Below are positions 1 through 64,000 of a stretch of DNA of 64,000 nt, in pieces. The DNA is taken from the NCBI GenBank assembly GCA_011364985.1, contig RDOC01000004.1, positions 32,001-96,000 of the forward strand. Reading direction: 5' to 3'. A program made the translations under genes and the position numbers. The notes beneath the pieces are model-generated. The model was given only the letters and a program-made list of their open reading frames with translations, had not been told where the DNA came from and did no database searches. Every line of letters starts with the position of its first letter. Position 1 is the stretch's first letter. The DNA comes from Candidatus Thorarchaeota archaeon. GTDB lineage: Archaea > Asgardarchaeota > Thorarchaeia > Thorarchaeales > Thorarchaeaceae.

Positions 1-96
1 ACCGGAGTCACCAAAAAGAACTATCTTCTCGTATCCTTCCAGCATTTCGAGAATGTCTGCATTGGGCTTCAATTTCATTACGATCGTGTGTGGCAC
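1..96 (-). CDS. Partial CDS (N-terminus, runs off window), possibly MetV/MTHFR-associated protein
   Basis: Hand translation from GTG at 96: VPHTIVMKLKPNADILEMLEGYEKIVLFGDSG; resembles the MetV-type N-terminus; only 32 codons visible. Confidence 0.35.
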   Translation of the reverse strand, partial: MPHTIVMKLKPNADILEMLEGYEKIVLFGDSG

Positions 97-168
97 CTCA
101 GTAAATGAATTCAGAAGAAGGCGGCATAAAAGGGATTGGTTCGGGGTTGAGCTCACTAGGACTTGGAG

Positions 169-1458
169 CTATGTTGTATGAGCTAGGTCAAGAGAACCGT
201 CTTGGAGAATCCGACGCACCTTTTCGGCCATTTCGAGAGTAAGTAAGACTTTAACCCGAATCGAATTCTCATTGTACTCTTGATCTGCAATGTGGCCGAC
301 CTCATAGAGCCAGGAGAGGAGAGACATTGATTCATTATCGTAAGGAAGCTCCAATGTGTACATATTCAGAGCTGGCAGAAGTTCCTTCACTGTTTCCATC
401 AGTTTCTCAAGATTGATACATTCCTTCGCTGAAATGGGAATAACATGATAACCTTCCTCTTCAAGAGTTCCAGTTCTTTCTATGATGGTGCTTTCGTCAA
501 GGAGGTCCACCTTGTTTAAGGCAACAATCATGGGGATTCCATTGATACCGACTTCCGTGAAGGCATCTTGGCAGGCGTGAAGCTTTCGTAGCATCTCAGA
601 AGAAGAATCCGAACCATCCACTACAAGTATAATGACATCTGCATCTCCAATTTCCATAAGTGTCGTGTTGAACGCCTGGTACAATGACTTCGGCAGGCCG
701 CTAATGAAGCCAACAGAATCGGAAAGAACAACCTGTCTTCCTGGAAGAGAAAGTTCAGCCGCCTTTGTTGATAGAGTAGTGAATAGCTGGTCTGCAATCA
801 GAACACTGGAGCCGGTCAATGCGGAATGAAGAGTGCTTTTACCTGCGTTTGTATACCCGGCGAGAGCCAACTCAATGAATCCTTCTTTCGCCCGTTTCTT
901 CTTCTTGAGTTGCTGGGCCATAGAGATCTTCTCCAGTTTTTGCTGGATAGACGAGATTCGTCGACGAATTGCTTGCACTCTCAAGTTAAGAAGGTCCTCA
1001 CCGACTCCGACTTGGTCAGTTGTTGGCCTGTCACCCGTCTGCTCTTTCTGAAGCCTTTGTCTAACCTGATAACGCTCAAAGGGCAGCTCGTAGCTCAGTC
1101 TTGCCTGCTCTATCTGCAATTTCGCCTGTGCTGTTTTTGCGTGTCTGTCGAATATTTCAAGAATTAGTTGGGTTCTGTCTCGGACCTCAGTGTTCCAAGC
1201 CTCCATAAGACGGAATACTTGACTGGATCGGAGCTGTGGAGAAAACAGAACTACATCTGGCTTGTTTATCTCAATCCAAGTTGCAATCTCTTCAACATTG
1301 CCACTGCTGATGCCGAATTTGGCGGATGGCGGACCAACTATGTCTCGCGATCCGAGAATATCATATCCTGCTGTCTGAGCAAGGGCTTCAAACTCGTCTA
1401 GAAGATTTGACTCGTTGTAACGTCGGCTCTGAACGAGAAGCGCTTTCAAGTTGTTCAT
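169..1458 (-). CDS. hflX: GTPase HflX
   Basis: GYTNAGKST, DQLFTTL, DSVGF, NKVD, ISA motifs; N-terminal LILEIFDRHAKTAQAKLQIEQARL HflX signature. Confidence 0.95.
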   Translation of the reverse strand: MNNLKALLVQSRRYNESNLLDEFEALAQTAGYDILGSRDIVGPPSAKFGISSGNVEEIATWIEINKPDVVLFSPQLRSSQVFRLMEAWNTEVRDRTQLILEIFDRHAKTAQAKLQIEQARLSYELPFERYQVRQRLQKEQTGDRPTTDQVGVGEDLLNLRVQAIRRRISSIQQKLEKISMAQQLKKKKRAKEGFIELALAGYTNAGKSTLHSALTGSSVLIADQLFTTLSTKAAELSLPGRQVVLSDSVGFISGLPKSLYQAFNTTLMEIGDADVIILVVDGSDSSSEMLRKLHACQDAFTEVGINGIPMIVALNKVDLLDESTIIERTGTLEEEGYHVIPISAKECINLEKLMETVKELLPALNMYTLELPYDNESMSLLSWLYEVGHIADQEYNENSIRVKVLLTLEMAEKVRRILQDGSLDLAHTT

Positions 1459-1553
1459 TATCTCGTCTTGTTTTGCAGAACGACTTAAACCGTTTGATTG
1501 TGGTCAAAGAGAAAGATTCTTTGACGGAATCTTGAAACACCCTTCGAGGTCAA

Positions 1554-3572
1554 ATGGGTCAATTTGAGATAAGAGCAAAAGACGGACTTGCAAGACTGGG
1601 CAAGTTCACCACCAAACATGGAGTAGTCAGAACACCATTACTCATGCCAGTTGTCCATCCAGGGAAGTCCGCGATACTACCAAGAGAACTGGTCGAGAAT
1701 TTTGGTTTTCAGATGGTCATTACCAATTCATACATTGTAAGATCACATGAACGGTTTCGTCGTAAGGCTCTCGAGGAGGGGGTTCATGGACTACTTGATT
1801 TCGATGGTCCGGTCATGACGGATTCAGGAACATTCCAGATGTACTCCCATCATCTTCCATCGGAGGAGATTGACCCGTTGGAGATAGTGAGATTTCAGAG
1901 AGAAATTGACACCGATATCGGAACAATCCTAGATGTTTTCTCTGACCCAAGCGTTGGAAGGAGCCAAGTTGAGAAGGATGTCCAGATTTCGCTGGAACGC
2001 GCCGAAGTCTCGGTTCCGGAAAAAGGGGAGATGATGCTGGCCGGAACAGTTCAGGGAGGAGCATACGAAGACCTCAGAGAGCTGTCAGCCAGTAGACTTG
2101 CCAGATTGGATCTTGATATCCATCCCATTGGGGGTGTCGTCCCGTTTATGGAAAGCTACCGTTATTCGGACATTGTTAGAATGACTCTTGCTTCCAAGCA
2201 GCATCTACCACCCCAAAGACCAGTACATCTCTTTGGCTGCGGCCATCCGATGCTCTTCGCTCAAGCCGCTCTCTTGGGATGTGATTTCTTTGATTCTGCC
2301 TCATATGCCAAGTTTGCGGAATCTGGGCGGATGCTTCTTCCGGATGGGACAATGCATCTTGAGAGTCTTAGAGAACTTCCATGTGACTGCCCGATCTGCA
2401 GCAATTTCACAGCAGACGAATTGAAGTCTATGAAGGAGGAGAAGGAACTTCTACTTATGAAACACAATCTGTACGTGAGCGCAGCCGAGATGCGAAGAGT
2501 TCGTCAGGCAATCCAAGATGGAAAGATCTTCGAACTAGCTGCTTATCGCGCCCGTGGTCATCCAGCCCTTATGGAAGCATTAGAAACAACGCTCAGTATC
2601 CTTGCAACTTATAGTGCTTCAGAACCTATTGGAAAAACAGCGTCATTGTTCTATACTGGTCCTGAAACAAGTCGTCGACCGGAGATCGGGTTCTTTCATC
2701 GACGAATGCTTGAGAGATTTCCGTTCAAAAAGACTCATACCCTCTTACTTGTGCCCCACCATGCCGATCACCCCTTTTCCGATACAGCTCAGGGGCTGAT
2801 GGAGGAGGCAAGAATCCATCAAAATGAAAATCTGCAGGTAGCATTTGTTGCTCCTTTTGGGGCTGTTCCTTGGGAATTAGAACATGTTCACCCAGCACAA
2901 CAGTGTGTCTTTCCCAAGAAGATCGATGAAATCACACTCAAGATATCCCTCTCACGAGCTGTGGAATTGATGGCAAAGGTGCAGGCGGATAACGTCCTTT
3001 GGCTTAGTAGAGAAACCCCAATTGACATACTCAAAGGTCCTCTTTCGCAGGCCAACAATATCGAAGTGCTTGATAGCATCAGGAAGCTCAAGAATAGCCT
3101 TCCTCAAGCTTCAGGAAAGGAGTCTTGGCAACATAGAAGACTAAGAGCGATTCTTGCATATCAATGGAATCTTCAACTGGATTCCATGAATGATTTTGAG
3201 ATAGTCATATCAAAAGGAACAGGTAAGATACGTCACATTCGTAGCGACAACGAGATTCTGTTCACAGTCATTCCTCAGTCTGGACTTCTAGCCCCAACCT
3301 TCCGGGGAGGTGAGGTTCTCCTCAAGGCGGGGCTAGACCAGTCATATAGGGTCTGCATGAGTGTAGATGCTGTGGAGTTCGTAGAGGAAGGGAAATCTGC
3401 TTTGGCTAAGTTTGTGCTCAAGGCGAATGATAGCCTTCTCTCAGGTGAAGAAGTGCTTCTTATGAATCCTGATGGTCAGCTGATCGGAGTTGGTCGGGCA
3501 GTCCTGAACGGACCAGAAATGCTTGCCTTTGATAGAGGAGTTGCTGTGGCAACTAGGCACTCGAAGCTGTAG
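1554..3572 (+). CDS. tgtA: Archaeosine tRNA-guanine(15) transglycosylase with C-terminal PUA domain
   Basis: TPLLMPV, MTDSGTFQ, HLFGCGHP, FDSASY, Zn site CDCPIC...HN, PUA-like C-terminus. Confidence 0.95.
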   Translation: MGQFEIRAKDGLARLGKFTTKHGVVRTPLLMPVVHPGKSAILPRELVENFGFQMVITNSYIVRSHERFRRKALEEGVHGLLDFDGPVMTDSGTFQMYSHHLPSEEIDPLEIVRFQREIDTDIGTILDVFSDPSVGRSQVEKDVQISLERAEVSVPEKGEMMLAGTVQGGAYEDLRELSASRLARLDLDIHPIGGVVPFMESYRYSDIVRMTLASKQHLPPQRPVHLFGCGHPMLFAQAALLGCDFFDSASYAKFAESGRMLLPDGTMHLESLRELPCDCPICSNFTADELKSMKEEKELLLMKHNLYVSAAEMRRVRQAIQDGKIFELAAYRARGHPALMEALETTLSILATYSASEPIGKTASLFYTGPETSRRPEIGFFHRRMLERFPFKKTHTLLLVPHHADHPFSDTAQGLMEEARIHQNENLQVAFVAPFGAVPWELEHVHPAQQCVFPKKIDEITLKISLSRAVELMAKVQADNVLWLSRETPIDILKGPLSQANNIEVLDSIRKLKNSLPQASGKESWQHRRLRAILAYQWNLQLDSMNDFEIVISKGTGKIRHIRSDNEILFTVIPQSGLLAPTFRGGEVLLKAGLDQSYRVCMSVDAVEFVEEGKSALAKFVLKANDSLLSGEEVLLMNPDGQLIGVGRAVLNGPEMLAFDRGVAVATRHSKL

Positions 3573-4713
3573 TGGGTGGAGCACTAGGAAACATTGGGTG
3601 TCCAGGAACTCGCTTTAGTGCCTCAATGCCACCTTCTGGCAGAACCATTACTTCTCTGCGAGGGGCAAAGAGCTCGATTTGATCATTTGGAGAAATAGCG
3701 AGGTCAGGGTCGAGCAAGGCTTGTGCTGAAACACCGCCAACTTCGAAATAGACTTCTAGGCCAGTACCTATGTAAATAGTTCTGGTCACAGTTCCTCTAA
3801 CGCGATTATCATCTGAGCTAACGCTACTAAGATGCAGATCCTCAGGACGGAAAGCGCATTTAACAGCCTCTCCAATCTCGAAGGGATATTCATCGATCGT
3901 ACTAGTACCTGATATCAGCTGACCATCAGGAAGCCGTACATCGATGAGCTCTCCAATATTCTCGACCTGTCCACTCAAGAAAGTGCACTGGCCAATGAAA
4001 TCTGCAACAAAGACTGTCTGCGGATGAGCATATATTTCTCTCGGAGATGCGAACTGCTGAACATAACCGCGGTCCATAACGGCAACCTTATCAGAGATAC
4101 TCAGGGCCTCATGTTGGTCATGAGTAACGTAAACCGTCGTAATTGACAGCTCCTTTTGGATGCGAATGATCTCCTCGCGCATTTCCATTCTAAGCTTCGC
4201 ATCAAGATTGGAGAGTGGTTCGTCTAGGAGCAAAACATCGGGTTCTATAACCAGAGCTCTGGCCAGGGCAACGCGCTGTTGCTGTCCGCCAGATAGCTGA
4301 TGGATGTGTCGCTCACCAAGACCCTCAAGATGGACAAGGTTCAGTGCAGCGTTGACTCTCTTATCAATTGCGCTCTTAGTGTATTTCATTCCATGCACTC
4401 GTTTTAGCTTCAGCCCATAGGAGATGTTGTCAAACACTGACATGTGTGGCCAGAGCGCGTAGTTCTGGAAACACATTCCCGTATTCCTTAAATGTGGAGG
4501 GAGAAACGTGACATCTCTGTCATCAAAGTAGACTCTACCGGAATCAGGAATGTAGAAGCCTGCGATGAGTCTCAACAATGTTGTCTTCCCACATCCCGAT
4601 GGACCCAAGAGTGTAGAAAGTTCGCCCTCTTTCAGAGTCATTGTTACTGCATCCGTTGCAACGACGTCACCGAATGTCTTGCGTAGATTCTCAAGAACTA
4701 TCTCAACCATCAA
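3553..4713 (-). CDS. ABC transporter ATP-binding subunit (Fe3+/polyamine/AfuC-like) with TOBE domain
   Basis: GPSGCGKTT, LSGGQQQR, LLLDEPLSNLD, VTHDQ. Confidence 0.93.
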   Translation of the reverse strand: MMVEIVLENLRKTFGDVVATDAVTMTLKEGELSTLLGPSGCGKTTLLRLIAGFYIPDSGRVYFDDRDVTFLPPHLRNTGMCFQNYALWPHMSVFDNISYGLKLKRVHGMKYTKSAIDKRVNAALNLVHLEGLGERHIHQLSGGQQQRVALARALVIEPDVLLLDEPLSNLDAKLRMEMREEIIRIQKELSITTVYVTHDQHEALSISDKVAVMDRGYVQQFASPREIYAHPQTVFVADFIGQCTFLSGQVENIGELIDVRLPDGQLISGTSTIDEYPFEIGEAVKCAFRPEDLHLSSVSSDDNRVRGTVTRTIYIGTGLEVYFEVGGVSAQALLDPDLAISPNDQIELFAPRREVMVLPEGGIEALKRVPGHPMFPSAPPTTASSA

Positions 4714-4719
4714 ATCACC

Positions 4720-6777
4720 TCAAATTCCTGTCATAGCTGATGACCTAGCTCCAAGGATTTTATTCGTCACGGTAATCACCGCCATCTGAAGCGCCATCAT
4801 TAATACTCCTAGACATGCAGCACTACTTGGACCTGAATAGCTGGCTGAATGAGACTCAAGAACCTCTTTTGTCCAAAAAGTCATTGGTGCTTGATCGCGG
4901 CCTAAGCTTCCTAGTATGAGGCTAGTACTCACCTCACTAACGGAATAAACAAATGAAAGAAGTGATCCAGCAAGGACATTCACTCCTATCAGGGGCATCG
5001 TTATTTTGGCAAATGTTTGATTCTTGGTCGCACCCAGGTTCTGAGAGGCCTCCTCAAGCACGACTGGGGTGGACTGCAATCCTGCATATGCTGCTCTGAC
5101 TGTGAATGGGAATTTCCTTATGGTATATGACATAATGATTAGAAAAGCTGGAGCATCAAGGGGGAAAATGGGGGTACCGAAAAACAGCGTAAAGTAACCA
5201 GTAGCAATCACAATCCCAGGTAAGGCAATAGGGGATGTTACAAGGAGGTCAAGAGCGGTTTTTCCTGGAATATCCTTCCTTGAGATTATGTACGCAGCGC
5301 TTGTTCCTAGAAAAACGATGAGAACAGTGGCTACTACTCCATAGATAAGTGTAAGATTAATGGAGTTGACCACCGAGGGATACGCATACAAAACCGAGTA
5401 GTGTTCCAATGTCCAAGAATCAGGCAGTACAGAATTCGTGGACCATGGGCCTGCAAACGATAGTATAACTACACTGATTTGAGGAATTAGGGCGAAGAAA
5501 AGAAGTGGTATTAATATCAGATAGAGCATAAAGGATGTTCGAATACGCAGTCTGCGAACTCTTGGATTCCACTGCCCTCCTTTTGTACCAGATTCATATG
5601 AACGAAGGCCCGCATACTTGCGAATTGTTAAGAACCCAATAAGAGCGAAGACAAGTAGAATAATGCCAATCGCAGGGCCCTTGGGATCGATGGTTCCAGC
5701 TTGTGTCGCGATTGAAACAAATATCTGATATGCGAGTGTCTTAGTTGCCATTTGTTGTTCGGAAAAGACAATGGGTGTTCCAAGATCTTCTATGCTCAGA
5801 ATGAACGTGAGTATTGCACCCGCCTGAATACCAGGCATTGCCAGAGGGAGAGTAACAGAACGAAACAGCTTTGGGCCGGTGGCACCAAGATTCTCGGCTT
5901 GTTCTTCTAGCGATGGATCAATGCTCATAAATGAGGAGTATGCATTTAGATAGACCAGAGAAAAGAACGACAGCGACTGGACGAATATTATGGCTGCAAG
6001 TCCTTCAATTTGCACCTGAACAGGCAAGATATGCAGTGTATCATAAAACAGATTGTTGAAGAATCCATTTAGACCGATAAATGACTTAATACCAATTGCG
6101 CCCACAAAAGGAGTCGCCAATATTGGGAAAATGAGGACCGTTCGGATTACACTTTTTCCAGGATAATCGTAGCGAGCAACAAGAAAAGCCAGAAATACTC
6201 CCAGGACGACTGAGAAAAATGTAACTAGAATAGCCACATATATCGAGTTGATTATGGCGCCAAGGTCCCAACCCTGTATGATAATTGTATTCGTTCCATA
6301 CTCAATGGGCCGCAGATTTGCAAAGAAGAACCAACGACCTGTTTCTGCTTGGTAGTACCAAGGCCAAATATTCGTGTCGCTAAACAGATTGATGAAGTGC
6401 ATGAGAGAGGGGACACCAGTATTAGGATCTGTAAATGAAAAAACAATAACACTGACAAGAGGCAGAATCAGGAATAGTGTAAACGAAATCATTACTGCAG
6501 CGAGTTGTATGGCTGTTAGCTTATCCAACTCCCTTCTAAGTTCTTTGTACGACTCGCGGAGTCGGGGTCCAGGCTCACGCAAGAAATCACGAGCCGAATG
6601 GAAGCTGGCAGTAATTCGTCGTCCTGAAGACCGAAGGCCATTAGTAAATCCATGAATAATGCGAGAGGGAAGGTTCTTCAAGAATCTCTGCAGATTCTCC
6701 CAATTGCTGTCGGGAATAAGCTCGATTCTCTCTTGTTCTTCCCTTTGTTCCTTCTCCATTTCCTGACTGCCTGTCAA
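4720..6777 (-). CDS. ABC transporter permease, duplicated (FbpB/AfuB/ThiP type)
   Basis: About 12 TM segments with two EAA loops (LEEQAENLGA, LEEASQNLGA). Confidence 0.9.
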   Translation of the reverse strand: MTGSQEMEKEQREEQERIELIPDSNWENLQRFLKNLPSRIIHGFTNGLRSSGRRITASFHSARDFLREPGPRLRESYKELRRELDKLTAIQLAAVMISFTLFLILPLVSVIVFSFTDPNTGVPSLMHFINLFSDTNIWPWYYQAETGRWFFFANLRPIEYGTNTIIIQGWDLGAIINSIYVAILVTFFSVVLGVFLAFLVARYDYPGKSVIRTVLIFPILATPFVGAIGIKSFIGLNGFFNNLFYDTLHILPVQVQIEGLAAIIFVQSLSFFSLVYLNAYSSFMSIDPSLEEQAENLGATGPKLFRSVTLPLAMPGIQAGAILTFILSIEDLGTPIVFSEQQMATKTLAYQIFVSIATQAGTIDPKGPAIGIILLVFALIGFLTIRKYAGLRSYESGTKGGQWNPRVRRLRIRTSFMLYLILIPLLFFALIPQISVVILSFAGPWSTNSVLPDSWTLEHYSVLYAYPSVVNSINLTLIYGVVATVLIVFLGTSAAYIISRKDIPGKTALDLLVTSPIALPGIVIATGYFTLFFGTPIFPLDAPAFLIIMSYTIRKFPFTVRAAYAGLQSTPVVLEEASQNLGATKNQTFAKITMPLIGVNVLAGSLLSFVYSVSEVSTSLILGSLGRDQAPMTFWTKEVLESHSASYSGPSSAACLGVLMMALQMAVITVTNKILGARSSAMTGI

Positions 6778-6804
6778 GGGGGTCTCTCCAAACGTGCTTT
6801 AGGT

Positions 6805-8265
6805 CTAGCTCAGTGCTTCAACCTGCGTCTGTATGTCCAAGTACTGAATCTTAGCTGCCGCGGTCCATTTTTGGGCGCATTGTGAAGCATATGTGGAATC
6901 ATAGATTATATCATGATCAATCTCAGTAGCATATTCAATGGTAAACTGACGGCTGATTGATGTCTTCGGGTCTGATATAGTGAGTGGAGCGCTCATCAAA
7001 CTGGCGTAGTAGTCCAACTCAGCTTCTCCGAATGCTGGATTTGTTTCATATTCATTCAGGATAGCCATCCAGCATTGTACGAGTTCCTCGTGTGCATCGG
7101 TGATGATAGCTCCCCAGTACTTTACGAATGCAGCATTCATTTCAAGTGAGAGAGTATCATTGAAATCAATGCCCACTGTTTTTATTGTGTTATTGAATGC
7201 GATATACAAGTCCTCTGTTGTTTCAGGGTCTACAAGATCAAATGCTTCGCGACGAACTGGCATTCTTCGCAGATCATTGTCAAGCCAGATTGCCTGGCCC
7301 TCATCTGACAATGCCCAAGCTACAAAGCCCTCAGCAAGGTCCTTATGAGGACTGTTCTTCGGAATAGCAATGGGATCTCCGTTTACGATTGTCTGACCCT
7401 CCGGGACAATGTACTCACAGTCAGGATTTCTGAACTGAGTAAGATATCCATAAAAGTCAATTGACATCGAAATGCCAACGTCTCCCCTTTCGGAAGCGGT
7501 CTGCGTTTCCACAGAACCGGGGTATATGTCGGAATTGCCGGCCATTCTTGTCATAGTGGTCCAACCCTCTTCCCAACCCAACACCTGTACAATGATCTCG
7601 TATATTCGAGTATTGGATGTGGTTAACGGAGCGCTTCCCATGGCAATCGTCGCGTCAGGTAGAATTGACCCATAAGTTGCATTTGCCAAATCTGTCCAAG
7701 TCTTCGGCACTGGCAGTAGATGATCATTCAAGAAGACGTGGTTAACTGTGAACCCAAAGGTCGAAATCGCATCTGCAACCCAAATCAGCTGCTCCTCAGA
7801 ATTGTACCGCTTCATGTCAGCACCTGCTATGGTATCGTTCACTTTATCCGCTGCCGCGAGTAAATCAGAATTCGTCCACGGTTCAAGTCGATCGTCTCGC
7901 ATCAACTGGTCAAAGAGAGTAGGCCCTCCGCCCCAAGCGATATCAGCTTTGCCATCATCTATTATATCATCCCAGAACTGCGCATCCGGAGTTCTCCATA
8001 TCATATCTGTTATGTTGTTTTCGATTGCATAATCGGTAGCCAGAAAGGCAGACTCGTACACCTGCTGTATCGACAGGTCATGCCTGGACAATACGGCGAG
8101 TGTTATTCCAGTATCGGTTGTCGTTGTGGTGGTGGTGGTAGTAGTGCCATTTCCAGGAGGAAGCGTGAAAGAGAAATAGGCAAAAGCACTTATGCCGATG
8201 ACTACAATCACAATCACAGCAACTATTGCATTCCTCGAACTCCTTGATGTCACGAATTCGCTCAT
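6805..8265 (-). CDS. ABC transporter substrate-binding protein, N-terminal TM anchor and poly-Thr linker
   Basis: DIAWGGG, PKTWTDL, DPIAI motifs of AfuA/FbpA-like binding proteins; ATG 8265 preceded by GAGGAG. Confidence 0.88.
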   Translation of the reverse strand: MSEFVTSRSSRNAIVAVIVIVVIGISAFAYFSFTLPPGNGTTTTTTTTTTDTGITLAVLSRHDLSIQQVYESAFLATDYAIENNITDMIWRTPDAQFWDDIIDDGKADIAWGGGPTLFDQLMRDDRLEPWTNSDLLAAADKVNDTIAGADMKRYNSEEQLIWVADAISTFGFTVNHVFLNDHLLPVPKTWTDLANATYGSILPDATIAMGSAPLTTSNTRIYEIIVQVLGWEEGWTTMTRMAGNSDIYPGSVETQTASERGDVGISMSIDFYGYLTQFRNPDCEYIVPEGQTIVNGDPIAIPKNSPHKDLAEGFVAWALSDEGQAIWLDNDLRRMPVRREAFDLVDPETTEDLYIAFNNTIKTVGIDFNDTLSLEMNAAFVKYWGAIITDAHEELVQCWMAILNEYETNPAFGEAELDYYASLMSAPLTISDPKTSISRQFTIEYATEIDHDIIYDSTYASQCAQKWTAAAKIQYLDIQTQVEALS

Positions 8266-8472
8266 CTGTTTCTCCTCTATGTTTTGCTGCATAGCATTAT
8301 GAATTTGCCTGCTAGCCAAAGAGACTTGCCACCTTAATTACTTTGTCCAAGCTCTGCAAGTTGGGCTCCGATGAGAGATGTTTGCAGGCACTGCCGCAAT
8401 TACGATATTCTTATATTCAGCCACTTTTAGATAGATTTGTATCTTCAAATGAAGATGGAGGAAATGGCTATC

Positions 8473-9558
8473 ATGAAACTGAGATATTCTCGGATTCTAA
8501 CCTTGGCCGTTGCGACAGCTCTATTGGCATCTATGGTTATGGCAAGTCCCACCCCAGTGACTGCACAGACCACGCACAAGATAGTGCTTGACATCTCGCA
8601 TGGCCAGTTGGATGACCATCCTGGCTATAGCACGCAAATTGATGCGTATTTTGCTGGGAATCTAACTGAGATGGGGTATGAAGTAGTATGGGCCGATGCT
8701 GGAATCAATGCCTCGATTCTTGAAAATGCTGATGCACTAATCATTGGATCAATCTTCGGACCAAATACTGGTTTTCTAGCGTCAGAGATTTCTGCAATAG
8801 AGAATTGGTTTGATGATGGAGAGAAACTACTGTGGGTTGGCTATGACTCGGACTTCACAAGCAGCACCTCTGGTCAGTGGATACTCGACAATGCCACGAT
8901 GATTCTGGAGGCTGTTGGTTCCCATGTCTATGGCGAGCCAGTCTCGGTAGAAGATTCTGAAAGCAATGTGGCAGGTGGAGCATACAGACCTGTGGCCAAC
9001 GAAACAAGTGATGATTCATTTGTTGCGGATATTGTTGCAGGAGTTTCGAAGGTCATGATGCATGGTCCTACATGCTTATACGGTAGCGACAGTGATACTC
9101 CTGGTGAAAACGTTAGCGCAGTTGCGCTAGAAACTGAAACAATAGAAAACGTCTATCCACTTCTTTATTATAGCGCAGCCGCTGTAATTAAAGAGGGAGA
9201 TCCTACATTGGAGGGTTTTGTACACTCACTTGATGAAACTGGCTCCTTTGTTGCAGCATCCCTAGAAGTCAATCCTACCACCAAGAACTCCATTATTGTG
9301 TCAGGTTCTAGACCCTACGGTGGATACCACCCAATGATTGATTTTCAGTATGAAGAAGAAGTGTTTCAGGGATTTGAGTTCTGTCTGCAGGCAATTGAAT
9401 TCGCATTTGATTATGCAGCGCCAACTACTACTACCACAACGACGACTACCACCACAACTACTACCACTGAGGCGCCGGATTTGCTTCTCTACGGGGCCAT
9501 CGGTATTGGAGCAGTTGTTGTTCTGGTAATCATAGTTGTGATTGCTAGAAGGAAATAA
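8473..9558 (+). CDS. Surface protein with GIFT/DUF4350 (GATase-like) domain, Thr linker, C-terminal TM anchor
   Basis: Signal peptide; VLDISHGQ...EISAIENWFDDG; poly-Thr then TM then RRK. Confidence 0.75.
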   Translation: MKLRYSRILTLAVATALLASMVMASPTPVTAQTTHKIVLDISHGQLDDHPGYSTQIDAYFAGNLTEMGYEVVWADAGINASILENADALIIGSIFGPNTGFLASEISAIENWFDDGEKLLWVGYDSDFTSSTSGQWILDNATMILEAVGSHVYGEPVSVEDSESNVAGGAYRPVANETSDDSFVADIVAGVSKVMMHGPTCLYGSDSDTPGENVSAVALETETIENVYPLLYYSAAAVIKEGDPTLEGFVHSLDETGSFVAASLEVNPTTKNSIIVSGSRPYGGYHPMIDFQYEEEVFQGFEFCLQAIEFAFDYAAPTTTTTTTTTTTTTTTEAPDLLLYGAIGIGAVVVLVIIVVIARRK

Positions 9559-9567
9559 CAGATTAAT

Positions 9568-9610
9568 AGTGGTCAAAGAAATCCTTGACCACTCTACTTT
9601 CTTTTTTTTT
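9568..9610 (+). terminator. Hairpin plus T-tract terminator
   Basis: agtggtcaa (9568-9576)/ttgaccact (9585-9593) followed by T-rich run 9598-9610. Confidence 0.6.
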
Positions 9611-9700
9611 CGAGTTTTCTTTCAGATCTAGTTCATGTTCAACAAGACTTATCATCTTGTGAACATCATAGCTAGACACGCTGTTAAAGAGGAATTCAAG

Positions 9701-12112
9701 ATGAATCGCAAAAAGGTGATCTATCTTGCAGCTGTGGTAAGCATTGTTCTTTGTTTCATGCCCGTTGTAATGACACCCAGTGCAGCTATGGAAGAAAGGG
9801 TAACTTACATGGAATCAGACTTTGTATCAAAGAGCATTCTCTTTGACGAGTCGCACACCGATAATGGTAGCAGCCTTTGGACGCCAGGAAATGCGTCGCT
9901 CTTTAGTTGGATCTTGGAAGAGCACGGATACAACTCTACAACGAATTTCAATCAGCCACTTGATTCGGGCATTCTTACAGCCCACGATATTGTTGTGATT
10001 TTCTTTCCAATATTGGCCTTAACACCGGGGGAGATTTCAGCAGTCCAGACCTTTGTTGAATCTGGAGGTAGTCTCCTTGCTGTAGGAGTCAGTGCTGCAA
10101 ACACTTGGGAATTCACAGTCGAGAATCTGAATCCAATTGTTGAGCCTTGGGGAGTTGAGTTCAACTATGATAGCATCACAGAGGTAACCTCAGATTTTGT
10201 GACACATAATATAACGGAGGATGTAGACAGCATATGGACGTACGGTGATGAGCTATCAGCATGTACTTTGAATGTATCTGCTCCAGCATCTTCAATTATA
10301 CAGATATCGGGTAAGCCCCTACTGGCTGTTGCTCAACCGGGACTTGGAAGGCTTGTTGCAGCAGGATCGCCAGGTTCATTCTACATGTACCGTTTTGGAG
10401 CATCCATATATGGTGACTCTCACTTCCAGCTCTCAGTCAATATCATTGATTGGCTAGCACGTAATCCTCAAAGAGAGATTTCAATTCCCGAGATAGCTAC
10501 TGTAAAGCTTGGTAACAGTCCAGATCTCACAGACAACGAGATTGATGAATACAGTATTTTTACAGGACTGTGTCATGATCATACAACACACAGTGATGGT
10601 TTGAACACCCCTGAAGAAATGGTGACTGCAGGAGTCGAAATAGGCCTTGATTTCATGGTTCTTACGGACCATTCACATAGCATCGTACTGCCAATAGAAG
10701 GAATAACAGGAGCGCAAGCAGCAAAGGAGATTTCAGACAGGTATGGACTTGACATTGAGCAGTTTATAGCAGCGGAGCTGTCTTCTGTGTACCATACGGT
10801 TGGATTTCCATTAACTGAGAATATATGGACATCAGACCAACAAGAATCTGTCAATGAGATACATGCACAGGGAGGAATTGCGATACTATGCCATCCAACT
10901 CTCTCTTCAGGCTATGGACTTGTCTATGAGAAGATGGAGGAATATGGATACGACGCGGTGGAGATAAACAACCATGGTTACTTCTTTGGTGGCGGAGAAG
11001 ATGGATATCTATGGCCTTTTTGGGGAGCAAGTGATGGTCATTCAGCAAGCTATGTGGGCTACGTCATGAACGCTGCATTTGTCAAGGATCCCTCTGGGCC
11101 AAACGGGCAAATAACTGATGAGGATCTCAAGCAGGCTATTCTGGATCAAAGAATCTTGGTGTTGGACAAAAGAAACAACATGATTCTTGGCCAGGATATA
11201 TGGGTCGATAAGTTCATGGAACTCATAGCAGAGGCTGAAGAGGAATTGCAAGATGCGCGCACGATGATTACTGATCTTATCGATGAGGGAGAGGATGTGA
11301 GTCTGTCTGAAAGCTATCTAGATGCCGCTGAGATTGCACTTGAGTATTGGAATCCGACAAGAGCGCTTAAGCTCATACAGAACGCAACATCACCCGAAGC
11401 ACTGGGATTGGACTTCGAGATTGAAATACCAGACATAATGAGCCCTAATACAGATGTTAGCTTCGACATCGTAATGGACAACAACCACACATATGCTGTG
11501 TCTTTTAATACAAGCATCTTGCCACTGGCCGCTCTGAGTGTATCTACGCCTTGCCAAAGGTTCACTGCAGCAGCGGAAACGGCAACTTCTTTTGAACATG
11601 GGATACATACAATCAGTTTTGGAATGCCATCAATACTGCTCAATCTCTACGCATTTAATACCACCAGATATCTAATGCCTATCGCAATGAGAACGAGTGG
11701 TATCATTAACAATGTAACGTATATGATAAGCAAGCAGGACTCGGGCTATGATGTATCGATTACATGCTGGGTTGGAAGGACCGTGGCACCAACATTGAGT
11801 TCTGTCACCTTGATTTATAATGCAGAGACTGGGCAGCAGGAAGCTGAGATGCTTATGAGCTGGGCATCCTACGACCTGACCATAGGTTCCTATGCCAATG
11901 GAACGGAAATAGAATTCAGCGTTAGAATCGTAACCGATGACGGAATTACATACAACCTGCCCTCCATATCAATACAAGTTGGAGAAGTCGCCACGACGAC
12001 AACTACAACCACAACTACTACTACACCACCACCAGACACCTTATTGCTTGCTGCCATCGGGGTCGGGATCATTGTAATTCTAATCATTGCTGGGGTTATG
12101 CGGAAACGATAG
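9701..12112 (+). CDS. Surface-anchored PHP-family metallophosphoesterase with N-terminal GIFT/DUF4350-like domain
   Basis: ILFDESH domain; PHP motifs HDHTTHSDG, LTDH, LCHP, ASDGH; poly-Thr, TM, RKR. Confidence 0.8.
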   Translation: MNRKKVIYLAAVVSIVLCFMPVVMTPSAAMEERVTYMESDFVSKSILFDESHTDNGSSLWTPGNASLFSWILEEHGYNSTTNFNQPLDSGILTAHDIVVIFFPILALTPGEISAVQTFVESGGSLLAVGVSAANTWEFTVENLNPIVEPWGVEFNYDSITEVTSDFVTHNITEDVDSIWTYGDELSACTLNVSAPASSIIQISGKPLLAVAQPGLGRLVAAGSPGSFYMYRFGASIYGDSHFQLSVNIIDWLARNPQREISIPEIATVKLGNSPDLTDNEIDEYSIFTGLCHDHTTHSDGLNTPEEMVTAGVEIGLDFMVLTDHSHSIVLPIEGITGAQAAKEISDRYGLDIEQFIAAELSSVYHTVGFPLTENIWTSDQQESVNEIHAQGGIAILCHPTLSSGYGLVYEKMEEYGYDAVEINNHGYFFGGGEDGYLWPFWGASDGHSASYVGYVMNAAFVKDPSGPNGQITDEDLKQAILDQRILVLDKRNNMILGQDIWVDKFMELIAEAEEELQDARTMITDLIDEGEDVSLSESYLDAAEIALEYWNPTRALKLIQNATSPEALGLDFEIEIPDIMSPNTDVSFDIVMDNNHTYAVSFNTSILPLAALSVSTPCQRFTAAAETATSFEHGIHTISFGMPSILLNLYAFNTTRYLMPIAMRTSGIINNVTYMISKQDSGYDVSITCWVGRTVAPTLSSVTLIYNAETGQQEAEMLMSWASYDLTIGSYANGTEIEFSVRIVTDDGITYNLPSISIQVGEVATTTTTTTTTTTPPPDTLLLAAIGVGIIVILIIAGVMRKR

Positions 12113-12131
12113 ATTGGTGATAGCTCAAAGA

Positions 12132-12169
12132 GAGTCTGGAACATTCCCAGACTCCCCTTCTTTCTTTCT
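12132..12169 (+). terminator. Hairpin plus pyrimidine tract
   Basis: gagtctgg/ccagactc stem followed by ttctttctttct. Confidence 0.5.
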
Positions 12170-12380
12170 GAACCAAATCCTTACTGCACCCAGCAGTATA
12201 ATTCTTGATAATACGCTCAGCACACAATAGGAGAACTCCTGTCCCACGGTCGGCATCTCAATGCCCAATAACAAACATACTTGATGATTTAGTGGCTTTG
12301 CTGAGATTACCACCAGTGAAACTCGCTAGAAAAAGCAAGAGCAAACCACTTAATACAGCCCAGATATCAGGCTCTAGGTT

Positions 12381-14324
12381 ATGAGAAAAGGTGGTTTTGT
12401 TCTGGTTGTTCTTGTGTTTTCTATGACAGCGCTAGTAACGGTGGTGCCGGACCCCACACAGGTAAGAGCTTGGGGCTTAACAACACATCAATTCATTGTG
12501 TCTGAAGCAATGGATGCATTAAGCAATCAGACTTGGAGAGAGGCCTTCGATTTCTATGCTCCAGAGCTTTTAGCGGGCTCAATCACTCCTGACACTGCAT
12601 GGCAAGACTGGCACAATCACCTCTATTATCCAGAAACAGGAGAATATGATGCACCATATGCAGCAGGGAAATGGTACAATAATACGAGAGGCAATATGAC
12701 AGTAGGTAACTGGGAAGAGGCATTCTTCTCTATGGGTGTCATGAGTCATTATTTCGTTGACCCTCATATCCCAGTCCATACCGATGAGAATTGGATTGGC
12801 CACAGCGCATATGAAAGAGACATCAATGCTCATCTAGAGGACTTGGTGATTGGTATCTTGGCAGAAACACCTGCCGGAAATGTGAGTCAGATGGTTGTTG
12901 ACGGTGCCATGTATTCGCATCAGTTCTATGACATGGTCTACGAGGCGTATCCCGAAACGAATTCTGAGGCCTTGATGACGAACTCCACTATTAAGACCTT
13001 CACTGAAAACTGCCTAACAAAAGCAATCAATGGGACGCTTTCATTGTTCTACAATTTTACACAGTATGTGGAGCCACCTGATGTTTCTGTGTTCTACCAA
13101 TATGTTGCACTCTTTGACTATGCACACAGCAATGACTACACTGACTATTTTGGAGAAGATAAGCTCACTTCAGTGAACCAAACATTAGCTAGAAAGGGCT
13201 TCGAGATGAGGAAACAAACCACGGAGTTAACAGAGTCAGACCTCATTGGTGTAGACCTGTTCGTAGCTACTTGTGCATTGGATGCTTATATCACCTCCGA
13301 ATTGACAGCAATAGCTAACTGGGCATCGACCGGCAACAAATCGATTATTCTTGCTGCCCGAGGTGATTACGACTACTATACAGATATAGCTCAGCCAAAT
13401 CGAATTCTGGAATCTGTCGGATCTGATATAAGGTTCACCGACGACAATGTCTATATGGAAGGCACCCATAATCCTTGGTATAATGACATCTATACAATAC
13501 CAAGTCCAGAGGATACTTTGAATCTGACCTACGATGTGAGTGCAATCACATTCTTCTCTCCAACAAGTCTGTATTTCCTCGACGATTACCCTGTCCTACC
13601 TGTCATTTACGCAGATGTTACAGGCTACCAAACAGACCAAAGTCCTCCTGTGCCGAATACAATTTGGGATAATGTAATGGATGGAGTATTCGGCTACCAG
13701 ATACCCCTGACAGCAGTGGAAGAGATAGGCACCTTTAGACTGCTAGCTGCTGGCACGACCTTCTTTAGTGACTTCGACTACGGCGAAACCGAGATATTCG
13801 ACAACAATGTGTTCCTTGAAAACTTCTTAGACTGGGCGGTCGGAGACAGGAACACATTCAATGTACCGGCTGTGGACGAGATTGGTCCAAGAATCAGTAA
13901 TGTGAGCTGGACACCTTCGATTCCGGACTTGGGAAACTACGTAAATGTCACTGCAATCGTGACGGATCCAAGCGGTATCTTTAACGTGACTCTGTCTTAC
14001 AACAATGGGACTCACTGGATTCACTATCCGATGGAGGACAAGGGTAGTGTGCTTTATTCTGCATACTTCTCACAGAGTGATATAACCACGGTCAGTTTCA
14101 GAATTACAGCCTTCGACATCGCAGAGAATCGTGAAATAAGGACACCCTTTGACATAACATATAGTCTACCAACCACCACAACTACTACTATAACATATAG
14201 TCTACCAACCACCACAACTACTACTATAACAGATGGCGACATCGCGACCTGGCTGGTTATCGGAACGGGAGTATCTGCGGTCCTTGTTGTCCTTGTCATC
14301 ATTATCCTTCTTAGAAAGAGATAG
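12381..14324 (+). CDS. Surface-anchored Zn-dependent phospholipase C/S1-P1 family protein with GIFT-like domain
   Basis: Signal peptide ending VRA before WGLTTH; HNH, HYFVD, PVH, HSAYE Zn ligands; ALFDYAH domain; TM plus RKR. Confidence 0.8.
   Translation: MRKGGFVLVVLVFSMTALVTVVPDPTQVRAWGLTTHQFIVSEAMDALSNQTWREAFDFYAPELLAGSITPDTAWQDWHNHLYYPETGEYDAPYAAGKWYNNTRGNMTVGNWEEAFFSMGVMSHYFVDPHIPVHTDENWIGHSAYERDINAHLEDLVIGILAETPAGNVSQMVVDGAMYSHQFYDMVYEAYPETNSEALMTNSTIKTFTENCLTKAINGTLSLFYNFTQYVEPPDVSVFYQYVALFDYAHSNDYTDYFGEDKLTSVNQTLARKGFEMRKQTTELTESDLIGVDLFVATCALDAYITSELTAIANWASTGNKSIILAARGDYDYYTDIAQPNRILESVGSDIRFTDDNVYMEGTHNPWYNDIYTIPSPEDTLNLTYDVSAITFFSPTSLYFLDDYPVLPVIYADVTGYQTDQSPPVPNTIWDNVMDGVFGYQIPLTAVEEIGTFRLLAAGTTFFSDFDYGETEIFDNNVFLENFLDWAVGDRNTFNVPAVDEIGPRISNVSWTPSIPDLGNYVNVTAIVTDPSGIFNVTLSYNNGTHWIHYPMEDKGSVLYSAYFSQSDITTVSFRITAFDIAENREIRTPFDITYSLPTTTTTTITYSLPTTTTTTITDGDIATWLVIGTGVSAVLVVLVIIILLRKR
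14154..14231 (+). repeat. Perfect 36-bp in-frame tandem duplication (ITYSLPTTTTTT x2)
   Basis: ataacatatagtctaccaaccaccacaactactact at 14154-14189 and 14190-14225, plus a partial third ataaca. Confidence 0.95.
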
Positions 14325-14506
14325 TATCGTATGGAGGTGGTTCTTTGGACTGCCTCTATCACTTCTTTCAGTGAATAGACAGGCACTCGCTTATGACTCA
14401 AGTTTTGAAGGAAATCCTTCGATTTTTGGAAGAAGATGCAACTCGCATACCTTCATATTGAAGGAAATCAATTAACAATAGTAACACCATCCGTTGGTGT
14501 ATAGGG

Positions 14507-15133
14507 ATGTTTGACAGGTTGGTGCCTGAGGAAGTCGAGAAGAGAATAGAGGTCGACATTCTTCAGGCATTTGGATGGGCCATCATCGAGTTTGAAGCGG
14601 CGCTCTATCAGAAATATCTGCACCTATCTGGTCCAAGCTCTGTGATGACGGAAGAGGAATTCAGAAAACACTTGACTAGGATGCATGCAAAGGGTCTTGT
14701 GTCATCATTGGAATTCCATAGACGGAGAGCTTGGAAGAAGCTCGTTGCTGAGGCGGATACTGAGGAGTCTCTTGATGAAGAAAGTGTTCGGGAGATATTC
14801 GAACGAGCGAAGATATCTTCACGCCGAATTGGAATAGAGAGGAAGGTTCCTAGAGAAAAGCTGGTCACAGAATCCAGAGTCATAGCAGAGAGAATCCTTG
14901 AAGTTCTGCGAGATAAGGTCTTGAAGGGAGATCTATCCGATTCAGAAGCCTCGCAGCTCTTGCAGAAGCATATTGAAGGAATGCGTCAAGCGCTTGTTGG
15001 CTCACGTGGCGATTTTCTTAGGTATATCAAGAGATATCTCCCAATGATGGAAGTCCCACTTGAGCGAATACTGGAGGAAAAGGGAGATGATATGCTCCTC
15101 CTTGGCCTTCGAAGAATTGAGAGAGGACAGTGA
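14507..15133 (+). CDS. Hypothetical protein, probable N-terminal winged helix
   Basis: TEEEFRKHLTRMHAKGLVSS...AWKK wHTH-like pattern; helical C-terminus. Confidence 0.65.
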   Translation: MFDRLVPEEVEKRIEVDILQAFGWAIIEFEAALYQKYLHLSGPSSVMTEEEFRKHLTRMHAKGLVSSLEFHRRRAWKKLVAEADTEESLDEESVREIFERAKISSRRIGIERKVPREKLVTESRVIAERILEVLRDKVLKGDLSDSEASQLLQKHIEGMRQALVGSRGDFLRYIKRYLPMMEVPLERILEEKGDDMLLLGLRRIERGQ

Positions 15134-15134
15134 T

Positions 15135-16220
15135 TTAGAAAGCTCTGCTCGTCAAGAATCTTGAGAGATTGAGCATGAAATCCAAGTATTGTGACTTCAG
15201 GGGAGGCTTGGCCTTCCTGAGAGCATCCTGACCTTCTTCCAAGAGCTTGTTCATAATCTTCTCAGTAGATTTCAAAGCTCCTGATTCACGGAACACATCT
15301 CTGACCTTCTCAACTTCTTCATCGGTCATATCCTCCTTTCCGACTAGGTCTGTAAGCACTTGCTTTTGCTCAGGATTGGCGAGCTCCAGTGCCTTAATTA
15401 GAAGCATGGTTCGTTTTCCTTCACGAATATCGCCCGATGCAGATTTTCCCGTTTCTTCCTCATCTCCAAAGGACCCAAGAATATCGTCCTGCATTTGAAA
15501 TGCTTGGCCAATCTTTACACCGAATTCGCTAAATGCTTCAAGTTGTGATTCATTGGCGTTTGCCATGGCAGCGCCCATTAGCAATGCTTTCTCAAACAGG
15601 GCTGCGGTCTTAAGTCGAACCATTTCCAAGTAGGTTTCAGAGGACACATTGTCTGATAATACCATGTTCATTTCGAGAAGAACACCTTCAACAATCTCGC
15701 TGAAGCCTTGCTGGAAGTATGTATGGCATTTTGCGGCCACATCACCACTTAACTGGGAGGTGGTAATTGTTTCAGCTCCAAGATTAATCAGTGAATCACC
15801 ACCAAGGATTGCCATGGTCATTCCAAAGTCATCAGCTTTCTCTTGACCTGCCTCTGCCTTTTCTTTCAGCCAGTCTCGATACAAGGCATGAAATGTCGGT
15901 CCGTTTCGACGGGTTTCGTCATGGTCTATGAGATCATCATGAAGGAGTGAGCCATTGTGCAGAATCTCAAACGAGCAAGATGCACGATAGAGGAACTCGG
16001 TCTTTGGTTCACCTGCAACCGCCTTGTAGGCTGTCACTACAGCCAAGGGGCGCAGCCGTTTTCCTCCACGCATGACATATTCCCGTAGGTTGTCGTAGTA
16101 GAAATCATGGACAGGACCTAGGTAGTGTGCGGCATTTCGTTTCATCACAAGGAAATCATTCAAAGCCTTGTTTATTCTTTCTTGTTCTTCTTTCCACATT
16201 TCTTCGAACCCGCTCATCAT
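15135..16220 (-). CDS. Polyprenyl diphosphate synthase (IdsA/GGPPS family)
   Basis: GGKRLRP, first Asp-rich motif HDDLID, RR, KT, second motif QDDILG, GKSASGDIREGKRT. Confidence 0.92.
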   Translation of the reverse strand: MMSGFEEMWKEEQERINKALNDFLVMKRNAAHYLGPVHDFYYDNLREYVMRGGKRLRPLAVVTAYKAVAGEPKTEFLYRASCSFEILHNGSLLHDDLIDHDETRRNGPTFHALYRDWLKEKAEAGQEKADDFGMTMAILGGDSLINLGAETITTSQLSGDVAAKCHTYFQQGFSEIVEGVLLEMNMVLSDNVSSETYLEMVRLKTAALFEKALLMGAAMANANESQLEAFSEFGVKIGQAFQMQDDILGSFGDEEETGKSASGDIREGKRTMLLIKALELANPEQKQVLTDLVGKEDMTDEEVEKVRDVFRESGALKSTEKIMNKLLEEGQDALRKAKPPLKSQYLDFMLNLSRFLTSRAF

Positions 16221-16331
16221 CTAAAACCCCATTGTAATGACATGTTTCGCCACGCATTGAAACGCCTTTTTAGGGTTTCCAAAGCTGTCGAAGTTAGCTT
16301 AGAAAAAAAACGAAGGTCTGAGATGGTAGAT

Positions 16332-17708
16332 CTATTGACCTACAATCTCAGCTCCCGAAAATGCCATTGTCGGCATGACCCTATTTCCATGAACCTCTGG
16401 TTCTGCGGAAAACAGCACTTCCTTGTTGAGTGATTCGAAGAGATTCCCAACAAGCAAGGCATATTTCACTTTGGTCGTCAATTCGCCATTTTCGATTAGA
16501 CAGCCATTCCGAATCTCGTTTGAGAATGCGCCCGTAAAGGGATCGACCAGAGGATACGCAAAGTGCTCCACATAGATGCCCTTGTCCACCTCTCCAATTA
16601 ACTCATCATAGCTTTTCCCACTAGTAGGAATTTCTAGTGTTGTGGGGCTGCACCTGGTGGGGCTTGAGAAGGATCCTTGCGCATCACGTGGATTACGTCG
16701 GATACCATTGCCAGTAGATGCAAGGCCTACGATATTGGCATTGTAGCTATCAAAGAAGTATGACTTCAGTAAGCCTTTCTCGATGATTGGTGTCTTCTGC
16801 GTAGGAGTACCTTCGTCATCGATAATACCACTGAGAAGTCCCTTTTCGGATAGGCCATTATCAACTATGTTCACGCTCTCATGAGCCACGGCATCGCCAA
16901 CTTTGTCACTCCAGGGGCTGGACTTCCTGTTTACGAAGTCAGCAGAGGCTGTGAACTCCACTAGACTCCCAAGCATTTCGCTTCCTTCACTGGGAGCCAA
17001 CACAGCAACTATATTCTCCCACTTGTCTTTGAATGGTTCAGCTCTTATTACATCAAGAGCCTGTGATTGAAGCTTAGCACCAATCTTAGAGAAATCAATG
17101 TTGCCCAGCTTCTGCGACCAACAGCGTTGCACACCTTCGCCAACTGCGCCATTATTCTCTGCCTTGGCAGTGAAATACCCGAAGACCATACTAGACTTAG
17201 ACCATGCATCAACGCCAAGTGAATTTGCAGTATGAAATTCAATCGAGCTTGTCCTCAGAACGCCGTTCGGAACACCAACAGTTCTTGCAACAGCAGCATT
17301 GACAAGATTCATGGTGTGATCAAGTAGTACTTCTGCCTCAGCAGCACCAGTCGCGGAATCATAAAATTTCGTCGGGTTGCCAGATGCTTTCTTTGGGTCA
17401 GGCAGTGAAACAAACCTCGGATCTTCTGCACTATTCTCAGCCATTGATTTGGCTCTTTCAACCACGGCATTCATTGTTTCAGAAAGAAGCGTTGAACTTG
17501 TGAAGCCGATCTTTTTCCCGAGTATGTATTTGAGACCAACACCAAGTTCATCCTTTTTATCCGAGATCTTCGGAATATTATCATCAATATAGATACTTGA
17601 TGTCTTGGCAAATGCGACATACGCCTCAGCTTGAGACGCACCTGCTTTCTCTGCCTTGCTAACCAGTTGCGCGGCTACATCACTTACTTCCATACTAATC
17701 GCCTCCAA
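16332..17708 (-). CDS. pmbA: TldE/PmbA family protein
   Basis: DDEGTPTQ, STGNG, no HExxxH; downstream of tldD. Confidence 0.88.
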   Translation of the reverse strand: MEAISMEVSDVAAQLVSKAEKAGASQAEAYVAFAKTSSIYIDDNIPKISDKKDELGVGLKYILGKKIGFTSSTLLSETMNAVVERAKSMAENSAEDPRFVSLPDPKKASGNPTKFYDSATGAAEAEVLLDHTMNLVNAAVARTVGVPNGVLRTSSIEFHTANSLGVDAWSKSSMVFGYFTAKAENNGAVGEGVQRCWSQKLGNIDFSKIGAKLQSQALDVIRAEPFKDKWENIVAVLAPSEGSEMLGSLVEFTASADFVNRKSSPWSDKVGDAVAHESVNIVDNGLSEKGLLSGIIDDEGTPTQKTPIIEKGLLKSYFFDSYNANIVGLASTGNGIRRNPRDAQGSFSSPTRCSPTTLEIPTSGKSYDELIGEVDKGIYVEHFAYPLVDPFTGAFSNEIRNGCLIENGELTTKVKYALLVGNLFESLNKEVLFSAEPEVHGNRVMPTMAFSGAEIVGQ

Positions 17709-19092
17709 CGATAATCTCAGCTCTCATGTGAGGACCACCTGTGCTAACAGGAATCCAGTCTTCCTCACCTTTTCCACATGTACCTCCGGAGAAGTCAAGC
17801 TCCTTGCTCACTGCATCAACAGTCTTCAGAATATCAAGCACTTTGCCTGCCAATGTCACTGAACGAACAAGATCGGTCTTTTCACCATTCTTGATCACAT
17901 AGCCTTTGAGAGCGCTTACTTGAACACCTCCGCCGACCACATCTTCCATGCCAGACAAGCCTTTGAGAACATAGAGACCATCTTTGGTATCTTCAATCAT
18001 CTCTTCTGTGTTCCAGTCGCCAGGACCAAAGAAGGTGTTGGTCATCCGAGCAAATACACGGCGGTTATAGTCCTGCGCACGACCATTTCCGGTTGGCGTC
18101 ACATCCATTAGTGCTGCTGTTTCTAAGGTGTGTAAATACCCCTTGAAGAGTCCCTTCTCCATGATATAGGTCCTAGAACCCGGTGTTCCTTCAGAATCAA
18201 ATGGAATAGACCCAGTCTTCCCATCCAACGTGCTGTCATCTAGCATTGTAATCTGTTCGGTCCCCACTTTCTTACCTACCAATCCAGTTAAGAAGGAACG
18301 TCCTTTAACAACCTCATCAGCTTCGCTGCCATGTCCACAGACCTCATGTGCCACTATGCCAGCTAGTTCACTATCGAGAATTGTGGTGATCTTCCCTGAG
18401 GGAGGTCTTACAGCCTTTAGAAGATCTAGGGCCCCCCTTGCAGCTTTGGTAGAGAATTCGGTTGGATCAACATCACGAACTAATTCAAATCCACTCATAC
18501 TACCTTTGATGCCATAGTCATACTGCATTCGATCGCCTTCTCTAGCCACGGGATTTGTAGCGAAGTGCACACGGATTTCGTTCCATTGCAACTTAGCGCC
18601 TGAGCTATTGACAAGACGTGTTACGTTCTTGCTGTCTGTATAAGAGGAATTAGTATTAACGATGCGATCATCGATTTTCTGACCTTTATCCAGTTCTTTT
18701 GTGAACTCAATCTTTTCTTCAATTGATATCTTTTCAGGATCCTCTTTCACAGACTGCCAGACTGTCTTTTCTTCGGTGTTCATACCAAGCAGCTCAATCT
18801 TCTTTCGAGAGTATTTCGCATTTGCACTGGCAATTTTCTTAGCATCTTCTAGAAGCATTTGAAGGCGTTCAAGCGTCGCCTCTTTGGTTGTCGATGCTTG
18901 ACCCCAACATTCACCGATCAAGACTCGTGCCACTGTTCCCGCGCGGTTAGTCTGACTCATTCTTCTGAGATCACCATTAACAACCAAGACTTGCGTGCCA
19001 TCTCTGACTTCTTGTCGGAGATCGGCAAAAGATACTTCGCGGTCTGCGACGCTTTCAATGGCTTTCGACATTGTTTCAAGCATTATCCTCAC
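17695..19092 (-). CDS. tldD: TldD family metalloprotease
   Basis: HEVCGHGSEAD, FDSEG, TGNGR, RMTNT, CGKG. Confidence 0.92.
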   Translation of the reverse strand: MRIMLETMSKAIESVADREVSFADLRQEVRDGTQVLVVNGDLRRMSQTNRAGTVARVLIGECWGQASTTKEATLERLQMLLEDAKKIASANAKYSRKKIELLGMNTEEKTVWQSVKEDPEKISIEEKIEFTKELDKGQKIDDRIVNTNSSYTDSKNVTRLVNSSGAKLQWNEIRVHFATNPVAREGDRMQYDYGIKGSMSGFELVRDVDPTEFSTKAARGALDLLKAVRPPSGKITTILDSELAGIVAHEVCGHGSEADEVVKGRSFLTGLVGKKVGTEQITMLDDSTLDGKTGSIPFDSEGTPGSRTYIMEKGLFKGYLHTLETAALMDVTPTGNGRAQDYNRRVFARMTNTFFGPGDWNTEEMIEDTKDGLYVLKGLSGMEDVVGGGVQVSALKGYVIKNGEKTDLVRSVTLAGKVLDILKTVDAVSKELDFSGGTCGKGEEDWIPVSTGGPHMRAEIIVGGD

Positions 19093-19140
19093 TGATTTGG
19101 ATAAAAGGCAAGACTAAGATAAGGATTTGGAGCGGCGCAT

Positions 19141-20055
19141 TCAAATCAGTAGAGCGCCTCGCATGACGGTCACCCCAGTTCCACTCACTTTGACCTGTCG
19201 AATACTGTCGGTGTCGCCCTGCACCTCAACGAATATTTTACCCGGTCGTTCCATGAAGTGGCCTTGTTCAATGACAATACTGGTTACCGGAATCGTTGGC
19301 TCCATGAGACCATACCGAATTATGTAGCTTCCAGTGGCTGCTGCGCCTGAACCGGACACAGGATCTTCATTCACACCTAGTCCAGGAGCAAAGTGTCGGG
19401 CGTGAGCATCAGAAGTGACTTCCTTCGTTTCTCTTGTGAAGACCTGAATGGATGCGTAATCAGATGTCCTTTGCAGTTCCTCCAACTTATCCCAATTTGG
19501 CTTGATTCTCTCCATTGAACGCATGGTTGAGAGAGGAATGACAAGATGGGGAATACCGGTACTTACCGTTTGAATCGGGTTTGGTGAAAGAATATCAGCA
19601 AGTGTCAGTCCCAAAGCCTCGGCATAGACTTTGGGGTCATAGGTCTCCATGAATCTAGGTTTTTCATGTGTAATCTGAATCTCATGAACGCCAGTCGATT
19701 CGTTTTTCACAATTTCAACGGCGAGTACTCCTGCATTTGTTTCAAGACTCACCATATTCACTTCTTTCACAACGTCAAGCAGCCCCTCTTCGATGAGGGT
19801 GTGAAATGCCGCAATCGTGGGATGACCAGAGAAGTCTATTTCACTTTTGGGTGTCCAATAATGAAATTTGAAGTTCGCGATCTTTGATGGTTTGACAAAC
19901 ACAGTTTCACGGGGATTCATTTCCGAAGCTATTCTTCGCATTAGGTCTGCATTCAGATTATCCGCCTTGGGTATAACAACGGCAGGATTACCGCTCAATG
20001 GCGAATCAGTGAACGTATCAACTTGTATCACCTTAATTTCACGGCGTCTTTTCAT
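19141..20055 (-). CDS. PhzF/PhzC family isomerase
   Basis: VDTFTDSPLSGNPAVV, EIDFSGH, STG, EDPVSGS, IEQG. Confidence 0.9.
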   Translation of the reverse strand: MKRRREIKVIQVDTFTDSPLSGNPAVVIPKADNLNADLMRRIASEMNPRETVFVKPSKIANFKFHYWTPKSEIDFSGHPTIAAFHTLIEEGLLDVVKEVNMVSLETNAGVLAVEIVKNESTGVHEIQITHEKPRFMETYDPKVYAEALGLTLADILSPNPIQTVSTGIPHLVIPLSTMRSMERIKPNWDKLEELQRTSDYASIQVFTRETKEVTSDAHARHFAPGLGVNEDPVSGSGAAATGSYIIRYGLMEPTIPVTSIVIEQGHFMERPGKIFVEVQGDTDSIRQVKVSGTGVTVMRGALLI

Positions 20056-20234
20056 CTGAAACCACGTATAACGGGTAGAAGACGAGGGCTAATTAAGGGT
20101 TGTATCGAGTAGTCAGTGGGAAGGATAGAGCTGGCAGGCTGTCAAACCTACGAAGCACCTAGAGAAGACGATAGTACAATTCTTTTCGTATCATGCTCAC
20201 AGAGGTAGTCTTGCCATTGTCATGATTTTGGATC

Positions 20235-20388
20235 AGAGAAGAAAGAAAGCAGAAGGTGGCGAGCACGCGGGAAATCGTGGTAGGAGGGGGGAGTTTCGTA
20301 ATTGAGGGCATGTAACGAAAAACTAGCCCACATGCTCGCCTATGCTAAGTATATCGATAGGAATGTGCTCCCACATGCCTACCGTTTA
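20235..20388 (-). ncRNA. Candidate stand-alone structured small RNA
   Basis: Minus-strand TTTAAT box about 25 nt upstream; GGAG-loop hairpin; 14-bp stem 20340-20327/20271-20258 with G-U pairs; pyrimidine tract at 3' end. Confidence 0.45.
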
Positions 20389-20651
20389 TACAAGTTAGCT
20401 TTCTTGGGACCCTATTAAAGTTTGCTTTGTGTCCAAATACTTGAAAGTATATAATATGTTTAAATAAAGATAGGGATCTTCTTTGGTTGCGAAATGGAAG
20501 GAACGAAACGGATATTCCACATCAGAATTCCTGTCCTTAATCCAAGGGAAATAGGAGAACAACACTATTTCTGAGAGAGACCTAGGTGAAAGAAAGGTAA
20601 GTGTGAAGAACTCTATTCTAATCAACCCCTCATGCTGCAATAGCGAACAGT

Positions 20652-22298
20652 CTACGCACCAGTATAGGGCTTGGTGATTGAATCTTCTTCCACCTGCGTT
20701 GGCTTGTGCTTTCCGCGCCATTCGTCAACTGGTTGAGCGAATTTCTTCTCAATTCGTGATCGATGAATTGTATTCATTGTGCAGAACGGGACTATTCGAC
20801 CATCAGGAACTGCATAATTCACATCACAGTGCTGCACTCGTTCCAAATCTAGGTTGTACGGGTCTTGGAAATGCATCATTCCAATCATAATGACACGACG
20901 CATGAACTTCGCCAGAGAATCATAATCGCCTCGGTTTAAGAAGGCACTGAGCAAGTCTTTTAGGATGCCTTTTCTCTTTATGTGTCGGATGCTTCCAGCA
21001 AGCTTCGCCTTGGCCCTCTTGCTTGCTGCCCTCTTCTTCTTCGCGTAAAGGTTGGATATGTCGACAAGGATTTCAATGAATTTGTCGACATCCATCAAAT
21101 TCGTTATAGGCTCATATCTTCCATCTTCATTTATCCAAATGAAAGTAGACATCCCGCAGGCAAAGTGCGTGCTGAGTTCAAGCTCCGGTGCACCTTTCAT
21201 AAGACCGAGAGCTCGCCCAACAGGCATCATAGCAGGAACCGGATACCAAACATCTGCGGGAATCTTACCGCCAGTTTGCTCGTCAATTAGATGGATAACA
21301 TCAGGAATCGTTATCCTCATTTCTTGACGCGAAGCGTGGTCAATTCGTCCAGTAATGCTAACAGGTTGGAAGTTCACACATCGGATGACATCGCTATTCT
21401 CAACCGCATATTCAATAATACCGCCTACTTGATCATCATTTACACCCCTCACAACAGTGGGGACGAGAACAATTGACTCCATGCCCAACTCACGTGCATT
21501 CTGAATAGCCTGCTTCTTAATGGGAAGAAGATCATTGCCTCTTGCTGTGATGTAGGGTTCGGGAGTAACACCGTCAAACTGCATATACACAGTGGAGAGT
21601 CCCGCCTCTCGAAGCTCTTGGAAGTACTTCTTGCTATTTCCGATTCTGATACCATTACTTGCAATCTGTACGTGCTTGAAACCAAGTCCCTTCGCCCATT
21701 TGATGTACTGAGGCAGATGCTTGCTGACAGTGGGTTCGCCTCCGGCAAATTGCAGGGCTGGTGCAGGAACGGGTTCATTTTCTCTAAGGTTCTTCATCAT
21801 GTCAAAGACTTGTTCAGGGGTTGGTTCGTAGATTGTACCGCCTTCTGCTGCTACGGCAAAGCAAATTGGACACCTAAGATTGCATCTATTCGTAACGTCG
21901 AGCAGCGCTAGTGCAGTATGGGATTTGTGCTCTGGGCATTGACCGCAGTCCTCAGGACATCCCTTCACAGTTTCCGTTCGAGGATTGTCCAGACCAACGG
22001 ACTTGAACCACCACCGTGATGCCTCCTTGAACATCGCAGCATCACCCCAATAGACGTCAACGAAATCGCCATGCTTCTCGCATGTTTTTTTGTACATTAC
22101 TTTGCCATCATCTTCGTAGAGCTCTGCATTGATGACATTCACTTCATCATTACTCAAGAAGCATTCAGGGCAGATTGATTGAGTTGTGTAAGGGAGGTCT
22201 CTCGGTGGATACATCTCCACTTTGAATCTCGAAACACCTCCAGCCTTCTCATGAGTTATTGGTTCCTCCGGAACCGGCCTTACATCATCACTTGCCAT
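20652..22298 (-). CDS. tes: Radical SAM tetraether lipid synthase (Tes/GDGT-MAS, MJ0619 family)
   Basis: N-terminal CPEC...CEKH, GCPEDCGQCPEH, CNLRCPIC SAM motif, HFACG, MHFQDPYNLDLERVQHC...PFC. Confidence 0.85.
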   Translation of the reverse strand: MASDDVRPVPEEPITHEKAGGVSRFKVEMYPPRDLPYTTQSICPECFLSNDEVNVINAELYEDDGKVMYKKTCEKHGDFVDVYWGDAAMFKEASRWWFKSVGLDNPRTETVKGCPEDCGQCPEHKSHTALALLDVTNRCNLRCPICFAVAAEGGTIYEPTPEQVFDMMKNLRENEPVPAPALQFAGGEPTVSKHLPQYIKWAKGLGFKHVQIASNGIRIGNSKKYFQELREAGLSTVYMQFDGVTPEPYITARGNDLLPIKKQAIQNARELGMESIVLVPTVVRGVNDDQVGGIIEYAVENSDVIRCVNFQPVSITGRIDHASRQEMRITIPDVIHLIDEQTGGKIPADVWYPVPAMMPVGRALGLMKGAPELELSTHFACGMSTFIWINEDGRYEPITNLMDVDKFIEILVDISNLYAKKKRAASKRAKAKLAGSIRHIKRKGILKDLLSAFLNRGDYDSLAKFMRRVIMIGMMHFQDPYNLDLERVQHCDVNYAVPDGRIVPFCTMNTIHRSRIEKKFAQPVDEWRGKHKPTQVEEDSITKPYTGA

Positions 22299-22415
22299 TT
22301 CATTGCACTCCATTATCGTGATATGTAACCACCACTGAAGCGGGTGGTATTCGGTTCAAGTCCGAACCGATTCGCAATATAACCTTTGCCCGAAGTATCC
22401 GAGTATGAAAAGGGG

Positions 22416-22727
22416 TTACGTGTCTGAGTCCTCTTGAAACAGGACGAATCTCTTTGTAAACCCTCCACGCTGAAATGTCTTGGTTTCCCGTATCTTCTCG
22501 ATCTCTTTCCAAGTAAGTCCTCTGATTCTGATGAGCTCAAGAAGCGCTTCAACAATATCGCCAATCTCTTCTGTTTTCCCAGAGAGCAGTAATTCCTCTG
22601 CCTCTTCAACGACCTTCTTTCGCAGCAAGGAATCGAATTCCGATTGAGATGCAATTCTTACAACAGGTTCTTCACCCGTTTTTCTGATTATTTCGGGAAT
22701 CCGGTCACGAACCAGTTTCTCGGGCAA
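22416..22727 (-). CDS. Nucleoside triphosphate pyrophosphohydrolase (MazG/HisE-like)
   Basis: KLVRDRIPEII, KVVEEAEE, EEIGDIVE, RGGF. Confidence 0.85.
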   Translation of the reverse strand: MPEKLVRDRIPEIIRKTGEEPVVRIASQSEFDSLLRKKVVEEAEELLLSGKTEEIGDIVEALLELIRIRGLTWKEIEKIRETKTFQRGGFTKRFVLFQEDSDT

Positions 22728-22750
22728 GATATATGTCCCTCAGAAACACA

Positions 22751-23422
22751 CTACTTCAAGGCAAGAACCACATCAATGTGAGGTTCGGCTGTCTCAATGA
22801 ATTGATTAACTGCTTCCAATAAGTCGGGAGGTAGGTCATTAGTCCATGGATCTTCTGCGTCGCGCGGAGTCATATAAGCCATCGAGTCAAATGAAAGATA
22901 ACGGGCCCTAAGATCACTATCCAGAGAAACTGTTCCAATCCATTGACCATCATGAATTATCTCATAGGATGGCTTGAACTTAGTAAGGTCATTCGGTACA
23001 ATCGCATTCCAAAAGAAGGACATTCCGTTGAATTGACCAGGCTTCCCAAGGGCAATAGTGTATGTGTCCAAGGATGCCTTCGCATTTTCCAAGTAGTATA
23101 GAATTCCTATACGACAGTTGAGACACTGGTTGAATTCAAGGCCGTCTCCCGAAGGGGTTACGTATGCAATGCCATTCTTCTCGATGTTGTTATCATTACA
23201 ATGAACGCATAGGTTCATACCCCAGCGTACCTCAATATGGTCTTTGAAAGGCTCTTCTAGGAATCTACTGATAGCAGCCCTGAAAACATTGCTTGTTGTT
23301 TCCTCTCCTTCTGACTTCATCTTGTCACGAATGACGGAGAACACTTCCAAAAGATCCTGCCACAGAACATTGAGTATCATATCTGCAAGCTGATCAAGCG
23401 ATCGGTCTTCAAGAGAACTCAT
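22751..23422 (-). CDS. Hypothetical protein with CxxC...CxxC putative Zn site
   Basis: CVHC and CLNC; AGGTGA ribosome-binding site before ATG 23422. Confidence 0.65.
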   Translation of the reverse strand: MSSLEDRSLDQLADMILNVLWQDLLEVFSVIRDKMKSEGEETTSNVFRAAISRFLEEPFKDHIEVRWGMNLCVHCNDNNIEKNGIAYVTPSGDGLEFNQCLNCRIGILYYLENAKASLDTYTIALGKPGQFNGMSFFWNAIVPNDLTKFKPSYEIIHDGQWIGTVSLDSDLRARYLSFDSMAYMTPRDAEDPWTNDLPPDLLEAVNQFIETAEPHIDVVLALK

Positions 23423-23726
23423 TTCTATCACCTGAAGGAGGCCAGCATTTTGAAAGAATGAGAGCCATTCGGGCAATTAAGTCTTGATTGTCTTGAGTCA
23501 GCCAACCCGACATGAGTAAGAGATGGCCAAGTTATTCTAGCCTAAGGTTTTTAACTGAGTCGGAAACCAGAATAAAAGAGCCCAAACAGGAGAGAACAGG
23601 ATGGATTGTCAAATTCACTAATCGGGAGAATTCAAGGCAGTCCGTATTGTTAATGAAGAATCGAACGCCCGCTGCTTTGGGACTTGCTTTTTGCAGGAAG
23701 CTAGTGTGTAGCAAGAGGAGACCATC

Positions 23727-26700
23727 ATGAAGCCACTAGAGAAACGGTATCGACCAGCTGAAGTGGAAAAGGAAATTCTTCGATTTTGGAAAGAGAGCAG
23801 TATCTGTCAGAAAGTTGTCAAATCCAGGGAGACAGGGCCTAATTGGAGCTTTCTCGAAGGGCCCCCGACTACTAACGGATTCATGCATGTAGGTCATGCA
23901 AGAGGACGAGCCATGAAAGATGCACAAATCCGATATATGACCATGAAGGGGTACAACGTATGGCGCCGTGGTGGATGGGACATGCAAGGGCTTCCCGTAG
24001 AACTCGAGGTTGAGAGAAACGAAGGTATAGAAGAGAAGGGACTTATCGATTCTGAAATCGGACTCGACTCGTTCGTTCAGAAGTGCAAGGATCTAGTGGA
24101 TTTCTATTTGGGCAGATGGGTCAAGGACTCGATAAGACTTGGCCTTTGGCTTGATTATGAGACTGCCTATGAAACAAGGAGAGATGACTACATTGAACAT
24201 GTTTGGTATTTTCTCAAACTAGCTAGCGAGAAAGGACTATTGGGAAGAGGATACAGAGTGAATCCCATATGTCCCAGATGTGTAACTGCTTTGTCCGGAC
24301 ATGAGGTTTCTCAGGGATATAGGTCGAAGGTAGATCCATCAATATATGTAAAGCTCAAACTCACTGGAAAGGAGAACGAGTTTCTAGTAATATGGACTAC
24401 TACGCCTTTTACGTTGATATCAAATGAAATGGTATCGGTTCATCCGGACTACAACTATGTGAAAGTCAGAGTGGGCAAAGAAGAATGGTGGCTAGTAGAA
24501 GACCTAGCAGAAGCGGTCTTGGCGAAGGCAGGAATAGAATCCTTTGAAATGCTTGAAACACTCAAAGGAAAGAAGATGCTGGGTTGGAAATATGAACATC
24601 CATTCAAAGAAGAGGTCCCTTGGCATCAACAACATAACGAGAAGTATATGCACGCAGTAGTTACGGGAAAGCACGTCACAGTTGAAGATGGAACAGGACT
24701 GGTCCACACGGCACCCGGCTTCGGCCCAGATGACTTTGAAGTAGGCCGAGAATTTGACGTGCCGGTTCTCGCACCGGTTACCAGTCAGGGCCGTTTCACA
24801 GATGAAGTACCTATGTTCGAAGGGAAGTATGTATTCGACACAAATAGTATCGTTCCACAGATGCTGGAAGCCAAAGGATTGCTGGTGAAGGAAGAAACGA
24901 TAGAACATGAGTATCCACATTGTTGGCGTTGTGACACGCCACTCATCTATCTGGCAGATAAGAATCAATGGTTCCTTAAGATGGAAGAAGTACGAGACAG
25001 ACTCGTGGATCTGAACAAGAAGGTAGGTTGGACGCCGGACTGGGCTGGTACTGGACGTTTTGGCGATTGGTTGGCGAATGCAGATGATTGGTGTATATCA
25101 CGGTCTCGTGTCTGGGGGTCACCACTCCCGGTCTGGGTCTGTGATGACTGCGGTTCAGAAGTAGTGATCGGGTCGCGCGAAGAACTGCGAGAACGTGCGG
25201 TAGAGTTCCCTGAAACATTTGAAATGCATAAGCCGTGGGTTGACAGAGTTATGCTAAAATGCGAGAAATGCGATGGAGAGATGCATAGAGAGTCCTTTGT
25301 GACCGATTGCTGGTTGGATTCAGGTATGGCACATACAGCAAGTGTGGACTATCTGAAGGATCCGAAACTCTTCAATAAGGTCTTTCCGTACGATTTCATA
25401 ACCGAGGCAGTCGACCAGTCACGGGGTTGGTTCTACAGCCTTCTCTATACTTCAGTTGTTATGCATGGCTCAGTCTGTTTCAATGCATGCGTAAGTCAGG
25501 AGCATGTCCTTGATGAAGATGGTGGAAAAATGAGTAAGTCTAAGGGAAACGTGGTTTGGGCGAAGGATGCGCTGGAGGCTGTGAGTGCAGATCCGTTCCG
25601 CCTATTCATGCTTACAAGAGCAGCATCATGGTCCAGAATGAACTATTCTCCAAAAGAGATAGAGCTGACGAGAAAGAAGTTAGATGTGCTTTGGAATGTA
25701 GTCCTCTTTGCTGATACGTATATGGACCTAGACAAATTCGCATATGATGAGGGACGTTTACTCAAAAGCCTCAAGGATGCAGAATTGGAGGACAAATGGC
25801 TTCTCTCTCGTGTACAGAGCATTGTTACCGACTATCATGCATACATGGAGAAATACCTGTGGCATCATGCTGGTCGGCATCTGCTTGATTTCATAACGGA
25901 GGACTTCAGCAGAGTGTATCTTCCACTTGTCAAGAAGAGAGTATGGCTCGACAGTGACAATCCGAAAAAGGTCATGGCGTACGATGTCATGTACTACACC
26001 TTGAGCACCCTATTGAAATGTCTGAATCCATTCATCCCATTTCTGGCGGAGAAGCTCTTTAGGGAGTTTCTGATCAAGTATGACGCAAATCTTCAAGAAT
26101 CAATAAACATGGCGGACTTGCCCGAAACCAACAACAATCTTATGGACTCCGAGATTGAAGCAACCTTCGAAGTGCTTCAGGAGCTAAGAAGTGCTACAAG
26201 TCATGCAAGAAACAAGAAGGGAGTGAAACTGAGGCATCCTGTGGCAAGCGTAGTACTTGTTCCGTCATCCAAGAAGATTGGACGGCGCGCCGCATCTCTT
26301 ACAGACCTGCTTAAGGACAATCTCAATACTCGAGAATTTGAAGTTCATGAAACAGATGTATTGGCAGGATTTGTTGGACTCAAAGTAAAACCAAACTACA
26401 AGGCATTGGGTCCTAAGCTGAAAGGAAACATGAAGAACTTCGTCGCAGCCCTTGAAAAGACGGATGCTGCTAAGCTGAGAGAGGAACTTGAGAATGGTAA
26501 GACCTCATTCAGATTTGGGAAGAAAGCAGTCGTATTAGAGGAAGGAGACCTTGAGTTCGAAGAAAGTATGCCCGAACATCTTAGCCAAGCAGATAGCAAA
26601 TTTGGGAAGGTATACGTTGATATAACTAGGACCAAGGATCTTGAAGCAGAAGGTTTGGTTAGGGATGTAACACGAAGGGTTCAGGTAATGAGGAAGGAGC

Positions 26701-26924
26701 TCGACTTGAACGTGGAACAGCAAATAGAAGTGAGCCTCCAATTCTCTGACAATGAGTCGGTTGAGCTGGTGAAAATGTTTGAGGAGTACCTTGCGGCCGA
26801 AACTCGAGCAGATTCCTTAGAGATACTTGGCCCAGAGAAGAAAGCCTCTTGGAAGAAGTTTAAGCATGTTAAAGAGTGGGATATCGACGAACTTAAGCTG
26901 AAGGTGGGCATGAGTCCCAAGTAG
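23727..26924 (+). CDS. ileS: Isoleucine--tRNA ligase (type 2)
   Basis: HVGH, WTTTP, GTGLVHTAP, DWCISRSRVWG, KMSKSKGN. Confidence 0.97.
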   Translation: MKPLEKRYRPAEVEKEILRFWKESSICQKVVKSRETGPNWSFLEGPPTTNGFMHVGHARGRAMKDAQIRYMTMKGYNVWRRGGWDMQGLPVELEVERNEGIEEKGLIDSEIGLDSFVQKCKDLVDFYLGRWVKDSIRLGLWLDYETAYETRRDDYIEHVWYFLKLASEKGLLGRGYRVNPICPRCVTALSGHEVSQGYRSKVDPSIYVKLKLTGKENEFLVIWTTTPFTLISNEMVSVHPDYNYVKVRVGKEEWWLVEDLAEAVLAKAGIESFEMLETLKGKKMLGWKYEHPFKEEVPWHQQHNEKYMHAVVTGKHVTVEDGTGLVHTAPGFGPDDFEVGREFDVPVLAPVTSQGRFTDEVPMFEGKYVFDTNSIVPQMLEAKGLLVKEETIEHEYPHCWRCDTPLIYLADKNQWFLKMEEVRDRLVDLNKKVGWTPDWAGTGRFGDWLANADDWCISRSRVWGSPLPVWVCDDCGSEVVIGSREELRERAVEFPETFEMHKPWVDRVMLKCEKCDGEMHRESFVTDCWLDSGMAHTASVDYLKDPKLFNKVFPYDFITEAVDQSRGWFYSLLYTSVVMHGSVCFNACVSQEHVLDEDGGKMSKSKGNVVWAKDALEAVSADPFRLFMLTRAASWSRMNYSPKEIELTRKKLDVLWNVVLFADTYMDLDKFAYDEGRLLKSLKDAELEDKWLLSRVQSIVTDYHAYMEKYLWHHAGRHLLDFITEDFSRVYLPLVKKRVWLDSDNPKKVMAYDVMYYTLSTLLKCLNPFIPFLAEKLFREFLIKYDANLQESINMADLPETNNNLMDSEIEATFEVLQELRSATSHARNKKGVKLRHPVASVVLVPSSKKIGRRAASLTDLLKDNLNTREFEVHETDVLAGFVGLKVKPNYKALGPKLKGNMKNFVAALEKTDAAKLREELENGKTSFRFGKKAVVLEEGDLEFEESMPEHLSQADSKFGKVYVDITRTKDLEAEGLVRDVTRRVQVMRKELDLNVEQQIEVSLQFSDNESVELVKMFEEYLAAETRADSLEILGPEKKASWKKFKHVKEWDIDELKLKVGMSPK

Positions 26925-26928
26925 GTTT

Positions 26929-28260
26929 CTAGAGACCTTTCGGATTCCGAACCAAGACATCAATCAAGGTATGAAAGAACTTGGCATTCTGTTGTATGGA
27001 TGAGAGGGAAACCCATTCATTTGGTCCATGTATGTTGGCGCCCTGAGGACCAAAGTCAAACAGCTGCGTTCTGCTTCCGGCAAAGAATCGAGAATCGGAT
27101 GCACCGAATCCTTCGAACAAAAGGATAGGTATGTTTTCCTTTTTCAGAGCCCACTTCGCTGCTCGTATGAGTTTGCAATCCGGATCGGATTTGACAAATC
27201 CTGCTCCACGCTCAGTTTTAAGAGAGAAGAGCTCAACTCCTTCATCGACTGCTTCATGAATGAATTCTTCCACAGCTTCGCTATCATTAGTCATGGCTCG
27301 GATGTCGCAGTAGAGAGTCCACAAACCGTCTTCCAAGGAAATGAGATTTGGTGAAACAATCTTTCCTCTATCTGAATGAAACGTTGGAAATGCGGCTTGG
27401 GAAATTGCAAGAAGGGATTGCATCACTCCTGTTAGATTCTTGTCGAATTCAATCTCAGTCGCGGATTCATCAGGATGAACAAGATCAAGTTCTACCCAAT
27501 CAGGAACGACATTAGATTTGATGAAAGCCCCTTGGATATTCTTCACTTTTACCAATGGATTCAGATCCAGATACTTCGATGCGGCAAGCATTGCATGGCG
27601 GTCCACACCAGGTCGCATGTAAGCAGAATGACGCGAATCAGTGAGAAAGGTTTCAGTTTCGAAGCGTATGGTTTCTTCAGTTCCCCTTATCCTTTCAATT
27701 GATTGCTTGAACTTGATAGAGGTCGGAAGTATGTTTCGTCTTCTATGGATAATCTGTTGGTCAACTCCATCGCAAACTACTAGGTAGTCGGGATAGAGAC
27801 CCTGCTTCCGAAGATGCTCCACCAAGAAACCCGCACCTCTGCTGCCACCTATCTCTTCATCGCCTGTAGCTGCAATCATGACACAACAGCCCGGATCGGC
27901 GGACTGAAGCATTTCAGCCAATAAGAAGAGCGTGAGTACTGCTCCTTTGTCATCAGCGGCGCCCCGCCCATACATCCTGTCACCTTCCACCTTTAGTCTG
28001 AAGGGATCGGATTTCCACTTGTCGCCGACAGGAACCACATCAAAGTGTGCGAGGAAGAGAATCTTGAAATCTCCTTGGCCCTTCCGTCCAAAAGCCGTGT
28101 ACACACCTTCATTCTCAAGGAGTTCGGCCATGAATCCAAGATTCTCTAGCTTTTTGACAATGTATGTTGGACAATCGGAAGAAGGCATCTTCCTAGGAGG
28201 AGAACTCACCGTGTCAAACTCGATGAGACGTTTCATCTCTTTTACAGGGTCAATTAGCAT
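26929..28260 (-). CDS. M20/DapE-ArgE family metallohydrolase
   Basis: AHFDVVP, GRGAADDKG, DEEIG, IHGPNE. Confidence 0.9.
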   Translation of the reverse strand: MLIDPVKEMKRLIEFDTVSSPPRKMPSSDCPTYIVKKLENLGFMAELLENEGVYTAFGRKGQGDFKILFLAHFDVVPVGDKWKSDPFRLKVEGDRMYGRGAADDKGAVLTLFLLAEMLQSADPGCCVMIAATGDEEIGGSRGAGFLVEHLRKQGLYPDYLVVCDGVDQQIIHRRRNILPTSIKFKQSIERIRGTEETIRFETETFLTDSRHSAYMRPGVDRHAMLAASKYLDLNPLVKVKNIQGAFIKSNVVPDWVELDLVHPDESATEIEFDKNLTGVMQSLLAISQAAFPTFHSDRGKIVSPNLISLEDGLWTLYCDIRAMTNDSEAVEEFIHEAVDEGVELFSLKTERGAGFVKSDPDCKLIRAAKWALKKENIPILLFEGFGASDSRFFAGSRTQLFDFGPQGANIHGPNEWVSLSSIQQNAKFFHTLIDVLVRNPKGL

Positions 28261-28394
28261 TTTTGGTCAAGTTACTCAGAAGAAAGGAGATGAAATATCC
28301 ATCGGCCTAGGGAGTTTCTGCCAATAGTTGCATCAAAGAAGAAAGGAATCAGAAGAGCGATGCCAAGATGGCATCACTCAAATCATTGAAAGAA

Positions 28395-30608
28395 TTAGGT
28401 TCGCTTGTAGATGTATCTGCTCCATGAACTCAGCGAAGGCATCTCATCAGGCATTCCTTTCCTCTTTCTGATCTCAAGGATTTTTTCTTCCTGCATATTG
28501 CCCGGAAGAGGCTCAAAGCCTCTGAACTCGTAGCCAAAGAAGCTTCTTCCAGCAGTTGCACTTCTGAACTCATCTGCGATGCCGATTGTTTCAGCAGTTG
28601 GGAGTGTGCCTTTGATGGTTACTGAGTCCTCCTCTGATTCGATACTAAGAATCTGGCCTCTGTGTCCTGTCAGCACCTTGATGACTCCGCCCTGAGTTTC
28701 AGTCGGCGTCTTTATGTCAGCGTTCAAGATTGGCTCATAGAGACCAGACTTGGCTGTTAAGAAGCTCATATTGAGCCCAGAACTGGTCATCGTAGCAACC
28801 TCGTTGTAGCCTGTGTGGGCCGGATCAGTATGAACGGTAGCATCAGTGAGAACGACCTTCACACCCATGATTGGTTCTCGAGCCAATGGTCCTTGGTCGA
28901 TGAACTCTCGGAAGGTAGTCTGGAGATAAGAGAAGATTCTCTCGAATCGCTGGACTCCACTCATTGCGTCAACAAGCATCGATGACTCGTAAATATCGAG
29001 AATCTTTCTTGCTTCCTTTGCATCCCAGCCAGCTTCATCACGAAGGACTTGAGCTCTGTCGCGAGCATTCTGGTCGGCTGTGATTCTCTTTTTCTTGATT
29101 AGTTCAATGCTCTTCTCATCCAGAGGCTCAACGTAGAGTCGGAGTCTATTGTGACCGTTTGGTGATTTTGTGTGGAATTCATCGCCGCGGTCAGTAATCT
29201 TCTCACGATAGACGATGATGGGCTCGGACACCTTAATCGGGACCTGCTCATGAATGCGTTTCGTTAGAATCTCAATCTGAAGCGGATCAATTCCGTCCAA
29301 ACGATATTCACCCGATTCTCTGTCATGTGTGAACCTTGCCGTTGGATCAGCCATAATCCACTTCGACACTACCTCGCCAAGCTTGGCAATATCCTGAGGA
29401 TCGATTGGTTTGATGCTTCGACTTACAACAGGTTCACTCACATATTCTATTGCTTCAAAGCCAGGCATATCAGAGCCAGGTTCAATAAAGGACTCACCCG
29501 AAGGACAGATGAAACCAAAGACCGAGAACAGATTTCCTGCGGGCACCTCATCCATAGGCAGAATGTCTGTAATCTCTTGGACTCCAAGACGTTTCACAGT
29601 GACATTCTGCTTCATGCCAACGAGCTGAATGGTCTGCCCAGATTTCACGGTTCCGGAGAATACACGTCCGATTAGAGTTGGACGCTTGCTCTTCGGGTCC
29701 ACAAAGATCTTGGTTATCATTCCCAGCAGAGGCCCTTTTGGATCGCAGGCAAGAAGTGCCGTCCCTGCTGGAGTCTCAGGGTCGCCCTTCCAGATACGAG
29801 GAATTTTGTATCTTTGAGCTGTCTGTGGGTCGGGAAGATGATGAACAATCATTTCAAGAAGTGCGTCATCAAGTGGCAGATTATCTCTGAGCCACCTTTC
29901 GTCGCCTTCATTATATTTCTCAAATACAACAATTGGTTCGATATTCTTCTTTTCAAGAGTCTTCATTGTGAAAGCCCAACCAGTCTTGGCACTGCCGATG
30001 GCGATACTGCCATCTTTGAAATCGACCCTCCATTCCTTCGCATACTCAGGGGGTGCAACTTTCTTAATCAGGGCATTCACTTTGGCCATGATGACATCAA
30101 TACGTTCGTATACCTTCTTTGGCGGGAGTTTCAGTTCGTTGATAAGACGGTCCACTTTATTCACGAATAGAACAGGCTTGCATGCTTCACCGCCGACAGC
30201 CAGACGGATGTTTGTTTCAGTCTGTGTCATGACTCCTTCAAGTGCATCAACTAGGATTACTGCGCCATCGCTGGCACGAAGTGCCCTTGAAACCTCACCC
30301 GTGAAGGAAAGGTGTCCTGGAGTGTCAGAGAGCTGAACTAGATACTCCTGCCCGTCAATCTCGAAGTTGAGCATCACCACTGAAGTGAATATGGTAATGC
30401 CACGCTCTTGCTCTTCCTCATCACTATCTGTCATCAATGCCTGTCCTGCAGCTGCATCACTCATGAGGCCAGCACGACGCATTAGATAGTCGGTTGTCGT
30501 GGTCTTTCCGTGGTCAATATGAGCACTGATTGATATGATTCGCTTATGCCTGAAATCATCGCTCATTATCAAGCGCTTAATTTGCTCTGGCTCCTTTACT
30601 TTAACCAT
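28395..30608 (-). CDS. fusA: Elongation factor 2 family GTPase, probable paralog aEF-2p
   Basis: AHIDHGKTT, RGITI, DTPGH, NKVD; domain IV loop VHTDPAHTG rather than HRG; not in an rps12-rps7 context. Confidence 0.9.
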   Translation of the reverse strand: MVKVKEPEQIKRLIMSDDFRHKRIISISAHIDHGKTTTTDYLMRRAGLMSDAAAGQALMTDSDEEEQERGITIFTSVVMLNFEIDGQEYLVQLSDTPGHLSFTGEVSRALRASDGAVILVDALEGVMTQTETNIRLAVGGEACKPVLFVNKVDRLINELKLPPKKVYERIDVIMAKVNALIKKVAPPEYAKEWRVDFKDGSIAIGSAKTGWAFTMKTLEKKNIEPIVVFEKYNEGDERWLRDNLPLDDALLEMIVHHLPDPQTAQRYKIPRIWKGDPETPAGTALLACDPKGPLLGMITKIFVDPKSKRPTLIGRVFSGTVKSGQTIQLVGMKQNVTVKRLGVQEITDILPMDEVPAGNLFSVFGFICPSGESFIEPGSDMPGFEAIEYVSEPVVSRSIKPIDPQDIAKLGEVVSKWIMADPTARFTHDRESGEYRLDGIDPLQIEILTKRIHEQVPIKVSEPIIVYREKITDRGDEFHTKSPNGHNRLRLYVEPLDEKSIELIKKKRITADQNARDRAQVLRDEAGWDAKEARKILDIYESSMLVDAMSGVQRFERIFSYLQTTFREFIDQGPLAREPIMGVKVVLTDATVHTDPAHTGYNEVATMTSSGLNMSFLTAKSGLYEPILNADIKTPTETQGGVIKVLTGHRGQILSIESEEDSVTIKGTLPTAETIGIADEFRSATAGRSFFGYEFRGFEPLPGNMQEEKILEIRKRKGMPDEMPSLSSWSRYIYKRT

Positions 30609-30754
30609 TTGTCATCATCACCTAGCTCCGCTGTCTATCGGTCTATTATGACCTGAGGTTTTAATGTAATAGAAGGGCGGAGTCACCGAGAAAGTCATCG
30701 GTGGTCTGGGCCAGCACTTTTTCTGATTCTTAAAAGATTATCGTCATAGTCATA

Positions 30755-31534
30755 CTACCTAGTGGCAATAACAACCATCCTGTCAGAATTGGCTGCGTAT
30801 GGCATACGTGGAAGCTTATTCTGTCCATAGAACTCGGTCTTCAGAAACCCAACATCATGAAGCATCGATTGTATTTCATGTGAGGTGTACATTCGAATGT
30901 CATTATTTGCCATTGCATCCTCATTCATTTCCACAATGAGGGCTTCTTCAGTATCAATGAAAGTTGCTGGTCGACCGCGTAGCACTCCAGCTGTTGCATC
31001 GATTGAATGTGGCTCGTTCAGTAGATAGCCGCCTTCCATAGCGGTCCAGCTCTTGTAGAACCGTGGAAGGTTGTACGGATTCATGAGGTCAAGTAGGAGT
31101 CGGCCGCCCGATGAAAGGACCTTGTAGGACCCCTCAAGAACTTTCAGATTCTCTTCATGATCGAAGAAACCAAAACTATGACTCAGAATAACTGCAGCAT
31201 CGAAGGTGTGGTCTGATGTCATGGAGCGCATATCACCAGTATAGAAGTCAGCATCAACATGTGCATCACGGGCTCTCTCCTTTGCCACTTCAATGAGAGT
31301 TGAGGACAGGTCGAAGCCCGAAACCTTCAACTTGCGTTTAGCAAAGAGTACCCCCTGGTCACCGGCTCCGCATGCAATATCAAGAAGTCTATCACCCTTC
31401 TTAAGACCCAGTACCTCAATACAGAAGTCGACCACAAATTCGTCATATTGATGGATGCCCTGAATCGATTGACGGTGTTTCACTCGAAAGGTTTCTGCCC
31501 AAAAGTCGTCCCAGCCACGTTCAATTCGTTCCAT
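30755..31534 (-). CDS. Class I SAM-dependent methyltransferase
   Basis: LLDIACGAG, GDMR, SFGFF, LSSGGRLLLD; likely start ATG 31534. Confidence 0.9.
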   Translation of the reverse strand: MERIERGWDDFWAETFRVKHRQSIQGIHQYDEFVVDFCIEVLGLKKGDRLLDIACGAGDQGVLFAKRKLKVSGFDLSSTLIEVAKERARDAHVDADFYTGDMRSMTSDHTFDAAVILSHSFGFFDHEENLKVLEGSYKVLSSGGRLLLDLMNPYNLPRFYKSWTAMEGGYLLNEPHSIDATAGVLRGRPATFIDTEEALIVEMNEDAMANNDIRMYTSHEIQSMLHDVGFLKTEFYGQNKLPRMPYAANSDRMVVIATR

Positions 31535-31633
31535 ATGATGCACATCCAACTCACTTTGTAGAATACCAACGATATGAAGATTCTCATTGTGAGAAAGAAG
31601 GAAAGAATTTAGAAATAATGGAGAAGACCCGCA

Positions 31634-31724
31634 GCCTGTTAGTTCATCGCCGGGAGGGACGCAGTTGAAGCAACAGGAAACTCTGTGAGTACGCGGGCCT
31701 TGCGTCTCCAAACTATTAACAGGC
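31634..31724 (+). ncRNA. Candidate structured RNA (nested stem with internal pocket)
   Basis: gcctgttag/ttaacaggc and gggacgcag/ttgcgtctc stems; G-U pairs favour the + strand. Confidence 0.35.
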
Positions 31725-31845
31725 AATATCGCCTATAAATCTATAGATTGTCCGCAAAAACGGCAACCTTTCCAAAAAAGCGAATTATAGCCGAAAAACT
31801 GGAATATAAATAAATAGAAGCTATTTTCACATAAGAGAAATGAGT

Positions 31846-31949
31846 TGGTAGCCCCGCCAGGACTCGAACCTGGGTCCAGCGGGCCAGAACCGCTGATGAT
31901 GGACCAGTTTGCATAGATCCCAAGGGATCCTACTCTACACCACGGGGCT
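31846..31949 (-). tRNA. tRNA-Gln(CTG), encoded CCA, 26-nt intron at position 16/17 (31908-31933)
   Basis: AGCCCCG/CGGGGCT acceptor stem, AGCGG-TTCTGGC-CCGCT anticodon arm, CCAGG-TTCGAGT-CCTGG T arm; removing the intron gives D-loop AGACTGGTCCA. Confidence 0.92.
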
Positions 31950-32089
31950 TTTTTGAAGGCCTAAGAGGGTCAGCGACTCAGCACTCTGTTATCTTCTAAT
32001 TACCTTTTCGCTCAGGGAGTGGTTGCTTCTGAAAAACGGAACTACCAGCAAATAGAAATTGGGGAAATTTCTCTGCAAGACGAACATCA

Positions 32090-32833
32090 ATGCCTCTATG
32101 GTCCGAACTAACCCGAAGGGAATTCCAAAAGGCTTCAAGAAACACTCACGTTGTTCTGATGGTCACTGGGGCACTTGAACCCCATGGAATGCACATGGCA
32201 TTGGGAACAGACATCATCTTACCCACATACTTAGCAGAGAAGATAGCCAAGAGAACGGAAGCCATGGTATTACCAGCCATCCCATTTGGAGACAGCTGGA
32301 GCTTTGACCTCTATGAGGGAACAGTATCTGTATCACCAGAAACCCTTGTGAGTCTCTACGCAGATGTGATGACTTCGGTCTTTAGAAACGGGTTCAGATA
32401 CCTTGTTGCTTTGAACGGCCATGGCCCTAATGCAACCCTCCTTGAACAGGCAGCGAAAAAGGCCACGATGGCTGGAGAGCGAGTGGTCATAATAGTAAAC
32501 TGGTGGATTGATCTAGCAAAGGATGTGAGGAAGATTGTGCTTGAATCACCTGAAGGCCATGCCGCAGAAGACGAAACTTCAGAGCTCATGTTCATTAGGC
32601 CGGATCTAGTTGATATCTCAGCAGCTATGAAAAAGAGCGTCAAGACGAAATACCGAATTGTGTCGGCTGGGTACAGAGAGGAGCTTTATCCGGCCGCGAT
32701 TCTTGGAGATCCAACTCTAGCATCAGAAGAGAAAGGAAGGCTGATAATTGAACAGGCGGAGACCGAACTGGTTGAACTCATCTCCCAACTCGAACGCGGC
32801 GAAGTTCCTCTTGAGAAAGAGCCACGATCTTGA
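32090..32833 (+). CDS. Creatininase/creatinine amidohydrolase family protein
   Basis: EPHGMHMALGTD, NGHGPN, GHAAEDETS. Confidence 0.9.
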   Translation: MPLWSELTRREFQKASRNTHVVLMVTGALEPHGMHMALGTDIILPTYLAEKIAKRTEAMVLPAIPFGDSWSFDLYEGTVSVSPETLVSLYADVMTSVFRNGFRYLVALNGHGPNATLLEQAAKKATMAGERVVIIVNWWIDLAKDVRKIVLESPEGHAAEDETSELMFIRPDLVDISAAMKKSVKTKYRIVSAGYREELYPAAILGDPTLASEEKGRLIIEQAETELVELISQLERGEVPLEKEPRS

Positions 32834-32844
32834 GATTCTGAATA

Positions 32845-33708
32845 CTAGATTCCCATCTTGAAAATGAGTGAGTCACGGAGAACCCGCTGGAACATCCTCA
32901 AGAGATTCTTCCCTTCAGTTGCGATTGTTGGAAATACTGGATACCCTTGGACACCTAGCATGTCTACCATATAGTCAACTGGTAAGGCGTTTGGGAGGTC
33001 TCTCTTGTTTAGAGATACAATGATTGGCAATGTTGCCATCCTATCTGTTCCAAGCGCAATTCTCAATTCCTGGATTGAGGCAAGATTCTCGTTCATCTGC
33101 TCAGGGGTGGAATCAGCCATGAAGATTATTCCATCGACATTGCGAAGGACATTGATGCGTTGAGTTGCATGCCTTCGCTGTCCGGCCACTGTAAACACAT
33201 CAAACACAACATTTTCACTGGCAGACACCGGAATGAAATCGAAATATGTTGTACGTCCCAGTTCGTCGGAGATCTCAACGATCTTTCCCTTGGAGAGAGA
33301 CTTCACATTGGCAAACAGCCATCTCAAGGCAGTTGTCTTTCCAGACAGGGAGGGGCCATAGAATACGATCTTGATATGTATACGTCCCATCTCATCTCGT
33401 TTGAGATCCTCACCTGCAACAATCTCTTGTACTTTCTGAGGACCAATTTTCGCTCTACTAGCCAGCCTTTTCGTTCCCTCTTCATCAACTCGCAGCTCCG
33501 CTGATGAGGCCACAAGAGTCCCTTCAGGTTGCGGATGCAGTATCTCAGCTGATAGGGTCTCCTCAGTGCCAATAGGCGCATCACCCTCTGCTGCCCCCAC
33601 CTTAGCAGAGGATTCGACGTGTGTAGTATCGGGTTCTGGTATAGATTCTAATGCCGGGGATTCCTTCTTTTTGGTTCTTCTGAACCTTGACGTCAGCCTC
33701 CGTAGCAA
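32845..33708 (-). CDS. MglA-like small GTPase with N-terminal extension
   Basis: KIVFYGPSLSGKTT, RTTYFDF, TVAGQ, NKRD, IAT. Confidence 0.88.
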   Translation of the reverse strand: MLRRLTSRFRRTKKKESPALESIPEPDTTHVESSAKVGAAEGDAPIGTEETLSAEILHPQPEGTLVASSAELRVDEEGTKRLASRAKIGPQKVQEIVAGEDLKRDEMGRIHIKIVFYGPSLSGKTTALRWLFANVKSLSKGKIVEISDELGRTTYFDFIPVSASENVVFDVFTVAGQRRHATQRINVLRNVDGIIFMADSTPEQMNENLASIQELRIALGTDRMATLPIIVSLNKRDLPNALPVDYMVDMLGVQGYPVFPTIATEGKNLLRMFQRVLRDSLIFKMGI

Positions 33709-33814
33709 AGAGAACCTCTCTCCAAAGAGAAACGAATATGCAACCCGACTTAAATCTTAGGGGGATAGTATCCGCAGTGACCTTTATCAGCAATTGGGCA
33801 TGGAATGTAGCATC

Positions 33815-34939
33815 ATGCCATACCCGATTACTAAGGACTTCATTGAAAGCAACTTTCCGACACTCTCGACAATGACCTACCTAAACAACGCATCAACAGG
33901 AATCCCTCCAGTGTCTGCAATAAACGCAATGAAGCAGTACTTGGATGACAAAATACATGCAAAAGGCAGCTTTGAGGAAACCCTGCAGAACTTCAAAGCC
34001 GTCCGCGAGTCACTTGCAGAACTTCTTGGAGGACGGGAAGATCAGTATGCGTTCGTTTCCAGTACGTCTGCGGGAATCAACTCCTTTGCTCACAGCATCC
34101 AGTATCCTGAAGGATCCAACATTGTAATATGCGACTTGGAATTTCCTTCAAACTACATTCCTTGGCAAAATGCTAGTCGGCTTTACGGTGTTGAGTTACG
34201 TGTTGCCGATTCTCGAAATGGAGAAGCTCCTCTCGAAATCTTTGAAGAGCTTGTAGATGAGAACACCCGAGTGCTGTCGATCAGCCAAACGCAATTTGGC
34301 TCAGGATTTCGAGCAGACCTTAGGGGGTTGGCGAAGATTGTTCATGATGTCAATGGGTACCTAGTTGCCGATATAATACAGGCCGCAGGATGGGCTGATA
34401 CTGATCTCTCCAAGGAGAATGTAGACTTTGCCTCTGGCCAGGCGGCTAAGTGGCTTATCGGCCCAATTGGTGCGGGATACATCTACGTTGCAGACCAAAT
34501 TCTGGATAAGGTAACACCAAGATTCCTGTCGTGGTGGGGAGTCAAGGACATTATGAATTTCAGCTATGCCGATAGAGAACCCTTGCCGGATGCAAAGATG
34601 TTTCAGGTTGGGTCGCCAGCCATGATCTCGTATGTTGGGTTTATGGAGTCGCTCAAGCTGCTACTTGATATGCCGGCTGCAACAAGAGAGCGTATCACAC
34701 TCGAAAATGCAGAATATCTAAGGAAAAGACTTGCCGAAGAAGAAATCGGATTCTATGACTTTCCTGAGAAGAACAGATCACCAATCGTATCATGCAAACC
34801 AGACGATGTGGAAGAACTGCAAAAAAGGCTTCAGAATAGGAATATCCATTGTTCTGTTAGAAATGGAAGACTACGTATATCTCCACATTTTTATAATACG
34901 CATGAGGACATCGATGCACTTCTTGACTCTCTGAGGTGA
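33815..34939 (+). CDS. Class V PLP-dependent aminotransferase-fold enzyme
   Basis: YLNNASTG, DIIQAAG, AAKW PLP lysine, RISPHFYN; no SufS-type catalytic Cys loop. Confidence 0.88.
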   Translation: MPYPITKDFIESNFPTLSTMTYLNNASTGIPPVSAINAMKQYLDDKIHAKGSFEETLQNFKAVRESLAELLGGREDQYAFVSSTSAGINSFAHSIQYPEGSNIVICDLEFPSNYIPWQNASRLYGVELRVADSRNGEAPLEIFEELVDENTRVLSISQTQFGSGFRADLRGLAKIVHDVNGYLVADIIQAAGWADTDLSKENVDFASGQAAKWLIGPIGAGYIYVADQILDKVTPRFLSWWGVKDIMNFSYADREPLPDAKMFQVGSPAMISYVGFMESLKLLLDMPAATRERITLENAEYLRKRLAEEEIGFYDFPEKNRSPIVSCKPDDVEELQKRLQNRNIHCSVRNGRLRISPHFYNTHEDIDALLDSLR

Positions 34940-34943
34940 TTTC

Positions 34944-35624
34944 TTGTTCAGACATGTTGCAGGTTCAGTGTATTTCAGAGTCAGCAACTCAATGGACTCG
35001 AATATTGGTTTCATTGATGGAGAGGACTCAAAGATCCTGATTGATGCAGGGACTGGCATCTACCATGGAAATCTGGAGAAGGATCTGCAAAGCATTGGAT
35101 CCTCGGCCGAAGAGATCACAGACATCATATTCACGCATAGTCACATTGACCATATTGGAGGCGTACTCCCTTTTCTTGAACTGCAATCATCAAGACTATA
35201 CCTACATCGTTCCGAGGGAGAACTCATCAATTCCGGAAATATGATGCTGACACTGGGAAATACATTTGGGGTGGACCTCCCACCATTCAAGATCCATCAT
35301 CTTCTTGAAGAAGGAGATACTATCACGTTTGGTGATGTAAATCTCGAAGTATACAATACACCAGGTCACTCCATAGGAAGCATTTGCCTACATATTGAAG
35401 ACCTACGGCTCATCTTCACAGGCGATACCATGTTTCCAGGAGGCAGTTTTGGCAGGGTCGATTTTCCAACAGGAAGTCCGAAGGATCTTGTGACTTCACT
35501 CAAGAGAATCAGTGAGATGGACTTCGAGACTGCGTTACCAGGACATATGAATGCAATATACAGCAATGCAAAAAAGCACGCAATATCCTCTTACAAAACG
35601 GCTCAAAGCTGGTTTAAGACTTAG
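34944..35624 (+). CDS. Metallo-beta-lactamase fold hydrolase
   Basis: THSHIDH, TPGHS, FTGD, PGH. Confidence 0.9.
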   Translation: MFRHVAGSVYFRVSNSMDSNIGFIDGEDSKILIDAGTGIYHGNLEKDLQSIGSSAEEITDIIFTHSHIDHIGGVLPFLELQSSRLYLHRSEGELINSGNMMLTLGNTFGVDLPPFKIHHLLEEGDTITFGDVNLEVYNTPGHSIGSICLHIEDLRLIFTGDTMFPGGSFGRVDFPTGSPKDLVTSLKRISEMDFETALPGHMNAIYSNAKKHAISSYKTAQSWFKT

Positions 35625-36603
35625 TCATCGATTCGTGCAGCTCCTTAGCGGACAGGGGAGCTATCTCTGAACAAGATTCAGAGAGCTGCAGGAGCCTTGC
35701 CTCTAATCCTCTTACGAGTGCATAGACTGCTTCGCTAAATGGCGTTTCAATTCCCAATGCCTTTCCATTTCTGATTACTTCTCCAGTAATGGCCTCAATT
35801 TCAGTTCGCTTGCAGGCATTGATATCCTGAAGCATGGAATTCGTGTTCTCAGAGGTTGCCTTTGCTGTGCCCAGAGCGTAACGAATTGGATCAGGTGTGG
35901 TCAGTTCAATACCCATGGCGGCCGCCACTTCTGCAGCCTCCTCTACGAGACGAATCACTAGTTTTCTCAACAGGGGATCATTATAGATTTCTCCGTTCGT
36001 CAATCCTGTGAGCGCCCCAATCGGGTTTATTCCACAATTCACAATGGTCTTTGTCCAGACAACGCCTTCAATGTTATCAGACGCCCGAACATCGAAGCCT
36101 GCACGTTGAAGCAGACCAACAACCTTCTTGACTATCTCTTCGTTCTCTGGATAATGAGAGCCAATTTCAGTAACACCTGTTCCAGTGATAGTGACTTCAC
36201 CCGGGGATGTCATGATGGCACCCATACATGTTGTAGCCCTTAGCACCCTTCGTGATCTCAGTTGTTCAGCAACAATCTTCTCAGTGCCAATTCCATTCTG
36301 AATAACTAGGAGATACGCGCCTCCATCAATCAAGTGCCCAACACGCATAGCTGCTTCTATTGAATCGTGTGTCTTTGTAGTAAGCAGAACCAAGTCAGCC
36401 TGGTCCACATCCATAGGGTCAATAGCTGCCTTCAGTGGAAAGGTATGATTTCCAAGGACACCTTTCACCGTCAAGCCGCGCGTATTAATCATATTAACAT
36501 GCTCTGGTCGGCCAACCAGCAACATGACATCTTCACCAGCTTTACTTAGAAGAGCACCGTAAAGGCTTCCAATTGCGCCAGCACCCATAACAACGATCTT
36601 CAC
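35614..36603 (-). CDS. panE: 2-dehydropantoate 2-reductase
   Basis: GAGAIG, QNGIG, WTKTIVNCGIN, SMLQD, RTEIE. Confidence 0.93.
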   Translation of the reverse strand: MKIVVMGAGAIGSLYGALLSKAGEDVMLLVGRPEHVNMINTRGLTVKGVLGNHTFPLKAAIDPMDVDQADLVLLTTKTHDSIEAAMRVGHLIDGGAYLLVIQNGIGTEKIVAEQLRSRRVLRATTCMGAIMTSPGEVTITGTGVTEIGSHYPENEEIVKKVVGLLQRAGFDVRASDNIEGVVWTKTIVNCGINPIGALTGLTNGEIYNDPLLRKLVIRLVEEAAEVAAAMGIELTTPDPIRYALGTAKATSENTNSMLQDINACKRTEIEAITGEVIRNGKALGIETPFSEAVYALVRGLEARLLQLSESCSEIAPLSAKELHESMTKS

Positions 36604-37376
36604 TGCAGTTCCTCCCTAGCTTTCGTTTCCAGATGCTTCATCATTAGACGTATAGCTTTACTCAAGTTCTTCTTATTGTCAAAGCTGGAAGCGATGGACA
36701 GAAGCCGATCACTTTGCATACCCTTCATCTCATGAGCACACTTCACCATCAATGGTAGTGCTCTCACAATATTGTCAACAATAGTGATATCGGAATGCAC
36801 AGCAGTCCTTGAGATTGGGTTAAGGTCAATGGTAATCACCTTCTTTCCAATAGCTTTCAAGGCTTCAGTGCGGTCACCATCTTCTAGGGGAACAAGCACA
36901 ATGTCGGCTTTGGCAATTCCCTCCGAGTCCACCTTACGGCGATTGCTGCTCAATTCAGGGATTATTTCTGATGGCCGCTCCATGGTTCCGTATACTTCCT
37001 TTGCGCCTGCATCTGTTAGAACTGAGAGAATGGCAGCTTCTCGCTCCTTCCGATAATAGAATAAGTTAATTTCAAGAGGGGCACCTGTCAGCTCAGAAAG
37101 AGCGACCAATTCTTTGGGAACAAGTGCACAGGCGTTGCCATTGACACTAATCATAGGATGTTTGGCAGTAAGCATTGCAGCAACAGCTGCTCTGCATGCC
37201 GCCTTAGCCTGCGAATTGGTTTCTTCACCGATGAGATAATCAAAAGCTTCGCCGCGACCGTGAGCCAGAAGCCCTGCAATCGCTACAACTTGCTTTCGAT
37301 GGCCATCTATGATCTTCTCTCGGACATCTAGAGACACTTTTCTCGGATGATCCTCAGGCACGTGGAGTGAAGTCAT
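36600..37376 (-). CDS. Phosphopantothenate synthetase (archaeal PPS)
   Basis: AHGRGEAFDYLIGE, VPLEDGDRTEAL, IDLNPISRT. Confidence 0.95.
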   Translation of the reverse strand: MTSLHVPEDHPRKVSLDVREKIIDGHRKQVVAIAGLLAHGRGEAFDYLIGEETNSQAKAACRAAVAAMLTAKHPMISVNGNACALVPKELVALSELTGAPLEINLFYYRKEREAAILSVLTDAGAKEVYGTMERPSEIIPELSSNRRKVDSEGIAKADIVLVPLEDGDRTEALKAIGKKVITIDLNPISRTAVHSDITIVDNIVRALPLMVKCAHEMKGMQSDRLLSIASSFDNKKNLSKAIRLMMKHLETKAREELQ

Positions 37377-38306
37377 CTAGACCAACCGCCCCCCGTCTGA
37401 AGTGACCGAAGTTACTAGAATTTGATCCTGTGTCCAGAAGTGAGTCAAAATATCAACTACCGATCTGCTCTCCGATTCACTGCAGAACGAAAAGACTGAA
37501 TCACCAAGCATCACCATGCTGCATTCCTTGAAGCCAGAGGATTGAAGCTCAAGAAGCGCTGATTCCGTGCGCTCAGTCATTAGACCAGTTCTTCTGGAGA
37601 ATTCCCTAGCGGCAATAATGAAGTTGTCAAAATCGGGGCTAGCCAGTAGTCCTTCCAGAAGATCATCCCCTACACGGTTTATTCGCTCGCGTTTTTCCGG
37701 ATTAGTCAGGATTTCCTTCGTTTCCAGACCAGGGCTGCCAGCCAGCACAACCTGCTTCGAGTGATCGTAAGGGATTTTCACGACTTCGCCAATGCCAGGA
37801 GCACCAGGCTTTGTCCTCATCTCGAACCCTCCATGGCATTGTGCAATCACATCACCCAGACCAGTATGATTCACAACCTCAGCATAATGAGCATGCACGC
37901 CAGTTGTTTGGACACCAGTATCGTTGCCTATTAGTGATGAGAGAGCAAGGGCGGTTCCCAAAGCTCCTGCTCCAGAGGCACCGAATCCAATACCGATTGG
38001 AAGTTGGGATTCATGGGCAATCTCGATGTTGAATGTCGTATCATGATCTTCTAGCAATCTAAGGATCACCGCTGATGTTACTGGGGCATCAATCAGTTCA
38101 TTGTTGTACACTATGCGCATTTTCAGTGAACTACTTTCAGAGATTCTCACAGTTGTGAGCGTTCCAGCAGCAATAGAAAACCCAGCGCCAACGGAACCAC
38201 GGAAAAGAAGATTCTCAGCTTCATCATGGATTCTGAAAATCCCCGTTATGTGCCCCGGCACAAAAGCATAGGCTTCTTTCGATGTGGAATCGCCTTGTGA
38301 GGTCAA
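37377..38306 (-). CDS. Pantoate kinase (GHMP family)
   Basis: PGHITGIF, GFGASGAGAL, TGLGDV. Confidence 0.93.
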   Translation of the reverse strand: MTSQGDSTSKEAYAFVPGHITGIFRIHDEAENLLFRGSVGAGFSIAAGTLTTVRISESSSLKMRIVYNNELIDAPVTSAVILRLLEDHDTTFNIEIAHESQLPIGIGFGASGAGALGTALALSSLIGNDTGVQTTGVHAHYAEVVNHTGLGDVIAQCHGGFEMRTKPGAPGIGEVVKIPYDHSKQVVLAGSPGLETKEILTNPEKRERINRVGDDLLEGLLASPDFDNFIIAAREFSRRTGLMTERTESALLELQSSGFKECSMVMLGDSVFSFCSESESRSVVDILTHFWTQDQILVTSVTSDGGRLV

Positions 38307-38433
38307 CTTGTCCGATATTGGCTCTCTGCAGAAGCAGGTATAAAGTAATCTAATGCAACATATATTCTTCTTTATTCACTATATACGTGTATATACATTA
38401 TGTATCTGTGTTGAATACAAGAAGGCTGGAACC

Positions 38434-39408
38434 CTACTCCTTTCTGAGAGGGACAAGACTTGTGTATTGCTTCACTCGTGGGTCATTGCTTCGTGGCGCA
38501 GGATACGCCCAGCGGGCGTCAATATCACGACCACTTAGGTCGTAGATTCTGAAGCTCCCAGAGGACCAAGTAAGAGGACTGAACCCAAGAAGCAGAGTCT
38601 GTGTGCGCCAACTTGTGACTACCATATGACGATTCATTCCAGCAGTCGGAACCACGAGAAATACGTTTGAGAGTTCCATCAAGAGAGAGGTGCTAATTCG
38701 ATAGAAGAAGCTGTATGTCTTTCTGTGCTCCTCAGTGCCTTGTTCTCGCAGGTCATTTAAGTACCTTGAGATCGTTTCATCGTGAACGGCAGGGTCCATC
38801 ACATCGGAGAGCTCCTCAACATCTACAACAACTGCGGTTTCGAAGTAGTATGCTAAAGGAAATTCAGTTATGTGGAATAGAACAAACTTGTCCTTCGTAA
38901 TTATGTTGTACAGCTGCTGGAAGATAGACTGCTTGGAGTAGAGCATGCTGGGATCAAGAGCAGCCGGTTCGAAATCCTTTGACGAATCAGAAATGACTAG
39001 CCTGAACATATCGTCTAGCATGTCACCATCATAGCCAATTCGAACAATGTGGTAGGGCAGGTTTCTTGACCCTTCCTCCATTCGCCCGGTGCTAGCAAGA
39101 AACTCATTGAAATCGTTCCGAAATGTGTCCACTTCATTATCATTGTCAAGAACAAAAAGGGATTGTGTAGGAGTTCCAAAGGAGTTTAACACTCTATCGT
39201 ACGTGAGAAAACGAGCCCTCTTCTCGGGATCAAACTGACTAAAGAGGTTGTCAGGATTGGGAGAAGAGTCTGTCAAGGATACACACCTACAATTATCGTT
39301 ATGTACGGGTCGATAACCTATTCTTGAATAGAGTCTAGGCCAATTTGCGATTATGTTACTCAATGCAGAGAGACCTATATTGGTCTCGTTATTGACACCA
39401 CCGGACAT
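38434..39408 (-). CDS. Hypothetical protein
   Basis: 324-aa ORF with protein-like composition; no motif recognised. Confidence 0.65.
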   Translation of the reverse strand: MSGGVNNETNIGLSALSNIIANWPRLYSRIGYRPVHNDNCRCVSLTDSSPNPDNLFSQFDPEKRARFLTYDRVLNSFGTPTQSLFVLDNDNEVDTFRNDFNEFLASTGRMEEGSRNLPYHIVRIGYDGDMLDDMFRLVISDSSKDFEPAALDPSMLYSKQSIFQQLYNIITKDKFVLFHITEFPLAYYFETAVVVDVEELSDVMDPAVHDETISRYLNDLREQGTEEHRKTYSFFYRISTSLLMELSNVFLVVPTAGMNRHMVVTSWRTQTLLLGFSPLTWSSGSFRIYDLSGRDIDARWAYPAPRSNDPRVKQYTSLVPLRKE

Positions 39409-39526
39409 TAAGAACAGCTAATATATTCTTTACCCACCTGTTGTCCAAGAGGATTTGGCCCCATCTTTGATGAATAGGGCATAAGTTTCGTTCACTTTAT
39501 CAACGTATTATGACTGGAAAACACAG

Positions 39527-40774
39527 GTGAAGAAGATGGAACACACATCGAAGCTCATCATTGGCAGTCGAAGTCAAAATCTTCAAGGCCGCAAGATAGC
39601 ACTCTGCGTGACAGGAAGTGTGGCCGCCGTTGAATGTGTGGCGATCGCTAGGCTATTGATGCGTCATGGAGCGGAGGTATATTGCATGATGAGCCCGATG
39701 GCACACAAAATCATCCATCCATACCTTCTGGAATGGGCCACAGGTAATCCATGCATTACAGAGCTTACTGGCCAAATCGAACATGTCACTCTCGCGGGGA
39801 AGCACAAGAATCGTGTTGACTTGGTTCTAATCGCACCTTCAACTGCAAATACAATCGGGAAAATCGCGAACGGAATCGATGACACAACAGTTACAACAAC
39901 AGCATCATCAGCAATTGGAGCAGGAATTCCCTTGGTCATCGTTCCTGCGATGCACGAGTCAATGTATGAGCACCCATCAGTAATCGAGAACATTGAGAAG
40001 CTAAAAGAGATGGGCATTCATGTCATGTCTCCAAGGAGGGAAGAAGCAAAGGCAAAGATTCCCACCCCTGAATCGATTGTTGAGCATGTGATTGGATTAC
40101 TGGGTTCAAGAGACTTCGAAGGAAAACGGCTCGTAATTACAGCTGGACCGACCCGTGGTTGGATTGATAGGGTCCGCTTTGTGACAAATCCGTCCTCTGG
40201 GAAGATGGGCATCGAACTTGCACGAGAGGCGCTTGCCAGAGGAGCCATTGTGGAGCTCATATTGGGACCAACAGCTGAACAGCCTCCTGAAGAAGCAATC
40301 ATGAGAAGAGTTGATACGCCAGACGATATGTTGGCTGCCGTGCGGAACGCGTTAGCAGACGTGAAGGCAGATGCCTTCATCTCATCCGCAGCCGTACTTG
40401 ACTATATGCCTCCGAAGAAACTTGAAGAAAAAACTCCTTCTGGACGGGATAAGCTTGTTGTAGAGTTTTTGCCTACACAAAAGATAATCGAGGTAGTGCG
40501 AAAAGAAAACAAGGGGATGTACATAGTCGGCTTTAAAGTGGAATCAGAGGTCACAGATGAAGAACTTGAGAGACGAGCTCGCACCAAGATAGACGCGGGA
40601 ACCTGTGATCTTATGGTGGCTAATGACGCTGCTAGAAGTGGTGTTGCCTTTGGGGGCGATACAAACGAAATACTGATTATAGATGCCACAGGGATTGTGG
40701 ATAAAGTCGGTCTGACTTCCAAGCGAGAGGCTGCAAGAAGAATTCTAGATGTTGTGGCATCGAAACTTGAATAA
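39527..40774 (+). CDS. coaBC: Bifunctional phosphopantothenoylcysteine decarboxylase/synthetase
   Basis: TGSVAA, PSTANT, PAMH, TAGPT, SSGKMG, GFKVE. Confidence 0.95.
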   Translation: MKKMEHTSKLIIGSRSQNLQGRKIALCVTGSVAAVECVAIARLLMRHGAEVYCMMSPMAHKIIHPYLLEWATGNPCITELTGQIEHVTLAGKHKNRVDLVLIAPSTANTIGKIANGIDDTTVTTTASSAIGAGIPLVIVPAMHESMYEHPSVIENIEKLKEMGIHVMSPRREEAKAKIPTPESIVEHVIGLLGSRDFEGKRLVITAGPTRGWIDRVRFVTNPSSGKMGIELAREALARGAIVELILGPTAEQPPEEAIMRRVDTPDDMLAAVRNALADVKADAFISSAAVLDYMPPKKLEEKTPSGRDKLVVEFLPTQKIIEVVRKENKGMYIVGFKVESEVTDEELERRARTKIDAGTCDLMVANDAARSGVAFGGDTNEILIIDATGIVDKVGLTSKREAARRILDVVASKLE

Positions 40775-40782
40775 TCGCGGCT

Positions 40783-41145
40783 CTACAGAATCTCAAGCAG
40801 CGATTCAGCCATTCTTTTCATATCCACAAAGATGAGACCAAGCTGTGCATCCGCCTTGGCTAGTACTAGGAAAAGAGCACTGTCACCAACAGATGTAAGG
40901 AGGGTATATCCTTTGTCCCCCTTAACGTAAATTTCCAACAAAGTACCACGGTCGAGTTCACTTGTGGCTTTCTCACCAAGAGATAACATTGCAGCGCTAA
41001 TGGCAGCAACACGCTCTTGCTCACTTTCTGGAAGCGCTGATGAAATCATCAGCCCATCAAGTGAAACCAAGGCTGCACCTTCGACTCCGGGAACTGTTTC
41101 GAAATCCCGAATGATTTGGTTAATTGTATCGACACGACTTGACAT
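40783..41145 (-). CDS. Roadblock/LC7 (MglB-like) protein
   Basis: GAALVSLDGLMISS, AAISAAMLSLG, AQLGLIF. Confidence 0.93.
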   Translation of the reverse strand: MSSRVDTINQIIRDFETVPGVEGAALVSLDGLMISSALPESEQERVAAISAAMLSLGEKATSELDRGTLLEIYVKGDKGYTLLTSVGDSALFLVLAKADAQLGLIFVDMKRMAESLLEIL

Positions 41146-41244
41146 CGATAGGCCTCTCTTTGGTCGAATCGGATGAGAATCATAATTGGACTCTATAAAA
41201 TGTTGTTGTCAGACATGCTCTTCATGTTCCTATTTTTGCGCAAT

Positions 41245-44200
41245 TCAGGACACACCAAAGAACTCCTTAGGATCGAATCGCTCATCCTCCTGTCTTTGCC
41301 GCTCTCTCTCATCTTTGGTTTTCTTGTCCCGTTTATTGCTCCAAGAAACAGTATCATCGCGACGGCGCCTTAGATAGAAGTAACCTACCGTAGAAACCAA
41401 GATGACACCACCAAGAATCACTATTGCAGCTAGTGGAAACGGACGAATAGTAATGAATCCAACTAGGACAAGAGAGAGCGTATCATATCCGTCCCTTTGG
41501 GCATGAATCACTATGTCGAAAGTGCCTACCTGACCTTGTGTCCAATCCTCCGACAGAGTCACTGAGTATTGGCCCGAACCCAGAGGAATAACTTCAACGG
41601 AGGTATTGCCGACTAGGATGTCTAAAGAAACATCAGGTATTCCGACTCCAACACGATCAGTAATATCTATGGTAATCACTACTCTGTCGCCCTCCCAGAT
41701 TATGTACTGATTCATCTGAATTGAATTTAGACTGAGTGAGGGCGCGGCACCCCAGTTGATCGCATTCTCTATCATATTGGTCCTTGTTTGTCCAGTCGGG
41801 TCAATCGTCGTTATGGCGATTTTTCCAGAATCTACAACACCAGCCAACATGACAGGATTGCCACTGCCCTCAGCAAGAACGGTGAGGTTCTGCCAATACG
41901 ATGAGAAGTAGCCCTGATAGCTAGCAGTCTCTTCCAGTAGATTTGGAATTGATACAAGAGGATGACCTTCGTCGGAGAGACTTATTGAATAGCCAGACTG
42001 AGAAGTGTCTACAACCAAAGGCCATGGAGACCAGCTCAAGTTTCCAGAAACACCCAAAATGACGAAAGTCCCTCCGTCTCTCACGTATTGATTTATGCTC
42101 GGCGAGGAGTCCGACAGCGATAGTGCAAATGCCTGAATCGTTCCTGGTTCAACCAAAACCGTTCTGGCAAGTGGGAATAGGATTTCGAACGTGGAGAAGT
42201 TGGATGACTCATAATACTCGAAGTCAGCACCTAAACTCACTAGAGGCACAGTTAGATAGTCAGTTGCACCAAACGCCAATACAGAAGGAACACCTCGTGC
42301 AGGAGAATGGCCATCCAAGGCAAGAGAAGTGGGATTCAAAGCAGGGATTCGAGGAGCATCATCTGGAAGGTACAGCTTTATGCTTGGGTCCCCAAATAGT
42401 ACCTGTTGGTTCGCATAGTCCCTTGGATCCCGCGATTCAAGTGGGTCAGTAAAGTCCGATGAAACGAGCGATAGTGCTCTGCTAAGAGCAACTCCAGTGG
42501 CATTTCCCTCGCATAATGCCTGCGTGAATAGAATTGAAAGCATTCCGGCTGGCTGGAAATACACTGTTCGTGGAGAGGCTGTCACGCCGACTGCACCATG
42601 CTCCATCAGCGCAACTGGTAAGCGAGAACCACCAAGCAGACAGGCAGTTAGGATGACGATAGGCGAGCCAATGTTGCCTAATACAGCCTCCAAGTCATCA
42701 GTCGTTCGTGTGATGTGATGAATGGCCTCGGTTTCAAACTGGACAGGATTTACGAGGTGGTCATTGTTATAGTCGCGGACGGATTCGCTGTGCTCGTAAC
42801 CATAGTTGGTGTCAACATCTCTCAAGGAAAAGATACCAAGACCGTTGGGTCTATCAGGAGGATCTCTAGGAGCTGCAGTAAGTGTCCCATGTGTGCTGAA
42901 CGACCAAAGTGCTATTTGTGATGTGAGTGTATCAAAGACCTCCTGAAAGCCAACGTGCGTTGAAACGGAGAACCCACCGTCTTGAATGGCTGTAAGACTA
43001 TCCTCAATCTGATTAATCTCATAGCCATTATAGAAGTTGTCAACAAAGGGCATGCCCTCAGTATAGGCATAGAGCGAGAGGAGGGCTTCACCTGCACTGT
43101 CCGCCGTCATGAATAGAAATCGATGCAGTGCTGCACGATTCACAAACACACTGGCCAAGGCAGAATCAGACGCTGGAATTCGACCCGGGCTGAAGTGACT
43201 TTGAAGAGCCCTATCGAAGCTGACCTTTAGGAGGCAAGTAGGAGAAAAGATAAGCACTTCTTGGGAGACATTGCTAACATACGCACCCCGCTCAATGGCA
43301 AATGTTCTAAAACGGTCAGCACAGGATTTCATTGTGTATCTATTTGGTATTCGTTCATCATACCAACCATTCTCCGTTCTCGTTGTCCATCTTTGCTGTA
43401 CGTAAATGTCAATCTCAGGTCCCACGAAATAGGAGGCCCAAGTTTCCTCGGCAAAGGTAGTCATTTGATTATCACTACCTGTCAGCGAAAATACTGGTGC
43501 TCCATGATATGCGCCGGAGAATGCAGCAGATCCAAACAACTCGTCTCCAGTGCCAATCGGAACAGCCACCACCAAGTCATGTTGGCCAGAGATTGAGTGT
43601 ATGGCATGGGTCACGGCAGAGTAGTTGTTGAGTAAATGAACAGAAGAAACTAGTCCGGAAAGTTGTGATTCCAATTGCGCTGAATGAATATCCAATGGAT
43701 CAACTAACAGAATGTCTGTGGCGCCAAGGCGTGACAGCGTCCAAGATGTAATCTCCGGAACCGCATCGGCACCTACATAGAGTAGCGGTGCATTCAAGAG
43801 CGACGCAAGTACTGCACCATTTGCGGCGGATTCTAGGTATGCTTGTAAATCACTAGGGAGAGAAGAAACGGACCAGGAGAGTTGCACATTGTTTTGCTCT
43901 GACTCCGGGTTCATCCATGCCCCGATGATTGTCCATTCTCCCGGAGAAGGGTAGGGAACATTCATTGAGCTAGAGAGAGGACCGGCGATAAGGCTTTCTG
44001 CCGGAGCCCAAGTCACAAGCCGCCCTTCAGGATTTACCAATGCAAAATTCAAGTCAGTACCGCTATTGTCCCAAGTCGCACTAACGTTAAGCCACTTTGC
44101 ATTATTCGGCACCGTCACAGACTGCGATAAACCAGGATGATAGTTGATGGAATAGCTGACTGGTGTGCTTCCTTGTGATAGACGTTGAAGCGCCATTGTC

Positions 44201-45066
44201 CATACTCCTTCTGTCGAGCAGGGATACCAGAAGTAAAGAGGCACCAGAGCAGATACATAAGCGGTGTTTCTTTCAAAGAAGACTTGAGTGTATACAGAAT
44301 AATCTACTGGGGTGCCCAACGGATCATACAATGTGTGCGTCAATAGTTCTGTGCCCTCCCAATCAAATGTCCCAACCATCCAGCCTGCTGAAGTCGGTGG
44401 TGTGAAGGTCACATTCTGCGTTGTCCCGTAGGTAACTGATGTGCTAGAGACAATTGGGATTATGGAAGGACTGTCGAAGGTATGGGTGGCACTACCAGAA
44501 GTCACCAGCAAGTCCTGAAAATCATCTTTTGAAAGCGCAACTACCACATTGGTGGACGATGTCCAATCCATCAGAGCAAGCTGCGCTGCGATTTCCGCAG
44601 AATCCGATGATTTGATGCGGGGAAAGAGTCTGGTTCCGATTTGATACTGAATCGCCTTGATTTCAAAGTCGGAAAAATCACCTATGCTAATTGCCTGTGT
44701 AACAGGTTCGGACACCCCCAAGTAATCGACCCAATCTGAAATCAACCATTCTTCTGAGTCGGATCCTCCTGAATGGATTAGCGGAGATATATATTGAGTC
44801 CCATTGTATAGATACACAGAAGTGGGAACGGCAGCCATATAGGCAAAATCATCCACGTAGGAAGAGGGGTCATATGAAACAAAGGCTGCACGCCGCAGTG
44901 GTGTTGGCTCATCTGGAAGACCAGCAGAGAGAGAATGGATGTTTTCACTTGGACCAAGCGATTGATCATCCATAGAACGAATGGAGCTAGTTGCTGTGAA
45001 TGACAAGGTAAGAAGCAGAACCAGTAGTAGTGCGGTAGCGACTCGGTTTTTTGTGTCAGTGTTCAA
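41245..45066 (-). CDS. Large membrane-anchored surface protein with gingipain/C25-like domain
   Basis: Signal peptide; PPC-like beta domains; FSTHG and ILTAC putative dyad; LFGDP; C-terminal TM and charged tail. Confidence 0.7.
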   Translation of the reverse strand: MNTDTKNRVATALLLVLLLTLSFTATSSIRSMDDQSLGPSENIHSLSAGLPDEPTPLRRAAFVSYDPSSYVDDFAYMAAVPTSVYLYNGTQYISPLIHSGGSDSEEWLISDWVDYLGVSEPVTQAISIGDFSDFEIKAIQYQIGTRLFPRIKSSDSAEIAAQLALMDWTSSTNVVVALSKDDFQDLLVTSGSATHTFDSPSIIPIVSSTSVTYGTTQNVTFTPPTSAGWMVGTFDWEGTELLTHTLYDPLGTPVDYSVYTQVFFERNTAYVSALVPLYFWYPCSTEGVWTMALQRLSQGSTPVSYSINYHPGLSQSVTVPNNAKWLNVSATWDNSGTDLNFALVNPEGRLVTWAPAESLIAGPLSSSMNVPYPSPGEWTIIGAWMNPESEQNNVQLSWSVSSLPSDLQAYLESAANGAVLASLLNAPLLYVGADAVPEITSWTLSRLGATDILLVDPLDIHSAQLESQLSGLVSSVHLLNNYSAVTHAIHSISGQHDLVVAVPIGTGDELFGSAAFSGAYHGAPVFSLTGSDNQMTTFAEETWASYFVGPEIDIYVQQRWTTRTENGWYDERIPNRYTMKSCADRFRTFAIERGAYVSNVSQEVLIFSPTCLLKVSFDRALQSHFSPGRIPASDSALASVFVNRAALHRFLFMTADSAGEALLSLYAYTEGMPFVDNFYNGYEINQIEDSLTAIQDGGFSVSTHVGFQEVFDTLTSQIALWSFSTHGTLTAAPRDPPDRPNGLGIFSLRDVDTNYGYEHSESVRDYNNDHLVNPVQFETEAIHHITRTTDDLEAVLGNIGSPIVILTACLLGGSRLPVALMEHGAVGVTASPRTVYFQPAGMLSILFTQALCEGNATGVALSRALSLVSSDFTDPLESRDPRDYANQQVLFGDPSIKLYLPDDAPRIPALNPTSLALDGHSPARGVPSVLAFGATDYLTVPLVSLGADFEYYESSNFSTFEILFPLARTVLVEPGTIQAFALSLSDSSPSINQYVRDGGTFVILGVSGNLSWSPWPLVVDTSQSGYSISLSDEGHPLVSIPNLLEETASYQGYFSSYWQNLTVLAEGSGNPVMLAGVVDSGKIAITTIDPTGQTRTNMIENAINWGAAPSLSLNSIQMNQYIIWEGDRVVITIDITDRVGVGIPDVSLDILVGNTSVEVIPLGSGQYSVTLSEDWTQGQVGTFDIVIHAQRDGYDTLSLVLVGFITIRPFPLAAIVILGGVILVSTVGYFYLRRRRDDTVSWSNKRDKKTKDERERQRQEDERFDPKEFFGVS

Positions 45067-45187
45067 GCAACGGGCACTCCTTGGGAGAATCCTAAGGTCA
45101 GTTCAGATGGAGATAGGACATTTTCGCAGATTAGACCTGACCCTGCATGTTTTTGTAATGAAGAAACCCATATAATCGAACCTGCGA

Positions 45188-46066
45188 TTACTCCTCAAAG
45201 TCGAGGGAGTCCTCATCAAACTCCTCATCGAATTCCTCGTCATCCTGTTCCTCGACTTCTTCTTCCTCGGGTAATGCATCCTGCAGGTCGTCTAGTATCT
45301 TCCTCAGTCGACGACGTGTAGCCTTGGGGACATCCCACATTTTCTGTTCGGCGCGCTCGACCACCTCTCTGGCAATATCATAGATTTCAGCCTCAAGATA
45401 GTATTGCGCAGCCTCTACAAAGTGCTCTGCTGATTTTCTCTGATTCCCATTCATCTCTGCGATATCTCCAAGCAAAGACAATGCATCAGCAATACCAGCT
45501 TTGTCATCAATATCACGGTAGATTTTTAGTGCCTTTTTGAACTCCTTTTCAGCCGAGTCCCAATCTTCACGGTCTGCATAGGCATTGCCCACATCCATAA
45601 CGGTGCTTGCTACACCTTGATGATTTCCAGAGGACTTGTATGCGCTTTGCGCATGTCTAAAGTACTCAAGCGCTTTATCAAACTCACCAAGGCCGTGCTT
45701 TGCTAAGCCTAAGGCATACATTGCGTCCGCTTCGCCATCTGGATTCTTGACCTCTTTGAAAAGATTCATAGCCTTCTCGCATGACGTGGCTGCATCGGCC
45801 CATCGTTCAAGATTAATCTGAGCTACTCCAAGATTGTACATGGCATCGCTAATGCCCGTCTCATCCTTAAGGTCCTCATAAATCCCTAGCGCCTGTTCAA
45901 AACAGCCCAATGCCTCATCGTATTCTGCGACGGACATGTATACGTTACCAACTGCATTCATAATTCTAGCCGCAGTGTCTTTGTCCCCGGCAGCCAAAGC
46001 TTCGTCAGCCTGATCAAGTAGCTCTGCTGGATCCATGTCCTCAAAGGAATCATCTTCGTCGCTCAT
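45188..46066 (-). CDS. TPR repeat protein with acidic termini
   Basis: Several TPR units (e.g. NAVGNVYMSVAEYDEALGCFEQAL); D/E-rich tail. Confidence 0.88.
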   Translation of the reverse strand: MSDEDDSFEDMDPAELLDQADEALAAGDKDTAARIMNAVGNVYMSVAEYDEALGCFEQALGIYEDLKDETGISDAMYNLGVAQINLERWADAATSCEKAMNLFKEVKNPDGEADAMYALGLAKHGLGEFDKALEYFRHAQSAYKSSGNHQGVASTVMDVGNAYADREDWDSAEKEFKKALKIYRDIDDKAGIADALSLLGDIAEMNGNQRKSAEHFVEAAQYYLEAEIYDIAREVVERAEQKMWDVPKATRRRLRKILDDLQDALPEEEEVEEQDDEEFDEEFDEDSLDFEE

Positions 46067-46130
46067 AAGGCATTCCTCAGCCAGTGAGAAATGATGCAAA
46101 CTATCTCTCTTTTGAGCCTTTCTGAATCCC

Positions 46131-46832
46131 TTATTTGCTCATGATTAGATTGGGATTCTTCAAGAATTTCTTGACCTTCTCATTCACTTGGAACCGCTCA
46201 TCGCCGACCTGCACTTCCAAGAGTTTTCGAAGCTCGAATCGCCGGAGGTATCCAACAGCCTGATCTCGAGAAACATTGAGGTCTTTCATCAAGTGCTTTA
46301 GTCCGTTCTCAGATCCACTATACTGGGCAAATTTGGTGAACACATTACTCCATTGCATCATTGCCAAGAACAATAGAGTTCGCAAGACCCGGTCAACATT
46401 CTCACCGGTTTCAGCGGAACAAGGCATTACTGCTTGACCCACCAAGAATTTCATTCGATCCCTCAATTGGTCAACTCGCCGCGCTTCTGCAAGGTCCTGT
46501 TTATTTGCAGCAACGACACAGGGCACACCAGGAAGAAAGAATGCAATCTCCCTAAAGAAGAGCTTTGCACGTGCATCAGATTCAGGATCGGAAGAGTCAA
46601 CCACAAGAATAATCCCATCAGCACCTGAGCTGAGTATCTTCCTCATTGTCCTAAACCGCAGAAGACCTGGAGTACCAAATAGGAATACGCTCATTCCATC
46701 CACATTTGTCAGTCCATGGTCCATCGCAATCGTTGTCCCTCTTCTCTCAATATTGATGCAGGCACCGTTTGTGAGATGATGGATTATTCTGCTCTTGCCT
46801 GATTCATATGGTCCTGTCACTATGATCTTCAT
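46131..46832 (-). CDS. MglA/CvnD-like small GTPase with C-terminal winged-helix-like domain
   Basis: GPYESGKS, TTIAMDHG, LFGTPG, NKQD, CSA. Confidence 0.85.
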   Translation of the reverse strand: MKIIVTGPYESGKSRIIHHLTNGACINIERRGTTIAMDHGLTNVDGMSVFLFGTPGLLRFRTMRKILSSGADGIILVVDSSDPESDARAKLFFREIAFFLPGVPCVVAANKQDLAEARRVDQLRDRMKFLVGQAVMPCSAETGENVDRVLRTLLFLAMMQWSNVFTKFAQYSGSENGLKHLMKDLNVSRDQAVGYLRRFELRKLLEVQVGDERFQVNEKVKKFLKNPNLIMSK

Positions 46833-47028
46833 AGCACTCCACCTGCATTCTTCATACCTTGGTGCTGGATTCAGAGTTGAGCTTCACGCGTTAAATGGTT
46901 TGTCGTACTGAATCCCAATAATATTCCTATGCGGTGTAGAGTAGAATGAAAAATAGTTTCAAACCCATTGGTTTATATCGGCAATTAACGAACTGCTATA
47001 TGAAAGCTCGTTTAGAAGTGAACCTCAA

Positions 47029-47193
47029 ATGGCTCAGGTTGAGAAAACACATGAGAAGGAATTCTGGCTCTTTCGCGAGGAGCCAGAACCAGGGGATATT
47101 GAATTCATTAGGTCTGTAGAACCAAACATTGACTTTTCGTCCATGGAAGGAATTACAGAACTGATTGACAGACTTTACCATATACTGGATTAG
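47029..47193 (+). CDS. Small hypothetical protein (54 aa), below ORF-track cutoff
   Basis: MAQVEKTHEKEFWLFREEPEPGDIEFIRSVEPNIDFSSMEGITELIDRLYHILD; TTTATA about 46972 and GAAGTGA upstream; hairpin after stop. Confidence 0.5.
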   Translation: MAQVEKTHEKEFWLFREEPEPGDIEFIRSVEPNIDFSSMEGITELIDRLYHILD

Positions 47194-47466
47194 GAATGAC
47201 ATCTTGTCATTCACGCGAGAAGAGGATGAAAACACTTGCTCGCGACGACAGTACTCTTCCGAATTAAGGTCAACTTGCCCTATGAGTAGCTCGTTTCGAG
47301 ATTGTCTCATATTTTCAGCGAAACGAGAACGATGTTCTCCAGCAGCTTCCAGCTTCGCTAGAAATTGAACGGCAGAGCCCCATTTCAAGATGAATCTGCC
47401 TTCTTTTTCACAAGCCTTATAGCCAATGGCAAGAGTCAGTACATGTCGAGCAAAGGGATGCAGCAT

Positions 47467-48912
47467 ATGGAAATCAAGAGGATAAATGAGAATCTTTACG
47501 AAATACCAGATACCACCCAAGCATGCATGAGAGTGCCTGTGAGAATACATGCATCAAAGGCACTTCTGGATAAGATGAAGCATGACAAGACATTTGCGCA
47601 AGGAGTAAATGTAGCATGCTTGCCCGGAATCTACTCGCATAGTATTATTCTCCCCGATGGGCATCAAGGTTACGGATTCCCAATTGGGGGTGTTGCTGCA
47701 ACGGATTACGAAGATGGAGTGATAAGTCCGGGAGGAGTTGGGTATGACATTAACTGTGGAGTGAGAGTTCTCACCACAAATCTTGATGAGGAGGATGTCA
47801 GACCAAAACTAAGGACGCTCATCGACCGTCTCTTTTCAGAGGTGCCTACCGGAGTTGGAAAAACAGGGAAGATCATGCTCGGTTCTCAGAGAGGAGTAGA
47901 TGAAGTTCTGGACGAGGGAGCAAAATGGGCTGTAGAACAGGGTTATGGCTGGGAGAAAGATCTAGAGCACATAGAGGCAGGAGGCACACTCGATATTGCG
48001 GATGCCTCAAAGGTTTCCCCAGAGGCAAAGAAGCGTGGACAGAAGCAAGTCGGAACCCTTGGCTCAGGCAATCATTTCCTTGAAATCCAGCTTGTCGACG
48101 ACATATATGACGAAAGAGCTGCAAGAGCCATGGGAATCACTCGAGAGGGGCAGGTCACAGTCATGATTCATAGTGGTTCGAGAGGACTTGGACACCAGGT
48201 ATGCGGCGATTACATTAGAACGATGACTCATGCTATGAGAAAATACAATATCGAAGTTCCTGATCGAGAGCTCTGCAGTGTGCCAACAACCTCAGATGAG
48301 GGCCAAGCATACTTGGGAGCAATGAGTGCCGCTGCCAACTTCGCATGGGTAAACAGGCAGGCCATGATGCATTGGACACGGGAGGCATTCTCAAAGGTGA
48401 TGGGGCAATCACCCGAAGATCTAGATATGAATCTAGTCTATGATGTAGCCCACAATATGGGAAAAGTGGAGGAACACGAAATAGAGGGCCGTAGACGAAA
48501 AGTGGTTGTACACAGAAAAGGAGCGACAAGAGCATTTCCACCGAGCCATCCCGAAACGCCTGCAGCATATTCCGAAATTGGTCAACCTGTGTTGATCCCC
48601 GGCACTATGGGAACTGCCTCATACATACTGGTGGGAAATCAGAGAGGGATGGACCTCACATTCGGATCAACAGCACACGGCGCTGGACGGTTCATGAGCA
48701 GAAGCAAAGCAAAAAAGGAGTTCTTCGGGAAAGACGTTCAGCGAAACCTTGCAGAGGAAGGGATTATTGTCAGGTCAACCTCTGCAGTTGTGATTGCGGA
48801 GGAAGCACCCGGTGCATACAAAGATGTTGACGAAGTAGTGAAGGTTTCTGACGTGCTTGGGATTGCCACAAAAGCGGTCAGACTACGTCCCATTGGAGTC
48901 ATCAAGGGATAG
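47467..48912 (+). CDS. rtcB: RNA-splicing ligase RtcB
   Basis: PDGHQGYGFPIG, GYDINCG, GSGNHF, HSGSRG, HRKGA, HGAGR, EEAPGAYK. Confidence 0.97.
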   Translation: MEIKRINENLYEIPDTTQACMRVPVRIHASKALLDKMKHDKTFAQGVNVACLPGIYSHSIILPDGHQGYGFPIGGVAATDYEDGVISPGGVGYDINCGVRVLTTNLDEEDVRPKLRTLIDRLFSEVPTGVGKTGKIMLGSQRGVDEVLDEGAKWAVEQGYGWEKDLEHIEAGGTLDIADASKVSPEAKKRGQKQVGTLGSGNHFLEIQLVDDIYDERAARAMGITREGQVTVMIHSGSRGLGHQVCGDYIRTMTHAMRKYNIEVPDRELCSVPTTSDEGQAYLGAMSAAANFAWVNRQAMMHWTREAFSKVMGQSPEDLDMNLVYDVAHNMGKVEEHEIEGRRRKVVVHRKGATRAFPPSHPETPAAYSEIGQPVLIPGTMGTASYILVGNQRGMDLTFGSTAHGAGRFMSRSKAKKEFFGKDVQRNLAEEGIIVRSTSAVVIAEEAPGAYKDVDEVVKVSDVLGIATKAVRLRPIGVIKG

Positions 48913-49842
48913 TTGTTTCTTCCACTCATGTTGGACAATATCCGCAAGAACAAGTGCGATTCCTAGAAGTATTACGCAGAACCCAGTGAAGGCTAATGTC
49001 CGGGGAATCTCTGAAGGGCCAATGAAGATAATGGCTAGCAGTGTTGCGCCAATTGGTTCTCCTAAGACAGCCGAAGACACAACATAGGCAGGAACCAGAG
49101 TCAATAGGTAGTTGTTGACCGAATGGCCCAAGGCTGTTGGGAAGATTGCCAATGCCAAGAAAATCGCGATTTCGCTGGGTTCAAGGACAATGAAATTGAG
49201 ACCCATCGGAATTCCAAAAAGGAGACTGACCAAGGCCGCCACAAAGTAGACGATAGAAGTGTAGACAGTTATTGGAATCCCCTGCGCATACCTCCGTCCC
49301 CCAATGAAATACACTGCAAGAGTGAATGCACTTAGAAGAGCCAGCATATCACCATGAACGGCTCCAAGACCTTGTGTCACAAGGTCATCCCACGCAAGAA
49401 TCAATGCTCCTGAAACGGCTATGAGAACTCCAGCCCAAGATTCTCTTCGTAACGACTCTCCTAAGACCATGGTTGAGATAATCGCAGTGAAAATTGGTGA
49501 TGTATTAACAAGCACAACACTGGCAGCCACAGTGGTTTCGAAGAGTGATGTGAACCATGTTGAGAAATGAAATGAGAGCACGGCACCAATCGCCACTAGC
49601 CAGGGCCAAGTTCTTTTTACTTGCGCAATCCGAGTTCGAGCAAAATCACCACGAATTGCACCCACGCTGGCCATCAGAATTGCACCAAGCAGAGTTCGCC
49701 AGAAGACAATGACTAGAGGTGGAGAAACGCTGAATTTTATGAGAACGCTCGCACTGGACACCATTGATACTGAGAGCACAAGAAGGGGTAGTACTTTCGA
49801 TCGGTTTGTTGTTTGGTCAATCTGCAGTGGGCCCATTCGCAA
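48883..49842 (-). CDS. DMT/EamA family transporter
   Basis: About 10 TM helices, two EamA halves, LGEPIGA. Confidence 0.9.
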   Translation of the reverse strand: MRMGPLQIDQTTNRSKVLPLLVLSVSMVSSASVLIKFSVSPPLVIVFWRTLLGAILMASVGAIRGDFARTRIAQVKRTWPWLVAIGAVLSFHFSTWFTSLFETTVAASVVLVNTSPIFTAIISTMVLGESLRRESWAGVLIAVSGALILAWDDLVTQGLGAVHGDMLALLSAFTLAVYFIGGRRYAQGIPITVYTSIVYFVAALVSLLFGIPMGLNFIVLEPSEIAIFLALAIFPTALGHSVNNYLLTLVPAYVVSSAVLGEPIGATLLAIIFIGPSEIPRTLAFTGFCVILLGIALVLADIVQHEWKKQLSLDDSNGT

Positions 49843-49852
49843 TCCTCACTCA

Positions 49853-50341
49853 TCAAGAAATTCTTTTTCCGCACCGGACACACCAGTATATGTCATTCTC
49901 TCTCGCTGCAATATGGGAAGGGCATCCAGAGCATTTCTTGAGAACTAGCTCACTGAGGTTCATAGATTGAAGAATCGCCGCCACTTCATCCACAGACGCG
50001 TATTCAAAAATGGCGGAACCGGAGGCTCCAATTACCATTTTGGACAAGTACAATTCATCCTTACGGTGAAATAGGATAAGCGGCTTCTTCAATTCTATTG
50101 CTAACATAATCTCCATGCCAACACCATGGGAAGGATCTGATATCTCTGCGATCACCATACTCGATTTTCGAAGGGCATCAACATCCCTTCGGTAAATGAT
50201 TGTCGCATCTGCTGGAGGAAGAAACTGAGGAGCGAATACCTCAACACTGCGCAATTGAAGAACTTCAATTACTGTCTTGTAGAAGGCATCTTTCCGATTC
50301 TCAGAAATTATTATCGGACCAGACAGATATGCAAGAACCAT
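49853..50341 (-). CDS. Nucleoside 2-deoxyribosyltransferase/DNPH1-like protein with C-terminal Zn ribbon
   Basis: YLSGP, IYRRD, PSHGVGME; CSGC...CVRC. Confidence 0.82.
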   Translation of the reverse strand: MVLAYLSGPIIISENRKDAFYKTVIEVLQLRSVEVFAPQFLPPADATIIYRRDVDALRKSSMVIAEISDPSHGVGMEIMLAIELKKPLILFHRKDELYLSKMVIGASGSAIFEYASVDEVAAILQSMNLSELVLKKCSGCPSHIAARENDIYWCVRCGKRIS

Positions 50342-50375
50342 TGAATCTCCCCTCTCACTTCTGATGTGCCAGCAT

Positions 50376-50735
50376 TCATTCGTCGGTTTGGGAGGACTGA
50401 GACATAGTACTTAGTTCTGAAATTGATGGCAATGTCCCGTCATCATCGACTATCTCCAACTTTCCTGACCGACCAAGTGATAACTGTATTTTTCCTTGCC
50501 ACTCTTTTGCCCAGCCATCACGGATTCTGGCAATCATGCCAGCGGATATATCGGATCCTTCTCCAAACCCCCATAGACTCAAAATGACTGTTCCAGTATC
50601 ATCAGCGACTAGTACCTCGGTCAGTTGTGTCTTGCGACCTCCTCTTGTTTGGACTATGCGAGGTGGAGCAACTGATACAACACGAACGACTACTTCATCG
50701 ACATTTGTACCGGCTTCAATTTCGTTTATTTTCAT
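50376..50735 (-). CDS. ssb: Single-OB-fold ssDNA-binding protein
   Basis: ADDTGTVILSLW, KEWQGKIQLSLGR, acidic tail. Confidence 0.85.
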   Translation of the reverse strand: MKINEIEAGTNVDEVVVRVVSVAPPRIVQTRGGRKTQLTEVLVADDTGTVILSLWGFGEGSDISAGMIARIRDGWAKEWQGKIQLSLGRSGKLEIVDDDGTLPSISELSTMSQSSQTDE

Positions 50736-50839
50736 TCTTGTAACCTCGCTGTATTAGAACCAGAATGGACATCCTTGCTAGAGAAGCATTAGCAAATCAG
50801 TCTTGCCCCTTTGCAAACATGAAATCGGATGATAGTGGA

Positions 50840-52723
50840 TTATTCTTGCGAATCGGATTTCGTTTCCTTGGCTTTTCGATCAAGTATCGCGTCCAGTTCT
50901 GTAATTGTGTCAGTATCCAAGTCACGTGGTCTATTATCAGCTTCCTCGGATCCATTTTCCCGGGAATCATCTTCGTGTTCTCCGAGGGCCAAGGTAAGCT
51001 CCCGCTTGGTTTCTTCATCTATGCTGCTTGTAGTATCAGGCTCATCTTCAAGCGGGAGCACTTCCTCGCTTGAAAAGGCCTCTAGAGCGGTACCTATGTC
51101 CTCTTTCGATACTTCCTCAATTGCCGCCGATACTAAGTCGTCAGCTTCGAGTGCCTCCGCTATTAAATCCAAGGCCATTTTTGTACCATTTTCATTGGGA
51201 ATAGATGGCATTTCTGGTCGAGAAATCTCGGTTGTACCTGCGCTGAATTCTCCGTCTTTGATTTCAGATTCTTCCTGACCTTCCATGATTTCCGCCTCTT
51301 CATCATTCCCCGATTCTGCAGGACCAACTGCAATTACAGCCGCTTCTGCTTCTTCTTCCGCTGAGTCTATTATGGATTTCTCGCCTGTTTTCTGAGATCC
51401 ACCAAAGTCAATTTCCACTGATGAAACATACTGAAAGGCGTCTTTGTCTCTTTCAGAAGCAACCTTAAGCTGAAATTCTGGTGCCTCATCGATGGCTATG
51501 GCCAAATGACTTTCCTCACCTGTAACTGGTGCTTCCTCAGGTTTGGAAGGAGGCTTTTTGATGGTCCCTAGAGATTCGATGGAATCTAGCGCTTCAGCGA
51601 AATCAGAATCGGAAAAGACATCTTCAATCTCTTCCACCACTTCTTCAACAATCTCATACTCATCTGAATCTTCAATGATATGGCCATTTTCGTCAACGAA
51701 AACCTCTTCAACGACCTCAATGGTTTCGAATTCTGAACTTACTTCCTCTTCCGCTTCTAGTTGTCGTACACGGGCATCAACTTCGGCAATGGCTTCCTCG
51801 GCTGCTTCGTCGGCAAATCGAAGGAGCTGCTTCGCAGGGAGATCAGGAAGAGTAACACCAACATAGTGAGCAGCAGCGTCCATGAGAATTCTCAACATCT
51901 CGTCACGTCTGCTCTTGTCAATAGCCACCATGCTGTATGTTGGAACACCCAAGATCTTCTGGACAACTTCTGGTTTCATGACGTTGGGCTTGTCCTGTTT
52001 GTTCGCAATGGCAAAGACAGGAACCTTTGGCGCATCACGACGAATAAGTTTCAAGATATCCTTGCTGATGATTACATTCCGTAGTGATGAATCGCAGACC
52101 AAGAAGATGACGTCTGCACCATGGAAGTAGAAGCGCCAGAGCTTTCGAAATCGTTCCTGACCAGCAAAGTCCCAGAGCACAAGGGAGTAGTTGCCAAACT
52201 TGATGTTTTCAACGGTTTCAAGATTCAGTGCAATTGTTGGCACGTATTGGGTAGGGGGCGTGTCACCAAGTAGCAGGTGAAGTGTAGTTGTTTTACCAAC
52301 CCCGCCCTCTCCAACAAGTGCAATCTTTAATTTCGTTGTGACTGATGACTCGATAATTGCAGCAAAACTGTCAATTGCTGCCTTGAGACCCTCCCCTGAG
52401 ATGTATTTCCTCAATGCAGCAGCTCCATTCCTCAATCTGTCCGTAGTAGAACGCTCATCTTCTCGGGTGTCGGTGACAAATACCAGGAGTAGATCCCCAA
52501 CCACATCAGCTGCCAGAAACTTATCATCCTCAAGAATCAGTGGAAGCTCCTGGAATTCATCTCCCGAAGCCGACTTGATTTCTTCCCTCGTTGACAGAAA
52601 CTCCTGTAATTTGCTGTCTTCAGTTTCTATGGGCCAGTATTTGGTTTTCGCAATAATGGCACCGGTCGAAGGTCGCACGAGGTATGTGTTTATGATCATG
52701 GGATTCTCACCAGCCATTATCAA
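50840..52723 (-). CDS. Longin-like domain plus Arf-like small GTPase plus long acidic tail
   Basis: GEGGVGKTT, PTIALN, WDFAGQERFRKLW, NKQD; N-terminal 125-aa alpha/beta domain; E/D-rich C-terminal half. Confidence 0.85.
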   Translation of the reverse strand: MIMAGENPMIINTYLVRPSTGAIIAKTKYWPIETEDSKLQEFLSTREEIKSASGDEFQELPLILEDDKFLAADVVGDLLLVFVTDTREDERSTTDRLRNGAAALRKYISGEGLKAAIDSFAAIIESSVTTKLKIALVGEGGVGKTTTLHLLLGDTPPTQYVPTIALNLETVENIKFGNYSLVLWDFAGQERFRKLWRFYFHGADVIFLVCDSSLRNVIISKDILKLIRRDAPKVPVFAIANKQDKPNVMKPEVVQKILGVPTYSMVAIDKSRRDEMLRILMDAAAHYVGVTLPDLPAKQLLRFADEAAEEAIAEVDARVRQLEAEEEVSSEFETIEVVEEVFVDENGHIIEDSDEYEIVEEVVEEIEDVFSDSDFAEALDSIESLGTIKKPPSKPEEAPVTGEESHLAIAIDEAPEFQLKVASERDKDAFQYVSSVEIDFGGSQKTGEKSIIDSAEEEAEAAVIAVGPAESGNDEEAEIMEGQEESEIKDGEFSAGTTEISRPEMPSIPNENGTKMALDLIAEALEADDLVSAAIEEVSKEDIGTALEAFSSEEVLPLEDEPDTTSSIDEETKRELTLALGEHEDDSRENGSEEADNRPRDLDTDTITELDAILDRKAKETKSDSQE

Positions 52724-52837
52724 GAAGTGGAATACAGACCCAAGCCTATTCTTGTCCCAATATGGATTAAAACATATTCAGGGTAGACCCGTTAGGTCCA
52801 TTATTCCACTTATAGAATATGAAGACGGCATAACACA

Positions 52838-53144
52838 TTCGGATAGAGATTTTCAGCCAAGAAATGAGGGGGGACGCAGAGTTCCGCCAGAGCAGCACTC
52901 CGCATCCGTCGTGCCTTCAAGCCGAACGCACAACAGAATTCAGTTATGTGCAAGTCTCGTTTGCAAGGGGATTCATCCCCTCGGAAGCAAAGCTCCGAGA
53001 GTCCAATGCTAGAACTCGTGAATAGGGACCGTGTGTTGCGAATTCGAGTTCTTATGACGGGGAATTGCACGTTCAGCCTATGCTGAAGGCATTCGTTCAA
53101 AGGAAAGACAGCATAAGAAGATTTCTGGTCCCCGATATTCCGAA
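52838..53144 (+). ncRNA. Candidate ~300-nt structured RNA (copy A of a shared motif)
   Basis: Nested stems ttcgga/tccgaa, gtgccttca/tgaaggcat, gtgcaa/ttgcac, tctcgtt/gacgggg enclosing three hairpins; TTATA box at about 52810. Confidence 0.55.
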
Positions 53145-53255
53145 AAGACGTTTCATAGAGTGCAAGGCTAGTCCAAAAAAGACTCTAATGTTTCTTGTCT
53201 TGTGAAAAGGAGAGGGGTCGAACCATTTGGCCTAGCCTTGCGAAAGAAAGCAAGG

Positions 53256-54410
53256 CTACCTCGGGAAATTGTCCCTGAGTAATCTGAGATGATGGTGGAC
53301 CATCTCCATGGCCCTCGGGTCATCAGGATCCTTTTCCAAGTCTGTCACAAGGGTCTGAAGGAAGTATTCTGGGAAGAAGAGCCGTACTCTGATATCATTA
53401 AGCAGGAACAGCCATTTATCGTATTCGCCAGAGGGCCCCTTTCGTCTTCTTTCTGATACTACTCTGAACTTCTTCAAGTTCTGAATGGCCTCCTTAAGCT
53501 CCTTTGGCGGAATTCCAAGAGTCGCCTCCAACTCTGAGATGTTTACAGGGCGCCTTCTTAACTCACTGAGTACATCATAGCTGTCTGGGTCTGCAAGAAT
53601 CTGAGCCACTGAAACGGTGTCCTCAGGCGTTTTCTGCCATTCTGTGAGAAATTCAAGGACTTCAGATTTATATTCGGCAGCAAGTTCGGGGTCAAGTATG
53701 GAGCTGGCAGCTTCCATTGCGAGCAGAGGAGGCGCACGAAATACCTCAATGTCCTTGATCATAAAGATGCAGGTTCGGCCAATCTCATCGACCCATTCCG
53801 CTTTCACGAGTCCAAGTTCTTCGAATGGGGAGAGAATGGAATCCACGCTCACACTAGGAAGACCGGTTACCATCTTGAGCCACTCCTCCAAATCCTCTTT
53901 CGAGATTCCACCCTTCCAGAGTTTCGGAAAGACTGCACGGGAAATTTCGTCAGAGAATAATCGTGCCAATCTTGACTCATCCGTCATTCCAGCTAGACGG
54001 ATGATTCTTCGGTATGTATTATCAAGTTCCGTTTGAAACTCGGCATCTGTCATTGAAACAACAGCATTGGTCAATGGGGAAACGATAGAAGTAATGGCAG
54101 CCTCATAGGTCTTGGGATCTTCCGACGGTGTAAGCAATAAAGAAACGCAATATTGCTCTTCCTCTCTGACGATTCCAGTGTAATAAGAGGCCACATTGTA
54201 CTCCTCACCCCCAATTCTAACGCTCAGCGATGAGAATCCAGCAGTGGCATCACCCATGGCATGAGAGGTGAAGATACGCATAATCTCCGTGTTAAGATCT
54301 TCCCTGTAGTAATCTGCAAAATCGGATGGAACCTTTGCTTTTAACACAGCACCGATCTTACTATCCCAGTCAATTAGGAGCATCGCGACAGGCATTTTCC
54401 TTCTCTCCAA
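53256..54410 (-). CDS. Longin/uDENN-like domain plus tandem winged-helix protein
   Basis: N-terminal LLIDWDSKIGAVLKAKVP; two wHTH-like segments ending FEELGLV and LKKFRVV. Confidence 0.75.
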   Translation of the reverse strand: MERRKMPVAMLLIDWDSKIGAVLKAKVPSDFADYYREDLNTEIMRIFTSHAMGDATAGFSSLSVRIGGEEYNVASYYTGIVREEEQYCVSLLLTPSEDPKTYEAAITSIVSPLTNAVVSMTDAEFQTELDNTYRRIIRLAGMTDESRLARLFSDEISRAVFPKLWKGGISKEDLEEWLKMVTGLPSVSVDSILSPFEELGLVKAEWVDEIGRTCIFMIKDIEVFRAPPLLAMEAASSILDPELAAEYKSEVLEFLTEWQKTPEDTVSVAQILADPDSYDVLSELRRRPVNISELEATLGIPPKELKEAIQNLKKFRVVSERRRKGPSGEYDKWLFLLNDIRVRLFFPEYFLQTLVTDLEKDPDDPRAMEMVHHHLRLLRDNFPR

Positions 54411-54512
54411 TCCCTACTTGAGGCAGCCCTGTTTCATTAGGTTTCGCGCTGTCGTACTAAAAAACCTTGTCACTAGGGGATTCGCACAATAATGAAAAGG
54501 GCATTTAACACA

Positions 54513-55175
54513 TCAGTTCTTACCTCTTTCGAGGTGTTTTTCATTGCCAATATACCTTATGATTTGTTGTAACACATCAAAGTAGACAACCTCAAGGTCT
54601 CTTGAAGCATCCACTAGGACAAGATTTCCAGTATCACGTTCAACCATCTCAAGATACGCCTGCCGAACACGCAAAAGACGATCGTACTGCTCGAACTGCT
54701 GGTTCAGGTCCTCCTCTCTTCCGCCAATCCGCCTTAGTCCAATTTCAACTGAAACGTCCAGGATGAAGACCATATCAGGTTCGGGCGCATGAATCTCCTC
54801 TCGATTTCGCTTCAGAATATCTTCCCATGGAATACCGGTACTAGTGGTCTGATAGGCTCCTGTCGCAAAGAAGTATCTGTCCATTATGACGACCTTGCCT
54901 TCGGCCAGAGCTGGAGATATTCGGTTCTTGGCATTCCATTCCCTGTCTTTGATGAAGAGAGTCAGTTCCTCGTCCGGAGTCAACTCGCCTTTTGGTGACC
55001 TTAATCTAATCTCTTGACCCCATTTGCTTTCGCTTGTTGGTTCTCTAAGGTGGATCACATGCACACCTTCTTTTCGCAGGGCTTCTACAACCATGAGGCA
55101 AACCGTAGTCTTCCCCGAACCATCAATGCCCTCTACTACAAAAAGATAACCAGTTCTACCTAGGTCGAAATTCAA
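54513..55175 (-). CDS. tmk: Thymidylate kinase
   Basis: EGIDGSGKTT, REP, MDRY, AYQ, PD. Confidence 0.95.
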   Translation of the reverse strand: MNFDLGRTGYLFVVEGIDGSGKTTVCLMVVEALRKEGVHVIHLREPTSESKWGQEIRLRSPKGELTPDEELTLFIKDREWNAKNRISPALAEGKVVIMDRYFFATGAYQTTSTGIPWEDILKRNREEIHAPEPDMVFILDVSVEIGLRRIGGREEDLNQQFEQYDRLLRVRQAYLEMVERDTGNLVLVDASRDLEVVYFDVLQQIIRYIGNEKHLERGKN

Positions 55176-55345
55176 CTACATTTGACTCCTGCATTATTGA
55201 GCAGCTAGTTTCGAATCTATGAATGTAATAGGTTCATCGGTAATACGGTAATACCGGGATACTGACAATTCCTGTCCATACAATACTTATTAGTCTCTGT
55301 AGAGAAGATAGATTGAGGACCCAGGGGATCTATTGTCTATGTGAG

Positions 55346-55521
55346 ACTGGGGCACGTGAAGTGGAAAATCGGTTGGGCATCCCTCCCATGTAACCAACTG
55401 CGATAGCGACTTGCGTCCAACCGCGTTCGTTCTTAAGATCCCCTTAAGCGGGGGATGGTCCCCTTGCAGAGTTCTTATGCCCTCGATCCACAAGTCACGT
55501 GTCATCCTCTTATCGCCCAGT
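55346..55521 (-). ncRNA. Candidate structured RNA (copy B of a shared motif)
   Basis: actggg/cccagt, cacgtga/tcacgtg, gtgg/ccac, gggcat/atgccc enclosing TGCAA-GGGGaccatCCCC and two more hairpins; strand not certain. Confidence 0.5.
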
Positions 55522-55562
55522 GCGCTTTACACCTTACAATCCAATGAGATTCGGACAATCAG

Positions 55563-55598
55563 TTTTATATAGGAGATAGGATAGGATAACCTATCCTA
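55563..55598 (+). promoter_or_regulatory. TATA box plus perfect palindromic operator, DtxR-box-like
   Basis: TTTTATAT at 55563-55570; taggatagg-ataa-cctatccta at 55577-55598. Confidence 0.6.
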
Positions 55599-55609
55599 CG
55601 GTGTTGTGG

Positions 55610-56113
55610 ATGAGAACATATCTTTGCATAACCTTGATGCTTGCCATTATTCTTCAATGCGTTTCGGCAGTGTCCACAGTGGCAGTGACCCAAAATGATG
55701 GGTCTTACTTCTTGTCCAGCAACAACTTGACCTTGAAGGTAGACTTTGGCAATGGAACAGTTCTCAGCTTTCAGAATCTGAATGGAAGTGATGTCTATAA
55801 TGTCACGAATTCTGCTACAGATGTTGAGGTTGAGTGGTATGGGGATTTGGTCTTTGTTACATCCATTGCTGGGGTATCTAATGATCCTGATGCAGGCCTA
55901 TGGTGGCAATACTGGGTCAATGATGAACTTGGATCAGTAGCTGCAAATAAGTATCAAGTGAATAATGGAGACCTCATCGAATGGAAGCGTCTAGATCCCG
56001 GAACCACATCCATTGCTCCAAGTAATGGATTGATCGAAGGGATAGTAATTGTAGGAGCGTTTGGAATTGCTTTCTTGCTAATTCTGATGATACTAAACAG
56101 GAGAAGACAATAA
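55610..56113 (+). CDS. DUF4430 (transcobalamin C-terminal-like) membrane-anchored protein
   Basis: FVTSIAGV, WWQYWVN, AANKYQVNNGDLIEW; signal peptide and C-terminal TM. Confidence 0.8.
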   Translation: MRTYLCITLMLAIILQCVSAVSTVAVTQNDGSYFLSSNNLTLKVDFGNGTVLSFQNLNGSDVYNVTNSATDVEVEWYGDLVFVTSIAGVSNDPDAGLWWQYWVNDELGSVAANKYQVNNGDLIEWKRLDPGTTSIAPSNGLIEGIVIVGAFGIAFLLILMILNRRRQ

Positions 56114-56860
56114 TTGAAATGCAGAAAAATACTCACCATATTCCTCTTACTACAGATCATGGCGCTATCTGTGGCTGTGGCATCTACGAACTACTATGAA
56201 GCTCTATCTCCCACATTAACAGAGCGAACAAGATTGTCATGGAGTGTGCTTGAAAGCCCCTCTGTTGCAGTTGAGTGGGGATGGAGTGGAGAAGGTTCTT
56301 GGATTATAGGTGAAGGAGAAGAAGTCTCATTTCTCGTTCAGAGGATTCATGATGATGTGGAAGGACAGCTGACTCTTGGCAATTTCTCGATACTGGCGAA
56401 TAATACGGACATTGCAAGAGAACTCGTCTTTGGAATCTGGGGTCTACCACCCTTCTTTCCTGGCCTAGTTGTAGAAACTGGCCAGAGTAGCATGAACAAA
56501 TTAAATGAAACAGCATACGCTTCAGCAGAGAGAGTATCCGGAAATTACCTCAATGGAACCATGGAGTCATCATATAACCAAGTTATAATTGGTGAAACGA
56601 CATACAATTGTATCATATTCAATTATGAGCAAGACCCAACTGGTTTTAGTGAACCCCAAATCACGGAGCTTGCTTATGACCTAGACACCGGAGTCTTGGT
56701 CAGAGCTAATACAAGCTATTCCTTTGGAACACCATACATATTGACCTTGGAACTTGCGTCGATAGCTAAAGAACCATCTCAGTTTACAATCCTACTATTG
56801 GCAGGAATATCGGGAATCATTGCCCTAGTTGTTGTGATGATTCTTCTCAAGCGGAGATAA
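56114..56860 (+). CDS. Secreted, C-terminally anchored hypothetical protein
   Basis: Signal peptide, beta-rich body (YDLDTGVLV), TM plus KRR. Confidence 0.7.
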   Translation: MKCRKILTIFLLLQIMALSVAVASTNYYEALSPTLTERTRLSWSVLESPSVAVEWGWSGEGSWIIGEGEEVSFLVQRIHDDVEGQLTLGNFSILANNTDIARELVFGIWGLPPFFPGLVVETGQSSMNKLNETAYASAERVSGNYLNGTMESSYNQVIIGETTYNCIIFNYEQDPTGFSEPQITELAYDLDTGVLVRANTSYSFGTPYILTLELASIAKEPSQFTILLLAGISGIIALVVVMILLKRR

Positions 56861-56874
56861 ACGGGGGAATAAGA

Positions 56875-57462
56875 ATGAACGATTCAAGTGCAAGGAAGAA
56901 GATTAGTCCAAGTCGATGGATTTCCATTGCATCAATGATGACTGCCCTTGCACTTGTAGGGAATTATGCGTTTGTGGCAATTCCAAATGTAGAGCTCGGA
57001 TCAACAATACTGCTCATAACGTCGTATATTTTTGGGTTCAAGATGGGAATTTGGGTCACCCTAATAATGGCAGCGATTTTTGGCTCAATCAATCCTTGGG
57101 GAACTCTTATTCCTCAGATATGGATTACCCAAGTCATTGGTTGGATCTATATCGCTCTCTCCGGGGGAATCATGAGCAGGAATCTTGATACAAGGTTGAC
57201 AGATCGATGGAGTCCATTCGAGTTTGGAGTTGTGGGTCTCATTGCTACTCTCTTTTTTGACCTTATAACAAACATAGGATACTCCTGGGCGTTTTCTGTA
57301 CCTTTTTGGATAGCACTTGTTTTGGGGTTGCCATTCTTACTGATACATGTCACTTCGAATATGATTCTCTTTGCAGCTGCAATACCTAGGATTAGTTCGA
57401 TTATCGGAAAGCAGTTTGCTCCATATATCTGGCAAACAGACGAACTACTGAGCGAAGAGTAA
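56875..57462 (+). CDS. ECF transporter S component (CbrT-like)
   Basis: AxxxAL first helix, IPNVE, about 5-6 TM, HVTSN near the C-terminus. Confidence 0.78.
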   Translation: MNDSSARKKISPSRWISIASMMTALALVGNYAFVAIPNVELGSTILLITSYIFGFKMGIWVTLIMAAIFGSINPWGTLIPQIWITQVIGWIYIALSGGIMSRNLDTRLTDRWSPFEFGVVGLIATLFFDLITNIGYSWAFSVPFWIALVLGLPFLLIHVTSNMILFAAAIPRISSIIGKQFAPYIWQTDELLSEE

Positions 57463-57489
57463 AAAGACAAACGAATACTGGTGTAGTGA

Positions 57490-58131
57490 GTGTGTTCCGG
57501 ATTGTCATGGAAAGAAGAGATTGTGCATCTTGCAGAACCAGCTGATGGTCGTGTAGCACCAGCGTTTAAACCACATCACGCTGCTGTTGCCTTAGTCATG
57601 ATTGGCCGCGAGCAACCTCTAGGACGATATGACCTTTGTGCGGCGATGTCTATCGGAGAAGGCAGTGCGCGAACTCTTCTAAAACGACTTGGAGAAGCTG
57701 GTTTGATCACTGCTGAAGGCAGACAAGGCCAAAGATTGACACATGCCGGGCAAGCCCTGTTTGATGCAATCTCAAAAGATATCCCAAGAGGTTTCTTCCT
57801 CGACCTCCGAAAAGCCGTAACTCATGAATCAGCATTTGCCAATCTGGTGAAAGGACGAGCTGACAGGGTAAAGGATGGGATTAGACAACGCGACGAAGCC
57901 ATCATTCAGGGAGGCTATGGAATGGCAGGTGCTACCACTCTGATTATCAAGAATGGGGCATTGTTAATGCCTCCGGATGATTTCCACATGCTCCGAGAAT
58001 ATCAAGAGGAAGCCCTTCTATTAATGGGTAGTCTGAGACCCGAGGAAAAGGACGTGATTGTCATTGGTTCTGCAGATGATGAGCGGCTTGCGAGAGAGGT
58101 TTCGATGGCGGCAGTTCTAACACTCTTTTGA
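57490..58131 (+). CDS. DUF4443-type winged-helix protein
   Basis: GRYDL...GEGSARTLLKRL wHTH; QRDEAI...GATTL C-terminal domain. Confidence 0.75.
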   Translation: MCSGLSWKEEIVHLAEPADGRVAPAFKPHHAAVALVMIGREQPLGRYDLCAAMSIGEGSARTLLKRLGEAGLITAEGRQGQRLTHAGQALFDAISKDIPRGFFLDLRKAVTHESAFANLVKGRADRVKDGIRQRDEAIIQGGYGMAGATTLIIKNGALLMPPDDFHMLREYQEEALLLMGSLRPEEKDVIVIGSADDERLAREVSMAAVLTLF

Positions 58132-58142
58132 GAGGGTTCACA

Positions 58143-58976
58143 ATGCAAATGGATCTCTTCGGCAATGTTCCCGAGATAGTGATTGACATTCACGAAACAA
58201 AAGGAAGACGAATCAATTCGGTAAAGCATCTCATTTCGATGCTGGAGAAGGAAAGAATCCACTATACTGTACAGAAAATCCCAATTGGTGATGTTCTGGG
58301 TCCCAACGGAATAGCGATTGAGAGAAAGACCATCAACGATCTAGTCAATACTCTGAAAGGCAGTGCATCTGGAGTCCCGCGATTTACGAAACAAATGAAT
58401 GCTCTCTTGGAGTATGAAAAGCCGTACCTCCTTATCGAGAACTACTTAGCGATACGGCGGGATCCAATGAAGGGCTGCATATACGTTCCCTTCAAGACAA
58501 AGCAGACCAAAGGAAGACCGTACGTTGTAACTATGGAGAGAGTAAGTTACATCCATCCTTCGGCCCTAGATGCTCTGATAGACAGCATCAGAGAACAAGG
58601 CATAGAGATACTCTCAGGATTCAATGCTCTACATTCTGCAGGTCTTTTGTATGGAGTTCTAAGAGATGATGGTACACTCTCCCATGATGCCAAAGAGAAG
58701 AGGCTGCCGGTAATCAGAACTCGGAAGGGTCTGAATTCAGTATTTGATGAACAGGAATTCCTTGTTGCAGGATTTCCTTGTGTCAATGTTGTTAGAGCAA
58801 GAAGCCTTCTGGAAAAATTCGGAACACCTTTTGAGGTTCTGAGCCGAACTGATGAATGGACAAAGGTTTCAGGGATTGGCCCCAAGACTGTTGAATCTGC
58901 AAGAAAGATCCTTTATTCGGATTATTCGCCGATAAGAAAGGAAGAAGCCCCTGAAAGTGAATCGGAAACAGAATAG
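58143..58976 (+). CDS. Short XPF/ERCC4-type structure-specific nuclease with HhH domain
   Basis: DIHE, GD, IERKTINDL, LLIE; HhH motifs FPCVN and VSGIGPKT. Confidence 0.85.
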   Translation: MQMDLFGNVPEIVIDIHETKGRRINSVKHLISMLEKERIHYTVQKIPIGDVLGPNGIAIERKTINDLVNTLKGSASGVPRFTKQMNALLEYEKPYLLIENYLAIRRDPMKGCIYVPFKTKQTKGRPYVVTMERVSYIHPSALDALIDSIREQGIEILSGFNALHSAGLLYGVLRDDGTLSHDAKEKRLPVIRTRKGLNSVFDEQEFLVAGFPCVNVVRARSLLEKFGTPFEVLSRTDEWTKVSGIGPKTVESARKILYSDYSPIRKEEAPESESETE

Positions 58977-59048
58977 GCTTAGCTCGCAAGTTTTAAAAGC
59001 TGTAACTATTCTATGGCCAGAGAATACTACTCGGATGGTGTCAACCAG

Positions 59049-60137
59049 ATGAGCGACGTACGAATAGCAATTGCAGGACTTGGAAACTGCGCATCAGCTC
59101 TTATTCAAGGAACGCATTATTATCGAAATGCCAGGGCTGATGAAGAAGTACCAGGACTAATGCACGTAGATTTTGGTGGATACTACCCCAAGGACCTGAA
59201 ATTTGTAGCAGCTTTTGAGGCTAACAACAGGAAGATTGGGCTAGATATTGCCGACGCAATGTGGGCTGAACCAAACTGTTGCTGGAAATTTGCGCCTGAT
59301 GTTCCAAAGACTGGAGTTAAAGTTCTGCCAGGTCCAGTGTCTGATGGTGTCGCACCTCACATGAGAGAGCCATTTTTCGCTTACAATGAGAGCGAAATCG
59401 AACCTGTGAATGTGGCTGAGGAATTGAGGAAGGCCAAGGCAGACATGTTGGTTAGCTACCTACCAGTAGGAAGTGCAAAGGCAGCAAGACTGTACGCAGG
59501 AGCAGCGCTTGAGGCAGAGATTGGATTCATAAATGCCATTCCTGAATTCATTGTGTCAGATCCCAATGATCCTATTGCTCAGGAGTTTCAGAAGAAAGGA
59601 CTGCCTGCAGCTGGAGACGATATCAAAAGCCAGCTTGGAGCTACAATTCTTCATCGAGTCTTAGCTCAGCTCTTTGACAAACGTGGACTCATTCTTCAAA
59701 ATACATACCAGCTGAACATTGGAGGTAACACAGACTTCGAGAATATGCAAGTAGAGAACAGACTGAGCTCGAAAAGAATCAGCAAGACAGAGGCGGTCAC
59801 CAGTTGCGTCGATTATGAATTGCCAACCAAGATTGGGCCTAGCGATTACGTCCCATTTCTTCAAGACAATAAGGTCTGTTATATCAGCATGAGATCAAAA
59901 GCATTCGGAGACCTTCCAATTGATTTGGACCTGAAGCTCTCAGTCCAAGACTCACCGAATAGTGGTGGAGTTATCATTGACGTAGCAAGAGCTGTGAAGA
60001 TAGCTCTGGATCGAGGCATTGGCGGAGAGCTCTCTAGCATTAGCTCATATAGCTTCAAGCATCCTCGATACCAGATAGATGACTTCGAAGCAAGAAAGAG
60101 AGTAGATGAGTTCATCGAGGGAAAAAGAGAACGTTAG
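59049..60137 (+). CDS. ino1: myo-inositol-1-phosphate synthase
   Basis: GLGNCAS, SYLPVGS, GDDIKSQLGAT, QLNIGGNTDF, DSPNSGG. Confidence 0.95.
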   Translation: MSDVRIAIAGLGNCASALIQGTHYYRNARADEEVPGLMHVDFGGYYPKDLKFVAAFEANNRKIGLDIADAMWAEPNCCWKFAPDVPKTGVKVLPGPVSDGVAPHMREPFFAYNESEIEPVNVAEELRKAKADMLVSYLPVGSAKAARLYAGAALEAEIGFINAIPEFIVSDPNDPIAQEFQKKGLPAAGDDIKSQLGATILHRVLAQLFDKRGLILQNTYQLNIGGNTDFENMQVENRLSSKRISKTEAVTSCVDYELPTKIGPSDYVPFLQDNKVCYISMRSKAFGDLPIDLDLKLSVQDSPNSGGVIIDVARAVKIALDRGIGGELSSISSYSFKHPRYQIDDFEARKRVDEFIEGKRER

Positions 60138-60201
60138 CCAATCCAGAGAAAATGAGAGTCTTGGTCCAGCAAGCAGCCGGACCAGATTCTTTGAGGCATT
60201 G

Positions 60202-61365
60202 TTAGAGTTCGGTGAAGCTTCTCGCTGTATCCTCATCCAGCCTCTTGACCACTTCAACTAAGAGATTAACGGCACTCTCAACATCAGTCATGTCGAGCAT
60301 TGCATGATGTGAATGGATATGTCGAGTAGGAATTCCGATGAACAGAGATGGCACACCCATTCCGGTGAGGTGAATTGCACCAGCATCAGTGCTTCCAGCC
60401 TTTAGAAAAGCTGGCTGATGTCTAATGCCCATCTCCTCTGCAATGTCAAGGACAAATCTGCGGAAGCGTGGATTTGGTATCATTGAACCATCCCCTGCAG
60501 AGATAGAAACACCCCTGCCCATCTTTTGAACAAGACCATCAACACCAGGAACATCACCTGAAATGTCAACATCCAAAGCGAATCCAATGTCAGGAAGAAT
60601 CATCTGAGCTGCTGTCCGGGCTCCGCGCAGACCCACCTCTTCTTGAGTCGTGGAGACTGTATAGATAGTGTTGGGGTGATCTGTTTTCTCTTCGGAAAGC
60701 CTACGCAGAACCTCAAGAGCAATGAATACGCCAATTCGGTCGTCAAAGGCTTTGGCAACAGCAATTGTGACGTCACGAACAACTTCTTCTGAGTCCTTCA
60801 TCTCCTCGTCTTTCTTCTCCTTTCTCTTGCGCTGCATTGTACGAAAGGAAGCTAAAGGTACAGCAGGATCTCCGACACTGATGCCAAGCGCTTCAACTTC
60901 CCTCTTGGAGCTACAGCCGATATCGAAGAACATCTTCTCCTTCGTAACGACCTTATTCCGATCTTCAGGGCTTAGAACATGTGGAGGTGGTGCTCCAATC
61001 ACACCAACTACTTTTTCACTGCCCGATGAGGGACTGATCAAAACCTCCTGCGCTAGCAGTGTCTGATCCCACCAACCGCCGAGTTGATGAAATCGAAGAC
61101 ATCCATTCTTCTCAATGTTGGTTATTACAAAGCCGATTTCATCTACATGACCTGCAAGCATTATCTTCGGGCCTTGGTCTCCTTTTCGAAACACGACCGA
61201 TCCCATCCGATCATATAGAGTTTCATCAGCATACTTCTGCCCATGATCTCGGACAATCTTTTGAGCCTCATGTTCATGTCCACTAGGCCCAAATGCATTG
61301 CAGAGCTTCTCTAGTAGGGCAATGTCAAGCTCCTTTCCAGCCATAATCCTCACTTCAGCCTGCAT
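60202..61365 (-). CDS. M42 family (TET) aminopeptidase
   Basis: GHVDEIG, KAFDDR, QEEVGLRGA, DVD, TRHIHS. Confidence 0.93.
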   Translation of the reverse strand: MQAEVRIMAGKELDIALLEKLCNAFGPSGHEHEAQKIVRDHGQKYADETLYDRMGSVVFRKGDQGPKIMLAGHVDEIGFVITNIEKNGCLRFHQLGGWWDQTLLAQEVLISPSSGSEKVVGVIGAPPPHVLSPEDRNKVVTKEKMFFDIGCSSKREVEALGISVGDPAVPLASFRTMQRKRKEKKDEEMKDSEEVVRDVTIAVAKAFDDRIGVFIALEVLRRLSEEKTDHPNTIYTVSTTQEEVGLRGARTAAQMILPDIGFALDVDISGDVPGVDGLVQKMGRGVSISAGDGSMIPNPRFRRFVLDIAEEMGIRHQPAFLKAGSTDAGAIHLTGMGVPSLFIGIPTRHIHSHHAMLDMTDVESAVNLLVEVVKRLDEDTARSFTEL

Positions 61366-61445
61366 TTGTCAGATGACTGCAGAAGAAGCACCATGTATAG
61401 TAGTTTCGGTCAATGCAGTAGAAGCGCAAATGGCTGCTTTTCTAT

Positions 61446-61985
61446 CTAAGAAATGGAGAATTCGGCCAGTCGGCGAAAGGCTTCTTCCACGTTCTTGCCT
61501 GTCAGTGCACTCGTTTCTAGGTAGCCATTCAGGCCATGTTCTTCAGCAAATGCCATCCCCATCTCTGTGGTAATAACACGCTCATCTACGAGATCTACTT
61601 TATTTGCCAGAAGAATGATTGGGATGCGTTCGCCCAGTGCATTCTGTGTTTCTTCAATCCACTTTGGAAGCTCCATATACGTGGACTTACGCGTAGTGTC
61701 GAAAACTAGCAGGGCACCTTTGCTTCCGCGATAGTAGCTTCCACGAATGAAATCAAATCGCTGTTGTCCAGCAAGGTCCCAGACCAGAAGCTTCACGACG
61801 ACTTGTCGACCATCAGCTTCATCAACCGCAACGGTCTTCACAGCAAACTGAGAGCCAATTGTAACAATATACTGCTCAGAAAACTTCTGCGTAAGAAATC
61901 TGTTGACCAGAGCCGTCTTCCCACTACCTCCGGCCCCAATCATAACGACCTTTCGCATGAAATCAAATTCCGCAGTTCTTGCCAA
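61446..61985 (-). CDS. Rab-like small GTPase
   Basis: GAGGSGKT, TIGSQF, WDLAGQ, YYRG, NKVD, ETSA; no C-terminal Cys. Confidence 0.92.
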   Translation of the reverse strand: MARTAEFDFMRKVVMIGAGGSGKTALVNRFLTQKFSEQYIVTIGSQFAVKTVAVDEADGRQVVVKLLVWDLAGQQRFDFIRGSYYRGSKGALLVFDTTRKSTYMELPKWIEETQNALGERIPIILLANKVDLVDERVITTEMGMAFAEEHGLNGYLETSALTGKNVEEAFRRLAEFSIS

Positions 61986-62187
61986 TTTGGTCCCTCGTAC
62001 ATCAAATACTGAATGTAGGGGTAGTAGCTGGCTTTCCCTGTCCGAGAAAAAACTAACTACCCAGTCCGTCGTTTGGCAAGTGCTACCCTAGCCTATTTAG
62101 CCTTTTTCGGCATTTAGTGACTGCTGTTTCGCGTGAGATTATATCATGGCGCCCTTCAGGAAGACCGAAGCCTGCAGTTGCAAGGGA

Positions 62188-62214
62188 TTATAACAAGTAG
62201 CACTGGGGTGTTAC
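62188..62214 (+). promoter_or_regulatory. TATA box plus imperfect inverted repeat upstream of RHH gene
   Basis: TTATAA 62188-62193; GTAGCAC-N4-GTGTTAC 62197-62214. Confidence 0.5.
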
Positions 62215-62234
62215 GATAGCGGGAGGATAATGTC

Positions 62235-62423
62235 TTGCGACTAATTACAGTGAAAATGAGTGACATCTATGTGAACGGACTCGATAGACTGGTTGAGTTG
62301 GGGATGTATCCGTCGCGCAGTGAGGCTATCAGGGTTGCCATAAGAGACCTCTTGCGTAGGGAGCTTTGGCCAGCAGAAGGCAGTCCGCTAAGTATTGAGA
62401 AAGAAACAGAGCAAAGGTATTAG
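62235..62423 (+). CDS. Ribbon-helix-helix regulator, CdrS/CopG-like
   Basis: RLITVKM...LDRLVELGMYPSRSEAIRVAIRDLL; GGGAGG ribosome-binding site. Confidence 0.88.
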   Translation: MRLITVKMSDIYVNGLDRLVELGMYPSRSEAIRVAIRDLLRRELWPAEGSPLSIEKETEQRY

Positions 62424-62513
62424 GGTTTGACAGCACAATTTCCATAAGGCACATTAACATATGATGACGCATTCAACCTACGTAGGGCCCGTAAAAGGGA
62501 GGTTAACACGCCG

Positions 62514-63035
62514 TTGAATTTCAGAGTCTTATTCAAGAGCATCCGGTTTGCTTTCCGCGCCAAGAAACGTGTCATCACGTTCATTCTAATCTACGCATTT
62601 CTGATAGTGATGGTTTCACGTGGACTAATGTTCCAAGGAGATGAACTACTTTGGATTCTTGCCGCGTTTGTACTGGCAACGCTATATGCCATACTCATCG
62701 CGCAGTCTAGGTCCAAAGACATTGCTATTCTCAAATGCGTTTCGTGGAATAACTCGGATGTTTTCCTGTTACTTGTTGGAGAAGTTGTGCTCGTATCCCT
62801 CGCCGCATTTCTACTTGTGTTTCAGGTGAGCGTAGAGATCATGGGATTGGTAGCCTATTTCAGAGATGTGTTTGGGGTCGAGCTGCTGGAATTTCTTCAG
62901 GAAAGTCTAGCCGTAGAGGTGACACCACTCCTAACCACTTTGTTCGTAATCGTCGTTCTGCAGTTGCCAGGTTTATTCTTGGCACAGCGCAGGGCAATGC
63001 TGATTGCTCCAATGAGAGCCCTAAGGGAGGAATAG
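62514..63035 (+). CDS. Minimal FtsX/MacB-like permease
   Basis: 4 TM segments, RSKDIAILKCVSW loop, C-terminal PMRALREE. Confidence 0.75.
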   Translation: MNFRVLFKSIRFAFRAKKRVITFILIYAFLIVMVSRGLMFQGDELLWILAAFVLATLYAILIAQSRSKDIAILKCVSWNNSDVFLLLVGEVVLVSLAAFLLVFQVSVEIMGLVAYFRDVFGVELLEFLQESLAVEVTPLLTTLFVIVVLQLPGLFLAQRRAMLIAPMRALREE

Positions 63036-63038
63036 ACT

Positions 63039-63716
63039 ATGGCTAATGCAATTGTCCAACTTGAAGATGTAAACAAAGAATACGGAAGAGGAAAGAAGAC
63101 AGTAGCTGCCCTCAAAGATATCAATTTGGAGATAAGAAAGGGAGAATTCATCGCGGTGGTTGGTCCCTCAGGATGTGGGAAGTCGACTCTGCTTCATGTG
63201 ATGGCCGGACTTGAACAGCCAACATCTGGCAGAGTTCTATTGGACGGAGTGGATGTGACCCTAATCAGTGAAAGAGACTTGCCAAAGGTGAGAGCTCAGA
63301 AGATTGGATTCGTATTTCAAGCCTTTCTTCTAATCGAAGACTTGACGGCCTACGAGAACGTGGAGGCGGTTCTTTGGCCCAGTGTGGACCACACGAAGGA
63401 GAAACAAGAAGCAATGACACTGGAGGTCTTGCGTGAAGTGGATATGCTGGAGCGAAGGGATCACTTCCCTCGACAGATGTCGGGAGGAGAACAACAAAGA
63501 ATAGCAATTGCAAGAGCTCTTGTGAATAATCCTCCTGTCCTATTCTGCGATGAACCAACGGGAAATCTTGACAGCAAGACTGGTGAAACCATTATGAAGT
63601 TCATCTCCAAGCTTGCTAAGGAGAAGAACATGACAGTGGTGTTGGTCACTCATAATGACGAGCTAACGAAATACGCCGGCAAAGTCTTGAACATGAGAGA
63701 TGGAGCCATTAGATAG
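63039..63716 (+). CDS. ABC ATPase, LolD/FtsE/MacB type
   Basis: GPSGCGKST, MSGGEQQR, DEPTGNLD, VTHN. Confidence 0.93.
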   Translation: MANAIVQLEDVNKEYGRGKKTVAALKDINLEIRKGEFIAVVGPSGCGKSTLLHVMAGLEQPTSGRVLLDGVDVTLISERDLPKVRAQKIGFVFQAFLLIEDLTAYENVEAVLWPSVDHTKEKQEAMTLEVLREVDMLERRDHFPRQMSGGEQQRIAIARALVNNPPVLFCDEPTGNLDSKTGETIMKFISKLAKEKNMTVVLVTHNDELTKYAGKVLNMRDGAIR

Positions 63717-63817
63717 GCAACTCCGACTATGGAATTATGCCGCTCCCTCTTTCCAAGAAGCAAACCTTTAGGGAACAAGAAACCACATTGAGTCAGAAGC
63801 AAGGAGTACACACTGGG

Positions 63818-64000
63818 ATGGCACATTCTGACTGCAACGACTATGAGGACCGTGCTGAGAAGCACGGTGAGAAGGGTGAGAACGAAGAAGCCAAGAACTT
63901 GTTTATTGGAGCAGCCGAGTGCTGGAGGCGATGGGAATCCTTTGGAAAGAGCGCCAAATGCTATGAGCGTGCATACGAACACGCTATGCTGCAGCAAGAC
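63818..64000 (+). CDS. Partial helical-repeat protein, alpha-SNAP/TPR-like (runs off window)
   Basis: Hand translation MAHSDCNDYEDRAEKHGEKGENEEAKNLFIGAAECWRRWESFGKSAKCYERAYEHAMLQQD; frame stays open to the window end. Confidence 0.6.
   Translation, partial: MAHSDCNDYEDRAEKHGEKGENEEAKNLFIGAAECWRRWESFGKSAKCYERAYEHAMLQQD

Follow-up and report, generated by a model that had tools for sequence, protein, structure and literature searches.

Two conserved, structured RNA genes predicted on either side of a longin-winged-helix gene in a family of Thorarchaeota

Our analysis reveals two loci, here called A and B, that are very probably genuine, conserved genes for structured non-coding RNAs of Thorarchaeota, as predicted from comparison of related genomes. 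Judged by the libraries searched, both RNAs are previously undescribed, and they appear to be independently transcribed, related small RNAs. As our best, still tentative reading, we propose that A and B are regulatory RNAs whose C-rich seeds would act on the longin-winged-helix gene lying between them, in the manner of RoxS/RsaE. Several observations stand behind this proposal: the sequences are conserved, they show promoter-like boxes and strand asymmetry, their helices covary, motifs are predicted to be exposed, the neighbouring gene contains a conserved complementary site, and the leader of B is complementary to a motif of B itself. The two RNAs and their neighbours are arranged as follows in the window, i.e. 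the whole stretch of 64,000 nucleotides that was analysed:

50840-52723, minus strand: Arf-like GTPase gene, downstream of A
52860-53090, minus strand: RNA A, ~230 nt here and about 190-260 nt in relatives; ends predicted
53256-54395, minus strand: gene for a protein of 379 aa with longin-like and winged-helix parts, between A and B
54513-55175, minus strand: tmk, thymidylate kinase (PF02223, E 1e-41), back to back with B
55315-55525, plus strand: RNA B, about 200-240 nt; ends predicted
55601-56113, plus strand: DUF4430 gene, downstream of B, with its own TATA box (55564-55571) and palindrome

The longin-winged-helix protein is 84-96% identical across the family and gives weak HTH matches. Its structure model (pLDDT 88.5) comprises an N-terminal longin-like domain and winged helices, and the modelled fold weakly resembles subunits of the GATOR1/SEA complex (Foldseek E about 1e-3, TM 0.2-0.26). 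In several relatives, inserted genes part the Arf-like GTPase gene from A.

Both regions are conserved in relatives, and both fold better than shuffled sequence (z -2.4 for region A and -2.3 for region B). In 80 loci collected via the longin-winged-helix gene, A was found in 66 and B in 24. A invariably sits between this gene and, further downstream, the Arf-like GTPase gene, while B marks the boundary between tmk and DUF4430. Of 31 genomes of the family, 28 yielded A to a covariance model, as a single, syntenic copy; inspection by eye added more divergent forms from genera g2 and g12. The B model matches 27 of 85 family genomes, one of them a weak chance match, leaving B in 26 of 85; it occurs in genera g1, g6, g7, g8, g9 and g15, with none found in the nine other genera searched. 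On the protein tree, a quick tree with an unreliable root, the presence of B requires a minimum of four gains or losses, a pattern suggestive of an old element that was repeatedly lost. Beyond the family, neither A nor B was found in the other Asgard genomes searched. No A was recovered from 118 genomes of other Asgard families with the covariance model under strict filters, from 5 other-family Asgard genomes under deeper scoring, or from the gaps flanking 16 longin orthologues of other Asgard families. These results mean 'not found' rather than 'absent', and model R1 has only 7 base pairs. The sequence-only reading had proposed a new Asgard family of non-coding RNA made of two related, inverted elements. 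A new family of two related, inverted elements is supported by the lack of an Rfam match, the many homologues, the covarying helices, the promoters that each element possesses and, in some lineages, an exact motif of 12-14 nt common to A (minus strand) and B (plus strand); the range has to be narrowed to the single Thorarchaeota family in which the covariance-model search found these homologues. A weak model match antisense to ssb (50407-50530, E 0.003) was discarded, as it is not conserved in relatives, and so was a third RNA carrying the 13-mer common to A and B, since all 18 of the 18 extra matches inspected lie inside coding sequence.

The covariance models of Rfam 15 gave nothing credible on A or B, neither within 50-58 kb of the window at E values up to 10 nor in the loci of 12 relatives at E values up to 1, and ARAGORN placed no tRNA or tmRNA in the window. 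Diverged RNase P or SRP RNA was rejected because the true copies of this genome sit elsewhere (RF00373 at G000:C11:401185 and RF01857 at G000:C15:211334), and neither model matches A or B. Among the conserved columns of both RNAs we found no boxes of C/D or H/ACA guide RNAs. Multi-helix folds with possible pseudoknots, together with the patchy occurrence of B, would suit a self-cleaving ribozyme or a structured dispersed or mobile repeat, options that the earlier reading had left open. However, no ribozyme-family model of Rfam matches, A and B each occupy one fixed, syntenic position per genome, and further copies of the shared 13-mer fall inside coding sequence; nothing positive was found for a ribozyme, and we regard these options as highly improbable.

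The strand of each RNA follows from its promoter and from the asymmetry of its G-U pairs. A BRE-TATA element precedes the core of A by 45-85 nt in 58 loci, with several positions invariant in 57-58 of the 58 and a TG ~22 nt further downstream in 39; its layout is that of the tRNA and RNase P promoters of this genome. The features of A, in 5' to 3' order, are:

53112-53128, minus strand: BRE-TATA promoter, consensus CYAGAAAGSTTCWTATG, conserved in 58 loci
53066-53090, minus strand: 5' arm of closing helix P1 (partner 52911-52933), read from duplex energies and G-U bias
53055-53063, minus strand: motif 1, C-rich CCCCGUC; CCCCGU is invariant in alignment A1
53011-53052, minus strand: conserved helix P2 (AGAACUCG/CGAGUUCU) with GGUCCC in its loop at 53030-53025
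52962-53010, minus strand: variable hairpins, including a second GGUCCC-type motif
52946-52955, minus strand: nearly invariant motif CUUGCGCAU (here CUUGCACAU), followed by a U-rich stretch, after which comes the 3' arm of P1
52872-52907, minus strand: conserved 3' terminal hairpin P4, beginning GGAUGCGG

RNAalifold on MAFFT alignments missed P1 owing to indels, and the arms were therefore compared within and between species: the duplex energy is -25.0 kcal/mol for arms of the same genome, -14.1 for arms combined across species and -11.7 for shuffled arms. Read as minus strand, P1 contains 92 G-U pairs in 647, against 16 in 565 when read as plus. P2 retains a 7-bp helix in 37 sequences. A 4-bp pseudoknot is conceivable between the CCGU of motif 1 and the P2 loop, which carries ACGG in 51, AUGG in 4 and UUGG in 3 of the 58 loci; there is no two-sided change, so this pairing is unproven. 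GGUCCC occurs twice, sometimes three times, in the loops and linkers of A and is retained in the divergent A of genus g2. The predicted unpaired probabilities of its UCCC motifs are 0.85 (P2 loop) and 0.74, against 0.41 overall. Short open reading frames over A are not conserved, since the distances between its invariant anchors vary in all three frames. Three sets of metatranscriptome contigs did not cover the elements, and no RNA run was listed that contains the stretch, which speaks neither for nor against expression.

The corresponding features of B, all on the plus strand, are:

55281-55293, plus strand: promoter of B, with a TATA-like box (55285-55292) at matching distance in all B subtypes
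55315-55329, plus strand: 5' leader GAGGAC..AGGGGAU, complementary to B's own 55457-55476
55457-55476, plus strand: nearly invariant motif GGUCCCCUUGCAGAGUU, shared with A; the match to the A of g4 and g6 is exact over 12-14 nt

Besides the leader, B consists of a long interrupted rod P1, a C-rich tract (55380-55390), an inner helix CUGCGA/UUGCAG, two hairpins and CGUU repeats, and it contains one GGUCCC. Two-sided changes affect 9 of its 24 pairs, a number reached by none of 500 shuffles and lying above all slid controls, in a test that is inflated by the relatedness of the sequences. The rod by itself does not decide the strand of B; in the leader duplex, G-U pairs number 38 of 298 when read as plus and 6 of 249 as minus. 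The complementarity of the leader (GAGGAC..AGGGGAC) to the invariant motif is found in all three subtypes, and across 19 sequences the duplex reaches -20.8, compared with -11.0 (sd 3.2) for shuffled leaders, a comparison that favours the observed value because the best GGGA site was chosen per sequence. By predicted pairing, B's own leader can mask its seed. As the leader lies outside the rod and its partner inside, this pairing would be a pseudoknot or an alternative fold.

These assignments revise the previous picture of the locus. The inverted relative orientation of the two elements stands, but the absolute strand of each has to be exchanged: with A on the minus and B on the plus strand, as the conserved BRE-TATA and G-U asymmetry indicate, the genes diverge behind conserved promoters, where convergence had been assumed. 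The TATA-like boxes formerly assigned to the two elements are, from their position and conservation, better read as promoters of the GTPase and DUF4430 genes. Both elements also extend beyond their earlier boundaries, A by ~50 nt through the conserved 3' hairpin to ~52860 and B by a 5' leader starting at ~55315. A common four-way-junction topology is not upheld, the GGGGA/UCCCC hairpin being confined in A to the genus of the window and in B to the window and its nearest relative, L044. In A it belongs to the variable hairpins that characterise genus g1, and only its UCCCCUUGCA half is old. The shared motif TGCAAGGGGA..CATCCCC was indeed recovered at 52962 (plus strand) and 55468 (minus strand; previously given as 55467), the only two matches in the whole 1.7-Mb genome. 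It is the reverse complement of the second GGUCCC-type motif of A, which has drifted here to AUCCCCUUGCA (52972-52962), and both this 11-mer and the hairpin are lineage-specific. CATAAGAACTC, said to occur on the minus strand in both regions, does so at 53056 and 55479 and nowhere else in the genome; however, its orientation is opposite to that of the other shared motif, and only a 7-nt AGAACUC/GAGUUCU helix arm is conserved.

GGGACC/GGTCCC could also be read as half-sites of a DNA operator, for example for the winged-helix protein, with the folds being secondary. In three adjacent transcription units the word follows soon after the start, and the neighbouring gene encodes a winged-helix domain. 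Yet the spacing is neither palindromic nor phased, the words fall in predicted RNA loops, and the long helices covary with a strand-specific G-U bias, all of which leaves this explanation very doubtful. Another alternative concerns B, which lies directly upstream of DUF4430 on the same strand in the window and has two alternative folds. It might serve the DUF4430/ECF-type genes (putative cobalamin uptake) as an attenuator or as a riboswitch of a non-canonical type, with the leader pairing as the switch. Against a cis riboswitch, DUF4430 keeps its own TATA box and palindrome in lineages with and without B, and another gene follows B in five relatives (L048, L103, L080, L082 and L216). Moreover, no Rfam riboswitch matches, and the part that switches would be the 5' end, which is a long way from any start codon. 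We consider such a role to be quite improbable; nothing positive was found for a riboswitch in general, which the sequence-only reading had listed as an option.

The relatedness of the two RNAs, likewise proposed before, is visible on their transcribed strands. A and B have the core GGUCCCCUUGCA in common and present the same order of motifs, namely the closing helix P1, a C-rich tract, AACU..GC, GGUCC and GAGUU. An exact 12-14-mer is common to B and to the A of genera g4 and g6; for four A sequences this match lies beyond the 99th percentile of shuffles. The CCCCUCC tract of B recurs in the divergent A of g2. In a reciprocal test, the covariance model of A misses B and that of B misses A, which indicates that the two are not interchangeable copies. 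On balance, these sequence similarities tip slightly towards common ancestry. Alternatively, A and B may have converged on one partner, a possible explanation given that their similarity amounts to one 12-14-mer and the layout, with models that do not cross-match.

A candidate pairing site lies in the 5' UTR of the longin-winged-helix gene:

54405-54414, minus strand: candidate target site GGGAUU, identified by conservation, directly before the GGAG Shine-Dalgarno sequence; the AUG is at 54395

In most relatives the site reads GGGACC or GGGACU. In 67 of 76 loci, GGGAC stands about 17-20 nt before the AUG of the longin gene and abuts GGAG on its 5' side. It is the best-kept 5-mer of this UTR (29 of 33 diverse loci), kept better than the Shine-Dalgarno sequence. 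It is not a general start-region signal, being depleted there (6 seen, 12.8 expected), and, the longin gene apart, the genes that match the pattern vary between genomes. The GGGAUU of the window still pairs with the loop of A through G-U, with 11 contiguous bp, and an AGUCCC variant of A occurs, as one event, in a lineage whose site is mostly GGGACU. Covariation between the flanks of A and its own UTR site was not significant (p 0.49 by species and 0.17 by lineage; three sites mis-anchored), and the seed is limited to 6-9 bp. A role of GGUCCC as complement of the tRNA-Pro 5' end was rejected, as the tRNA-Pro of this genome does not start with GGGACC.

Based on these findings, our preferred reading envisages the following hypothetical mechanism, in which (i) the long closing helix would hold the multiloop open and display the unpaired C-rich seeds (GGUCCC two to three times in A and once in B); (ii) the seeds would bind, in trans, the GGGAC(C/U) immediately preceding the longin gene's Shine-Dalgarno site, with further G-rich partners being probable; (iii) this pairing would set the translation of the longin gene, most likely by blocking 30S loading; and (iv) B would be an accessory relative that many lineages have lost, its seed being maskable by the 5' leader in a pseudoknot or an alternative fold, and either its action would be conditional or the leader could titrate A. 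We infer the pairing in the cell, the direction of the effect and the role of B from the comparative data. In genus g4 (L093 and L101) both GGUCCC motifs are retained and the UTR site is missing, so the longin mRNA cannot be the sole constraint on the motifs. A more specific version is unlikely, though worth stating: a two-RNA module in which A would repress the GATOR1/NPRL2-like longin-winged-helix gene via GGUCCC:GGGACC, while the G-rich leader of B would switch between its own seed and that of A, forming an sRNA/anti-sRNA circuit on a eukaryotic-signature GTPase module.

The retention of motifs where the UTR site is lost would also be expected of protein scaffold or sponge RNAs of the CsrB/RsmZ kind, in which the GGUCCC loops and other invariant single-stranded motifs bind a Thorarchaeota protein and the GGGACC of the UTR is incidental or a later addition. 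Such a function would account for the motif number varying from two to three in loops and linkers, for the U-rich stretch after CUUGCGCAU and for several invariant motifs without an RNA partner, as none was found for CCCCGUC and CUUGCGCAU of A or the CGUU repeats of B. However, it leaves unexplained both the conserved exact complement beside the Shine-Dalgarno sequence of the neighbour and the conserved leader of B, which pairs with the same motif, and it comes without a candidate protein; although one of the two main rivals of our preferred reading, we judge it to be rather unlikely. The other main rival makes A a ribosome-assembly chaperone or 30S-binding RNA whose C-rich motif 1 would pair, adjacent to the central pseudoknot, with helix 28 of 16S rRNA on its 5' strand. 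Both of the Thorarchaeota 16S genes that were tested contain, at ~917, a complement to UUCCCCCGUCA over its full 11 bp (G-U allowed), against a genome background of 0.0012 per kb, and nearly all genomes of the family have A, as they would a housekeeping RNA. Nevertheless, the match was picked after the fact among eight motifs, conservation is limited to the 7-nt core, for which one 16S offers five sites, pairing would put the invariant U into a G-U pair, and the motif of genus g2 breaks the pairing. The other motifs lack a conserved rRNA site, C/D and H/ACA boxes are missing, and A is confined to one family, so that this function appears improbable.

In summary, A lies in a block of eukaryotic-signature genes (longin-winged-helix protein and Arf-like GTPase), and its conservation is as tight as that of a housekeeping RNA. 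If the mechanism of our preferred reading is true, A and B belong to the regulatory small RNAs, and the pair offers a first concrete and testable example of eukaryotic-signature genes that are controlled at the RNA level in Asgard archaea; the conserved self-masking leader of B would be an unusual sRNA design. The weight of the finding is limited by its range of one Thorarchaeota family. Our literature search, which was incomplete, found no paper on a lineage-specific structured RNA of Thorarchaeota.

Among known systems, A and B resemble archaeal RNase P RNA (RF00373) and SRP RNA (RF01857) in being single-copy, conserved, structured and, as predicted, independently transcribed, with the same promoter layout. 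By eye, GCAUUGGUCCCCUUGC resembles the 5' side of the U6/U6atac internal stem-loop; a U6/U4-like RNA was rejected, as the ACAGAGA box and the 3' side of the stem-loop are absent and the AGC-like triplet is missing in many members. In eukaryotes, U3 makes a loosely comparable pairing at the central pseudoknot region of 16S-type rRNA; A shares with U3 and other processing snoRNAs one motif complementary to 16S helix 28, but not the C/D or H/ACA boxes. B recalls a cobalamin riboswitch in lying upstream of DUF4430/ECF-type genes in many genomes; it differs in having no Rfam match and in not being tied to these genes, which have their own promoter. CsrB and RsmZ are protein-sponge RNAs with many GGA motifs. 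Like them, A repeats a short motif in loops and linkers in variable number, whereas the motif here is GGUCCC, present in two or three copies, and no cognate protein is known. The closest likeness in our preferred reading is to RoxS/RsaE of Firmicutes, in which four C-rich regions of RoxS act on G-rich targets (PMC5419742). Like these, A and B would be sRNAs in their own right, with several C-rich motifs, predicted to be unpaired, that could bind G-rich sites close to a ribosome-binding site. Without sequence or covariance-model similarity (Rfam), A and B are not members of the RsaE/RoxS family proper. In contrast to RoxS/RsaE, they possess an archaeal promoter, a long closing helix with a multiloop and the seed GGUCCC, and they combine a single candidate target, encoded next door, with a second RNA that carries a self-masking leader.

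The gene for the longin-winged-helix protein (53256-54395, minus strand), which lies between the predicted structured RNA genes A and B, encodes a protein with 84-96% identity across the Thorarchaeota family, in contrast to its neighbours tmk (about 60%) and the N-terminal part of the Arf-like GTPase (about 70%). Of 151 Asgard genomes, 109 encode homologues of it, and several homologues in one genome are common. Directly past its stop codon lies an inverted repeat of 16 bp with a 48-nt spacer (53162-53241), possibly a terminator, which DNA searches did not recover in relatives.

Beyond this interval, the covariance model of A matched weakly at 50407-50530 (plus strand), antisense to the ssb gene; as this site is not conserved, we regard it as a chance match rather than a further A-type element. 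Among other RNA genes, a selenocysteine tRNA was called in the window's genome (G000:C11:352835-352925), and the 16S genes of two Thorarchaeota loci, L136 (1500-3090) and L135, contain several short insertions. In L136, these are located near canonical positions 908, 1343, 1385 and 1498, one of them fitting, as judged by eye, a bulge-helix-bulge-like fold; the L135 gene spans 2411 nt.

On the tmk side of B, most relatives carry a conserved ACCGAAGCATCTAATAC-type word as the tmk promoter (55225-55262, minus strand); the window's own version, overlapping with short tandem GTAATAC repeats, is degenerate. A near-identical word, AATGTTTATT, is common to the B and DUF4430 promoters in L047, L055, L058, L061 and L119, loci that represent only part of g1, the genus containing the window's genome. 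In the relative genome G023, unrelated sequence cuts B on its 5' side (L111:1829-1990), possibly an insertion by which leader and promoter were lost.

Downstream of B, one gene run comprises:

55601-57462: DUF4430; an ORF of 248 aa whose product is membrane-anchored; and a membrane protein of 195 aa
57490-58131: a winged-helix DUF4443 gene, closing the run

Immediately past the DUF4430 TATA lies the palindrome TAGGAT..ATCCTA (55577-55598), which is kept in nearly all family loci, whether B is present or absent, and is likely a repressor operator; the DUF4443 winged-helix protein is a candidate regulator. Among the first three genes, only DUF4430 has a family match. We propose a putative role in cobalamin uptake for this trio, whose 195-aa membrane protein resembles an ECF S component.
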